DNA of 64,000 nt from Macrostomum lignano. Taxonomy: Eukaryota. The notes under the pieces were generated by a model. That model was not told the DNA's origin, did no database searches, and saw nothing but the letters and a program-made list of their open reading frames with translations. Shown here piece after piece: positions 1 to 64,000 of the stretch. Positions within the stretch are counted from its first letter, which is position 1; the number at the start of each line of letters is the position of its first letter. Made by a program: the position numbers and the translations under genes. Location: positions 56,764-120,763 of the forward strand of contig NIVC01001013.1 in NCBI GenBank assembly GCA_002269645.1. Direction: 5' to 3'.

Positions 1-184
1 TACATATCAGGAATAAGAATAGGCCTATGATGGCTGCATAGTAGACAAAAAGCTCTACAAATAAAAAACAAAATAATATGCTTAAGATAAGACTAGAGTT
101 AGAGTTTAACTATTCATTTTATGCAAAATCTTTTGAACTATTTGAATGCTTAAAAATCTTTGGAACTTAAGCATTTTTTTATTA

Positions 185-545
185 TAGGCAGGAGGTTGTG
201 TGTACCCTAGTGCACTTTTAAGTGACATAGGCACACAACTGGCAAGAGGCATTACTGCCCATTCCGCCAACTCCCCTGAGCAAGCATACAAGCGTGTGGA
301 TATGAACGCAGGAACACACTCACATAGGAGTATATAACCACCCTAACTTTATTTGCGCCTTAGGGGGTTGGCTCTTCAGGCCATTAATTGCACAAGCAGA
401 GCCAAGCCAAGATTCCAATTAAGCCCCAAATTAATGTGACTGCACTTGGAAGGAGCCTGGATTGTTGGCATACCAGAGCCTGTGCTAGACTGCTGGGCTA
501 CAGTCCCCAGAAACTTGGGCATATGCATAGGCCTAGGCCTACATT
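185..545. repeat. Interspersed repeat, copy A (decayed) of the family also at 7633-8055
   Basis: Colinear blocks shared with 7633-8055, e.g. GGTTGTGTG.ACCCT, ATAGGCACACAAC, GAGGCATTA.TGCCC, GCATACAAGCG, GAGCCAAGCCAAGATTCC.ATT.AGCCCCAAATTAATG. No TIR, tail or Pol III boxes recognised, so the class is unknown. Confidence 0.85.
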
Positions 546-1399
546 AAATTATTCTTATAGTTTAATCTAAATGAAAGCTAGCAGGTCTATCATATTGACT
601 ATGTATATACACACTCATAGGAGTCACACAGAATTAGACCACTCCACTGACTCCAGGCACTTAAAGATTTCTATTCATTATCTTTAGTCTTTACTCTTTA
701 GATGTATATTACCTATTACGCAATAGTAAATTGTAATGCACTGCAGTATCTAGTTAAAAAATTCAATTAGGCCTAATCTTAAGCCTATCTAGGCCTAATC
801 TAATTAAAATCTACTTCAGGCCGGCCATGGCCATTCCACGCCACCTTTCAGGCAGGGGGCTGCTGCCGACTGAATTTATTTGGGCTCTCTGTGATGTGCC
901 AGGGGCGGAGAAAAGAAAAGGGATTCGCAAGTAAGTAAGTATGGCTCAGTCAAGAAGCCTGTTTGGCCAATATATTTCAGTGTAATTTAAGAATAATTCA
1001 AGATTAGAAGGCAATATTTATGCATGAGTTATTCAAGTCCGATACGAGTTTTGCAATATAGTATTTGAAAGAGCGCGTAAATGTTATAAACGAAACTTTG
1101 AACGAGCTTTAACGACTAACGAAGTAATAAAAGTAAGGAATTAAAAAAAGACAAGTATTGCGTGAAATTTGTGTAAATGTTTGGCGATTATTGTAAAAAA
1201 TATGTTATATGAAAGCCTAGGCAAAATATGGCAAAGGTATCGGCCTTTGAACTTTGAACTGCCGCCTTCGTTATCTCGGCACGAGTAAAGCCGGAAAGTT
1301 GCACGGACTAGTTTGAATCGATTTTTTCTCATTGATACTCCGTCTGCCGGGGTCCTCAATTCCGGGGGGAGGGTAGTCGTTGTCGTAGGCGAGCTGTCT

Positions 1400-1530
1400 T
1401 TAACAGGGCGCGGTCGTTCAAACGGTAGACACTGATACGCTTGACATGCTGCCATCACCGCAAAGAAATACACTCTGCTCCGAAGGCAAGACCACTTCGA
1501 GTGGAAGTGCTTGGAGTGCACTGTGCCATG
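1400..1530 (+). pseudogene. Degenerate PHD-finger remnant, probably the 5' part of a MULE-type PHD-FLYWCH gene split by the LINE
   Basis: One + frame reads HAAITAKKYTLLRRQDHFEWKCLEC (W-x-C-x2-C, the PHD C-terminus); the upstream part is broken by stops. An Ala-rich linker continues on the far side of the LINE (AAAAEEADDIFAE|GTGAGT). Confidence 0.4.
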
Positions 1531-1622
1531 TGCACCCCGTGCAGCACCGCGTGCAGCTGCTGCTGCTGCCGACATTGCTGCTGCTGCAGCTCCTGTGCTG
1601 TGTGCACCCCGTGCAGCACCCC

Positions 1623-4300
1623 GTTGTTGTTGTCGCTGAGGCGCGAACATCCCATGCGTTCCTTTTCCACCCCGTGCGGTACCAGGCCCAGTACCTTAGC
1701 GCCTCCTCCGGGTGCTCGTTAATGAGGCGCAGCTCAGTGGGCCCGCCCATCCTGCGTCGGATTTCCGTGGCCGGGCAGTGGCAGCTGACGTGCTCAACCG
1801 TTTCCTCCTCAGTCCCGCACGCTGGGCACATCGCGTCGGTGGTCCTGCCTATTCTGCGGCAGTAGGCCCCCAGCTCCAGCGAGTGGCCCGTGCGGAACCG
1901 AGTGAAGCTGACCGCCTCCGCCCTGTCCTTGTAGGCTGGGTGCCTGGCTGTGCCGAGGTCGCCGTAGGTGCTCTTCGTTCTACCGTGCGTCCAGTGCCTG
2001 CTGTTGTAGCTTGCGGCCCTCGTCTCCGCTGCCAGACGTCTGCGGATCACACTCGCCAGCACACCGGCTTCCTTCTGCGGCAGCTCCGTCGCGCCTCCGG
2101 CAACTTTGTCTGCGACCTCGTTACCCTCCAACCCGCAGTATGGGCCGGCGTCCAGCATAGCGCTATCTCGCGTCCGGTCTGGCAGGTCTTGTACAGCAGC
2201 TTGCGGATCTTTATCGCGATTGGATTGCGACCTCGGCCCTGGACCGCGAGGAGCCCACTCTTGCTGTCTGACGCGATCAGCGCTGTGCTCCATGTCGGCT
2301 GCTTGCATAGCCAGGCCACCGCGAGCTCCAGGGCGGTAAGCTCGGCTTACAGCGAGGAGGCCGGCTGCCCGGCTGCCCTCCGGAGGTTGGTCTGAACGCC
2401 GAATTGTTCTCCTAGCTGTTAGGCGTCCCTTCCGGTAGATGACCACTCCGCTGCCACCGCCCTCCTTCTGTACCGACCCGTCCGTGTAGATGATGATGTC
2501 GGGGTCGTGGCTGGCCTGCTTGATCCTCGTTTGGGCCATCTCGAGATTGCCGTCGCGTGTCTCTTGCCTTGCATCATCGGTTGAGACGAGGAAGGTGATG
2601 TTGTCCCTCCAGCTCTGCCAAGGGGGGAGGTCCGTCGCGTCCTCGAGCCTCGCCACCTCGTCTAGGCCGGCGTTGGCGAGACCTCTGCTGGCCTGAACTC
2701 TCCAGCCTTGCCTCTTCAGCCTTTGCCTGGTCTGCTGGCTGCCAAGGCGGTATCTTGGCGAACTGGTCTCAAGCCTGAGCCACCGGTCCAGCTTTGTGTT
2801 CCAGATCACTTCACATTGGTTCCGGATCGAGAGTAGCCCGCTCTCGCAGCGTAGGGCCTCAACAGGGGTGGTAGCGACCGCTCCGGTGATGATGCGCTGC
2901 ACGCTACGCTGCACTACTTCGAGCTTACGCCAGGCCGCGCTAGTAAGCCACGGCGTCCAGGCACAGGCCCCGTAGAGCAGTTTGCTGCGGATGAGGGCGA
3001 TATAGGTGTTGCGGATGAGCTCGGCTTGCCAGCCCCAGGAGCTGCCCGCGAGGCGCCGCAGCAGGTTGAGGCGGTTCCGGCAGTTGCGGATCACGTTGTC
3101 CGCGTGCGCTGTGAACCTCAGCTGTCTATCAAACGTAAGCCCGAGGAATGTAGGCTGCTCGATCCATTGCATTGGCTGTCCTTGTAGCACCACGTTCGGG
3201 GCCGCCGCCCTCTGCGGGGTCATCGCCGGGTCGCTGGAGAAGAGGGTGAGCGAGCACTTCTCCGTGGCAACCGGTAGCAGCCATGCTTCACTCCAAGCTT
3301 GCAGGACGTCGACCGCCGCCTGCTGGGTGGACGAGGCCTCCGCGGCTCTTCTGCTGCTGGTCCAGGTGGCCAGATCATCCGCATAGCCGCTAACCTGCAG
3401 GTCCGGGATTGAGTCTAGTTCCCTGAGGAGGTCGTCGATGAAGACGATGAATAGCAGCGGCGACAGCACAGAGCCCTGCGGTAGCCCTTGCTGGAAAAGT
3501 TCCCGCTTGCTGTCGACGTCTCCAACCCGGACACACGCCAGCCTGTTCGCTAGCCAGCCCTGTATCCATCTGACCGTTTTGGGGCCAATGCCCGCGTTGA
3601 GTAGCTTGATCAGCAGCCCGTCTCGCCAGACCTTGTCAAAGGCGCGCGCAAAGTCGAACAGCGCCAGGACCGTCAGTTTCCGCTTTTGGAATGCGTCGTC
3701 GATCGATTGGGACAGGCGGAGCAGTTGGTCTTCCGTGGACCTGCCTCCTCTGAACCCCGCTTGTGCTTCGCTGAGGCCGCCGGAGGACTCAAGAACATGC
3801 TTGATGCGGTTCGCAAGCACCCGTTCCATCCACTTGCCGAGGCTGGATGTCAGGCTGACCGGCCGGTATGATCCTATGTCCTTGGCGGGTTTCCCGCTCT
3901 TAAGCAGCGGTATGATGCGGGCCGTGCGCCAGTTTTGTGGAGCGAAGCCGCCGTCATATAACCGGTTAAACAGCCTTAGGACCTCATGTAGCGCCTCCCG
4001 GGGGAGCGCCTTCAGCAGCTTCGGGTGGAGGCCGTCCATGCCGGCGGCTCTGTTGGCGTCCATACTCTGCAGCGCAGCTTGCAGCTCGTCCAGGGTCAGG
4101 GCTTGGCAGTCCGCAGCATTGGGGGAAGTGGCGCTTTGCCGCAGGCGGGCGTTAATTTCTCTGCGTGCCCATCTGTGCCTGGCCCGGACGGTGTTGGCGC
4201 TGACCTTGGCGTACACTTTCGCAATGATGTTCGCCTTGGCTCTGTACCTTCTTCCTTCGTGCTCTAGGATCTGGTCTCTGCTGGCGTCGCCGCGCCGTTG
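1623..4300 (-). CDS. Reverse transcriptase + RNase H + CCHC finger of the LINE (RNase H disrupted)
   Basis: ORF 1418..4420 carries the RT motifs (AAGMDG, YRPVSLTSSLGKWMER, QAGFR, DFARAFDKV, LPQGSVLSPLLF, YADD, FLG). The RNase H middle part lies in another frame (ORF 2047..2319) with an in-frame TAA just before AEL. Confidence 0.92.
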
Positions 4301-5075
4301 AGCTGTTTCAGCAGTGACCATATCTTGTCCGCCGTTGCACTGTTGTCCAACTTGTCTCTCCATCGTTCCCTCCTGCTCTCCTGCTGCTTCCTCCTGATCT
4401 GTTGGTCCAGGTGCTTCCATTCATCCGACTCGATACCCTCTCTTTCCCTGAGGTTATCTCTTTCCGCCATCAGGTGCTGGACTTCCTCGTCGACGAACAC
4501 CGCGTTTCTGGTCTTCCTGGCCACCATGCCCACCGCCTTGCGGGCCGCCTTCACAAGGCACCTTCGCAGCTGCTCTTCATGCTCCGAGTTGCTGAGAATC
4601 TGGAGGTTCGAGTTCCTGAGATGTTCCCTGACCAGATGTTGGTACAGCGGCCAGTCCGCCTTCTTCCAGTTCCAGCACATGTTCTTCCTAGTGCTGGGGT
4701 CCGGGTCCGAGTTCGCTTCCCTGCGGCTGATGATGATCGGCAGGTGGTCGGAGCTCAACCTGTTCGCCGTCCGCCATTCCCACTGGTCTAGCTCCGCCTG
4801 TGGGACTATGGTCACGTCCGGCGAAGACCTGTGCTCCCCGTCACGGCTGGTTCGCGTGGTGGATCCATCATTAAGCGCCGCCAGCAGCTGGTCGTCCATC
4901 CAGTCGACGAGCTCTTCGCCTCGTCTGTCCCTGGGGGAGCTGTTGTCCCACAGCTCGTGGTGCGCATTCCAGTCGCCGGCCAGGAGCAGGTTCTCGCCGC
5001 TTGGGATCTGCAGCAGCTCAGTGGCTGTCATGCTGCAGGTCGCTTGAGGCGGTATGTAAATGTTGATCAGCAGTA
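4264..5075 (-). CDS. Apurinic-like endonuclease (APE), C-terminal half only, plus linker
   Basis: Motifs INIYIPP, LLAGDWNAHHELW, SSPDVT, SDHLPI. The N-terminal motifs (QWN, QET, GG) are absent; a frameshift near 4280 leads into the RT frame. Confidence 0.88.
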
Positions 5076-5106
5076 GTTGTTCCAGGCCCTGTCTGTTGTT
5101 GACGGC

Positions 5107-5250
5107 GCAGGGCTGGCAGATCCAGCTAGCTCCGTCAGCTGGTCTCCAGCGAGGGATTGTCGTACAGGCGCGGTGGAAGACGCTGGCACACTGCGTGCAC
5201 GGGATGCCGTTATGGCCTGCCCTGATCTTGCGGTCGCATTTGCCGCAGTA
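5107..5250 (-). CDS. PHD finger 2 of the LINE
   Basis: Manual translation, in frame with APE: YCGKCDRKIRAGHNGIPCTQCASVFHRACTTIPRWRPADGASWICQPC, a complete C4HC3 pattern with W-x-C-x2-C. Confidence 0.85.
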
Positions 5251-5569
5251 GCTCGACCTGCTTGGCGAAACAACTTGGTCGGGCGTCGGGGTTCCGCCGG
5301 GTTTTTAGTTTTTGGGTTGGGTGGCGGATTCTCCCGGCTGTCCTCGACTTCAGTGAGTCTCCTCTCCGCAGGCGAGGTGATAGTGCTGGCTCGCTCCTCG
5401 CTGAGGCTCTCGAGTTCACTCCTGCCCGCCTCCGTGCCCTTCTCAGATCTCGGTATTTCGATGCTGCCTTCCGCAGCTCCTGCCGTCTGGCTTTCCTTCC
5501 TGTCCAAGGCGGCTGTGGCCAGCTCGACTGCCTGGCGTAGCCTTGCAGACGCCGCCTTGCTGCACCCGG

Positions 5570-5790
5570 CTTCCCTGCTGAAGGGTCTGATGCTGTCCTT
5601 CCTGATCCAGGACACCTGCCCGGTGCCAAACCAGCTGACCGGCACGTCGTTGCTGCCATGCGCAGTGCAGCTGAGCGCGGCTTGCGCGTCTTCCGCTTGC
5701 AGGCGCTCGGCCGGCCACCAAGCCCAGCCCCTGAGTTTGGCCCAGATGATGTTGTTCCCTGGCCACGGTTCTATCTCTTGGTCGTTCGTT
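5570..5790 (-). CDS. PWWP domain of the LINE
   Basis: GNNIIWAKLRGWAWWPAERL...DVPVSWFGTGQVSWIRKDSIRPF matches the PWWP signature (G-x2-VWAK-x2-G-x-PWWP...V-x-F-F-G...W). Confidence 0.85.
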
Positions 5791-5964
5791 CTCATGATCG
5801 TTCGTTCATTCGTTCGTTCGTTCGTTCTCCTGGTCGCCATGGGTCTCGGTTGGCTTGCACGGCGTGCCGCTCGTCGCTCTTTGCTCGCCTCGTCGCTTGC
5901 CGCTGGTGGGCCTCGGCGCCCCTTGCTCCTTGCCAGGGGTGCTGGCGGTTGGCCGGCTGCCTTG

Positions 5965-6098
5965 GCAGCACGGACCTGTCCAGTCGCCAGCCTTTTCCAG
6001 CGCGTAGAACCTTCCTCTAGTCAGGCCGCTGCACTTAAGGTGAAGGTGGTTTTCGCAGTCCTTGCAGCGAGGGCTCGTTTGCTGCAGAGTCCGCAGAG
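5965..6098 (-). CDS. PHD finger 1 of the LINE (frameshifted)
   Basis: LCGLCSKRAL, then a -1 shift near 6070, then CKDCENHLHLKCSGLTRGRFYALEKAGDWTGPCC; one Cys position reads Gly (GGT). Confidence 0.7.
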
Positions 6099-6116
6099 GG
6101 AGCTTTGAGTGTTGGC

Positions 6117-6158
6117 TGGTCCCGAGTTGCTCTCGACGTCGCCTGCTCTGAGCAGCAG
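6117..6158 (-). other. 2A-like (StopGo) peptide motif, variant NSGP
   Basis: LLLRAGDVESNSGP versus the consensus D-V/I-E-x-N-P-G-P; the codon is TCG instead of CCG. Confidence 0.8.
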
Positions 6159-6494
6159 GGTCCTGCTGTCGGCTCTGTAGGGCCTGTAGGCGCTGCCTCT
6201 CACTGTGCCGGTGCCGGTGCCCGTACTACGGTGGTGCGACCTCGGTCTCCTCCGATGGTGAATGTTCCTTTCTTGGATGTTCGGCTTCAGTATGCTTCCT
6301 TTCGTACCTAGACATCCTCGGCTAGGTTCCCCAGCACACCGCTTGGCGGTCTGGAAGCTGTGCTGGTGCTGCTGCTGCTGAAGAGGCGGACGACATTTTT
6401 GCTGAGGTGAGTGTCAGTATCAGAGTGTCAGAGTGTCAGTATGGGTGATACGAGTGACACGACACATGAGTCACTTTCCATCGTGCCATCTGCA

Positions 6495-6950
6495 GACGAT
6501 TGATGGCACAATCTTTCCCATCGCTGAAAGCAAAGCGCTGCAGGAGCCGGAGGTTGAGCCAGAGTTCACAATAGACGAACCATGACTCTACACGCTTTAA
6601 TGTCGAGTGTGTTGTCAAAGGAGCCAGAGACATTTGACATTGTGGCACAAGGCTCCCAAAAAGGGAGGATGAAGGTTGTGTCCTCCTATAGCAACACCTT
6701 CGTAAAGAAGTCGGCACGTGGAGCGAGAACCTACTGGCGGTGCAGCGTGCGCAACACAACGACAAGGTGCCCGGCCAGCGTCATTCAAACTGCCGACGGA
6801 TTCAAGCGCGGTGACGCCGAACACAATCACTACCCTGTACGCCAAACGCTGCAAAATGTGCAGCTCCGTGCAGCACTGCGTGCAGCAGGCAGAAACGAGC
6901 TGTTTCGACCAGCTGCTGAAATAGTCGATCACGTCAGCATAAGTAAACTA
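6495..6950 (+). pseudogene. FLYWCH zinc-finger fragment, MULE-transposase-like
   Basis: FDIVAQGSQKGRMKVVSSYSNTFVKKSARGARTYWRCSVRNTTTRCPASVIQTADGFKRGDAEHNH (YW-x-C...C...H-x-H). Preceded by a GAG|GTGAGT...CTGCAG intron and a frameshift; no DDE core seen. Confidence 0.75.
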
Positions 6951-7389
6951 TTTCCGACCCACCTACTCATTTTACTCACTGACTCACTCACTCCCGAGCA
7001 GTGGCATCTGCTCAAGCAGGAGGTTGCGGACATTTGAAATTAGGACATCAACCTAATTTAACTGATTTTACAAATTTTAATTTTACTTTGTGGCGCACAT
7101 TCGTTTAAATATGTACATTTGTTCGCATACTTATTCGAAATTGTCCTCTGCGTTTCTTATCAAGTTGAATTTCGAATCCGATCTGCAATTTCTTACGAAG
7201 TCTAAACATTGGACTGTAAGCAAGTACCTAATAACTCGAATAACTTGACACGTTAGCGTAAAGACTTAATTAGATAACTTTAGAAACATATTTGCACATT
7301 GTATGACGAAATAAACTAACATTAAACTAACTCAACTAACTCAACTCAACTAAACTAACTTACGCATACGCAACTTATAAAAATTTGTT

Positions 7390-8360
7390 ATATGTGGCCG
7401 TTTTGACGTGTGGCCGTTTTGACGGTGTGGCCGATGTTGCTGAGTATACCAGTCAGACACAGCAATGATGCCACCTCTGACAGCCATCACAAAAAAGTGC
7501 GTGCTGACGCGGTCGCACAATGCATGAGCATAGCGGACACAGCTAGATCATCACTACTCATTTTATTGTGGCAAATGCAAAAAGTGGCAATTAAAATTAC
7601 AATAAAATGCAAACTGTAAAAGCTATCATATCACTCTATTCTTTTTATTAGAGACAGGGGGTTGTGTGCACCCTGGTACACATATAGGCACACAACAACC
7701 GGCGAGAGGCATTATTGCCCAGGCAGCCGAGACTCCCCGGAGTAGGCATACAAGCGCGCGGATACGTACGCAGGCACACACTCACACAGGAGTGTACAGC
7801 GGCCCTAACTTTATATTATCGTTACGCCTGTACACTTGACTGCGCCTTGGGGGTTGGCTCTCAAGGCCGTTAATTGCACGAGCGAGCCAAGCCAAGATTC
7901 CGATTCAGCCCCAAATTAATGACTGCACTAATTGGAATCGAGCCTGGGTCGCTGGCACACCAGCCGATCTAATGCCGAGTGGCCGACGTCGGCCCGAGCT
8001 CGGCTTTGCCACTGGGGAGTAGCTACACCTGGGCTACGGCCCACCCTCAACTATTACTCTATACACTCAAGAAAAGTGTATTTGTCGTGCACCATACAAG
8101 GTTCACAATTGACACTTGCCTAAGTTAAAAACTGTGAATATACTTTAAATATATTTCCACATATATAAACATATTTGCACATTGTATGACGAAATAAACT
8201 AACGTTGTGTCAACACTCTATAAAAATTTGTTATGTGTGGCCGCTTTGATGGTGCGGCCATCCAAATTTGTTGTATGTGGCCGTTTTGACGTGATGGCCG
8301 TTTTGACGGTGTGGCCGTTCTGTGTGAGAGGCCGTTTTTTACGTGTGGCCGTTTTGACTT
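7390..8360. repeat. Two clusters of TGGCCGTTTTGAC repeats (7390-7435, 8235-8360) with a duplicated upstream block; probable DNA-transposon subterminal repeats
   Basis: ACATATTTGCACATTGTATGACGAAATAAACTAAC occurs at about 7287 and 8170, each followed by TATAAAAATTTGTTAT.TGTGGCCG.TTTGA. Confidence 0.6.
7633..8055. repeat. Interspersed repeat, copy B (CpG-richer) of the family at 185-545
   Basis: Colinear similarity to 185-545; it sits between the two duplicated blocks noted at 7390-8360. Confidence 0.85.
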
Positions 8361-8564
8361 GGATTCGCTACCACAACAAATGTAGAAATAACTTTGATTT
8401 TTCTGGTTTAAAAAAGTTACTAAACGTAAAATCAGTCTAGGTATTTTACTTTTGATTCAATGTTTTTGCTTTGCAAACAGCCTTTTCTTTCAACACTGAC
8501 AGACAATCTGAAAAAACAGTATAACTATTTAACTTTGTTGAATGTTTGAATACCATAACACAAC

Positions 8565-9873
8565 GGATCCTAGTCATTTCGTCAACTGCCATTTCGTCAA
8601 CTGGACACATCGTCAACCCGTTCCCCATATTGGTCGTTTCGTCAACCAACCAATAGGATACTTTCAAAGCTTGGTTATTTCGTCAACGGTTCAATGGGAC
8701 GATGTCAACTTTTGGTCACTTCGTCAACTGCCAATAATACACGCCCCGCATGCAGCCCTCCTCCTTTCTCATTCTGGGCTTGGGACCAGACAATGGCGGA
8801 GTTACTGCCACAAAGATGCAGTTTGTATGGTAAAAAAGGAAAATGCATTGCACAAAATCACAAAGATCACAAAGGCCACCACAAAGGTCACAATCAAATA
8901 TAAAGCTGACCTTCCATCGAGACTTCAGTGAGACGGACCGGCTCTTGGAAGGGCCCTGCGAGGAAGAAACGTGCTTTTTTAATTTTTTAAGAGCAGTTCC
9001 TAGGGTACTAACCATAATGTCTATAATAGGCATGAATCGCACTGTATGGCCTGTTGACGTGGCCGCACAGTCTCTGAGCACTGAATACACTTATCAGTCT
9101 CCATCCAAAGATGTAAAAATTGAGTGGCCCTCCTGAAACCCTACTCCATTATATAGTGTTTGAGGAGGTTGCAGTGTCAGGTTTAAAGTATTTTGGATTG
9201 GTTTGGCTGGTGGGGTTGTTAGTTGGGGATATGATAGTTGGGGATAAGACCTGGTGCCAATTCGCACCTCACAAGAACTGCCTACCTGCCTACCCCTCCC
9301 CTCCGACACCACCCACGTTTTGCTTGAAACCAAGACCAAGATAGGGCGCACGAGCTAGGGCGCACATTGACAGCTTGGGGGGGGGGAGTGGGTGCGAAGA
9401 TGGATTGAGAGAACAGGTGTCAACGCGATGGGCGCTGGTTCAAGTAAAAGAGACAGGGCGCACATTGACAGCTTGGGGGGGGGGGTGGGTGCGAAGATGG
9501 ATTGAGAGAACAGGTGTCAGCGCAAGGGGCCCTGGTTCAAGTTACAGAGATAGGGCACGTTGTCAGTTTGGGGGTGGGTGCGAAGATGAATTGAGAGAAG
9601 TCAGTTGGTTCATCGGTGGTTCTTTTTGTGGTGAATTCAGAAGTAATAACAAAGGTAATAAGCGGATATGACATGCGTTAGTTGATGTACATGTTATGAC
9701 ATTTGCAAACTGTAGACGAAGTAACTAACATTCTCAGGTCATTTCGTCAACTGACTAATGAACCAATCTAAAACCTTGGTCATTTCGTCAACTGCAAGTG
9801 AGACCACCTTAAAATGTTAGTCAATTCGTCAACCCAGTTGACGAACTAGCAGTTGACGAAATGACCAGCACCC
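8565..9873. mobile_element. Non-autonomous TIR DNA transposon with 8-bp TSD (copy 1)
   Basis: Left end GGATCCTAGTCATTTCGTCAACTG; right end reverse complement GGGTGCTGGTCATTTCGTCAACTG. Perfect TSD AACACAAC at 8557-8564 and 9874-9881. Subterminal TTTCGTCAAC repeats at both ends. Confidence 0.88.
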
Positions 9874-10934
9874 AACACAACAGCCTCATTTGTCTTTGTC
9901 TTGACTCTGCGCACAATTTTTCACTTTCTTCTTAGCTATTCCCATTAAAAAATTACAACTTTATAGCACGAATATCCCCATAGTTTAGGAGCCAAAAAGT
10001 TTTACTTTACAAATTTTATCTGGTTCTAGAACCAAAACAAACAATATGAAAAGGCCCGACATCAAAAATATTTGAATATGTAAAATGTTTCAAGAAGAGT
10101 TCTCTTCAACAGAGTAAGAGTTAACACTAGACAATCTGATATTGTAAGTGGAGTAAGACTCCAATTAATTTGCACTTCTCTGAGTCTGAGTCTCATCTTA
10201 CTTTTAATTGCAAACATGCTTGGGCGCAACCTAGGCCCTAGGGATTCACCTAGGTGACCTAGCCATTTCTTTTGGCAACACACACATGTAAGTCACTATT
10301 GAATAGAATAGTAGTCATGTGATTGTTCTTAGCCAGTAGCGACTTACATGTGTATGTTGCCAATAGAAACAGCCAATTAATTCCCAAGGTTGTGCATGTA
10401 TGATTGCAAATAATAAATGCCTATACTTATCTAGCTAAATCTTTGTTTTAATACCCCTAATTGGTTATTTCCTTTTTAAAAACATCTTTAATTTTTAATG
10501 CCTAATATTGCCAGCAATCTTTATCTTTTATTTGATATTGACTAATTTGATTAATATCTTTAAAATACTTAGAGCCTACTTTACTCATTTACTAGATAAA
10601 TTGCACTCCAGTAAGTTCATATGGGCCTAATACTTGTTTTTTAATTCTTTATACTAGGTAGCCCTAGGCCCTAATATAGGCCTAGATAATAGATATGCCC
10701 TATAGCTATAGTGTAGTGATATAGTCTAGGGCTAGGCCTATATGAATCATGTAAATATATATTCAAATGATCATAAACCAAAGAAAATATTGGCATTATA
10801 ACCTTTTTAATGAGTAGAAAGACAATAGCCTCTATGGCTATGCTAGGGCCAAGCTTTTTTATTATTTTCATTTTTATAGGCTCTAATATCTTAGCAAGCC
10901 ATTGTATTGTAACTAACTATAAATTAGATAAATA

Positions 10935-12176
10935 GGGTCCTAGTCATTTTGTCAACTGGCGTTTTGTCAACTGGCCATTTTGTCAACTCAGTTTTTGCAT
11001 TGGTCGTTTTGTCAACTACAACTAGTCAATGAAGCAGTCTCAAACCTCAGTCACTTTGTCAACTGACCAACGGGGAGTTCCCCAATATAGGTCACTTTGT
11101 CAACTGCCAATAAACTATCCTCCATGGCTGCAAAAAAACTAAAACTGAATCCTGAGATGACTAAGTCTACAGGCTATTTAATATATAGATACCTTTTTGC
11201 GCAACATCTGCCGGCTTCGATCGATGCGTCTTTGACTATACATTAACAAACAATAATTCACTCTCAGGTTTTTGAAATGTGTGCAGTATGACGCGGTTGA
11301 TATCCAATGTTACATATTTGCATGACAAATTTTTGGATGTGTAGAAATTCATTAAAGAGTAGTTGATAAGTACTGGACCAAAGATAATAACGCTTGAAAT
11401 GGTCCACTCTACATGGTTTATTTTAAAAATATGAGTATATATAATATATAAAGCATTCCAAATTAACCATAACATTTATGGTCATGTTGATGTCAATCAC
11501 GCAATAAAATTTATATAATAATATATATTATATGCACACACTATACTTAAAACCTATATTTAGTATTAAACACAATCGTACTGCTATTGTAGTGCGATTT
11601 TGTACCATCGCATATACACTGTACAATAGTACATGTAGTTCTGTACAGTAAGCAGTAATATGGTACTAAATGCAGACAAAAGAAAAAATATTATTTTAAG
11701 AAAATTGCAATACTTCTTGGACTTGATTCATTTTACAAGTACGATGCTGCCATCGCTCGCATTTATCACACTGTAGAGCCTATGCATATGGATGCATATG
11801 GGTATGAGTGTGCATAGGTGACACACTTGTATCTAGAATATTCGCATCGGAACATTTAACCTATCAAATATATGTATAATTGGCATGCAGTTAACATATA
11901 TACTGTACCATAACAAAATTGCAAAGTTTGATTGTTTAAAATCAAATTAGGTAATTATTAAAACAAACTCATCAATATAACAACTATTATAAGCTATGCT
12001 GCTGTATGAACTACATATCATTCATATAATGACAATTTTGGTCACTTCATCAACAAGCAAATGGGGAGGACCTAGGCATTGGTCACTTTGTCAACCACCA
12101 GTAAAGTTGCCTTAACACTTTGGTCACTTAGTCAACCGAGTTGACAAAATGCCAGTTGACAAAATGACCATTACCC
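10935..12176. mobile_element. Non-autonomous TIR DNA transposon, same TIR family (copy 2)
   Basis: Left GGGTCCTAGTCATTTTGTCAACTGG; right reverse complement GGGTAATGGTCATTTTGTCAACTGG. TSD GATAAATA / AATAAATA (7 of 8). Subterminal TTTTGTCAAC repeats. Confidence 0.82.
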
Positions 12177-13495
12177 AATAAATAAGCTATTGATTATTGC
12201 TAGAATATTATTGATTAGCTAGTTAAGTTAATTGTGATTTTGGTAAGCAATCATTTTATTGGCCACCTTTTCAGTTTTTGTTTATTAGCAAATAAAAGGA
12301 CTTTTTGAGAAAAAGAAATAACAAAATTTTATATATTATAAAGCTTATTTTTCATTATAATATATTGTAAGACATGTAAAAATTTATAATGAGATATCAT
12401 TTTTGTATATGTAATTTTTTATCACAATTTTTTAAACAAATGTGATAATCTATCATATAATATTTAATCATCCAATAAGAAAGGAAGCATAGAAAAAATT
12501 AATTCAAACTATCTTCTAAGTAATATATTTTTATAGATAGTTATATTTCTTTGATTGGGATAGTTTTAGTTATCCATTATTTATTCAATAGATGATTGAT
12601 ACCATGTTAAAAAAGTTGCTAAATGATGGACAGCTGTCTAGCATCTAGAATGTTTTAAAAATGACCCTGTGGCATGGCACATATGACCTCAATATCTTTG
12701 TCATGTATTCCTAAAAAACCTTGTACTATAAGGAGATATGGCATAAAAAGATGAATAAAGAAGATTTACTTGAAGCTCACATTTTGCTTGATTTTTTACA
12801 GTGTGTAGTTAACACTTACCATTAGGATATAGATAGGATATATATAGGATATATATATATGTTCTATTAACCCTCAAATGATATTTTGGGGTCCAATAGA
12901 CCTTTTAATAATTTTTCCATCCATTTTATGGAGAATTTTCTATTATTGTAGCCAAACCTTTTGATTCAAAAGGTTCAAAAGGATTCAAAATTGTCCCATA
13001 TTAGACACCCAATGAGTCTGGTAAAAGCTTCTCAAAAATCTAAGAATCAGAAGTAATTTCTTGTACCTACAGGCTAAGCATAGTTCTATCTTGCTCATAT
13101 TATTGCCTCTTGGACCCAAAAAAACGTAAAAATCTAGACTTTATTAGATGTAAGATAGGATCCAAAATCCCAATCCCAAGATCCTAAAGAAAATTGATCT
13201 GATGTCTATATATATTTATACATTAAATAAGGATCCTTATCTCCTATTTCTATAATCACAAAATGTCTGTGTGAATTTAAAGGCCTATGTTTGCTAGTTA
13301 AAATGCTTTAGGGCCTAGTTAGTATTTTATAAGGTTTTTTTGATACTCTACTAATAGTAGAAATAAAATGTAAATATATTAAAAAATATCTAATGTCCTA
13401 CTAGTGAAAATAAGGAATAAGATATACTCATACGCGTATAAGATGATGTAGGATTTTGGGCTAACAGAAACAGATCAAGCATTGCACTGTGATGA

Positions 13496-14143
13496 ATGAC
13501 TGCAGCTTGCACTATGGACCGAGATGCTGCCGAGGCTCGCGAATGGTTCGACCTGATGGATATTGATGGCGACGGGTTGATCAGCGCCCAGGAGCTGCGC
13601 TGCGGCCTTCTCAGCCCGGCCTGCAAGCCATTCACCCAGCCCACCTGTCGCCTGCTGGTTCGCATCTTCGACACGCACGCTCGAAATAGCCAATTAGAAT
13701 TTGGCGAATTTCTTGAGCTGCGCTCATTCCTGCACGAATGGTCCATGACGTTTCTTGACCAGGACCACGATCGGTCTGGCAGCATTGACCAGTTCGAGCT
13801 GATTGTAGCGCTCAGCACTATCTACAAACATCAGTTTAATCCGCAGTTCATCTCTCGCCTAATTGCTTTATTGAAATCGCGCTTATCCCGCTCTGTGCAT
13901 CGAATGTCGCTCAGCCTTGATGCCTTCCTAGCGCTGAACGCCTGTCTGTCTCGCTTGGCGCGGCTGTACAAGACTGGCGGGCATCGGTACACGGCGCCAT
14001 CTCTTGAAGATTATCTGCTGCGCGAGCTGCCCAGAATGCTGGACGGTGAAGGCGAGTTCTTAGCCGCTGCTGATAATGCAAACAATGCGGATGGAGCTCA
14101 GCCTCGTGCCCCAGCCGCCTCTTCTGTAGAACTGTCTAGCTGA
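13496..14143 (+). CDS. Penta-EF-hand (peflin/ALG-2/sorcin-like) protein, paralog 1, intronless and divergent
   Basis: WFDLMDIDGDGLISAQEL, TCRLLVRIFD, DHDRSGSIDQFEL; colinear with the two downstream paralogs. Confidence 0.85.
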   Translation: MTAACTMDRDAAEAREWFDLMDIDGDGLISAQELRCGLLSPACKPFTQPTCRLLVRIFDTHARNSQLEFGEFLELRSFLHEWSMTFLDQDHDRSGSIDQFELIVALSTIYKHQFNPQFISRLIALLKSRLSRSVHRMSLSLDAFLALNACLSRLARLYKTGGHRYTAPSLEDYLLRELPRMLDGEGEFLAAADNANNADGAQPRAPAASSVELSS

Positions 14144-14469
14144 GCTGATCATGCAGTTTCCAAGGCCGGCTTAAGCAGCGGCTAGGGGGGGGGGGTCATG
14201 ACCCTCGCCACACAGCCGACCAAGTTTTAAAGCTTTTAAAGCTTAGTCTTTACAGTAGTAAAAAATGGGTGATAGGAACACGACTTTATTAGCTAAAATT
14301 TTGCTTTCCAGTGCTAAATTGGCGCCAAGTGCCTGTCGGCGCTAAATTGGCACTAAAATATTTACAAGTAATTCAGTAACTAGTAAATGAGATTTGTTGT
14401 CCCCCGGAAAAAAAACATTTTCCGCGGCGCCTGTTTATCTTACATTACAATATGGGTCCGAAATTAACT

Positions 14470-14623
14470 CCCTGCCCGCGGGCCACAAAGCTTTTGTATC
14501 CGGCTCTCGTGTCCTTTTAGCCTCTTCTCAGCTCCCTTCTCTCTAATTTGATTTCCTCTCCTCTCTACCCTCCTGGCCCGCAGTCATGTGCTAGGTTCTC
14601 TATCCGGCCCTCGCCGACCCCTG
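14470..14623. mobile_element. hAT/Charlie-like MITE fragment, related to 49725-50014
   Basis: Ends in GCCGACCCCTG and shares CAGTCATGTGCT.G..TCTCTATC.G.CCCT and a CT-rich core with 49725-50014. Confidence 0.5.
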
Positions 14624-14935
14624 CCTTACAATGTCACTGTCTATGGGTGGCTCTGGCTCGTGACTCGCCCCCTCTAGATTAAAATCCTGACCGCGCCACT
14701 GGGCGAAGAGCGAAGAGACAGTTTTTGAAGGGTCGTTTTACGCGATAGAAATGCTTTGTAATAAAGCTTTACTTTTTTCACCATCCGTCTATTCAACTGT
14801 TTAAAGCGTAACACAGGTTTCTTTTGTTATGGAAATATGTGCGCGAAACCAATACAAAATTCAATCTGCGTATAAAGACTGCTTATTTTTTGCTTGAAGC
14901 CGGCCTTCAAATTTTTCTTCTTAGAAATGCAGTGC

Positions 14936-15225
14936 CCATACATGCGCAACCTCCAAAATTCGGTCGGACATGCGACTTAGTTTTAACAAAAATGCGACGT
15001 AGTTTTTGGCCAAAAATGCGACTCACATGAAAAAAAACCCTAACAAAATTAACGCAACTGTGGGTAAACGGCAGGAGTAACTATGACTGTCTTATTAAGT
15101 CAAAATGCCTCGTCAGCTACTTAGTACTACTACTTTGGTATTTTTTTCGGGTGGGCATTTTTGCGACTTCCTTGGTTGGCCGCCAAATCGGTCGGCCGGA
15201 TCGGCCGACTGTTGCGCATGTATGG
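14936..15225. mobile_element. 290-bp MITE with perfect 15-bp TIR and 6-bp TSD, carrying a 28S rRNA fragment
   Basis: TIR CCATACATGCGCAAC (14936-14950) / GTTGCGCATGTATGG (15211-15225); CAGTGC on both flanks (14930-14935, 15226-15231). Confidence 0.85.
15062..15125 (+). other. Degenerate eukaryotic LSU (28S) rRNA fragment, helix 69-71 region; not a functional rRNA gene
   Basis: GGGTAAACGGCAGGAGTAACTATGACTGTCTTA-ttaagtca-AAATGCCTCGTCAGCTACTTAGT versus the conserved 28S sequence (recalled) GGGTAAACGGCGGGAGTAACTATGACTCTCTTA-aggtagcc-AAATGCCTCGTCATCTAATTAGT. Confidence 0.85.
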
Positions 15226-15318
15226 CAGTGCCCCATCTCTCTTAGTTTTCACTGGCAGATTATGGTCGCTAACAGCTATTAGACTTAGAGTCAAGGACCA
15301 GTAAAATAAAATTTACTG

Positions 15319-15485
15319 GTGGGGATTATAAGAATAAAATTTATTTATTCTTATAAATAAATAAATCAATAAATAAAATAAATAAATCAATAAATAAATC
15401 AATAAATAAATAAATAAATAAATAAATTCTTATAAATAAATAAATAAATCAGAGACTTTATAAAATTTATTCTTATAATCCCCAC
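15319..15485. repeat. Small inverted-repeat element with (AAAT)n interior
   Basis: GTGGGGATTATAAGAATAAA / TTTATTCTTATAATCCCCAC, a perfect 20-bp IR; no clean TSD. Confidence 0.65.
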
Positions 15486-16009
15486 TAAATCAGAGGAGCA
15501 GATAGATAAACTCCTAGACGAATAAATGTCTTTCAGGACTTTCACACTGAATGATTTTTCTACTCACTATTTGAATCTCTAATAAATTCTTTGGAACATT
15601 CCTAGACGCGATTTTTTCCACTTTTTCACGTTTTTATTATGACTGAATGCTCAGTTCTTGAATTCGCTGCTGTTTCAATAAACTCACTTTAATGCCAGTT
15701 AAGTACAAGGCAAGGAAGTGTCTCTTGTTTTTTATTTACATTTACGAGTATCGTGTTTAGTTTGGTTCTGTTTTGTATAGATACCGATCTTTCTAATACT
15801 AGCAATAGAAAATTACTTGCATACTCTAATTTTCAATTACAAAACAAGTAGAGTTAAGAGTTAAACATTACAAAACAAGTTATAGATTTCAAGGCTTATG
15901 GGAAGCATTGCGGAGATGTCAAGGCTCACAAGGGGGAATAGCTGATATGTTAAGGCTTGTGATTTGTTACAATCATTTGAATTATTTAAATCTTTAAATA
16001 AAATCGATC

Positions 16010-17205
16010 AATGAAACATCAGAATGGATGAAATTTTTAAAAATCAGGATGATATTTTGAAACATGAGAAACAGATTTTAAAACACCAGGACGAGATTTG
16101 GAAACATCAAGATGGGATTTTGAAACATCAGGATGAGATTTGGAAACATCAGGATGGATGAGATTTTGGAAACTTTAGGATGAGATTTGGAAACATCAGG
16201 ATGAGATTTGGAAACAGAATGAGATTTGGAAACATCAATATGAGATTTGGAAACTTTAGAATGAGATTTGGAAACATCAAGATGAGCTTTGGAAACATCG
16301 GTATGAGATTTTGAAACACCAGGATGAGATTTAGAAACATCATATTGAGATTTGGAAACTTTAGGATGAGATTTGGAAACATCACATTGAGATTTGGAAA
16401 CTTTAGAATGAGAATTTGTAAGCATCACATTGAGATTTGGAAACTTTAGGATGATATTTGGAAACATCACATTGAGATTTGGAAAACATCAAATTGAGAT
16501 TTGGAAACATCAAATTGAGATTTGGAAACATCACATTGAGATTTGGAAACATCAAATTGAGATTTGGAAACATCACATTGAGAATTGGAAACTTTAGGAT
16601 GAGAATTTGTAAGCATCACATTGAGATTTGGAAACTTTAGGATGATATTTGGAAACATCAAATTGAGATTTGGAAACATCAAATTGAGATTTGGAAACAT
16701 CAAATTGAGATTTGGAAACATCACATTGAGATTTGGAAAAATCACATTGAGATTTGGAAAAATCACATTGAGATTTGGAAAAATCACATTAAGATTTGGA
16801 AACTTTAGGATGAGATTTGGAAACATTAGGATGAGATTTAGAAACATCAGGATGATATTTGGAAACTTAGGAATGAGATTTAGAAACATCAGGATGAGAT
16901 TTGGAAACTTTAGGATGAGATTTAGAAACATCAGGATGAGATTTGGAAACTTTAGAATGAGATTTAGAAACATCAGGATGAGATTTGGAAACTTTAGAAT
17001 GAGATTTAGAAACATCAGGATGAGATTTGGAAACTTTAGAATGAGATTTAGAAACATCAGGATGAGATTTGGAAACTTTAGAATGAGATTTAGAAACATC
17101 AGGATGAGATTTGGAAACTTTAGAATGAGATTTAGAAACATCAGGATGAGATTTGGAAACTTTAGAATGAGATTTAGAAACATCAGGATGAGATTTGAAA
17201 CATTG
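16010..17205. repeat. Minisatellite, 21-bp unit ATGAGATTTGGAAACATCAGG, with a 42-bp dimer in the distal part
   Basis: Direct inspection; alternating ...TTTAGAAACATCAGG / ...TTTGGAAACTTTAGA units at about 16870-17195. Confidence 0.95.
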
Positions 17206-17263
17206 GAACATTTAAAAGATTGAGAAGATTCGGCATTCCCTTGTAAATATTTCCCTCCCGCAG

Positions 17264-18621
17264 TCTTTCCAATACAATTTCAACCAGCCCGCCTATGAAG
17301 GGCCGCCGCCCTCCTACGAGGAGTCCATGGCGATGGCGCCCCCTGCCAGGCCGGCGGCTCCGTCGGCCCCGCAGCCGCAGCCGGTGAACCCGGAGGTGGC
17401 CATGTGGTTCGCCGCCGTTGACGAGAACAATGACGGCTCAATCACGGTGCAGGAGTTGCAGGAGGCCCTGGTTACCGACGATTGGCGTCATTTCACTCTG
17501 AGCACCTGCCGGCTGCTGGTCAGCATGTTCGATGTTGACAAGAGCGGTTTTATTGAGCTCGGCGAGTTCGAGGTTCGATTTTTAAAAGAATTGGTGGCTT
17601 GTATTTGAATTGAAGACTGCGGATGCGTTGTTAGTCTTTTATATTCCCGAAAATTCCATTCGCAAAACTACTGGCTTCACAAACCTTAATCTTCACAATT
17701 CACTAGCTTCACAAACCTTAAGCTTCACAATTCACACTGGCTTCACAAACCTTAAGCTTCACAATTCACTAGCTTCACAAACATTAATCTTCACAATTCA
17801 CTATCTTCACAATCCACAATCTTCACAATCCACAATCTTCAATCCACAATATTTACAATCCACAACCTTCACAAACCACAGTCTTCACAATCCACAATCT
17901 TCACAATCCACAATCTTCACAATCCACAACCTTCACAAACCACAGTCTTCACAATCCACAAATTTACAATCCACAACCTTCACAAACCACAGTCTTCACA
18001 ATCCACAATCTTCACAATCCACAATCTTCACAATCCACAACCTTCACAAACCACAGTCTTCACAATCCACAAATTTACAATCCACAACCTTCACAAACCA
18101 CAGTCTTCACAATCCACAGTCTTCACAATCCACAAATTTACAATCCACAACCTTCACAATCCACAATCTTCACAATCCACAGTCTTCACAATCCACAACC
18201 TTTCCAACCCACGAGTTTCACAATCATTTTACAACTTAACATGGTGGCAACGTGTCTCATAGCCAGATATCCCAAGGCTTGCTCAGAGCTCCCCAACCCC
18301 CCCCCCCCTGTCCAGGCCATCTACAACTTTGTGCAGCGCTGGCGCGGCATCTTCATGTCCTACGACGCCGACAACTCGGGCCTGATCGACTCCAAGGAGC
18401 TGGCCTCGGCACTGCAGCAGATCCACTCGCGCCAGTTCTCGCCACATTTTCTACACGTGGCTCAGCGCAGATTCCAGCAGAACGGGTCCGGCGAGATGAA
18501 TCTGGACGGCTTCATCTCGCTGAACGCGCTAATTAGCCGGTACAGCAGGGACTACGAGACTAACGGCAGAGGCCAGGCCTTTGAGGAGTTCCTTATTCGC
18601 AGTCTGAATAGCAGCGCCTGA
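17264..18621 (+). CDS. Penta-EF-hand protein, paralog 2 (exons 17264/17327-17572 and 18316-18621)
   Basis: Pro-rich N-terminus, WFAAVDENNDGSITVQEL, FDVDKSGFIELGEFE|AIYNF, YDADNSGLIDSKEL. Phase-0 GT-AG intron 17573-18315. An acceptor CCGCAG at 17263 is in frame; no upstream start exon was located, and ATG 17327 is an alternative start. Confidence 0.88.
17670..18235. repeat. Intronic minisatellite, ~16-bp units CTTCACAATCCACAAT / CTTCACAAACCACAGT
   Basis: Direct inspection; fills the intron of PEF paralog 2. Confidence 0.92.
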
Positions 18622-19384
18622 GCACCATTTTTAACTACTCTGAGACCACGGACCAGCGCTGAGGGCTGGCTACAGTCTGCTCAATGGAGCTCTAGTAGAG
18701 CAGTGTGTGTTTTTTAACTATAATTTAAAGGTATATGCTTTTTCTTTACTATTTTCTTGAGTGGAATATCTTTTTTTAACTGAGACTACTGCAAGTAAGT
18801 AGTAGTAGGTTTTACTAAACTAAATTTTATTAAGATGTTATATAAGCCTTTGGCCTTTTTCCTGTCTATATACCATCGATCTAATCGCTTCCATTTTTCT
18901 TTACTAGACTACTCTCTCATTACTATATAAAGCAAATATATAAATTAGTGCCAGTTTTTGTGCAATTTCATTCTCCAGTGTTTGTGAAGCTTCAGTTCCT
19001 TTTTGTTAATTGTGCTGCTTATATGATTGGGAGTCACTCATTTAATTATATTATTCCTGACGTGCCGCCTCAGCGGTGTGCTCGCCAATTTTATTCATAT
19101 AATCCTTTTATTTATTGCTTTGCCTCTCTTCAAACCAGAATAAATGCGACACCTGTTAATTGTTGATTTTTACTAACCATTAATAATTTGTGTCTGAATT
19201 TATGGTCAGTAATGTGCAGTCATTTGCCAAAGTTAAACTGACTTTTTTCTTTTTTTGCTGTCCCGTTTTGAAAAAAGTAAAATACTCTTCTAAGATACTT
19301 TTTTTATTTAAGGGTTTGACGTCGTTTTTGCTTTTTTATTCAATATGCTCGTATGTACTCAGGTTCAAGCAGGGAGTCCGGGAG

Positions 19385-21807
19385 TCGTGTCTGTGTCAGA
19401 CAGTCCTGTCTGTGTCAGACAGTTGTGCCTGTGTCAGACAGTCCTGTCTGTGTCAGACAGTTGTGCCTGTGTCAGACAGTCGTGTCTGTGTGTCAGACAG
19501 TTGTGTCTGTGTCAGACAGTCGTGTCTGTGTGTCAGACAGTCATGTCTATGTGTCAGACAGTCGTGTCTGTGTCAGATAGTTGTGTCTGTGTCAGACAGT
19601 CCTGTCTGTGTCAGTCGTGTCTGTGTCAGATAGTCGTGTCTATGTCAGACAGTCGTGTCTGTGTCAGATAGTTGTGTCTGTGTGTCAGACAGTCATGTCT
19701 ATGTGTCAGACAGTCGTGTCTGTGTCAGATAGTTGTGTCTGTGTGTCAGACAGTCGTGTCTGTGTGTCAGACAGTCGTGTCTGTGTCAGACAGTTGTGCC
19801 TGTGTCAGACAGTCGTGTCTGTGTCAGACAGTCGTGTCTGTGTCAGTCGTGTCTGTGTCAGATAGTCGTGTCTATGTCAGACAGTCGTGTCTGTGTCAGA
19901 TAGTTGTGTCTGTGTGTCAGACAGTCATGTCTATGTGTCAGACAGTCGTGTCTGTGTCAGATAGTTGTGTCTGTGTGTCAGACAGTCATGTCTATGTGTC
20001 AGACAGTCGTGTCTGTGTCAGATAGTTGTGTCTGTGTGTCAGACAGTCGTGTCTGTGTGTCAGACGGTCGTGTCTGTGTCAGACAGTCGTGTCTGTGTCA
20101 GACAGTTGTGCCTGTGTCAGACAGTCGTGTCTGTGTGTCAGAAAGTTGTGTCTGTGTCGGACAGTTGTGCCTGTGTCAGACAGTCGTGTCTGTGTGTCAG
20201 ACAGTCGTGTCTGTGTGTCAGACAGTCGTGTCTGTGTGTCAGACAGTCGTGTCTGTGTCAGACAGTTGTGCCTGTGTCAGACAGTCGTGTCTGTGTGTCA
20301 GAAAGTTGTGTCTGGTTCAGACAGTTGTGCCTGTGTCAGACAGTTGTGCCTGTGTCAGACAGTCGTGTGTGTCAGACAGTTGTGTCTGTGTCAGATAGTT
20401 GTGTCTGTGTCAGACAGTCGTGTCTGTGTCAGTCGTGTCTGTGTCAGATAGTTGTGTCTGTGTCAGACAGTCGTGTCTGTGTCAGTCGTGTCTATGTCAG
20501 ACAGTCGTGTCTGTGTCAGACAGTTGTGCCTATGTCAGACAGTTGTGTCTGTGTCAGACAGTTGTGTCTGTGTCAGACAGTTGTGCCTGTGTGTCAGACA
20601 GTCGTGTCTGTGTCAGATAGTTGTGTCTGTGTGTCAGACAGTCCTGTCTGTGTCAGTCGTGTCTGTGTCAGATAGTCGTGTCTATGTCAGACAGTCGTGT
20701 CTGTGTCAGATAGTTGTGTCTGTGTGTCAGACAGTCGTGTCTGTGTGTCAGACAGTCGTGTCTGTGTGTCAGACAGTCGTGTCTGTGTCAGACAGTCGTG
20801 TCTGTGTCAGTCGTGTCTGTGTCAGATAGTCGTGTCTATGTCAGACAGTCGTGTCTGTGTCAGATAGTTGTGTCTGTGTGTCAGACAGTCATGTCTATGT
20901 GTCAGACAGTCGTGTCTGTGTCAGATAGTTGTGTCTGTGTGTCAGACAGTCGTGTCTGTGTGTCAGACAGTCGTGTCTGTGTCAGACAGTTGTGCCTGTG
21001 TCAGACAGTCGTGTCTGTGTGTCAGAAAGTTGTGTCTGTGTCAGACAGTTGTGCCTGTGTCAGACAGTCGTGTCTGTGTGTCAGACAGTCGTGTCTGTGT
21101 CAGACAGTTGTGCCTGTGTCAGACAGTCGTGTCTGTGTGTCAGAAAGTTGTGTCTGTGTCAGACAGTTGTGCCTGTGTCAGACAGTCGTGTCTGTGTGTC
21201 AGACAGTCGTGTCTGTGTCAGACAGTTGTGCCTGTGTCAGACAGTCGTGTCTGTGTGTCAGAAAGTTGTGTCTGTGTCAGACAGTTGTGCCTGTGTCAGA
21301 CAGTTGTGCCTGTGTCAGACAGTCGTGTGTGTCAGACAGTTGTGTCTGTGTCAGATAGTTGTGTCTGTGTCAGACAGTTGTGCCTGTGTCAGACAGTCGT
21401 GTCTGTGTGTCAGACAGTCGTGTCTGTGTCAGACAGTTGTGCCTGTGTCAGACAGTCGTGTCTGTGTGTCAGAAAGTTGTGTCTGTGTCAGACAGTTGTG
21501 CCTGTGTCAGACAGTTGTGCCTGTGTCAGACAGTCGTGTGTGTCAGACAGTTGTGTCTGTGTCAGATAGTTGTGTCTGTGTCAGACAGTCGTGTCTGTGT
21601 CAGTCGTGTCTGTGTCAGATAGTCGTGTCTATGTCAGACAGTCGTGTCTGTGTCAGATAGTTGTGTCTGTGTCAGACAGTCGTGTCTGTGTCAGTCGTGT
21701 CTATGTCAGACAGTCGTGTCTGTGTCAGATAGTTGTGTCTGTGTCAGACAGTCGTGTCTGTGTCAGATAGTTGTGTCTGTGTCAGACAGTCGTGTCTGTG
21801 TCAGACA
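19385..21807. repeat. Minisatellite, 19/21-bp unit GTCAGACAGTCGTGTCTGT(GT), 2.4 kb
   Basis: Direct inspection; variant units recur in higher-order blocks. Confidence 0.97.
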
Positions 21808-22242
21808 GAAGTGAACATCTGTCAGGTCAACTTCGTCAGCAGCGCAGTGCAGCAAGGCTGATAATTGATTGTTGAAAATTCATATTTTTTTGCTATCCAG
21901 ATCAGATTCGCTGTGCATATTGAAGCCCAGGTGCCCTATTATTATTATTTCGAGTATTATTCATTTAAATTTTGTTTTTCCTAACTGTTTTAACCAAAAA
22001 CTAAACCAAGCTGGATTTAAAAAACGAGTTCATAGCTGTCAAGGTGTCAACTGCTGTCAGTAAAAATTAAACGTGCTGTTTTACTTTATAAAATTTCTAC
22101 TGTTATGCAGCAGACTGCGCAAATGATAACCCATTGTTTGGATTAACTATAGACTGCGAGTATTTAATTAATTATTCTTTAAATAACCTGCCTTCGCTTT
22201 GCTTACGTTATTGATATTTTTTTCTGATTTTTTATCTCAGTT

Positions 22243-22560
22243 AAGAGTGCCCAGTTCCTCAGTTAAGAGTGCCCAGATTCTCAGTTAAGAGTACCCAGTT
22301 CCTCAGTTAAGAGTGCCCAGATCCTCAATTAAGAGTGCCCAGATTCTCAGTTAGGAGTGCCCAGAGCCTAAGTTAAGAGTGCCCAGATCCTCAGTTAAGA
22401 GTACCCAGATCCTCAATTAAGAGTGCCCAGATTCTCAGTTAAGAGTACCCAGATCCTCAGTTAAGAGTACCCAGTTCCTCAGTTAAGAGTGCCCAGATCC
22501 TCAATTAAGAGTGCCCAGATTCTCAGTTAGGAGTGCCCAGAGCCTAAGTTAAAAGTGTCC
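22243..22560. repeat. Minisatellite, 20/21-bp unit CTCAGTTAAGAGTGCCCAGAT
   Basis: Direct inspection. Confidence 0.93.
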
Positions 22561-22566
22561 AGATTC

Positions 22567-22742
22567 TGTCTTACAGCTACAATACCAACATCCCCAGTCT
22601 TACAGCTACAATACCAACATCCCCAGTCTTACAGCTACAATACCAACATCCCCAGTCTTACAGCTACAATACCAACATCCCCAGTCTTACAGCTACAATA
22701 CCAACATCCCCTGTCTTACAGCTACAATACCAACATCCCCAG
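22567..22742 (+). repeat. Six copies of a 29-bp unit spanning the intron/exon junction of PEF paralog 3
   Basis: Unit (A/T)GTCTTACAGCTACAATACCAACATCCCC; the last copy runs straight into the coding sequence (SYSYNTNIPSYGD). Confidence 0.92.
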
Positions 22743-24153
22743 TTACGGGGACGCGGCTGGAGTGCCGCCGCCGCCAGCCTACGAAGATGCGGCTGGAGCA
22801 AATCGAGGTGGCGCCGGATCGCATCCCGGATATCCTGCTCAGCAGCAGCAGCCGCCGTACAATCCGCAGTTCAATCCTCAGCAGCAGCAGCAGCAGCAGC
22901 CCTACAATCCGCAGTTCAATCCCCAGCAGCAGCAGCAGCCCTACAATCCGCAGTTCAATCCCCAGCAGCAGCAGACTCCGTATCCTCAGCAGCCGCCGTA
23001 CAATCCGCAGCAGCAGCAGCCGGGGCCGCCGCCTCCGTCTCTGCAGCTGGCGTCCAACGTGAACCCGGAGGTGGCCAGCTGGTTCGCCGTTGTTGACGAA
23101 AATCGCGACGGCGCAATCACCGTGTCGGAGCTGCAGAGCGCTCTGATCAATGACGACGGCAGATCGTTTGAACTGGCAACTTGCCAGATGCTGGTGAACA
23201 TGTTCGACTCCGACCGGAGCGGCACTATTGACGTTCGAGAGTTCGAGGTGAGCTTTGGGATTAGCGGACCTTAGCCTTCTCGGGATTGGATTAGCGGAGC
23301 TTAATCTTTTCAGGATGGGATTAGCGGAGCTTAATCTCAGGATGGGATTAGCGGAGCTTAATCTCAGGATAGGATTAGCGGAGCTTAATCTTTTCAGGAT
23401 GAGATTAGCAGAGCTTAATCTCAGGATGTAATTAGCGGAGCTTAATCTTTTCAGGATGAGATTAGCAGAGCTTAATCTCAGGATGGGATTAGCGGAGCTT
23501 AATCTCAGTATGGGATTAGCGGAGCTTAATCTCAGTATGGGATTAGCGGAGCTTAATCTCAGTATGGGATTAGCGGAGCTTAATCTCAGTATGGGATTAG
23601 CGGAGCTTAATCTCAGTATGGGATTAGCGGAGCTTAATCTCAGGATGGGATTAGCGGAGCTTAATCTTTTTGTGTCTAAATGAGATTTCGCCAGCTCATC
23701 TTAACCACCTCACCAGAACTCACCAGTACGCACACCGTAGGAGATTCGCTTCACATCCTTTTCTCGCTACTCATTAGTAGCCGATCGGATTCGAGAGCTC
23801 AGAAGCTGTCTGCATGACAAACGCCACCCCCCTTGGCCTCATTCACGCAGGCCATCTTCAATTTCGTCCGTCATTGGCGCGCCGTGTTCGTCGACTTCGA
23901 CGCCAGCCGGTCGCGCCAGCTGACGCCGATGGAGCTCGGCAACGCCCTCAACCGCGTGCACTCCTGCGCCTTCTCGCCGCGCTTTATTGACCAGGCCGCT
24001 CGCCGGTTCGCCCGGCCGCCAGCTATGGAAGTCGGCCTGGACAGCTTCATCTCGCTGAACGCCCTGATCGCCTCGGCGGCGCATCGCTACCGCACCGAGG
24101 GCCGCGGCGCGCCCTACGAGGACTTCCTGCTCAACTGTATTATGCGGGCCTGA
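22714..24153 (+). CDS. Peflin-like penta-EF-hand protein, paralog 3, with long Pro/Gln/Tyr-rich N-terminus (exons ~22714-23247 and 23851-24153)
   Basis: PPYNPQFNPQQQQ repeats, WFAVVDENRDGAITVSEL, FDSDRSGTIDVREFE|AIFNF. Phase-0 intron 23248-23850 at the same position as in paralog 2. The 5' start is unresolved. Confidence 0.88.
23255..23670. repeat. Intronic minisatellite, ~27-bp unit GGATTAGCGGAGCTTAATCTCAGTATG
   Basis: Direct inspection; lies in the intron of PEF paralog 3. Confidence 0.93.
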
Positions 24154-24261
24154 TTGCTTGTGAAGCTGGAGACAGTGACAGAAACTGAAATATAAAGACT
24201 CCGCACAATGCTTTGCAAGTTGCCTGCGTCGCCTCATCTCTTCCAGATTTGCGTTCAGTGA

Positions 24262-25325
24262 GATCTAACCCCTGAGATCTACCATTGAGATCTACCATTG
24301 AGATCTGTCATTGAGATCTACCATTAAAATCTAACTCCTGTGATCTACCATTGAGATCTATCATTGAGATCTACCATTAAAATCTAACCCCTGAGATCTA
24401 CCATTGAGATCTACCATTGAAATCTAACCCCTGAGATCTACCATTCAGATCTACCATTAAAATCTAACCCCTGAGATCTACCATTGAGATCTATCATTGA
24501 GATCTACCATTAAAATCTAACCCCTGAGATCTACCATTGAGATCTATCATTGAGATCTACCATTAAAATCTAACCCCTGAGATCTACCATTGAGATCTAC
24601 CATTGAAATCTAACCCCTGAGATCTACCATTGAGATCTACCATTGAAATCTAACCCCTGAGATCTACCATTCAGATCTACCATTAAAATCTAACCCCTGA
24701 GATCTACCATTGAGATCTACCATTGAGATCTATCATTGAGATCTACCATTAAAATCTAACTCCTGTGATCTACCATTGAGATCTATCATTGAGATCTACC
24801 ATTAAAATCTAACCCCTGAGATCTACCATTGAGATCTACCATTGAGATCTAACCCCTGAGATCTACCATTGAGATCTACCATTGAGATCTGTCATTGAGA
24901 TCTACCATTAAAATCTAACTCCTGTGATCTACCATTGAGATCTACCATTGAGATCTATCATTGAGATCTACCATTAAAATCTAACCCCTGAGATCTACCA
25001 TTGAGATCTACCATTGAAATCTAACCCCTGAGATCTACCATTCAGATCTACCATTAAAATCTAACCCCTGAGATCTACCCATTGAGATATAACCCCTGAG
25101 ATCTACCACTGAAATCCTGAGATCTACTCCTGAGATCCTGAGATCTACCCCTGAAATCCTGAGATCCTGAGATTTTCCCCTGAAATCCTGAGATCTACCC
25201 CTGAGATCCTGAGATCCTGAGATTTTCCCCTGAAATCCTGAGATCTACCCCTGAGATCCTGAGATCCTGAGATTTTCCCCTGAGATCCTGAGATCTACCC
25301 CTGAGATCCTGAGATCTACCTTTGA
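24262..25325. repeat. Composite minisatellite (TTGAGATCTACCA and AAATCTAACCCCTGAG subunits)
   Basis: Direct inspection; grades into CCTGAGAT units at the 3' end. Confidence 0.93.
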
Positions 25326-27299
25326 GATTCAAATTTAGGATTTTTTTGTATCTTGATAATTCGCATCAATGCGATCCACACCTGATCTGTCAATTTTGCT
25401 GCAGAAAAAACCTTTGGCTTTGGAATTTTCAATTTCCCAATGGATTTCCTGCAAAGCATCCCATTTTCCAGTTGTACCTATTTTCTCAACTATTGAGTGT
25501 TTTATTTAATCTCATTTTGTTTTGTTTAATCCTTTTCGTATTAATAATTTCAAATCCGGGACATATTCGTGTTTAAATTGACTACTTTCTGCTTGAAGCA
25601 GATCAGTAGCGAGATGCGTATATGAACACATCCAAAACTGAACTTTTTATCCAGACCCTCGAGCACTCTTTTGAACCAAAAAATAGAAGCTTTTTTATGA
25701 AATTTGTTGATTTTAGACTCAGTGTATTTTCTATTGAAGTTCGTTTAATTTTTGTGTGTCAGTCTGTTGTAACTGCCTGTACAACAACCAACATTAATAT
25801 GGTTGAATAATATTAAGTTATTTGTGCGTATTATACACTATATATGCCTGTTATCACATTATTCAAGCATGCCATAATTAATACATTAAAGATGTGTTGC
25901 TGTTACATTATCATGTAACACATTTCCAAGTACAACCAGTTTGTTTATTTAACAACTAAAATGCATATAAATATCAACTAACTTTTTTTAATCTATTCGG
26001 CTCACCCTTTCTGTCTACTGACAGTAACCAATCGGGGTTGTTAGTAGTTTATTGAATTTATGCTAATAATTTTTACCTGTCAGATTGGCAGTGGGAATGC
26101 TTAGACTCTGTTGACCAGATATCATTGACCTCCGGAGAACAGGTGGTCTCACTCTCGTCCTGAGCAGTAATCAGACAATCCACTTGAGCAGCCTTAGAGA
26201 CTAAACCGCCGCTGAACTTCCCTATTATAGACGAAGCATCTTACCGTATGGGGATATTCAACACTGTTTAAAATCCCCAGGCAAACAGCTCGGGGATAAA
26301 CACGATTGCCCCTTGCTTGGCTTTGACAAAGCAATTTTCGGCCTTCCTTTGTCCGCGCGGGGAGGAGGGCTTCTTGTCAAATCAACAAGCAAATCAGAGG
26401 CTGCTTGCTCAACTCAGCACCAGTTGGTGTCCGCAAACATCCGCGATGGATTTTTGCCCCGCGATGTCCGGTTTTTTTATGCGAGATTGAGCAGCTGATT
26501 AGGGAAGAGGAAGATTTGAGCTCGCCTGGTTTTGAATCCCCTCCCATCAATAATGGACTGCGCCAAGCGGCAGGGGGGACTGCAGGGATTTTACTGCCAG
26601 CCAGGGGACGAGCAAGCAAAAGCAATTAATTTCCATCTTGAAGAAGGGTTGGCTATAAAAACGCAATCGGCACAAAAAGCCATTTACTGAGGAGAGAGTG
26701 AAGGAGTTTGTGTGTGTTTTAAAGCATGCTGCCAGGCCAGCTCTTTATACTCACTCGATTCAGCGGTTGAGATGCCTATCGCGCAGCAGCTCACTGTATA
26801 AGATGCTGAAAATGCTAAAAAATGGATGAGATACCGAACTCCTGCGAGACTCGGTCCCTGCATTCGCGTGCCGAATAAGCAGAATTGTCTCCAATTGCTG
26901 TTGCTGGCTTGCCAGCAATGAGCTCTGCAGAATACTGCGCAAGTCACTGTCTGCTGTTGCCATGCCGGCCGGGCCATTATTTACTGCTGGCTTATTAGCT
27001 AGGAAATTTTGCTTTTGGCACACTTCCCGTTTGTCGGGTGCATCCGAGAAGTTTCTTTTTTCACGTTCATGCGACATTATTTTTGGTTTTTTTAGCAGTT
27101 TTTTATACCCATGCAGATATCTGAGTGCTTAAGAGTTGCGAGTGGATGAGAGCAACCAGCTCTTTATTCCTTTGGAGATTCCCCGGCTTATATAAAATTA
27201 TGTAGAGATCATTTCCGTGAATTAATATTCTGAATATTTTTAAGATAGAAGAAAGTACGAACTGGAGAAATGCATATTCACCCAAACTGAAGTTTACCC

Positions 27300-27790
27300 T
27301 AAATGAGACTCACCCGAAATGAGACTCACCTAAGATGAGATTGACCTGAGATGAGATTCTCCTGAAATGAGACTCACCCAAAATGAGACTCACCTGAAAT
27401 GAGACTCACCCAAAATGAGACTCACCTGAAATGAGACTCACTCAAAATAAGACTCACCTGAAATGAGATTCTGCTGAAATGAGACTCACCTAAGATGAGA
27501 TTGACCTGAGATGAGATTCTCCTGAAATGAGACTCACCTAAGATGAGATTGACCTGAGATGAGATTCTCCTGAAATGAGACTCACCCGAAATGAGACTCA
27601 CCTAAGATGAGATTGACCAGCTGAGATGAAATTCTCCTGAAATGAGACTCACCTAAGATGAGATTGACCTGAGATGAGATTCTCCTGAAATGAGACTCAC
27701 CTAAGATGAGATTGACCTGAGATGAGACTCACCCGAAATGAGACTCACCTGAAATGAGATTCAATCAAAATGAGATTCACCCGAATTAAG
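27300..27790. repeat. Minisatellite, 16-bp unit AAATGAGACTCACCTG with a 3-unit higher-order pattern
   Basis: Direct inspection. Confidence 0.92.
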
Positions 27791-29637
27791 ATTCTGGCAC
27801 AGACATTGCCTTCATAGATAAAAGTTCAAGGCACAGCTAGCAGGTTTCACGAGATTCTATGAATAAATCCAGCGCTAAGTGGCTGAGCCACCTAAAGCTT
27901 CCCCTCCGCCTCTGTGCGGCTCAATAAAAACGGGTTTTGGTTAATTTGCATGAAATTCGCGCTCTCAGTTCCATCTGAGGCTGTCGCTCCATCGCCGGAA
28001 CTGATAGAGCAGCATCACACGCCCGCGGTCATATACGAGATGCAAGCAAGCTTTCAACCCTCTTAGCGCTCACATTTCACCGCACTTCCCATGCAAAGGA
28101 AAGCCCCGTGTGCATTTTAATGTATACACATATATAATCAATTGGAGTTGCGCATGCAGCTATTGCACAGGCTTGATGAAGGAGGAGCCCACCTGCAGCG
28201 GCTGAGCGATGCGGAACGGACCTCATTTCCACTGCCTTAACTGCAGCCTCGTCTGACGAACTTCGGTTGTTGTGAATTGTGCGAGTTAGAAAAGCACTAA
28301 AAGGCATCGAAAGGAAGTGTTATAGAAGTTGGAGCCGGCATGGCACCTTCAGGATTTCATGGAAACCTGAGATCCGCGGAGTATATGCGAATCGATGCAT
28401 TGAAATTGAATGCTGTATATTTAAAAATGATAAATTTGTCAAAGACATCAGCCACGTATTTCTGTTCTTATGTACCGTTTTGTCCTGCTCAGATTTACGG
28501 AATGCAAATCCGCGTATATTTATCAGCTATTTATCAGGGATCATTTGGATATGGGAACTCCCGCTGCGATGGTCCTGCATGGCTGGGCACATGGGAGTGG
28601 AACGAGAAATCAGCACAATCAAAGGCTAAATATGGCTCAGTGTATATAACATGAGAAAGGGGATTAACTGTCGCATTACCGTATTATACAGTGTATGCAT
28701 CAACGGTTCATGTTGGCTGCACGCTAACCTGCACATGCATAGGGGTTGCGCCATCCTCTCACACTCTCAATAGGGTGTTTTGACCTGTGACACCTCTATA
28801 ATATGACCCTATCTGTCTACCTTATCTATATTCCCACCTCAGCGGGGGGCTGGGCTCTATATATGATGAATTCATCAACTCCTCCCACTTATCCATCAGC
28901 TATCTCTCGTTCTTTTAAAAAAAATTAAATCCCACCCCAGGGGCAATCTCGCCAAACCATTATAATACTGTTTATAATTCTCTATAAAAATCAAATCGAA
29001 CTTCATTTGTTATGCGGGCAACTCAACTCACTATATATAGGGAATACATGCGATATTGTCCACTCAACCAAAATTGCTCATATAATATCCTCAAGTTCAT
29101 AGCAGCTTCCCTATTGTTCTCATTCTTGCCTTACATGATCTGTGGTAACTATGCTGAGCCTTCGCACCTTAATCCTACCTACTCTATTAATATATATGTA
29201 ACACTTCTCTCCATCAAAATAATAAATAGTATTGAAATTTCACCATGCAATAAGTTTACTTGCCCCCATGACAACGCTTAAAATTTCAAATCCCTATTGA
29301 CGTTTTCCAATTGAGTTCAGGTGGGAGATTCGAATACATAAGCGCGGTATGGCATACGCCAATTTGTTTAATTTGTCACTTCGACTGAATTTCCACGGCC
29401 TGTAGGTCCCGAACTGTGCATTGTGGCCAATCGCATGGGTGTGAAGCTGGGGCTCGTGGTCAGTTGGCTTGGATCACACCTTCTAATTAAATTGGAATGG
29501 AACTGCTCATACACAGTACTGGAGTTCAGATCTAATTGATAGGTGCCGAATTCCAAAGTCAGGAAAATCTGACATTAAGACTCCAGCACCAATGTATGGC
29601 GCTACAGTCTGATATGTGGCGCTAAAATATAATAAAT

Positions 29638-31479
29638 TAGGAGTGTTGGTAGAGCTGCGCTGAGCACATCCAAGTTATGGCGCTACACATCAGGTTCTGG
29701 GCTGCCATATAGGGTTCAGGCGCCACATTTAGGGTTCAGGCGCCACATGTAGGGTTCAGGCGCCACATGTAGGGTTCAGGCGCCACATGTAGGGTTCAGG
29801 CGCCACATTTAGGATTCAGGCGCCATATGTAGGGTTCAGACGCCACATATCATATTCTGGCGCCACATATCATATTCTGGCGCCACATATCATATTCTGG
29901 CGCCACATATCATATTCTGGCGCCACATATCATATACTGGCGCCACATATCATATTCTGGCGCCACATATCATATTCTGGCGCCACATATCATATTCTGG
30001 CGCCACATATCATATTCTGGCGCCACATATCATATTCTGGCGCCACATATCATATTCTGGCGCCACATATCATATTCTGGCGCCACATATCATATTCTGG
30101 CGCCACATATCATATTCTGGCACCACATATCATATTCTGGGGCCAAATATCAGATTATAGCGCCAAATTTTATATTCTAGTGCCATATATCAGATTCTGG
30201 CGCCTCACATCGGATTCTGGCGCCTCACATCGGATTCTGGCGCCTCACATCGGATTCTGGCGCCTCACATCGGATTCTGGCGCCTTACATCGGATTCTGG
30301 CGCTATAAATTGTGGCGCCAGCATCTGATTTGTGATGTCAGAGTCTGATGTTTAGCGCTAGAATATTATGTGTGGCGCCAGAATCTGATATGTGTCACTA
30401 GAATCTGATGTGAGGCGCCAGAATCCGATGTGAGGCACAAGAATCCAATGTGAGGCGCCAGAATCTGATATATGGCGCTAGAATATAAATTTTGGCGCCA
30501 GAATATGATATGTGGCGCTAAGTAATGATATTTGGTGCCAGAGTATGATATGTGGTGTCAGAACCTGATATATGGCGCTAGAATATAAATTTTGGCGCCA
30601 GAATATGATATGTGGCGCCAGAAGATGATATGTGGCGCCAGAATCTGATTTATGGCGCTAAATAATGATACTTGGTGCCAGAGTCAGATATGCGGCGCCA
30701 GAATCCGATGTAAGGCGCCAGAATCCGATGTGAGGCGCCAGAATCCGATGTGAGGCGCCAGAATCCGATGTGAGGCGCCAGAATCTGATATATGGCACTA
30801 GAATATATATTTTGGCGCCAGAATATGATATGTGGTGCTAAATAATGATATTTGGTGCCAGAGTACGATATGTGGGGTCAGAACCTGATATATGGCGCTA
30901 GAATATAAAATGTGGCGCCAGAATATGATATGTGGCGCTAAATAATGATATTTGGTGCCAGGGTACGATATGTGGTGTCAGAACCTGATATATGGCGCTA
31001 GAATATAAAATGTGGCACCAGAATATGATATGTGGCGCCAGAATCTGATTATGGCGCTAAATAATGATACTTGGTGCCAGAGTCAGATATGCGGCGCCAG
31101 AATCCGATGTAAGGCGCCAGAATCCGATGTAAGGCGCCAGAATCCGATGTAAGGAGCCAGAATCCGATGTGAGGCGCCAGAATCTGATATATGGCACTAG
31201 AATATAAAATTTGGCGCTATAATCTGATATGTGGCGCCAGAATCCGATGTGAGGCGCTAAATAATGATATTTGGCCCCAGAATATGATATGTGGCACCAG
31301 AGTATGATATGTGGCGCCAGAGTATGATATGTGGCACCAGAGTATGATATGTGACGCCTGAACCCTACATGTGGCGCCTGAACCCTAAATGTGGCGCCTG
31401 AACAGTATATGGCAGCCCATAACCTGATGTGTAGCGCCATAACTTGGATGTGCTCAGCACAGCTCTACCAACACTCCTA
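29638..31479. mobile_element. Foldback-like element: long inverted arms built from 20-bp GGCGCC-core satellite
   Basis: TAGGAGTGTTGGTAGAGCTG.GCTGAGCACATCCAAGTTATGGCGCTACACATCAGGTT... at 29638 is mirrored at the right end (to 31479). Repeat orientation flips at about 30305-30315 (TCTGGCGCCACATATCATAT to ATATGATATGTGGCGCCAGA). TSD not resolved. Confidence 0.8.
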
Positions 31480-32106
31480 CTGGCTCCACTCCTAATTAAA
31501 ACCAAGGTCCATGCATTAAACTCCAAAATCGAAAGCTTATCCAATTTACAGAAGAAACAACAGAAAAAAAGCTGGATTTCCTGAGCTGTGGCGCCATAGG
31601 CGGCTCCCCTCGCCAAGACCCAGCGCCAGTGTCAATAATGATATTTCCAGTTACATTGCCCCAAGGCCCCTATATGGCGCCAGTGATAGCGCTGGGCTGC
31701 ATATGCAGATATGGGCCCCGTATATCTCAGCAGGCCTAATAGGTAAGTCAGTCAGAGTCAGGCCTCTCCTGCAGTGCCGAGACAATGAGGCGGCGCTGGC
31801 CCAGTGTGAGCAGCAGCAGCAGCCGCCGGGTGTGGGCGGCACGGCGCCCACTGCCAATCAGAGACCGGCAGGCCTCCCCCACTGCGACCTCATTGGCTGA
31901 GAGTGCCGATCCGTTGCTCTCCACATCATCCCCACCTACGGCCCCCGCAAACTGAGGCGCCGCCGTTCAACGATTTCTTGATAAAAAGGCGCTCCTGCCC
32001 TCGCATCAGGGGGCCCTCCATCGCGCACAGGACAGCCAGCTATCCGTGTGTTCTCAACCTGCTCTTAACATATATCGATCAGCATTAAGCCACCATTGTG
32101 CCATCA

Positions 32107-35100
32107 ATGCAGCCGCAGCAGCAGCAGCACATGAGCCATCTGCTGGCTATGCTACGCCAGCACCAGGACTCTTCGTTTATCAGAAATGGCAAAGGTGAGC
32201 CTTCACTTGATTGTCAATTATTTAACGCATGCATATATATTCAATCAATGCTAATGTTCGAGAAAGTAATATAGGAACAAGAAGGGCCTGGAGTCAAAGA
32301 TTATTTTATTAATAGGGTAACATTTTGTGTTTGACAATTGCTGGTCACATGGCCAGCATCTTCAAATGTATTTGGCTCACATGGCGTTTATTTAGAGAGC
32401 GGGGAGAGAGAGAAATGAATTGTTAAAGAGGCCGCGAGGCCCAGACTGACTGGCAGCATGTGATGCAGAAAAGTCGCCACTTTGCACACACACGCGCAAG
32501 CTGCCTGAGTGCACGGCCCAGGGCCCCGAGACCACCGGGTCTGTTTGCCATCGCCAGTTCTAACAATTGTTGCTGAGGGGTCCCCGTTTTTTTCTGTCTC
32601 TCGACTCTCTTTCTCCCTCCCTACCTTTCACTTGCCGCGCCTCTATAATACAAGGTTAACAGTTTTTCCTGGAGCCACCTGCCGCCGCCACCGCCCAATG
32701 AGCCCCGTGGGAATGTCTGGGGTGACCTGTGTGCTGAGAGCCGCGGAGACCTGGACAAGACCAACAAGTTTGCGCACACATGTTACCCATGCGCCCCGCC
32801 ACCACATGCATGCCGCTGCCACCGCTCGTGATGCAGGCAGCGTGGGAGAGAGCACTGATCCCTAACCGCCCAGTGTTTGTCTGTGTGTATTTTTGTAGCC
32901 AACCAATGCCATTGTTGCGCACTGCTGCAGATTTGCTCTGCAAACAATGCCCGATAAAGTCATTGGAGGGGATATTATTGCTCAACAAAGCTGGCGGGGA
33001 GGGCGGCTGCTGCAGCGGCGACCGTCTTCTCATGCCGCCGGTGAGGCAGCATGACTTGCAATTCGATGCAATTTATTTCGCCATGATACAGTCAAGAAAG
33101 TCGAACTGAAAGCCGCGGGTCAGAAAGAGACTTTGTTGCCGCAGAGCGAAAGAAATAGGAAACACGAGGGCCCTTCTGCACGCGCAATTCGCCTCTTAAT
33201 CGGTGAACAAACATTGCTGACTTTTAGACTAATATTGAATTGAATGAGACTTCAGTTTGTTTTTGGCCTGCCTGCAGGGACCCTCTGTGTGAGAAGGTGT
33301 GAGGAGTTCTGTGCGGTATTATTGCGTAAAAATTACTGCAAAGTTGAAATAGTCGCAATTATCAATCGTATAGTTGCTATGGCGATTGTTCTCAGCAAAT
33401 TATTCAATGTGATTCTTGACTCATTGAATCATTTCTTTACCGCCGGCTGACTTTTTTAGCAAAATTTCTCAATTAAACTTGCAGACCTGCAGCAGCAGCA
33501 GCAGCAGCAACATCGACCAGCGAACTCGGGTCACCTGCAGGCTGCAGGCTCCGCTATTGCCACATCGGCTGGAATGCCGTTCCGCTTGCCTCCGACTGGC
33601 TCCAGCGCTGGTGCACACACTACCGCTTCCGCCGCCGCAGCCGCCGCAGCCGCAATGTCTCAGGCCTACTGGCACAGCCAGCTGCTGCGCTTCTACCATC
33701 TGGTTGGCTGCCAGCAGCGAGCCGCGATGGCGCCGCAGCTTGCCGCAGCTGCCGCGGGAGCGCAGCATCCGCTGGCGCAGCCGCCGATGCCGCAGCTCCA
33801 GCAGCTCCAGCAGCTCCAGTCGCCGCCGCGCCGCCGCCAGCAGCAGCCGGATAAGAAGCGACTTCAGCAGCACCAGCGGCGCTTCAACTTCGCCCGCCTG
33901 GCCGAGTCCTGCCTGGAGGAGCCGGCCGTCGCCCGCGCTGCTGCCGCCGATGACGTCGCCTCGATCTGCTCGGCGAATTCCACCGCGGCAGCCGAGGATG
34001 CCGAAGCTGTTGTTGGAGTCTGCAGCTCCGAGGACGACGCCGGGGAGCCAGCTGACGGCTCCGCCTCGCCGATGGATGCCGAGTCGTCTCTGCAGATTCA
34101 GGCCCGGCGGCAACCGCCGCCACCGCAGCAGCAGCAGCAGTTCCAGCAGCAGCAGCAGAGACAGCACCTGCCTCAAGCCAACACCCTGGCCATCATGCAG
34201 TTTGGCGGTCTCTCCGCCGCCGCCGCCGCCGCCGCCGTTGCCGCAGCCGCCGCAGCTGCCGCTTCCGCTCCGGGAGGGCGGAAACCGCGGGGTCGCGGAC
34301 CGGGACGGTGAGTGACAACCTGATGACTGCATGGTCGGGGATGCGGGGCAGCCAGCAGCCATTTAGCTAACAGTTATTCTGTAGCAACCCCTTCCCATCC
34401 ACCGGTAACCATGGTGACGCAACAAGCGCGTCTGTCAAATAATAAGTTTAAAAAGTTTTCTTTGCAATCCCATGGCTTGGCATTCTGGGCTTGCAGAGGC
34501 GGCCTGATATTTGAAAAACAGAAACAATAATAAACAATATGCGCTATTTTTTCTAAATTTGCATGGACACGAACTGCAAAGTTTTTTGGGGGGGGGGCTT
34601 ATATGGGTAATACGGTGGGGGCGCTCACTCGCTCACTTTCACCCGCGGGAAGGTGACAAATCGCTGCATGCCAGCATCCGCCCCACGTGTGCGCAACCAG
34701 CTTAGCGCATGCGGTTGCCTTGCTCTGCTGGCTGCCAGGAGTTCGGCAGTTTTTATGCAAATTTAGAAATTATATATTATAGCCACCCAGGCTGCGGAAC
34801 TCAGCCCGCCCACTGCCGAACAACAATATATCGCTGAGGTTGGCCGTGCGGTATCTCCCGTCCCGCATATAGTATACTGACTGTCTGGCATAGGGTGAAG
34901 AACATCGCTGCTTTATTGCCTGCCTTCAACCCGTATGCTAATGAGCTGGCGGAGGTGTGAGTGCATGCTCGAGACTCTCGGTTTGGTTCAACTGTACGAG
35001 CCAAAATGGGTTAAATTGTTGATATTTGTTCATATAATACGGAGATGGACAGTGGAGGCTAGCACAGCCTCCTTCGGTTCCATCTGCTTGGGGAAAGTCA

Positions 35101-35229
35101 ATCCCTGCTGAAGGCAGATACTTATATCCTTTCTCACCTGCTGTAACAATGACTGCTTTTTATTGCATTATTTACCGTCTGTTGTGTGAGCGGCCGAAGT
35201 TTGAATTGCATCAACGCGATCAGGACCGG

Positions 35230-35260
<31 letters not shown>

Positions 35261-36572
35261 CCTATTGTGCTCAATGCAGCATCTGCTGTTTCTAAAGTCA
35301 ATAATTTTGTTTGCCCAGTCGACAGCATGAGGCCCAGTGAGACAGGACAGGTCCCTCATCATTCAATCTCAGGTTACGGGGATAACAAGTGGCCAGTGTG
35401 CGGGGGAACAACAGAGTTTTTAAAGTTTGCATCGTTAGACAAATATTGTCAAAATCAAAATTCTGATCCTTAACAATCTGTCGAGAGAGTTGTGTGCTCC
35501 ATATAGGTCAGCTCATCCAGCAGGGGATGCCAGAACGATCGGTGCTCCCCATTCCTGTGCCTTGTCTGTCAACCAGCCATATGAGACCCAATTGTCCCCT
35601 GCCTTGCCTGCCTATTCGAAGCTATAGTCTGATATAAGAAGTGTTATATTATTATCTTCAACTGGCCCAGGCAATTCACTTCACCGAGCCGCAAGAAGTG
35701 AGCATAGTTACTAAGGGGGAGAAGAGCTTAGAGACCAGGCACACATATCGCCCTCTGTATGCAGACAAAGCATTATTTGGGTGCATTAAGGTAAGGGGCC
35801 TCGGGTCCGCAATCAGGGACAAAGGCATGCAGTTCTCTCTGCAGAGTGAGAAAGAAAAAAAAGGCAGAGAAATGCGACGCGGTGCAATAAAGTGTGATCA
35901 GAGAGCAAACCGGACCTTTGCGTGACTGGACTGAGGCTCGATCCCGGGATGGGATAAGGCAGCCAGGCGTCTTCCTGCCGCCTTTCAGTCAATTGCGCAA
36001 TAGGGGAACTTTTTTGACCCTTCAACCATCATTTGGTTTCATTGGAGCCCCGCGGCCTTGGAGACAAACCGCGCGCGTGTGTGTAGGATGAAGACAGTTT
36101 TTTAGTCTCTAATGGCCTTTTTGACTGCACCAATCAGCCCTTCTATCACTGCTTAATTACTTTATAGCAATACTTGAAGCCTCAATCACGGGGGGGGGTG
36201 ATCATATCTGACTATTATTTTTTTGCCGCAAACTTTCACGCATGCACTCCGCATCTGGCACTCGACTATCTCAGGAGTCAGCCGCAACACCAACACACAC
36301 TCACCCGCAGAGCCCGCAAGGAGTACGTGTGCAAGTACTGCAGGCGCCACTTCACCAAGTCCTACAACCTGCTGATTCACGAGCGAACCCACACAGATGA
36401 GAGGCCGTTTCCCTGCGAGATCTGCGGCAAAGCCTTCAGGCGACAGGACCACCTGCGGGACCACCGGTACATTCACTGCAAGGACAAGCCGTTCAAGTGC
36501 GACGTCTGCGGCAAGGGCTTCTGCCAGGCCAGGACTCTGCAGGTGCACAGGACGCTGCACACCGGGCACCAG
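32107..36572 (+). CDS. osr: Odd-skipped family C2H2 transcription factor (exons 32107-32194, 33485-34307, 36311-36572, plus an unresolved last exon)
   Basis: Fingers [29 protein letters not shown]...[15 protein letters not shown]...[13 protein letters not shown] are the odd/OSR signature. RFNFARLA resembles the OSR RFDFANLA motif. Splice phases match (G|GTGAGC..CAG|AC; CG|GTGAGT..CAG|A). Confidence 0.93.
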
Positions 36573-36584
36573 GTAGATAAATTT

Positions 36585-36800
36585 GAACTTCTCTTGAGAT
36601 TTAACTCTCCACAACAATCTCCCCTATGAGATTTAAGCCTCTACAATAATCTCCTCTTTGAGATTCAAGCCTGTACAATAATCTCACTCATGAAATTTAA
36701 CCCTCTACAATAATCTCCACTATTAGATTCGAGCCCACCACAATAATCTCCCCAATGAGATTTGAGCCTCTACAATAATCTCCCCTATGAGATTAAGCCT
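36585..36800. repeat. Short degenerate tandem repeat (~38 bp, TGAGATTTAAGCCTCTACAATAATCTCC core) after the last finger exon
   Basis: Direct inspection; follows the donor CAG|GTAGAT. Confidence 0.8.
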
Positions 36801-38129
36801 CAATTGAATTCGCAGGCAACTGTAACCATTCCAGATTCAAGAGGCCGCCGCCCCAGCAGTTGCCAAGTGCGACTAGGCCAGGCAGTCTCAGCACTCCGTA
36901 CCTGCAGCTGTCGCAGTCCTTGCACCCTGTGTGCCCTCTGCTGCCCTCAGCTCAGCACAGAACAACAAAATTAAATGAAGCAACTTTTACTTCTTTAGCT
37001 CTGCTTTTCCTTTGTCCAATTGCTTATGTGTGTTCTCCCGTGCAGTTGAGCTCTATATTTTCAAATCCTCAAATCCACTTTGCTATTCCAGCTATTTAAC
37101 TCCTTAATTTTAAACTTGTTTGTTTTACTGAGCTACAGACTGGCAGTCCTTCAAATATTCATTCTGTAGCCTTCAAATAGAATTTCCATTGCTGCTGCTT
37201 GAGCTCGCAGAAGCAATTGCAAATCTTATTGTGAAACCGGATTTTGTTTCCTTTTGCTTCGAGTTCTGTTGTATAGGCGACTGTTGCTTTTTATGGTGCA
37301 TTGTTTCACTTTTTCTGCGTGTTTTCTTTTCTGTTCTGAAGTTCCGCAACTTCCACAATTGCCCCCCCCCCGATATGCAAGCAGTTTGGCACCTGATAAT
37401 GCAATGCAAATATTTATTTTTTATAGCTAATTATTATTATATTATAGAAGTCATTGGCAATATTTGATGCAAATAAAATATGCGCGTTTTGCGGGTATAT
37501 AATTATTGTATTTAAATTACTATGAAAACAAGCTGAGACTGTTTTTGAGACTGAACTCATTATTTCTGACGTACGCCTAGAAATAGCAAATGTTCAACAT
37601 TCTCTAGTTGCTAACCGAATATATATTTTTATAGATAAAACCGATGAAGAATCCTGTGCAGTATTGGTGGGATTAAAATCCCATGTTTATCATAGGCTGA
37701 CTGCAAATTAACTCGCGAACATTCAGCAGTTTAGTTGGCAAGGCAGCCAGTGGAACGTGATCGCTGGGGACCTTGGAGAGATAAGCGAGTCCCTAAACAG
37801 CAGTTCCAACTCGATCCTGCTCGGAGTCTCTTATCGGATACTTGATTGACACCTTGAAAAATTTAAGACGCCGCCCATGCAGAGCGTCAGGTGAGTTTCT
37901 GACGGTGTTCTGCGCGAGAAGAGAATTGAGATATAAACCGTCTCTGTGCAGGGAGGGCACACAGAGAGAGGGTTTGACACGGGGTCTGTTTGCTTGACAA
38001 CCTACGAGGTAAACAGTGAGCTCTCGCAATTGACTCAAAACTGCTACTTAAATTTAAATGTTAAACACAGGAATTTCTTGTACATGGGGCTCCTGACCAG
38101 TTGGTGCTACAGCGAGCGACTACGCGCCA

Positions 38130-38682
38130 ATAGTGATCGATTAGGCACCAATAGGGATCAATTAGGTGCTAATAGGGATCGATTAGGCGCTTACATGGAT
38201 CGATTAGGCGCTTACATGGATCGATTAGGCGCTTACATGGATCGATTAGGCGCCAATTAGGATTGATTGGTGCCAATAGGGATCTATTAGGCGCCAATAG
38301 CTACGGATAGTTTAGGCGCCAATAGCTAGGGATAGATTAGGTGCCAATAGCTAGGGATAGATTAGGTGCCAATAGGGATCGATTAGGTGCCAATAGCTAG
38401 GGATAGATTAGGTGCCAATAGGGATCGATTAGGCGCCAATAGCTAGGGATAGATTAGGTGCCAATAGGGATCGATTAGGTGCCAATAGCTAGGGATAGAT
38501 TAGGTGCCAATAGGGATCGATTAGGCGCCAATAGCTAGGGATAGATTAGGTGCCAATAGGGATCGATTAGGTGCCAATAGAGATCGATTAGGCGCTAATA
38601 GGGATTGATTAGGCGCCAATTAGGATCGATTAGGCACCAATTAGGATTGATTAGGCGCCAATAGGGATCGATTAGGCGCCAA
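38130..38682. repeat. Minisatellite, 21/25-bp unit GGATCGATTAGGCGCCAATAG
   Basis: Direct inspection. Confidence 0.93.
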
Positions 38683-39214
38683 AGTGAGCAAAAAATCAAA
38701 TCAGCAATGAGTATTCATGGCCAGGGGTGCATGCATGGCACAGAATACAGTGTTGCATACAATAACAGTCAACATTGCGCACCACATTGGCCCAGAAGTT
38801 TATAAGAACTGATAGAATAAGCATAAAAAATAATATAATAAATATATTTCCAGCAGCGGTGCGGGAGCCATTAAACTGTCAGAGTTGCGATTCTCACGCT
38901 GCGGACAGCAAGTGCTACTGTATAAAGTTTGAGTTTGTCTCTGGTAAGTTAACTCAATGCAGCTTTGCATATCTTTGCATTTAGCAGACAGGAGTTTCTA
39001 AAGAGATTGTAAATTAGCATTTTGAGACTGTATGGGCGGCAGGACCACCGGAGCACAGAAAATCTGCGCATCTGTGGGAAGGCAGAGAGAAGCAAAAGCA
39101 GACAGACGGCGAGATGAAGGTTATAAAGTTGAACAATTTTTTTTCAAAGCGCAATAAGGCGCGGAGAGTTAATAGCTAAGGAGCCATGGAGCGAGGGGTC
39201 TGCAGCGAGAGATC

Positions 39215-39722
39215 GCTAAAATCTCATCTGTGGCGCTAAATTGGCGCTAAGATCTCATCTGTGGCGCTAAATTGGCGCTAAAATCTCATCCGTGGCGCTA
39301 AAATCTCATCCGTGGCGCTAGAATCTCATCTGTGGCGCTAAATTGGCGCTAAAATCTCATCCGTGGCGCTAAATTGGCGCTAAAATCTTATCCGTGGCGC
39401 TAAATTGGCGCTAAAATCTCGTCTGTAGCGCTAAACTGCCGCTAAAATCTCACCTGTGGCGCTAAATTGGCGCTAAAATCTCACCTGTGGCGCTAAACTC
39501 TCACCTGTGGCGCTAAATTGGCGCTAAAATCTCACCTGTGGCGCTAAAATCTGACCTGTGGCGCTAAATTGGCGCTAAAATCTCACCTGTGGCGCTAAAC
39601 TCTCACCTACAGCGCTTAATTGGCGCTAAAATCTCAGCTGTGGCGCTAAATTGCCGCTAAATTCTCACCTGCAGCGCTAAACTGCCGCTAAAATCTCACC
39701 TGTGGCGCTAAATTAGCGCTAA
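39215..39722. repeat. Minisatellite of CTAAAATCTCACCTGTGGCG and CTAAATTGGCG subunits
   Basis: Direct inspection. Confidence 0.92.
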
Positions 39723-40457
39723 AGTCTTTCGACTTGAGTCTCAAAAACAAGTGTTTAGATTTGTGTAAGATTTGCCACTGCAGACTCTGTGCCATGGCTA
39801 GAGCAGCCCAAGGTTTGCGCCATCATCGTCAAGAGAGGCAGGCAGAAGCCGCCGGCAAATGCAGAAGAGAGTTATGGCCTGGAGCGGCCTCCCAGCTTAC
39901 AACTCTATAAGCTATTCCCAACGCGGGTGGCCTCCGCGGAGAGTTTCGTAGGCTTGCTTTTGACTTCTTCTCTCGTCTGCGTGCCAAAGACAAAAAAGTC
40001 AAATTGCCTGCCGCAGTGCAGAGCACCCGCCCCCTCGTATAAAATGAGACAGCATATAAACTAGCTGCTCAAGTCCTGCATTGACTGCTGTTCTGTCTGG
40101 CTGCTCCGGCAGTTCTCCAGCTTTTAATATTAAGGTGGCGCTCTTCTTTTAGGGTCTGTCTTAGAGGTAAGGAAGGTGAGGGACTTAGGAGGGTTGTGGG
40201 AGGTCTGGGAACGGGGCCTGCGGAGTTACAGAGGCCAGCGGCTTGTAATAATATTACTAATAATAGTAGTTCGCGCAATAATATAGCAACCATCATTTAT
40301 ATAATATAGAAGATAATACCAGGTAACTTCAATTTGTCCCGTTTTCCGGGTCAACAGAAATTGGCATTGAAAGTTGAAATTTGTGTGCCGTGTGTCGCTT
40401 CATCTTGGAAGAGGCACTAAAAAGGCGTCTGACCAAGACTAGCGCCACTAACAGCGC

Positions 40458-41115
40458 CCCATGTGACTCTCTTGGATCCCATGTGACTCTCTTGGATCCC
40501 ATGTGATACTCTTGGATCCCATGTGATACTCTTGGATCCCATGTGATACTCTTGGATCCCATGTGACACTCTTGGATCCCATGTGACACTCTTGGATCCC
40601 ATGTGACTCTCTTGGATCCCATGTGACTCTCTTGGATCCCATGTGACACTCTTGGATCCCATGTGACTCTCTTGGATCCCATGTGACTCTCTTGGATCCC
40701 ATGTGATACTCTTGGATCCCATGTGATACTCTTGGATCCCATGTGATACTCTTGGATCCCATGTGACTCTCTTGGATCCCATGTGACACTCTTGGATCCC
40801 ATGTGATACTCTTGGATCCCATGTGACACTCTTGGATCCCATGTGACTCTCTTGGATCCCATGTGACTCTCTTGGATCCCATGTGACACTCTTGGATCCC
40901 ATGTGACTCTCTTGGATCCCATGTGACTCTCTTGGATCCCATGTGATACTCTTGGATCCCATGTGATACTCTTGGATCCCATGCTATACTCTTGGATCCC
41001 ACGCGATACTCTTGGATCCCATGTGATACTCTTGGATCCCATGTGATACTCTTGGATCCCATGTGACTCTCTTGGATCCCATGTGACACTCTTGGATCCC
41101 ATGCGATACTCTTGG
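40458..41115. repeat. Minisatellite, 20-bp unit ATGTGA(C/T)(T/A)CTCTTGGATCCC
   Basis: Direct inspection; about 33 highly homogeneous copies. Confidence 0.97.
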
Positions 41116-41308
41116 ATCCCATGTGACAATTTTTGATCTTGTGTGACATTTTGGATGTGTCACCAAACCAGCCCATCTGAGCTACATGTATTTTGATCAC
41201 TCAGTCCTGGCCATAGAATGTCATTTAGAGGACCAAATTACTTGTAAAGAAACCAACAGCTTTGCTCAAAAATTGCTTTCTCGCACGTAGCCAGGCCAGG
41301 TTATTTGT

Positions 41309-41805
41309 ATGCCAGCCAGCGGCATCCAGCCAGTACCAGATCAAATCCATCAAGCAAGCACAAAAGCAAAATCCGCTGCAGAAATGCAGGCCTTAAAAAA
41401 GCGGCAGCAGAACCCGAGCGAGCCGGCCAAAGCTGCTCAGCTGCTCAGACAGGCCTCCAACAACACCAGCCGGGACTCCGCATCTTCTGAGGCTCAGCTC
41501 ATTGTGGCCGACTGTGTGCATGCCAGCGCCAGCTATGCGGCTCAGCACGAGCGGTTCATGCGCTCGGACAAAGACTCTGTCTTGGCCGAGCTCGAGTCCG
41601 ACCTGCGCGACCTGATTGTGGGATCGCAGCGCTGCTGCCACCTGGACAAGAGCTTCCAGGACTTGCAACACCAACTGACGCCGTCGCTGCCGCCGATGTG
41701 CCTGCCGCACCAACGGCGCCTGTCGGCGTCGGCCATCTCGCAGGCGTCGGGCTCTTCGAGGGCGTCGTTTGTCTCGGCCAAATCGGCTGGCGCGGCCCCG
41801 CAGCA

Positions 41806-41836
<31 letters not shown>

Positions 41837-43396
41837 AAGCAGCAACAGCACCAGAAGCAGCAACAACAGCAACAGCAGCAACAGCAGCAGCAGCCGACGA
41901 CGACAAAGACGGACAAGAGGAAAAGCCAAGGCAGCCTGGCGACTGGTGGTGAGGCACCGAACCCGGCCGGGTTGCCATTCTGCATCGAATTCCCAACGTC
42001 TGAACCTCTGGTTTATCGTCCCTAACATCTAGTTTATCGCCTCTGACATCTAGTTTATCGCCTCTACATCTCGAGTTTATCGCTTCTGACATCTAGTTTA
42101 TTGTCTCTTACATCTAGTTTATCGCCTCTGACATCTAGTTTATCGCCCCTGACATCTAGTTTATTGTCTCTGACATCTAGTTTATCGCCTCTGACATCTA
42201 GTTTATCGCCCCTGACATCTAGTTTATTGTCTCTGACATCTAGTTTATCGCCTCTGACATCTAGTTTATCGCCTCTGACATCTAGTTTATTGTCTCTGAC
42301 ATCTAGTTTATCGCCCCTGACATCTAGTTTATTGTCTCTGACATCTAGTTTATCGCCTCTGACATCTAGTTTATCGCCTCTGACATCTAGTTTATTGTCT
42401 CTGACATCTAGTTTATCGCCCCTGACATCTAGTTTATTGTCTCTGACATCTAGTTTATCGCCTCTGACATCTAGTTTATCGCCTCTGACATCTAGTTTAT
42501 CGTCTCTGACATCTAGTTTATTGTCTCTACATCTCGAGTTTATCGCTTCTGACATCTAGTTTATCGCCTCTACATCTCGAGTTTATCGCTTCTGACATCT
42601 AGTTTATCGCTTCTGACATCTAGTTTATCACCTCTGACATCTAGTTTATCGCCTCTGACATCTAGTTTATCGCCTCTGACATCTAGTTTATCGCTTCTGA
42701 CATCTAGTTTATCACCTCTGACATCTAGTTTAGCCATCACGAACTTCTTCAAGCGCCGACCCCAAACCCTAATGATGTTTGACAGAACGCCGCTCGCAGC
42801 TCACTGACACCAGAAAGTCGCAGCCAATCGAGCTGAAAGTGTCCGAGGATGATGAGCCGGACGAGCCCGAGGAGCGGACACCCGAGCTGAACAAATTCGT
42901 CCGCCGGCTGCAGCGATTCTTCCGAATGTCCGAGCCGGACGCAGCGGCCGTCGTCCAGGGCATCCACGAGCGCTGCCGGCGCAGCATGCCGGAGACCAAG
43001 CGGATCATTCAGTGCCTTCTGATCGGGGACCAACGCCGCTCCGACAACCGGCGCAAAACTCGGTCGCTCCGTCGGCCGGGCCGGCCGAGCATCTTCGGCG
43101 CCCCCGGCGAGACGGAGAGCAGCAGCGGGCAGAGCCGCGGCGCCTCCACCATCGTGGTGGAGGGCGGCATGGACCGGTCCTCCAAGCTGCTGTCCAAGCA
43201 GACTGGCCGCACAACTGACATAACCTGCCTGCTGTGCGCTGACATCGATGCCACCAACGAGGTGACCAGAATTCCCCAGCTGGAGATCGGCCTGCTCGCA
43301 GTCGAGCCGCCCGACTTTGCGGACGTGCAGCGGCTGGACTTTCAGGACCCGCCAATCCGGCTTATCCGGCACATGACGCGGCGCAACTCCGGGTAA
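41309..43396 (+). CDS. Uncharacterised polyQ-containing protein (putative exons ~41309/41384-41948 and 42786-43396)
   Basis: Two GC-rich ORFs with host-like codon usage, joined in phase 1 by G|GTGAGG...TTTGACAG|AA around a satellite-filled intron; no domain recognised; 5' end uncertain. Confidence 0.6.
42020..42730. repeat. Intronic minisatellite, 21-bp unit TCTGACATCTAGTTTATCGCC
   Basis: Direct inspection. Confidence 0.95.
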
Positions 43397-46209
43397 CCCC
43401 GGGGATGACTAAACTACGAGTCCCTTAAAAATGAGTCCCTTCTCATTTTTATCCCTTTTCTAAGAAATACAACTTCAAAGAGGTGTAGCAGTATGGCTTG
43501 GAACAATAAAGATACTCGAATGTATACCCAACCTTTATCCGATATTACGCAAGCCCAGCCCACTGGCCACTGCTTACAAACTTACAATACAAACCAGCTT
43601 GAGTATAGGGTGGCGCCGCGGCAAACACTGCTGCAACACAATGTCAGATAAGCTTGATAAAACCGAAGCTATAGACGAGAAATGAAAAAGGTTTTGCTCC
43701 TATGCAAAGAGAGCCAGTTTGAAGAGTTACTATCAAGTTGTGACTGCTTCAGCAGGCAATGCTGACTGACACGCCAGGCATCAGGAAGGCGGAACCGAAG
43801 CACAATTGGCTGCAATTCAACCGATAGCAGTTTTTATTTTTCAAGCCAGCAGGGATTAAAACTTCCTCAACAACGGGGTTGCAGGAAATGACAGGCCTTG
43901 CTTTTCCTTTCTTTCTCAGCAGGCAGCATCCCCCATATCCCGGATCCCCGCCGCGGGAAGATCCAGATGAAGGACACATCGCAGGGATGCAGGCGCAGGT
44001 TAAGCAGGCCGCCTGAGAAAGGGAAATCAAGGAGCTCTGCAGACATTTCTGCAGGCTCATTAGCACCTTAAGCCCGATAATTCCATCGCGATTGCCCACC
44101 GGCACTGTCCAAAATACAGCAGGAAGTTGCAGAGCAATCAACGCCCCCTCAAATTGCGGCGGTGTCCGCTGCTGCGCAGACTTCACATCCGAAGCCGCCG
44201 CAGTGCGGAAGGCGGAACCGCTGCGATGGATGGTGTGGGAGAGAATAATAAAAAAATCGCAGCTCAGAGTGCCGCGGCTCTAACTGGAGCAGGGGGGGGG
44301 GGCGGCTACACCTCAGCGGCTCAACTCAAATTTATGCAGGTAAACTCCTCAACAAAAACTACTCCACGGGTTTAGCTGTCCGTCTGGCTGCTGAATAGGA
44401 ATTGTACCATAGACAAAACTCAACAGGTCTTGTCTCGCTAAGGGGAAACATGAAACAGAGTGGCTCGGGCATAGACTATCACCTCGTTTTAGTGTATGGC
44501 TGTGTACTCTTCGTTTTATTAGTCTATGTATGGTTAGAAATGGTTTTTACCATAGACTATGATGAATCAAACGGCTTTTATTGTATATTGAATTCGATTG
44601 AAATATTAAGTGATTGTATTTTATACGCAATTCGACCATAGACATATGCTGCAACGGGCGTTTCAACCTTAGGCTTAAGCCCGCTTCACTTGCGACTGCG
44701 ACCATAGACTATCTCATTCTTGAATGGATAAAACCAAGCCAATTTAAAATAGAAACCACAGAACACATGGTTTAAAATTAGCGGGCACTCTTAATCATCA
44801 AGATTGTTACTGGTTGTCTATGGTCTGACATGGCTGTTGAGTGTCTATGGCAATTAACAGGTACGGTAATGAAAATTAATCGATTCCATATTACTAAACA
44901 GTTAAAACATCTTCCTCTCGGGATTAAAATTGATTTTACAGCGTGGAGCAGCAAACTTATAAAACAGTGCATTCGACTGTCACAAGGATTAATTTAATTC
45001 GATCAAACTGGATAGATTGACTTCGAATGTAATTCATACCAAATAATTTGCAGCCAATTCGATAATAATTGTAGAACAGCAAAAACCAGTGGCGCCCAGC
45101 AGTCTGAGAGAGTCAAGTGGGAGGCGTTGGCGCCACTTGCACTTGACAGGACTTGGCGACAGGACTTTACTACCAAAAAAGTGAGCAAGATAGATAAAGG
45201 CGCAGGTGAGACTCAAGAGAGACTCAGACAGTGTGCCAAGGTGCCAATCTGTCAATTAACACGGGCCACACAGAACAGGGCTATTGAATTTTGACTGACA
45301 AGCCCAGGCAGCGGAGGAGCTAAGCGCGGCACAATGCCCAATGCTAGAAGGCAGACAGTCGGGCAGCCATGAGACTGGAGATAATCTGGCCCAGAGCAAA
45401 TAGCATTTTAAGCAGCAACAGTTAATTAACGCCTACGACACACCCACACAGCATCTTGGCCTAGCTTATTAGGTAACTGAGCAAACAGTTGATAATATCC
45501 AAGTCAAATCAAATGTTTAATTTATGATCATTAAAAAAAACGACAGATAACTAATAGAGATTTATTTTCATTATTATATTAAATAATGCAAAGATTTGGC
45601 TCAACAAAACACTGCTACGAACTATAAAGATTTCATAAATATATCACCAGTAGAAACCTAGGCATTAGACGCAAATGAGTCAAAAATATTATTGACATTC
45701 CAAATACCGCCTTCTACAGTTGACATCTACTTGTGATCATAAATTTCGCAATAAATACTCAATACAGCCTACTGCAAGTACAACTAAGAGGTGCAATGAA
45801 GAAATTTGGAATTCATGATCTAGCAAAATAAACAAATTACTAATTACAGATCAACGGAGGCTGGATAAGTTTTGAGAAAAAATAGATTTAAATAATGACA
45901 AAATTATCCGCTTAAAGTAGTATATTTAGACTGTGGAGTACGGCAATCAATCTTACAGCTTACAATCAAAGCGAAATGACAGATTAAGTATTGGACAAGC
46001 CAGATACAGGAATAAAAAGTGGAAAAACTTGTCTTTCTGAAAAGTGTGGCGGTCAAATATGGAACGCGCGAGGTATGCTGTAGGGGTACTACTGTATTGC
46101 GATCTAAGCATTCACACTCACACATTCAACACACATTCACACATTCAACATTCACACTCTGTTTGAAATAGCACTTATTATTAGTTAACTAACTAAAATC
46201 AGTCCTAGC

Positions 46210-46690
46210 CCACTGCACAGCCCACTGAACAGCCGACTGCACAGGCACAGCCATCCGGACAGCCCACTGGACAGCACACAGCAGCACACTGGACAGCCTA
46301 CTGGACAGCCCACTGGACAGCACACCGGACAGCCCACTGGACAGCACACCGGACAGCCCACTGGACAGCACACAGCACAGCCCACTGGACAGCCCACTGG
46401 AAAGCCACTGGACAGTCCACCGGACAGCCCACTGGACAGCCCACCGGACAGCCCACCCGACTGCACACAGCACAGACCACTGGAAAGCGACTGGACAGTC
46501 CACCGGACAGCCCACTGGACAGCCCACCGGACAGCCCACCCGACTGCACACTGGACAGCACACAGCAGCACACTGGAAAGCACACTGGACAGTCCATTGG
46601 ACAGCACACTAGACAGCCCACCGGACAGCACACTGGACAGTCCACTGGACAGCACACTGAACAGCCTACAGCAGCACCCTGGACAGTCAG
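46210..46690. repeat. Degenerate ~12-bp minisatellite CACTGGACAGCC
   Basis: Direct inspection; downstream of the GLUT stop codon. Confidence 0.9.
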
Positions 46691-46875
46691 CTTTAGAACC
46701 AAATAAAAGGTCTAGCGTCTTTACAAATGTGACAATGTTCCAAATACACTACTATCCAGGCGTTTTATATTAAATTTCTAATACACAATAATGTAAAATA
46801 ACCGTATTGTACCGGATCAAGACAGGGGAATAGCGTAAAACTGTTTATGAGAGCGATTTCAATCAGCATTCAGCA

Positions 46876-49800
46876 TTAGTCCGTATCTAGGTCAGGGTTA
46901 ATGCTCTCATACTGAACAGTGCCAGTCCGCTCTCTGGCCACCATTTCGACGTCCTCAGGTGTGCGGCCTTTCGTCTCTGGCACGAAGAACCAGGTGAACA
47001 GGAAGAACACGAGCAGGAGAAACACGAACGGCAGGAATGAGTAGTCCTTTAGCTGGGCCTGCGGTGGGCAAAATGGCAGGGTTGGTGGGTCTGTTTGAAT
47101 CGCAGTCACCGACTGACATGAAAGCATTATGTAGAGCTACATTCACTCAAAAGATACTACTCAACATCTATTTTACATGCTCAAACTCTTACCCATGACA
47201 TGCAACTCAAAATCTGCTATTACTCAGATGATACTTAGAACCTACCCATATGAGATGCAACTGAGAGTCTCACCTACCCATATGGGATGCAACTGAGAGT
47301 CTCACCTACCCATATGGGATGCAACTGAGAGTCTCACCTACCCACATGGGATGCAACTGAGAGTCTCACCTACCCATATGGGATGCAACTGAGAGTCTCA
47401 CCTACCCATATGAGATGCAACTGAGAGTCTCACCTACCCATATGAGATGCAACTGAGAGTCTCACCTACCCATATGAGATGCAACTGAGAGTCTCACCTA
47501 CCCATATGAGATGCAACTGAGAGTCTCACCTACCCATATGAGATGTCACTCAGAATCTCACCCATTCTGAGGTGCCACCTAAACCCTATTAATACATTCG
47601 CACACAAGCGATATTTGCTCCAGGCACGCCCTAGCAGCTCACCAGAACAGGTGGATAGCCCATGCCAATAAGGATCTGTCCGGCCCAGTTAACCAGCACG
47701 GCCACGCTAACAGCAACCGGCCGGGCGGCCTGGTTGAACATCTCGGCCACAATGAACCACGGTATAGCGCCTGGCCCAATAGCGAAGAACACAACGTAGA
47801 TATAGATGAAGGCTACGCAGCTGTATACAACCGGCTGAAAGTTGTGATGCAGCACCAAGGAGACTGTAAGCGCACCGGCCGATAGGCACATTCCGGCTAA
47901 GCCGCACATATGCAGAGTGCGCCGGCCGGCCTTATCAACAATAGCAGCGCTGACAAAGGTGACCAGTACGTTGACGCAGCCGATGCCAATAGTGGCATAA
48001 GTAGCCGTCTTCTGGGTCATATTGGCCGATAAGAATATCTCAGTGGAGTAGTTGATAACGGCATTGATGCCGGACAGCTGCTGGGACAGCTGCATAGCAC
48101 AGGCTACTAGCAGTAGGTAGCGCAGGTGAGGCGTGCACAACAGCTTGCGGAGACTCATGGGCTCCGGCGGCGGGTCGGCCTCTCTGGCCAGCTCGGACAG
48201 TTCCTCATCAACCTCGGAGCTCTCGCCGCGCAGTTGGACAAGAGCGGACCGGGCGAGCCGGCTGTCGGATTTGTCCAGCAGCAGGTGGCGCGGACTCTCG
48301 GGGCAGAATGGCAGCACCAGCAGCTGCAGGCAACTGGGCAGCAGAGTCAGGCTCATCAGGTAGAACCAGCGGTCAGGCGTGCCCAGGACGAAGTCCAGGC
48401 CGAGAAGCTGCGGGATTTTGACAGCTCATCACCTGAGGCTAAGGGATTTTGACAGCTCATCACCTGATGCTAAGGGATTTTGACAGCTCATCACCTGATG
48501 CTAAGGGGTTTGACAGTTCATCACCTGATGCTAAGGGGTTTGACAGTTCATCACCTGATGCTAAGGGGTTTGACAGCTCATCACCTGATGCTAAGGGGTT
48601 TGACAGCTCATCACCTGATGCTAAGGGGTTTTGACAGCTCATCACCTGATGCTAAGGGGTTTGACAGTTCATCACCTGATGCTAAGGGGTTTTGACAGTT
48701 CATCACCTGATGCTAAGGGGTTTTGACAGTTCATCACCTGATGCTAAGGGGTTTGACAGTTCATCACCTGATGCTAAGGGGTTTGACAGTTCATCACCTG
48801 ATGCTAAGGGGTTTGACAGCTCATCACCTGATGCTAAGGGATTTTGACAGCTCATCACCTGATGCTAAGGGATTTTGACAGCTCATCACCTGAGGCTAAG
48901 GGATTTTGACAGCTCATCACCTGAGGCTAAGGGATTTTGACAGCTCATCACCTGATGCTAAGGGGTTTGACAGTTCATCACCTGATGCTAAGGGGTTTGA
49001 CAGTTCATCACCTGATGCTAAGGGGTTTGACAGCTCATCACCTGATGCTAAGGGATTTTGACAGCTCATCACCCGATGCTAAGGGTTTTGACAGCTCATC
49101 ACCTGATGCTAAGGGGTTTTGACAGCTCATCACCTGATGCTAAGGGGTTTGACAGTTCATCACCTGATGCTAAGGGGTTTTGACAGTTCATCACCTGATG
49201 CTAAAGGGGTTTTGACAGCTCATCACCTGATGCTAGGGGGTTTTGACAGTTCATCACCTGATGCTAAAGGGGTTTTGACAGCTCATCACCTGATGCTAAG
49301 GGGTTTTGACAGCTCATCACCTGATGCTGAGGGGTTTGGACAGCTCATCACCTGATGCTAAGGGATTTTGACAGCTCATCACCTGATGCTAAGGGATTTT
49401 GACAGTTCATCACCTGATGCTAAGGGGTTTTGACAGTTCATCACCTGATGCTGAGTGGTTTTGACAGCTCATCACCTGATGCTAAGGGATTTTGACAGCT
49501 CATCACCTGATGCTAAGGGGTTTTGACAGCTCATCACCTGATGCTGAGGGGTTTTGACAGCTCATCACCTGATGCTGTGGGGTTTTGACAGCTCATCACC
49601 TGATGCTAAGGGATTTTGACAGCTCATCACCTGATGCTAAGGGGTTTTGACAGCTCATCACCTGAAGCTAAGGGGTTCTGAGTAGTCCGAGTTTGTAGCG
49701 GCTGAAAGCACAGAAGCTTTTAAGCACGGGTCAGCAAACTCCGGCCCTTGGGTCTTTGAAACTTCACAATAGCAATCCGGCCCGCTCAAGGCCTGTCTCT

Positions 49801-50934
49801 TCTCACGTTCTCAGCTCTCTTCTCTAACCTCCCCCTTTCCTCTCCTCTCCTCTCCCCTCTCCTATTTCATCCCTCTACTCCTCTCTTCCTTTTCACCCAT
49901 CTCTCTTTTCTCCTATCTCTCTTCTCTCTTCTCTACTCCCTCTCCTCCCCCCTCCCCTAGTCCACAGTCATGTGCTGGATTCTCTATCTGACCCTTTAAG
50001 GTGATCCAACCCTGCCTTAAGGTGCTGTAGCCTAGTGGTTAGAGCGTCGGACTCACGATCCTGATAGGTTGGGGGTTCGATTCTCGACCCAGCCAGAACA
50101 ATTTGTGTCCTTGAGCAAGACACTTAACTCTGCATTATTGCTTCAGTTCACCCAGCTATAAAATGGGTGCCAGCATTAGCTGGGGTAATTGAGGCTGTGT
50201 GTGGCGACCCCCCAGTCCTTGGACTGAACAGCCGTACGCAGCCTTCAGATGCGCCGCGCAATAGCTGCGGCTGAGCTGTCGGTTGCACATCTGGCCATTG
50301 GGGCAGTTGTTTTGACAGTTCATGAAGATTCAGCCAACAGCTAGCCTTAAGCTTTTAATAAGTTTCAATCCTGAACCTATGAAAAATCGGGATTCACAGC
50401 CGTATAACAAAAGCTCACCTGAGACACTAGAATAGCGATTACGATAGCCAATTGATTCAAAGTTCCGCTGGCGCCTTTCAACGACTGCGGCGCCACCTCG
50501 GACAGGTAGAGCGGCGCCACGCCGGTGCTGACCCCGGCAGACAGACCGGCAAACAGGCGGCCCACAATGAGCAGCTCGTAGGAGGCCACCCAGGCGCACA
50601 GCAGCATCAGGCCGGAGCCCAGCATCATTGGCACATTATTGAGCAGCAGGCTGCCTTTGCGGCCCAAACGGCGAGCTAAATAGCCAGCCGACACGCCGCC
50701 GACCATGCCGCCAACTGGGAAAATTGCCACGACAACGGATTTGAGAGTCTCAATAGTCGTGTCGGACATTGGCTGGCCTGTCCGGTTCAAAGCCACCGAG
50801 GCTGTATAGTTGCCGATGAGCACCAGGGCTTCATTCACTACGCCAGTCTGATAGCCGAACTGAAAAGACGAGCCTAGGGCTATGACCGTCACAGTCAGCA
50901 GCAGAGAGGCTGTCACCGCCAGCAATAGTGGCAT
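46876..50934 (-). CDS. SLC2A: Facilitated glucose transporter, SLC2A/GLUT class I-like (exons 50934-50419, 48407-47643, 47058-46876; ~487 aa)
   Basis: SSFQFGYQTGVVN, GRKGSL, GRLFAG, PLYLSE, QQLSGINAVINYS, GRRTL, GPGAIPW, VPETKGRT; both introns are phase-0 GT-AG. Confidence 0.95.
47240..47545. repeat. Intronic minisatellite, 32-bp unit CCATATGAGATGCAACTGAGAGTCTCACCTAC
   Basis: Direct inspection; GLUT intron 2. Confidence 0.95.
48412..49680. repeat. Intronic minisatellite, 30/31-bp unit TTTGACAGCTCATCACCTGATGCTAAGGGG
   Basis: Direct inspection; abuts the acceptor of GLUT exon 2. Confidence 0.97.
49725..50014. mobile_element. hAT/Charlie-like MITE, related to 14470-14623
   Basis: Starts CACGGGTCAGCAAACT..CGGCCC and ends AACCCTG; has a CT-rich core. 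No clean 8-bp TSD. Confidence 0.5.
50021..50320 (+). mobile_element. tRNA-derived CORE-type SINE
   Basis: tRNA-like head with A box TAGCCTAGTGG and B box GGTTCGATTC, followed by TGTGTCCTTGAGCAAGACACTTAAC...CTTCAGTT.ACCCAGCT.TAAAATGGG, resembling the MIR/CORE domain. 3' end approximate. Confidence 0.85.
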
Positions 50935-51884
50935 TCATTGCTTTAGATTGAGTCAGCATTGTTCTACTCTAAACTTCGGTCTCCATAGATACATCTACAC
51001 TACTTACTAAGTAGCTTATTCCTGCTGCTAGCCAAAACTTTGCAATAAGAAGGCAAAAGACCAATACAGGAGCAGAAGCAGTTTAAGTGTATAATCAGTT
51101 TATATATTTGTGCTAAAAATTTATGCTATCACTGAATAGGAAAAACACGACGCAATGAAAAAAAAAAATAAAACTACATAGCAACGGCCACCGAAAAATA
51201 CTTTTAAAAATACTTTCGCATAGGGTATCTCAATAAAGCTGTCAGATTCCGATTAAGAGGACTCATATATCCTCTGATCAGCTGATTAATAATTGAGGAA
51301 CTACTAATTCATGCCTAATCAGCATAAGCCTTTATGTCTAGCTGTAAAGTCGGTATATGTGCATTGCGCGATAGGAACCAGCACCACGATTAAAAAATGT
51401 CATATTGTAAGAAAAAATACGCATTTTACTACTGAAATCATAAAACTGTTAAAAGCATTACACAATTGGCCACCAGTATACGGGAAGACATTTAAATTTA
51501 TCAAGGAAAAAGCGTTATTACAACAATTGGTAGCCTTTAAATAGAAAACTTCAGAATGACAAAACCAATGACCAAGCATTGCAGACTAGAAACAATAGCC
51601 CGACAGAAACCAGTGCAGCTTAAGTTAAAATAAATTATATTCAATTTTCTAGTAGGCTCTAATCTAACAGCAGAACTAACAACTTGACAATTTGTTTGCC
51701 GCTATAAAGGTATGGCTGAGATTCCTCCTCAATTTTTGTAATTCTGAATCTAAGAAAATATTTATTTAAATACGTTCCATCTGTCGAAGGCAGTGAAGAT
51801 CAGCCAGTCAACCAAAAACAAAACTTTTTACCCAATCAACAGAACAAAATACCCTAATATAGGCCCGTATACAGTGACAAAAGG

Positions 51885-52622
51885 TCAACCTCTCGCTCCT
51901 TGGATAATCATAAGAATAAATAGGAAGATGTTGACAATGTCCAAGTAGAGATTAAGCGCAGCAAACACGTACTCTTCGGGCGACAGAGAGTACTTGTGCT
52001 TGCCGCCCAGCATCATCTGGGTGTCCACAACCAGGTACACGCTGAACAGCAATGCTCCCAAACAGGCATAGGCTAGGGTGGCAAACCTGTTCTGCACAAT
52101 AGCGCACAGCAGACCAAACAGAATCAGGGCGATGAGCAGGACAAACAGAATTCCGCTCAGATAGGTGAAATCAATCTTAGTCTGCATAGCGAACAGAGTC
52201 AGAGCGAACACTATGAACACTGTGACACCGATAGCCATAAACACGGCGTCAGTATCGAAGCGAGCAGAGATGCTGCCTAGCATGTAGCTCTCGCACAGAG
52301 TGAACAAGCCCAACAAGATTAAGTTGACAGGAAACTTCCGCCTGACATCCTCGCAACAGGCCAGGACAATGACTAGTATTATAGTTAGCACCAAGGCTAA
52401 GATGTACAGCCAGTCATTGCGTATAGCATACTGTTTAATCGGCTGGCAGAACACAAACAGCGCTATAAATCCCATGGTGACCACGAGCTGTACAGTGAGT
52501 ATGCCGTACACTTTGCGCACGAATCCTTTCCTAATAGACTCTTCGTTAAATTGCATATTGCCATTGTCTACAAGGCCGCCGGATTCCGCGTCACCCGACT
52601 GCGGCTCGCTGGCTGCCGCCAT
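51885..52622 (-). CDS. Lifeguard/TMBIM (Bax inhibitor-1 family) protein A, intronless
   Basis: IRKGFVRKVYGILTVQL, RRKFPVNLILL, QTKIDFT, YLVVDTQMMLGGKH, SPEEYVFAALNLYLDIVN. Confidence 0.95.
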   Translation of the reverse strand: MAAASEPQSGDAESGGLVDNGNMQFNEESIRKGFVRKVYGILTVQLVVTMGFIALFVFCQPIKQYAIRNDWLYILALVLTIILVIVLACCEDVRRKFPVNLILLGLFTLCESYMLGSISARFDTDAVFMAIGVTVFIVFALTLFAMQTKIDFTYLSGILFVLLIALILFGLLCAIVQNRFATLAYACLGALLFSVYLVVDTQMMLGGKHKYSLSPEEYVFAALNLYLDIVNIFLFILMIIQGARG

Positions 52623-53124
52623 TTACAATTGGCACTGCAAATTGGGAAAAATGACAGTCAGAGTCACTTTTGTTAGCCCCAGTTTAGCTTTCGAATTGTA
52701 ATATGCTTTAATCGAAGCTTTTTAGGTGGGTCAAGGAGGGACAGGCCACATTAATGCGATTCTCGCCAACCCCTTAGGCAGTGTGTACATGCCTGACGAC
52801 AGAGAAAGCCATAGCCGCTGTACACCATGTGGGAGTGCGTGCAGTTTCCTTGTACGTGTTCAGGAGGTCCGTGGGTCGACTTTCGCTATGATTAGTACTC
52901 TAACTTAGAGCCACACTGCAAACTATAACTGAATAATCCCCATCTCATGAACTGTGTAGTGTCAATACAGTGTAGTGTTGATCATTTACTGTCTATTAAA
53001 CTTATGAAACAAGCCATGCAGATTTATGAAAATTCTACAGCAAAAGAGTAAGCATTGCCCGCGCTGTTACGGTGCATACTCTATTTCTAGTAAAACTAAA
53101 AGCTGCATTGATTTAACAAAAGTT

Positions 53125-53856
53125 TTAGTCCCGAAACGATGAAGTAAGCATTAGAATGAAGAGGAGCAGATTGAAAATATCCATGTAGATGTTCAGAGCG
53201 GCAAAGATATATTCCTCAGGCGACACCGAGTATTTATGCTTTCCGCCAAGCATCAGCTGAGTGTCAACGACTAAGTAGACGCTGAATATTAGAGCGCCCA
53301 GACACGAGTAGACCAGGGTGAGGTACCGAGATTGAAGAATAGCGCACAGGATGCCGAATGCTACAAGTACAATTACTAGTACAAACAGGATACCGCTCAG
53401 GTAAGTGAAGTCCAGCTTAGTTTGCAAAGCAAAGATGGTCAGTGCAAGCACTACAAAAGCTGTCACCCCAACAGCGATTAGTACAGCATCGGTTTTGAAG
53501 CGAGCGGACACCAGGCCCAATGCAAAGCCTTGAAGCAAGGTGAACAGGCCAAGCAGAATAAAGTTGAGCGGAAACTTCCGCCTGACACTGTCGAAGCATG
53601 ACAAAACAATGAGGAATACGAATAGTACAGAAAATACCACAATATAGAGCCACTGAAACTTTATAGCAAACTTCTTGGCCGGCTCGAAGAATATGAAGAA
53701 TGCAATGCAACCGCCCGATATCAGCAGCTGGCAGCACAATATGCTGTAAACCTTGCGAATAAATGCCTTGCGAATAGGTTCCTCAGTTAATTGCTGTTGA
53801 AATTCTCTGTCGGATGTGTGTTTAGCCGACTCTAATTGTGACGGCCCAACTGACAT
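53125..53856 (-). CDS. Lifeguard/TMBIM protein B, intronless tandem paralog
   Basis: IRKAFIRKVYSIL, RRKFPLNFILL, QTKLDFT, YLVVDTQLMLGGKH, SPEEYIFAALNIYMDIFN. Confidence 0.95.
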   Translation of the reverse strand: MSVGPSQLESAKHTSDREFQQQLTEEPIRKAFIRKVYSILCCQLLISGGCIAFFIFFEPAKKFAIKFQWLYIVVFSVLFVFLIVLSCFDSVRRKFPLNFILLGLFTLLQGFALGLVSARFKTDAVLIAVGVTAFVVLALTIFALQTKLDFTYLSGILFVLVIVLVAFGILCAILQSRYLTLVYSCLGALIFSVYLVVDTQLMLGGKHKYSVSPEEYIFAALNIYMDIFNLLLFILMLTSSFRD

Positions 53857-55998
53857 GGCCGGACTGATTTACAGTAGAGCTTGCAGTTAGTTGTTGCTCT
53901 TCCGAGGCTATAAATAAGGATTCTTACCTAAGCCTAGTAACTACGTAATCTTGGCTTGAAACTATTCTATACAAGTCACACAATTTGATGCCGTAGAAAG
54001 TAGAAATGAAATAATAAAAGCTGAAAGCTGCACGGCAGCCTGAGAATGTCTATGGCCAAAAGAGCATTCATTGATATAGATAGTACGAAATCGTTTTTCA
54101 CGCTCGCTGAGACTGTCTGTGGTAAATCCTCACTTGGTGCTATGCTAAGTTATGAAGTTCTAAAAATAGCATATGAGACAAAAGTCAAAATTACCTTCAT
54201 TTCCTGGTCCAAAAACTTTATGGACCATCTCAAGGAATCGGTTGTTTCAGCTATCGTTTAACACCTGCAGTAAGCATTAACTCTGGACACAATCTCCCAC
54301 TGCTGCACGTTTCACAATACACAAAACAAAATTAAACTAGCTAGCCCTAGAAACTACGCAATAGTAAAAGCAAATAAGTGGTTGTCAAAACAAAAAAGAA
54401 AAGAAAAGAGTCTTGCTACTCAAAACCTATTTGATAATTTTTTTATTTATAAAGATGAATTATTTTCTTGGAACACTCGTGCAAGCTAGCTAGTAGAACT
54501 AATCAGAACATACTACTAATTAGTAGGACTGAAGAAAAACTAATGATAGTTTATAATAAAGAATTAATAAAAACAGAATTGCAGCAAAATAACAGCAACA
54601 CACAAAAGTAAAAATAAGCAAATTTCTGAACGTCAATTTTTTTAAAGAATGAAATCCTCGAGTTTCGACATCCTGGTTTAAAAAAACAATTGACTTTTCC
54701 CCAGCGTTACAAAATCACAATTAGTTTTAGGGGAATGCTGGGACATTGTGTAAATGTTGGAAATTTTATACACCTGTAAAGGGACCTATAAATGTGCTTG
54801 TTATGACTGATGATTTAATGTGCATTTGGCTTCAAATTAGCTAATATTTCTTCGTCATGAAAGATTTATGAGCAATGGGGTTTTTATAGGCAAGCGCATA
54901 TGACAGTTTTGTTAAAACTCTTCCACACAATTAACAAAAATGCAGAGACAGAAACGAGTATATGAAAGTGTGAAAATTGTTAACAAAAAATCTATGTACG
55001 TTTCTTTACAAAGCCTGCCACAGTCCATCGAACCAGATTTTATCATCCACACTGCTAAAACATAATTTGACAAAATGACGTGCGATGAAAAAACAACAAA
55101 AAAGTGTTGAAAAACTAGCAGTAAATATAATGAAATTGCGTCAAATTAATAATTTATTGATTCAATTTTTATAATTCAAGTTCTTCTGTACTAGGTTTGA
55201 GCAAAATTTAGCTGGATTTCAAATTCTTAATAAACAGTACTAACAAGGTAACTTAGAAGTGTAACAGCCTTATAGATAGCAAAGATACTAGAATAACTAG
55301 ATGGGCCACTCAGCACATTTGCGTGTAAAGCTACTTTCAGTTCAGTAGCAAGTTAAACATAAGCATTTGAATGTATTTTTAAAGCCATTGCTCAATTATT
55401 AGTTCGTATCCCCCAGCATAAACCCTTCAACCGTGCCTTTCCACACAACCCCCACCCGACTCAATAATTTTTATGGCATTTCTGATAATTCCAGCCTAAA
55501 GCTGCGATGTACATTTCAGTGGACTGGCTAATGTACATTACCGCTGAACCAATTAGCAAGTTGTTTACGCCTGCAAGCTTGGGCTTCTAAACTTATCAAA
55601 GTCATTTCAGCTGCCTTTATTTTTATAAAATAGCTTATGTATTCCTCTTTGCTACTGAAGTGAAAGTAGAAAGCTGTTTTAAGTATATATGCCTGAGCTG
55701 CACATATAGTTATTTTAGCATCCGTGATAGTCTGACAGATAGGTAATAGCTTTTATATCATAAATTATATCGTAATCTTAGTGAGCTCTAAGGTAACAAT
55801 CTTGTTTTTAAAGCCTTTTAAATGAGACATTATAACGTTTTTTTGCCTTTTAACCTTCTAAAATATAATTCGATTTTGCCATTCAACCTACTCACAGTAA
55901 AGAGTTTTCTATAACTGCAGATTAGCATTTTTCACCTGTCTAGATTGAATATCAATTTTGTTATAAATAAACGAGAAATATCATAATCCAATCAGTGT

Positions 55999-56023
55999 GT
56001 CCGACGCTCTAACCACTAGGCTA
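55999..56023 (-). repeat. 25-bp fragment identical to the SINE head at 50028-50052
   Basis: The reverse complement is TAGCCTAGTGGTTAGAGCGTCGGAC. Confidence 0.7.
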
Positions 56024-56239
56024 AAAACCCTCCCCCAGGGAACTAATCCTATACCTAAATATATAACTAACTAGAAAATGTAAAATGCAACATTTCAATA
56101 TAAATTTTTATTTAAATACACCTTTGTGAGACTTGCTTGCCTGCACTGCAGAGTAGAGCGAGGCGGCTGTTTTAGCATCCTTTCGTGATACAGAAAACGG
56201 ATATAAAAATTCAGTCAGCTATAATCCTATTGTTAAACG

Positions 56240-57926
56240 TTAATATCGCTCCTTGGCAAACTTGACTCCCTTGTCAATGTTAGCCAGCAGCTCGGGCATA
56301 GCAGACTGCAGCAGTTTCGCCTCATAGTCAAGCAGACTGCCGAGTCCCAAGTTCTCCTCAACGCCGTCGCGGCCAAGCAGAATCGGAGTAGAAAAATACG
56401 GCGCCTCGGTGACCGTGGATTCGACGAATGCGCACTCAATGACGGCGCGCTTGCCGTCAATGGCCGACAGCACCGACACGACGAATCGCTCGGCGGCGAA
56501 AGCCATGGACAGGGTGGCCGACCCGGCCCCGGCCTTGGCCTCCACAACCTCTGTGCCGGCATTCTGAATTCGCCTTGTGATCGCCTCACGATCGGCGGTT
56601 TTAAAGCTGACCCCGGGCACGGCCTGGCTGATCACTGGGATAATTGTCACTCCGCTGTGACCGCCAATCACTGGCACGCTAACCTTATTCACGTCCAAGC
56701 CTTTGGCCTCGGCTACAAACGTATTGGCTCGGACAATGTCCAAAGTTGTCACACCAAACAGGCGTCTGGGATCGTAGACGCCCCGGCGTTTGAGCACCTC
56801 GGCTGCGATTGGCACGGTGCTGTTAACCGGATTAGTAACTATGCACAGCATGGCCTTATGACAGGCCGTGGCAAAAGCGCTAGTCAGATCGGCAACTATG
56901 CCGGCATTTGTGTTGAATAGGTCATCTCGGGTCATGCCCGGCTTGCGGGGCACGCCGGCCGGGATCACCACCACCTGGCTGTCCTGTGGGTTGTCGAGGG
57001 ATTTCGGGCTGGTATATGAGCAAGAGTTTTGCCTATTTATCCGCTATAGTTTTAAAAGTACACGAGATGACGCGTCAGGCAAAAATGTTTACATAGTTTT
57101 CTGATAGAGAGCTTTTGACTGAAGGACCAGGATATGGTGTCAGACACACAATGAATGAATGGAGCAATTGTGACTGAAGGACCAGGATATGGTGTCAGAC
57201 ACACAATGAATGAATGGAGCAATTGTGACTGAAGGACCAGGATATGGTGTCAGACACCCAATGAATGAATGAAGCAATTGTGACTGAAGGACCAGGATAT
57301 GGTGTCAGACACAATGAATGAATGGAGCAATTGTGACTGATGGACCAGGATATGGTGTCAGACACACAATGAATGAATGGAGCAATTGTGACTAAAGGAC
57401 CAGGATATGGTGTCAGACACACAATGAATGAATGGAGCAATTGTGACTAAAGGACCAGGATATGGTGTCAGACACACAATGAATGAATGGAGCAATTGTG
57501 ACTAAAGGACCAGGATATGGTGTCAGACACAATGAATGAATGGAGCAATTGTGACTGAAGGACCAGGATACGGTTACCTTTTGCCCCTAGGCCTTATATA
57601 TCAAAAACAGCTAGTGACGAGTACTAAATCTACCAAAAGCATTCGCACCTTCAAGCAGTCCTCAAGCTTATCTGGCCCCTCGTATCCGGTGACCTCTGCG
57701 CGCGAGGCCACGTGACTAAGATCGGCGGCTACTCCCATGACGCCCTTGATGTCGTACAACGCCAGCTGGCTAATCAATGGCGACTCCTTCAAAAGCAGGG
57801 ACAGCGGTTGGCCGATGCCCCTGCGGCGCCTAGCACCGTCACCTTATTGTTCAACTGGCTGCCGACTGAGAAGCTCCGAGAAGCGATCCGCAATCGGCAG
57901 CTCCTGGCAGCCATTGAGGAGGACAT
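56240..57926 (-). CDS. MDH2: Mitochondrial malate dehydrogenase (exons 57926-57649 and 56983-56240; 1-nt frameshift at 57818-57821)
   Basis: Arg/Ser-rich presequence, KVTVLGAAG(G)[80 protein letters not shown]. Confidence 0.95.
57113..57570. repeat. Intronic minisatellite, 53/55-bp unit (GACTGAAGGACCAGGATATGGTGTCAGACAC(AC)AATGAATGAATGGAGCAATTGT)
   Basis: Direct inspection; MDH intron. Confidence 0.95.
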
Positions 57927-58009
57927 TCGAATAGCAAGGCTGAGCATTGCGCGACTGGCTTTGAGAACTGAAGTGTTTTATTGTTGTAAAGTTGTAATGG
58001 ATAAATCCC

Positions 58010-58140
58010 TATGCCCCCATGTCCAATAACATCCTGATCATGGACCCCATGCCCAATGACATCCTGATCATGGATCCCATGTCCAGTAACCTCCTGATTA
58101 TGGACCCCATGCCCAATAACATTCTGATAATGGACCTCCA
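58010..58140. repeat. Short 30-bp tandem repeat (ATGGACCCCATGCCCAATAACATCCTGATC)
   Basis: About 4 copies just upstream of the MDH ATG. Confidence 0.85.
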
Positions 58141-58161
58141 TACCCATTTACATACTGATCA

Positions 58162-58378
58162 CCCGTATAAAAGGGGGAAGGTCACATTTTTTATGACAGT
58201 CAAAAAAATGTGACACTGCCTGTCACGCTTGTGACCGTCAAGAGTGATAGTGATGTGACCGTCAATGTGACCCTCAAATGTAACAGACAAATATGTGACA
58301 GTTCACTTGACTGCCACATCTAAGTGTCACAATGAACGGTCACATAGTCAAAATGTGACAGTCCCACTTTTATACGGG
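58162..58378. mobile_element. 217-bp MITE with CCC...GGG termini and candidate 3-bp TSD (TCA)
   Basis: CCCGTATAAAAGGGGGAAGGTCACATTTT versus the right-end reverse complement CCCGTATAAAAGTGGGACTGTCACATTTT; TCA on both flanks; interior rich in GTGAC/GTCAC. Confidence 0.75.
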
Positions 58379-59094
58379 TCATAAACCCCCATGACAAAAC
58401 TTACTAATACTACTATATATAAAATGAAATAAGTAGAAAGATCGAAAACAACCATATTAAAATAAACATTTGTTGCTAACGAGTTTTTATTTTATAATTA
58501 TTACTACTCAGCAAGATGTTCCCCGATGTTGAAAGTATCAGATATCAGAGGATGGTTAGATATAGTTTGAACTACGAGCACACACAAATATAGAAGTTTT
58601 GTAGTATTACTATAGTACTCGAGAGGGCAGTGTTGACTGATTGAATATTGTGCGGCACTGATGTTAGTAAGTAGAGAGGAAAACAGTATGTTTTATGAGT
58701 TCCAACAGAAACTAAATAGAAGACAGTTCTAATTATGACAAAGCATGTCTCTCGCAGCCCAGCTAACAACATTGGAACGTAAAAAATAACAATCGAAAAC
58801 AGCTCATCTGATACAAGCAATCTATAGGACAGCTTGCGCCAGGCTGAACAAAAAATCAGATTATTTAATCGCTAGAAGAAATAAATTTACTATCTATATA
58901 TAAGAGTTAAGTGTGTAGAGAACTAATGAAAGGGGTGCTGATATAAGCGAGCTCAAATCTTGGTATCAAGTTAGCTAAAATTACCAGTTAGAACTCGGGT
59001 TAATTAGATAATTCATATATTTATTAAGTGATAATTTAATTAGTTCCACAGAGAAGCCCTGCGCAACTGACTGCCCAACAGCGGGGCGGGTGAA

Positions 59095-59466
<372 letters not shown>

Positions 59467-61139
59467 TTATATAATTAGCTAATAAGGACTGGACTGTTTA
59501 GTTGAGCAGTTTTGGCCCGATATGGACTTGGCTGAAGAATGTGCATTAATTTTAAGGTCAGATTTTATAGTTATTAGTAACTAAGTAACTATTTCCTATC
59601 TGTTGCTCCTGGTCCTGACTTCTTTTCCTCAAAAGCTCAGCTAGTAAGCCATAAAACCACCCTTAGCCCCTTAATTTTTTTCCCTACATTAAGATCAGCT
59701 CCAAGCAGTTTGCGCTTCTGGCATTAGCCTGTAGCAGCACTCCGACCTATCCAACAACAGGGCAATACAATGTCCACAAGTTTGCTTTGTTAGTGTGCAG
59801 CTACTAAGTACATGACTTAAGAGAAACTCAAATAGGGTAACCTTGAAATTTGTGAATACACAGATTAAATTCTACACTCCTTTAGAATTTTGTTATCCGC
59901 TAGGATATCCTTTACTACACACTTGAGTTAAGCGCAAGTATAGCTACAGGCTTGTAGCATAAAACTGTGTGTACAAGGCATGTTATATATGCTTTATATA
60001 CATTGTATTGTAGTTTAAGGGCCCCATAAATATATTGAATATTGTCCATAGAACTTCTCTCCTATATATAAAATTACACCAAGGACATAAATTTAAATAT
60101 ATTTGATCTTGTTATAGACTTGTGAATATTGTATTCAAATTAGAATTATAGGCAAAATTACCTTAGAATAGGTTTAAGACAACCTAAAATGTCATATTAT
60201 GATAATAGAACATGAACTATGCTATACCTACTCTATAACACATAATTGCAATAAGAATGGCATATTATTATTCAATTTAAAAACTTTGAAGAGATTGCAT
60301 AAGGGAAAACTTATTAAAATGATACAATGGTTTAATATCTATTCCTAAATATTTTTCTTTTTATCTAAATTTATATGCTGCTATCGTAAAGTTATTCTAT
60401 TTACAACTAAATTGTCTATGCTTAGCTTAATAACTTTTGTTGACCTATGTAGATCAAGGATAAGTCTAAGCACTACTTATTGATAAAATGCTTAAAGGTC
60501 TTTTTTGTTATTTAGTAAACAATCATGCTTTTGAATTTAGACTTATCTTATATACTTAGACTTGCTTTAATATGCTATCTTTTTTGGCTCTATACAGTTT
60601 TTGGCACCTTCCAAAATGTATATTATATTGTGTTTTGTAGTTTCTTTCATTTAATTTAGAGTATATACTTTAACTATTTTTGTAATAATCTTGTCTTTTT
60701 TAATAAATTGATGCATATTATTGTTACAATAATATTTTACTATAAATATTAATGTGACTATTAATAATATGACTATTAATACTGTTAACATATTATTTAT
60801 TAATATAAATATATTAGCTATATATTATAGCTACTTAATTTATGAAGTTTATATATATTGCAAATATATGTAAACTATATATACTATATATATATAAACT
60901 ATATGTTTATATATATAAACTCGCATCTACTATATATATATAGCTAGAAAAAATACTAATAATAACAATTACTTTTTTGGTGCCATCACAAACAAGCCAG
61001 AAGAGGTCTAGCCAAGATGTATTTGCCACTTAAAAAATAAGGCTAGATGGTAAGCCTAAAGTAAAAAGACAAAAAAAGACTATACCAAAAGAATAAACTA
61101 GGCCATAAGGCTATTTGGCTTTGCCAAGGACACATACTA

Positions 61140-62040
61140 ATGTATACATTTCTTAAAATCTATCAACCAGCCAGACCTATAACCAGACCTATAACATCCA
61201 AAGATGAACCACCATCCAAGAAAAGGCGAGTTACTTGCAATGTCCATTACTGCTTGAATTGCCTCAGGGCTGGAAAGGTCATTGTGCAATGCCAATTATA
61301 CCAAGGGAACGAGTTGTCGAGGAAACGGCACATTGCAAACCATCATGCAGATGCCAAGGGCACTGTTCTGTAGTGCCCAGAGTTTGCCTCGCAAGACAGT
61401 CTGCTGGTGCAGCAGCTGCTGTGGTCCAGGACAGATGACATAGTACAGGAAGAAGCAGCTTCCAAAGTGACTAAAAGTAATGCACCTGACAACACTGGAG
61501 AGTCAGAGCTGGTGACATTAGAAATCATATGTCTGCAGCTGATGTACGAGAATCGACACATGACTTTGGAATAGGACGCATGCACTTCCCATTGGAAGTT
61601 TCCTGCATGAGGATCTGGAATTGAGGGTGTTAATGAGTGGGAGTCTTCAACTACCAGCCTATCAGCGATGATGAAGTTGCTAGCTATGCAGAATGAGCAA
61701 CTGGCAAAGCACTCGCAGCAGATTGCCAATCTGAGTGATTTTATTGCAAAGCAGTCGCAGCAAATTGCTAATCTTAGCACTACATTGGCAAAGCTGTCAG
61801 CTCAGGGGCTTTTGGCCATAGAATCTGTTCCTACGCCAGCAGTTGCTTGAGCCTCAGTGCTGTCTACTGAGAAGTACGCTTGCTTGGCTGATCTTCTCAA
61901 GCACCATTATGTTAGTGTATGTCCAGTGGGAGAAGACTATATCGTTTACTGTGTGCCATGTTTCCAGTCGGCCCTCAAGTTGCACAATGTCTCTGAAACA
62001 ATGTAGGATTGACATTCAGTTTTGAGTGCACACGAGTGCC
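61140..62040 (+). pseudogene. Decayed ORF with BED-like and CxxC zinc-finger motifs; probable transposon-derived 5' part
   Basis: One frame is readable through several TAG/TGA stops: HYCLNC...RKRHIANHH, then a coiled-coil (QNEQLAKHSQQIANLS duplicated), then YCVPC. Confidence 0.45.
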
Positions 62041-62399
62041 ATAGACATTTATGCACGATAAAACTGAATGTTAGACACATTGTACGAACGCAAAATTATT
62101 CTCTCTCGTGGCCATAGACATCCGTTATCTGCACACTTTTTGGGTATCAGCGATAGACATATATCTATATAACTTTAAGAGCGTTTGAAGTTTAAGTGCC
62201 CAGAAATCAGGCGATCTATAACTTGACCATGGAGCCACTGGCTAAGCATGTCTACTATGTAGATGACAAGAAACTGCCAGGAGAAGCCATTTCTGGAATG
62301 TCATAATCAAAGATTGATATTCTCCTTCAACAGCAAACTGAGGAGCAGTTTTTGGAAAAGCAAATAGACGAGCGTCTAGTCTAGCAACTGTCAAATGGA

Positions 62400-62733
62400 G
62401 ATGGCAAGTTTGAGCTGCCGAGGATATTGACCTGGATGGCATGTTTAACTGCGTGCCTAGCGTTAAAGACCCTGAAAAAGCTATCAACAACCTAGAAGAC
62501 AGTGTTGCGAGTAACAATACCAGATGACAGACGGATCAATACGTCAAAAGGCTGTTGGCATTCATGCAATCGAATCCATCATTAAAAATTGACCTGCTGA
62601 TGGCTGAGCCGGAGGATGTCAACTGTGTGCTGCGAGTGTTCTACGGCATGGCTTGTAAGCCTGACGGCAGATTTTATTCACCAACATTGCTAATCTGCAT
62701 TTGTGCAGCCTTGACACTCAACTTTCATGGAAA
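62400..62733 (+). pseudogene. Crypton/DUF3504-like (tyrosine-recombinase-derived, ZMYM/KCTD1-type) N-terminal fragment
   Basis: NNTR*QTDQYVKRLLAFM...DLL..EPEDVNCVLRVFYGMACKPDGRFYSPTLLICICAAL resembles the NT..QT...LN..L..FY...RK.DG..Y.P..L pattern; has an in-frame TGA and ends at a GTGAGT donor. No recombinase core seen. Confidence 0.5.
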
Positions 62734-63187
62734 TGTGAGTATATGCACCTTTTATTTGCCAAAATGACAGTACCTTTTTTATAACTACTTTAAAATGGAC
62801 AATACTGCGAAAGTGACACAGGCCTCTCATAGAGTTCTTTGCAGTTGTTTTGTTAAATTCTTACTTAAAATATAAACACTGACAAACCATATTAAAGTTT
62901 TGCCATAGACATCAATTATCTGCACGCTTTTTTATTATCAGCACGCTTTTTGTATAGACTAACTATATGATTTTAGCATAGACATAGGCATTATCTGCAC
63001 GCTTGAGCATTGTACAATGTCAGTTGAGGGTGTGCATCGGCATATGTAAGTTTGGGACAATAAGGTTTTTGGCCTCCAAGATCTATTTATTATAATTCAT
63101 TTACAGAAACATAATCTATACTTTATTCACAGAAATCCCTCATCTAAAGGATTAATTGGCACAGGCCTATTTGTCAACACAGCAAAG

Positions 63188-63620
63188 ATGGAGAAGCTGC
63201 ATAATGACCACTTAGCCTTCTACAAATTCCACTACAGGATTCTGAGCCACATGTCTGGAGCGAATGGCAGAGATCACCATTTTGCTATTGATCTGCAGAA
63301 TAATGAGGAGAAGCGAAACACTCTAAATCAGACGGTTGTTTGGAATATTATTCGAACTGCAGCTCTACTCATCGAGACGGCGACTGCAGCCATGCATTAC
63401 GAGCTGTTCATCAATCATTTGGAGGCATGTGAAGCCAAAGTTGGAAACATCGGACTCAGATTGTGAGGGTTTTGCTGTTTCTGTTAACTTAGCCTATAAA
63501 CGCTGCTTATTAACTGGCTTTGCATTATTCACCCCATTCCAATTATATAGCCAATTCTTCATGGAAATGTGGCGCCTGCTCGAGGTCTGTGTCGACAGGA
63601 GCACCAGCCAGTTTCTGCGC
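63188..63620 (+). pseudogene. Frameshifted coding-like remnant, possibly continuing the 61140 relic
   Basis: Overlapping ORFs 63188..63466 and 63336..63740 with protein-like composition; no family recognised. Confidence 0.25.
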
Positions 63621-64000
63621 GCACCCCTGCCATCTACGGGTCTCCCGCCGCTCATCTGCCTTACCTGCAACAAAAGCATGCTGTCGCACATCACTAAAAT
63701 TAGTGTCACTAACCAAGCAGTGATAGTGTTGGCCAGGTAGAATTACCTTTAATTAATTACCTTAATTACCTTAATTACCTTACTGAAGACATGATGTCTC
63801 CTAATCCCTACTGCCTTTCAGAATAATTATTTAAAAGCGAAATTCCTGCAATTCACAGGGACCAATCTGGTGAAGCTTTGGCTATCCCAGCTGGCACACC
63901 TCGGATTTACGACAGCAGTATAGACGCAGGAGTGGAAGCCCTAGCCAAATTGCTGTTGGAGATGGTATAAGTATTCGATCCTCCCCTTTGCAGTATCATC

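Follow-up and report, generated by a model that had tools for sequence, protein, structure and literature searches.

The DNA analysed here is a 64-kb stretch, at about positions 56764-120763, of contig NIVC01001013.1 in assembly GCA_002269645.1 ("the window" denotes this whole stretch). The contig belongs to NIVC00000000, the Mlig_3_7 genome of Macrostomum lignano (PMC5730564). The window is patchy in composition and rich in minisatellites. Fifty-six tandem-repeat rows are spread across it, several of them inside introns or coding N-termini, and a palindrome of about 1.7 kb, at positions 29706-31403, is built from head-to-head arrays of one minisatellite with a 20-bp unit. The gene content comprises a non-LTR retrotransposon, three penta-EF-hand-like genes, a zinc-finger gene, a sugar transporter and malate dehydrogenase.

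The non-LTR retrotransposon occupies positions 1418-6020 on the minus strand and includes a 1000-aa reverse transcriptase ORF (RVT_1). An ORF upstream of it combines an apurinic-type endonuclease with a PHD finger, and a PWWP-domain ORF lies further upstream. The protein closest to the reverse transcriptase is an M. lignano UniRef entry, at 74% identity, which is also its only close M. lignano relative; marine metagenome assemblies hold abundant relatives at about 40% identity. The LINE, PWWP and FLYWCH ORFs of the window are absent from the recorded genes. Two tandem intronless Bax-inhibitor/TMBIM genes (245 and 243 aa) are found on the minus strand at 51885-52622 and 53125-53856. Identical products of the TMBIM and ATP-synthase subunit c genes are encoded on one public contig, NIVC01001013.1 itself. 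A homeologous contig, NIVC01000696.1, is collinear over its positions 109522-134889 with the interval 37.7-62 kb of the window, at 91-99% identity and with intergenic DNA included. Most of the difference between the two is in the copy number of minisatellites. They encode an identical sugar-transporter protein, and neither TMBIM gene is called on NIVC01000696.1.

The three penta-EF-hand-like genes are arranged in tandem at 13496-14143, 17327-18621 and 22531-24153. The first is a single 215-aa ORF, absent from the public gene set and with no protein match at the strict cut-off of E 1e-20; the second and third are split by introns bearing minisatellites. The element that is the subject of this study sits between the first and second of these genes, in intergenic DNA about 0.8 kb downstream of the first ORF. 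Its flanks are unique within the window, so that it is not nested in another repeat. No empty-site paralogue of the insertion was found in the window; extrapolation from collinearity places the homeologous site at about 157-158 kb of NIVC01000696.1.

Other small repeats occur in the same part of the window. About 90 bp to the right of the element, positions 15319-15485 hold a 167-bp palindromic sequence whose perfect 20-bp arms (GTGGGGATTATAAGAATAAA) flank an (ATAA)n core. A target-site duplication is not evident around this sequence, which may represent another small insertion of the foldback or MITE-like type. At 8572-9867 and 10942-12168 lie two units of about 1.2-1.3 kb, each bounded by inverted TAGTCATTT(C/T)GTCAACTG motifs and containing repeated subterminal copies of CATTT(C/T)GTCAACTG. 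With ends that are 70-75% alike, the two units resemble diverged copies of one further TIR-type repeat.

The element itself is 290 bp long (14936-15225). It begins with a terminal inverted repeat, CCATACATGCGCAAC (14936-14950, plus strand), and ends with its counterpart, GTTGCGCATGTATGG (15211-15225, minus strand). The two are complementary at 15 of 15 positions and lie 260 bp apart. Inspection of the sequence and a scan for target-site duplications (TSDs) identified the direct repeat CAGTGC at 14930-14935, immediately to the left of the element, and inspection identified it again at 15226-15231, immediately to the right. The outermost C/G pair of the inverted repeats can also be assigned to the duplication. 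The element then has 14-bp terminal inverted repeats (TIRs) starting with CATAC and an 8-bp TSD, GCAGTGCC, at 14929-14936 and 15225-15232. On the single copy the two readings fit equally well and predict an identical empty site, AAATGCAGTGCCCCATCTC. The first-pass annotation of this DNA had described perfect 15-bp TIRs, which stand, and a TSD of 6 bp, which holds in part: CAGTGC does abut both ends, but the 8-bp GCAGTGCC is equally good. It had also stated that the ends match no superfamily that could be named with confidence. That statement depended on a duplication of 6 bp, and an 8-bp duplication with 14-bp TIRs is equally readable; hence, the superfamily puzzle is an ambiguity of reading and no real anomaly. 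Duplications of 8 bp are made by hAT, P and other superfamilies.

Chance offers a poor account of these ends. When the head-to-head minisatellite arrays are left out of the count, the element's termini are the only perfect inverted repeats of at least 13 bp, lying within 1.5 kb of each other, that are accompanied in the 64 kb by an adjacent direct repeat of at least 6 bp. We estimate that random sequence would contain about 0.09 perfect 15-bp inverted repeats within 1.5 kb per 64 kb, and that the requirement for an abutting direct repeat of at least 6 bp lowers the expectation by a further factor of about 1e-3. These estimates weigh against the view that the structure was never mobile, that is, that an inverted repeat and a flanking direct repeat came together by chance or through local rearrangement around an orphan fragment derived from rDNA. 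That view draws on the fact that a single copy was found in the approximately 95 kb of M. lignano DNA searched. It has to contend also with an enrichment of subterminal motifs (P = 8e-7) of the kind typical of transposon ends, and we regard it as very improbable.

The motifs in question are concentrated next to the two ends. The left subterminal region (14956-15032, plus strand) contains CGGTCGG at 14961 and three direct copies of ATGCGAC (14970, 14992 and 15016), each of them within a AAAATGCGAC(N)TAGTTTT-like unit. The right subterminal region (15157-15210, plus strand) contains a fourth TGCGAC at 15162 and a second CGGTCGG at 15189, and a palindrome, GTCGGCCG-GAT-CGGCCGAC, abuts the right TIR at 15191-15209. 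Thus, four copies of TGCGAC (14971, 14993, 15017 and 15162) fall within the 290 nt of the element, against 15 in the whole 64 kb (P = 8e-7), while both occurrences of CGGTCGG on the plus strand of the window lie inside the element, one near each end. Such enrichment is a typical subterminal feature of cut-and-paste elements. These motifs are probably binding sites for a transposase. All of them are in direct orientation and none is inverted, an odd arrangement for transposase-binding sites that serve two ends.

The element has no meaningful coding capacity. Its 65-aa ORF had zero relatives in a word-index protein search. A 49-aa ORF on the minus strand gave one weak match in an exhaustive HMMER search. 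This match was rejected, being the translation of a tandem repeat on an unrelated metagenome contig that shows no similarity at the DNA level. As a single strand the element folds strongly (z = -4.7), mostly because of its TIRs.

A single copy was found in approximately 95 kb of M. lignano DNA, made up of the 64-kb window and about 31 kb besides. No second copy was detected in the window by searches with the TIR, with a conserved internal block (block A, see below) or by BLASTN with the whole element; nor was one detected in the 5 kb past the window end or in 25 kb of NIVC01000696.1 (a stretch ending at the equivalent of window position 37.7 kb). Apart from the element's own ends, one TIR-like match was detected in the window (10389-10403); it has 2 mismatches and is at chance level. 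A weak similarity between the element and a 16-bp minisatellite at 27.3-27.8 kb was likewise dismissed as chance. The TIR pair is absent from viral contigs, and a string search of the literature for the TIRs and for the altered core described below returned zero matches. None of the 10 window ORFs scanned contains a DNA transposase domain.

The interior of the element contains a sequence of quite different origin. As a 28S reference we used the 84-nt R2 target duplex printed in bioRxiv 10.1101/2024.11.11.623112, which is concordant with the oligonucleotides in PMC13000458. Two blocks on the plus strand align with this reference: block A (15062-15094; BLAST 31/33, E 4e-9 in the window), which includes the helix-69 loop sequence ACTATGAC, and block B (15103-15125; BLAST 21/23). 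The blocks are in register, and the canonical spacing between them is exact. The 64-nt match to 28S claimed by the first-pass annotation is therefore real and truly derived from the region of helices 69-71, and the four scattered mismatches that it counted outside one altered block were found as described, two per conserved block. The 64 nt proved, nonetheless, to understate the extent of the homology, which in fact covers about 80 nt: a fragment of 28S rDNA in the sense orientation, reaching from helix 69 to the helix 71 region (15046-15125, plus strand). The 5' extension emerged from comparison with 121 eukaryotic LSU matches from metagenome contigs, retrieved with a pattern that left free the four scattered mismatch positions and the 8-nt core. 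Against these genes similarity continues 5' to position 15046 (67/82 identity, E 5e-15), and 3' of 15125 it drops at once to the level of chance (6-8 of 30). The rest of the element has no match to the 121 LSU-bearing contigs outside 15046-15125. Rfam found neither rRNA nor any other credible match, whether across the window at gathering thresholds or around the element at E values up to 10. A piece of rDNA with so sharp a 3' boundary looks like a captured fragment.

The natural LSU genes also show how far the fragment departs from 28S. At every free position 113 of the 121 are canonical (AGGTAGCC in the core), and each of the other 8 differs by a single base. None of the 121 carries any of the four scattered variants of the element. 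One of the element's changes, a C-to-G at 15089, breaks a helix-69 stem pair on direct reading of the sequence, so the rRNA structure is not maintained. Divergence from 28S amounts to about 7% in the two conserved blocks and to 25% in the 5' extension. Since the fragment has diverged while the TIRs and TSDs, 46 nt altogether, are perfect, most of the decay would predate this insertion, which suggests that the 28S fragment was already old when the present copy inserted.

These features bear on the proposal that the fragment serves a function. One form of it takes up a suggestion of the first-pass annotation: a multicopy MITE would spread an rRNA-like cassette whose nuclease site has been deliberately inactivated, and which would act as a decoy for rDNA-specific nucleases or as a source of rRNA-like small RNA. 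MITE transcripts that feed small-RNA pathways fold well. The element does fold well as RNA (z = -4.7), through its TIRs and local hairpins, and the nuclease core is indeed destroyed. Strong folding is, however, expected of any element with TIRs; no second copy turned up in the approximately 95 kb of M. lignano DNA or in the metagenome, prokaryote and viral collections; and the fragment is decaying, with its helix-69 pairing broken. The decoy idea, moreover, defeats itself, because a site that a nuclease can neither recognise nor cut cannot occupy that nuclease. We found nothing in favour of either role, decoy or small RNA, and consider a functional cassette very improbable.

In a second form of the proposal, the 28S-like segment would have been kept for its likeness to the element's own subterminal repeat (AAAATGC...ACTTAGT), serving as an extra transposase-binding site or reflecting a transposase that targets 28S sequence, in parallel to Dada transposons. 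Repeat finding does group block B with the subterminal units (AAAATGCC...ACTTAGT; AAAATGC...ACTTAGT), and two changes from canonical 28S, in or next to block B, raise its likeness to the AAAATGC...ACTTAGT unit. Such likeness is a weak hint that could indicate co-option rather than neutrality. The subterminal motifs that Dada elements have in common with their target genes provide a precedent (PMC3706591). The similarity is short, though, with two runs of 7 nt separated by a 10-nt gap, and its recognition was post hoc; the present copy lies outside rDNA; and the element has perfect TIRs, whereas Dada has none. Co-option of this sort seems to us very unlikely.

Between blocks A and B lies the most conspicuous departure from 28S. 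At 15095-15102 (plus strand) the element has TTAAGTCA where 28S has AGGTAGCC, with identity at 1 of 8 positions. In an ungapped comparison, 7 of the 11 mismatches of the 64-nt match fall within this one 8-nt stretch (P ~2.5e-4 by permutation). The place is a familiar one. R2 nicks the bottom strand at TTAAGG|TAGCC (PMC13000458), and the I-PpoI site, CTCTCTTAAGGTAGC, overlaps helix 69 (bases 1906-1924) in an rDNA stretch that is a pseudopalindrome centred on TTAA (PMC2602781). The naming of the R2 insertion site and of the I-PpoI core in the first-pass annotation is thereby confirmed from these papers. The altered core takes in the R2 nick as well as the I-PpoI site's right half. An intact R2/I-PpoI site is not present; the element reads CTGTCTTATTAAGTC there. 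Destruction of the core by a non-random cluster of changes, as the annotation had it, is thus borne out. Its description of the core as scrambled captured a genuine mutation cluster but overstated the change: in the gapped BLAST alignment an insertion of TT, a deletion of AG and two substitutions suffice. In exact scans the altered core was absent from metagenome contigs, prokaryotic genomes and viral contigs.

The nature of the event can be narrowed down to some extent. The exact spacing of the blocks argues for one complex event rather than for two separately captured pieces of rDNA. Together with the upstream TGACT, the altered core forms a new 5-bp hairpin, TGACT/AGTCA (dG -2.5 kcal/mol, versus -0.2 kcal/mol for the canonical sequence); in a control, 8 of 200 shuffled sequences folded as well, so that the hairpin gives weak support. 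A further point against it is that reading the core as an inverted copy requires a skip of 3-4 nt. Imperfect palindromes are places where fold-back or template-switch mutations give clustered, length-neutral changes. Palindromy attracts homodimeric homing endonucleases and would favour mutations of this kind as well, which gives the coincidence of the altered core with a nuclease site a mundane common cause.

How much this coincidence should count was estimated by placing an 8-nt block at random in the 64-nt match. For such a block, the probability of lying across the R2 nick is 0.12, and that of touching the 15-bp I-PpoI site is 0.39. The coincidence is therefore weak evidence, and statistically not compelling. 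It is nevertheless central to a reading in which the fragment was copied, or descends, from an rDNA unit that suffered cleavage or invasion at the R2/I-PpoI/Pokey hot spot and was then misrepaired, so that the altered core would mark the break and the element would be a relic of contact with an rDNA-targeting mobile element. The altered block does cover both the R2 nick and the I-PpoI cleavage centre, and its changes are clustered, as if from one repair event, and partly mirror the flanking sequence, as in end-joining or hairpin-type repair. R2 is reported in another flatworm, Schistosoma mansoni (PMC10946416). Apart from the non-significant position (P = 0.12 to 0.39), this account is weakened by the unchanged net length, which break-repair scars and excision footprints do not usually show, by the content of the window, where no R2, homing endonuclease or rDNA sequence was found, and by the 121 natural LSU genes, not one of which has a comparable lesion. 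On balance we think it unlikely that the core records damage at the rDNA site.

Together, the data point, with a probability that we put somewhat above even, to a single insertion of a small non-autonomous class II transposon carrying captured 28S filler that has been decaying neutrally. The sequence of events could have been as follows. A transposase supplied in trans would have bound the ends and subterminal motifs and moved the element to its present site. The 28S piece would be passenger filler that an ancestral element acquired as a copy through template switching, presumably during repair of the double-strand gap left by excision, in the manner of abortive gap repair in Ds and P elements or of Pack-MULE capture. 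It would since have decayed without constraint. The 8-nt altered core may represent one complex mutational event at the TTAA-centred pseudopalindrome, either a fold-back or template-switch patch or a set of compensating small indels. It would have arisen in the rDNA copy that served as the source, or else within the element. The R2/I-PpoI site would then have been lost as a by-product and not for any function.

Taken this way, the element is most likely one more transposon with host DNA picked up, and a useful footnote to the list of mobile elements that carry rDNA-derived modules. A 2024 review lists 28S-derived sequence in mobile elements only for the retroposon SINE28 (PMC10946416). The find would matter more if copies throughout the genome all kept the 28S module, or if relatives occupied 28S genes; a family of this kind would indicate a new rDNA-associated DNA transposon in a flatworm model amenable to transgenesis. 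We also considered, while giving it very little credence, that a flatworm DNA-transposon lineage has a working relationship with the helix-69 site of 28S. Such a lineage either would descend from a transposon that targeted the rDNA site, the module being a fossil of the occupied or excised target, or would encode a transposase that recognises 28S sequence, the module being kept as a binding or homing element. If true, rDNA-associated DNA transposons would comprise a second kind in addition to Pokey, at the hot spot that R2 and I-PpoI also use.

Mobile elements with rDNA-derived modules are documented in several groups and provide the natural comparisons. 5S promoters occur in SINEs and in Cassandra TRIMs, Pokey and mPok MITEs carry intergenic-spacer repeats, and the retroposon SINE28 carries 28S fragments (PMC10946416). 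Pokey and mPok of Daphnia, which belong to the piggyBac superfamily, resemble the present case in that a DNA transposon and its MITE derivatives contain internal rDNA-derived sequence (PMC10946416). Their rDNA module comes from the intergenic spacer, however, whereas that of the element comes from 28S coding sequence. Pokey inserts at TTAA in CTCTTAAGG, in the same region of 28S. Assignment to piggyBac/Pokey was rejected, since the TSD of that group is TTAA, against CAGTGC or GCAGTGCC here, and the element is not in rDNA. SINE28 of mammals shares with it a body derived from 28S rDNA (PMC10946416); it was set aside as a retroposon devoid of TIRs, the element having a cut-and-paste structure. 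Dada transposons make TSDs of 6-7 bp and have subterminal motifs in common with their targets, which are multicopy RNA genes; they sit inside snRNA or tRNA genes and possess subterminal inverted repeats only, with no TIRs (PMC3706591). Membership in this group does not agree with the perfect 15-bp TIRs of the element or with its unique intergenic flanks, which have no Rfam match.

Non-autonomous hAT and P elements likewise have short TIRs and subterminal repeats, and one of the two readings of the duplication would give the element their TSD length of 8 bp. The P element begins with CATGATG, and in the 14-bp reading the TIR likewise starts with CAT. For hAT the TIR consensus is YARNG and the preferred TSD is nTnnnnAn; the element differs on both counts, its TIR starting with CATAC (or CCATA) and its TSD being GCAGTGCC. 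The sequence has TIRs, a flanking TSD and a length of 290 bp (under ~800 bp), with no coding capacity, all as in MITEs. The designation MITE used in the first-pass annotation suits a short, non-coding element bounded by TIRs and a TSD, although the label, like the annotation's word "dispersing", also implies a multicopy family, and only one copy was seen in about 95 kb. Known from one copy, the element is best classed among MITE-like non-autonomous TIR elements, as one that carries a captured piece of host DNA. Analogues with captured DNA include the filler left by abortive gap repair in maize Ds, internally deleted P elements and Pack-MULE-type capture. Like the MITEs and non-autonomous TIR transposons that carry host DNA, the element is short and non-coding, has TIRs, a TSD and subterminal repeats, and contains an internal patch of unrelated host DNA with sharp boundaries; it differs from them in that the piece captured here is a highly conserved coding segment of 28S rRNA.
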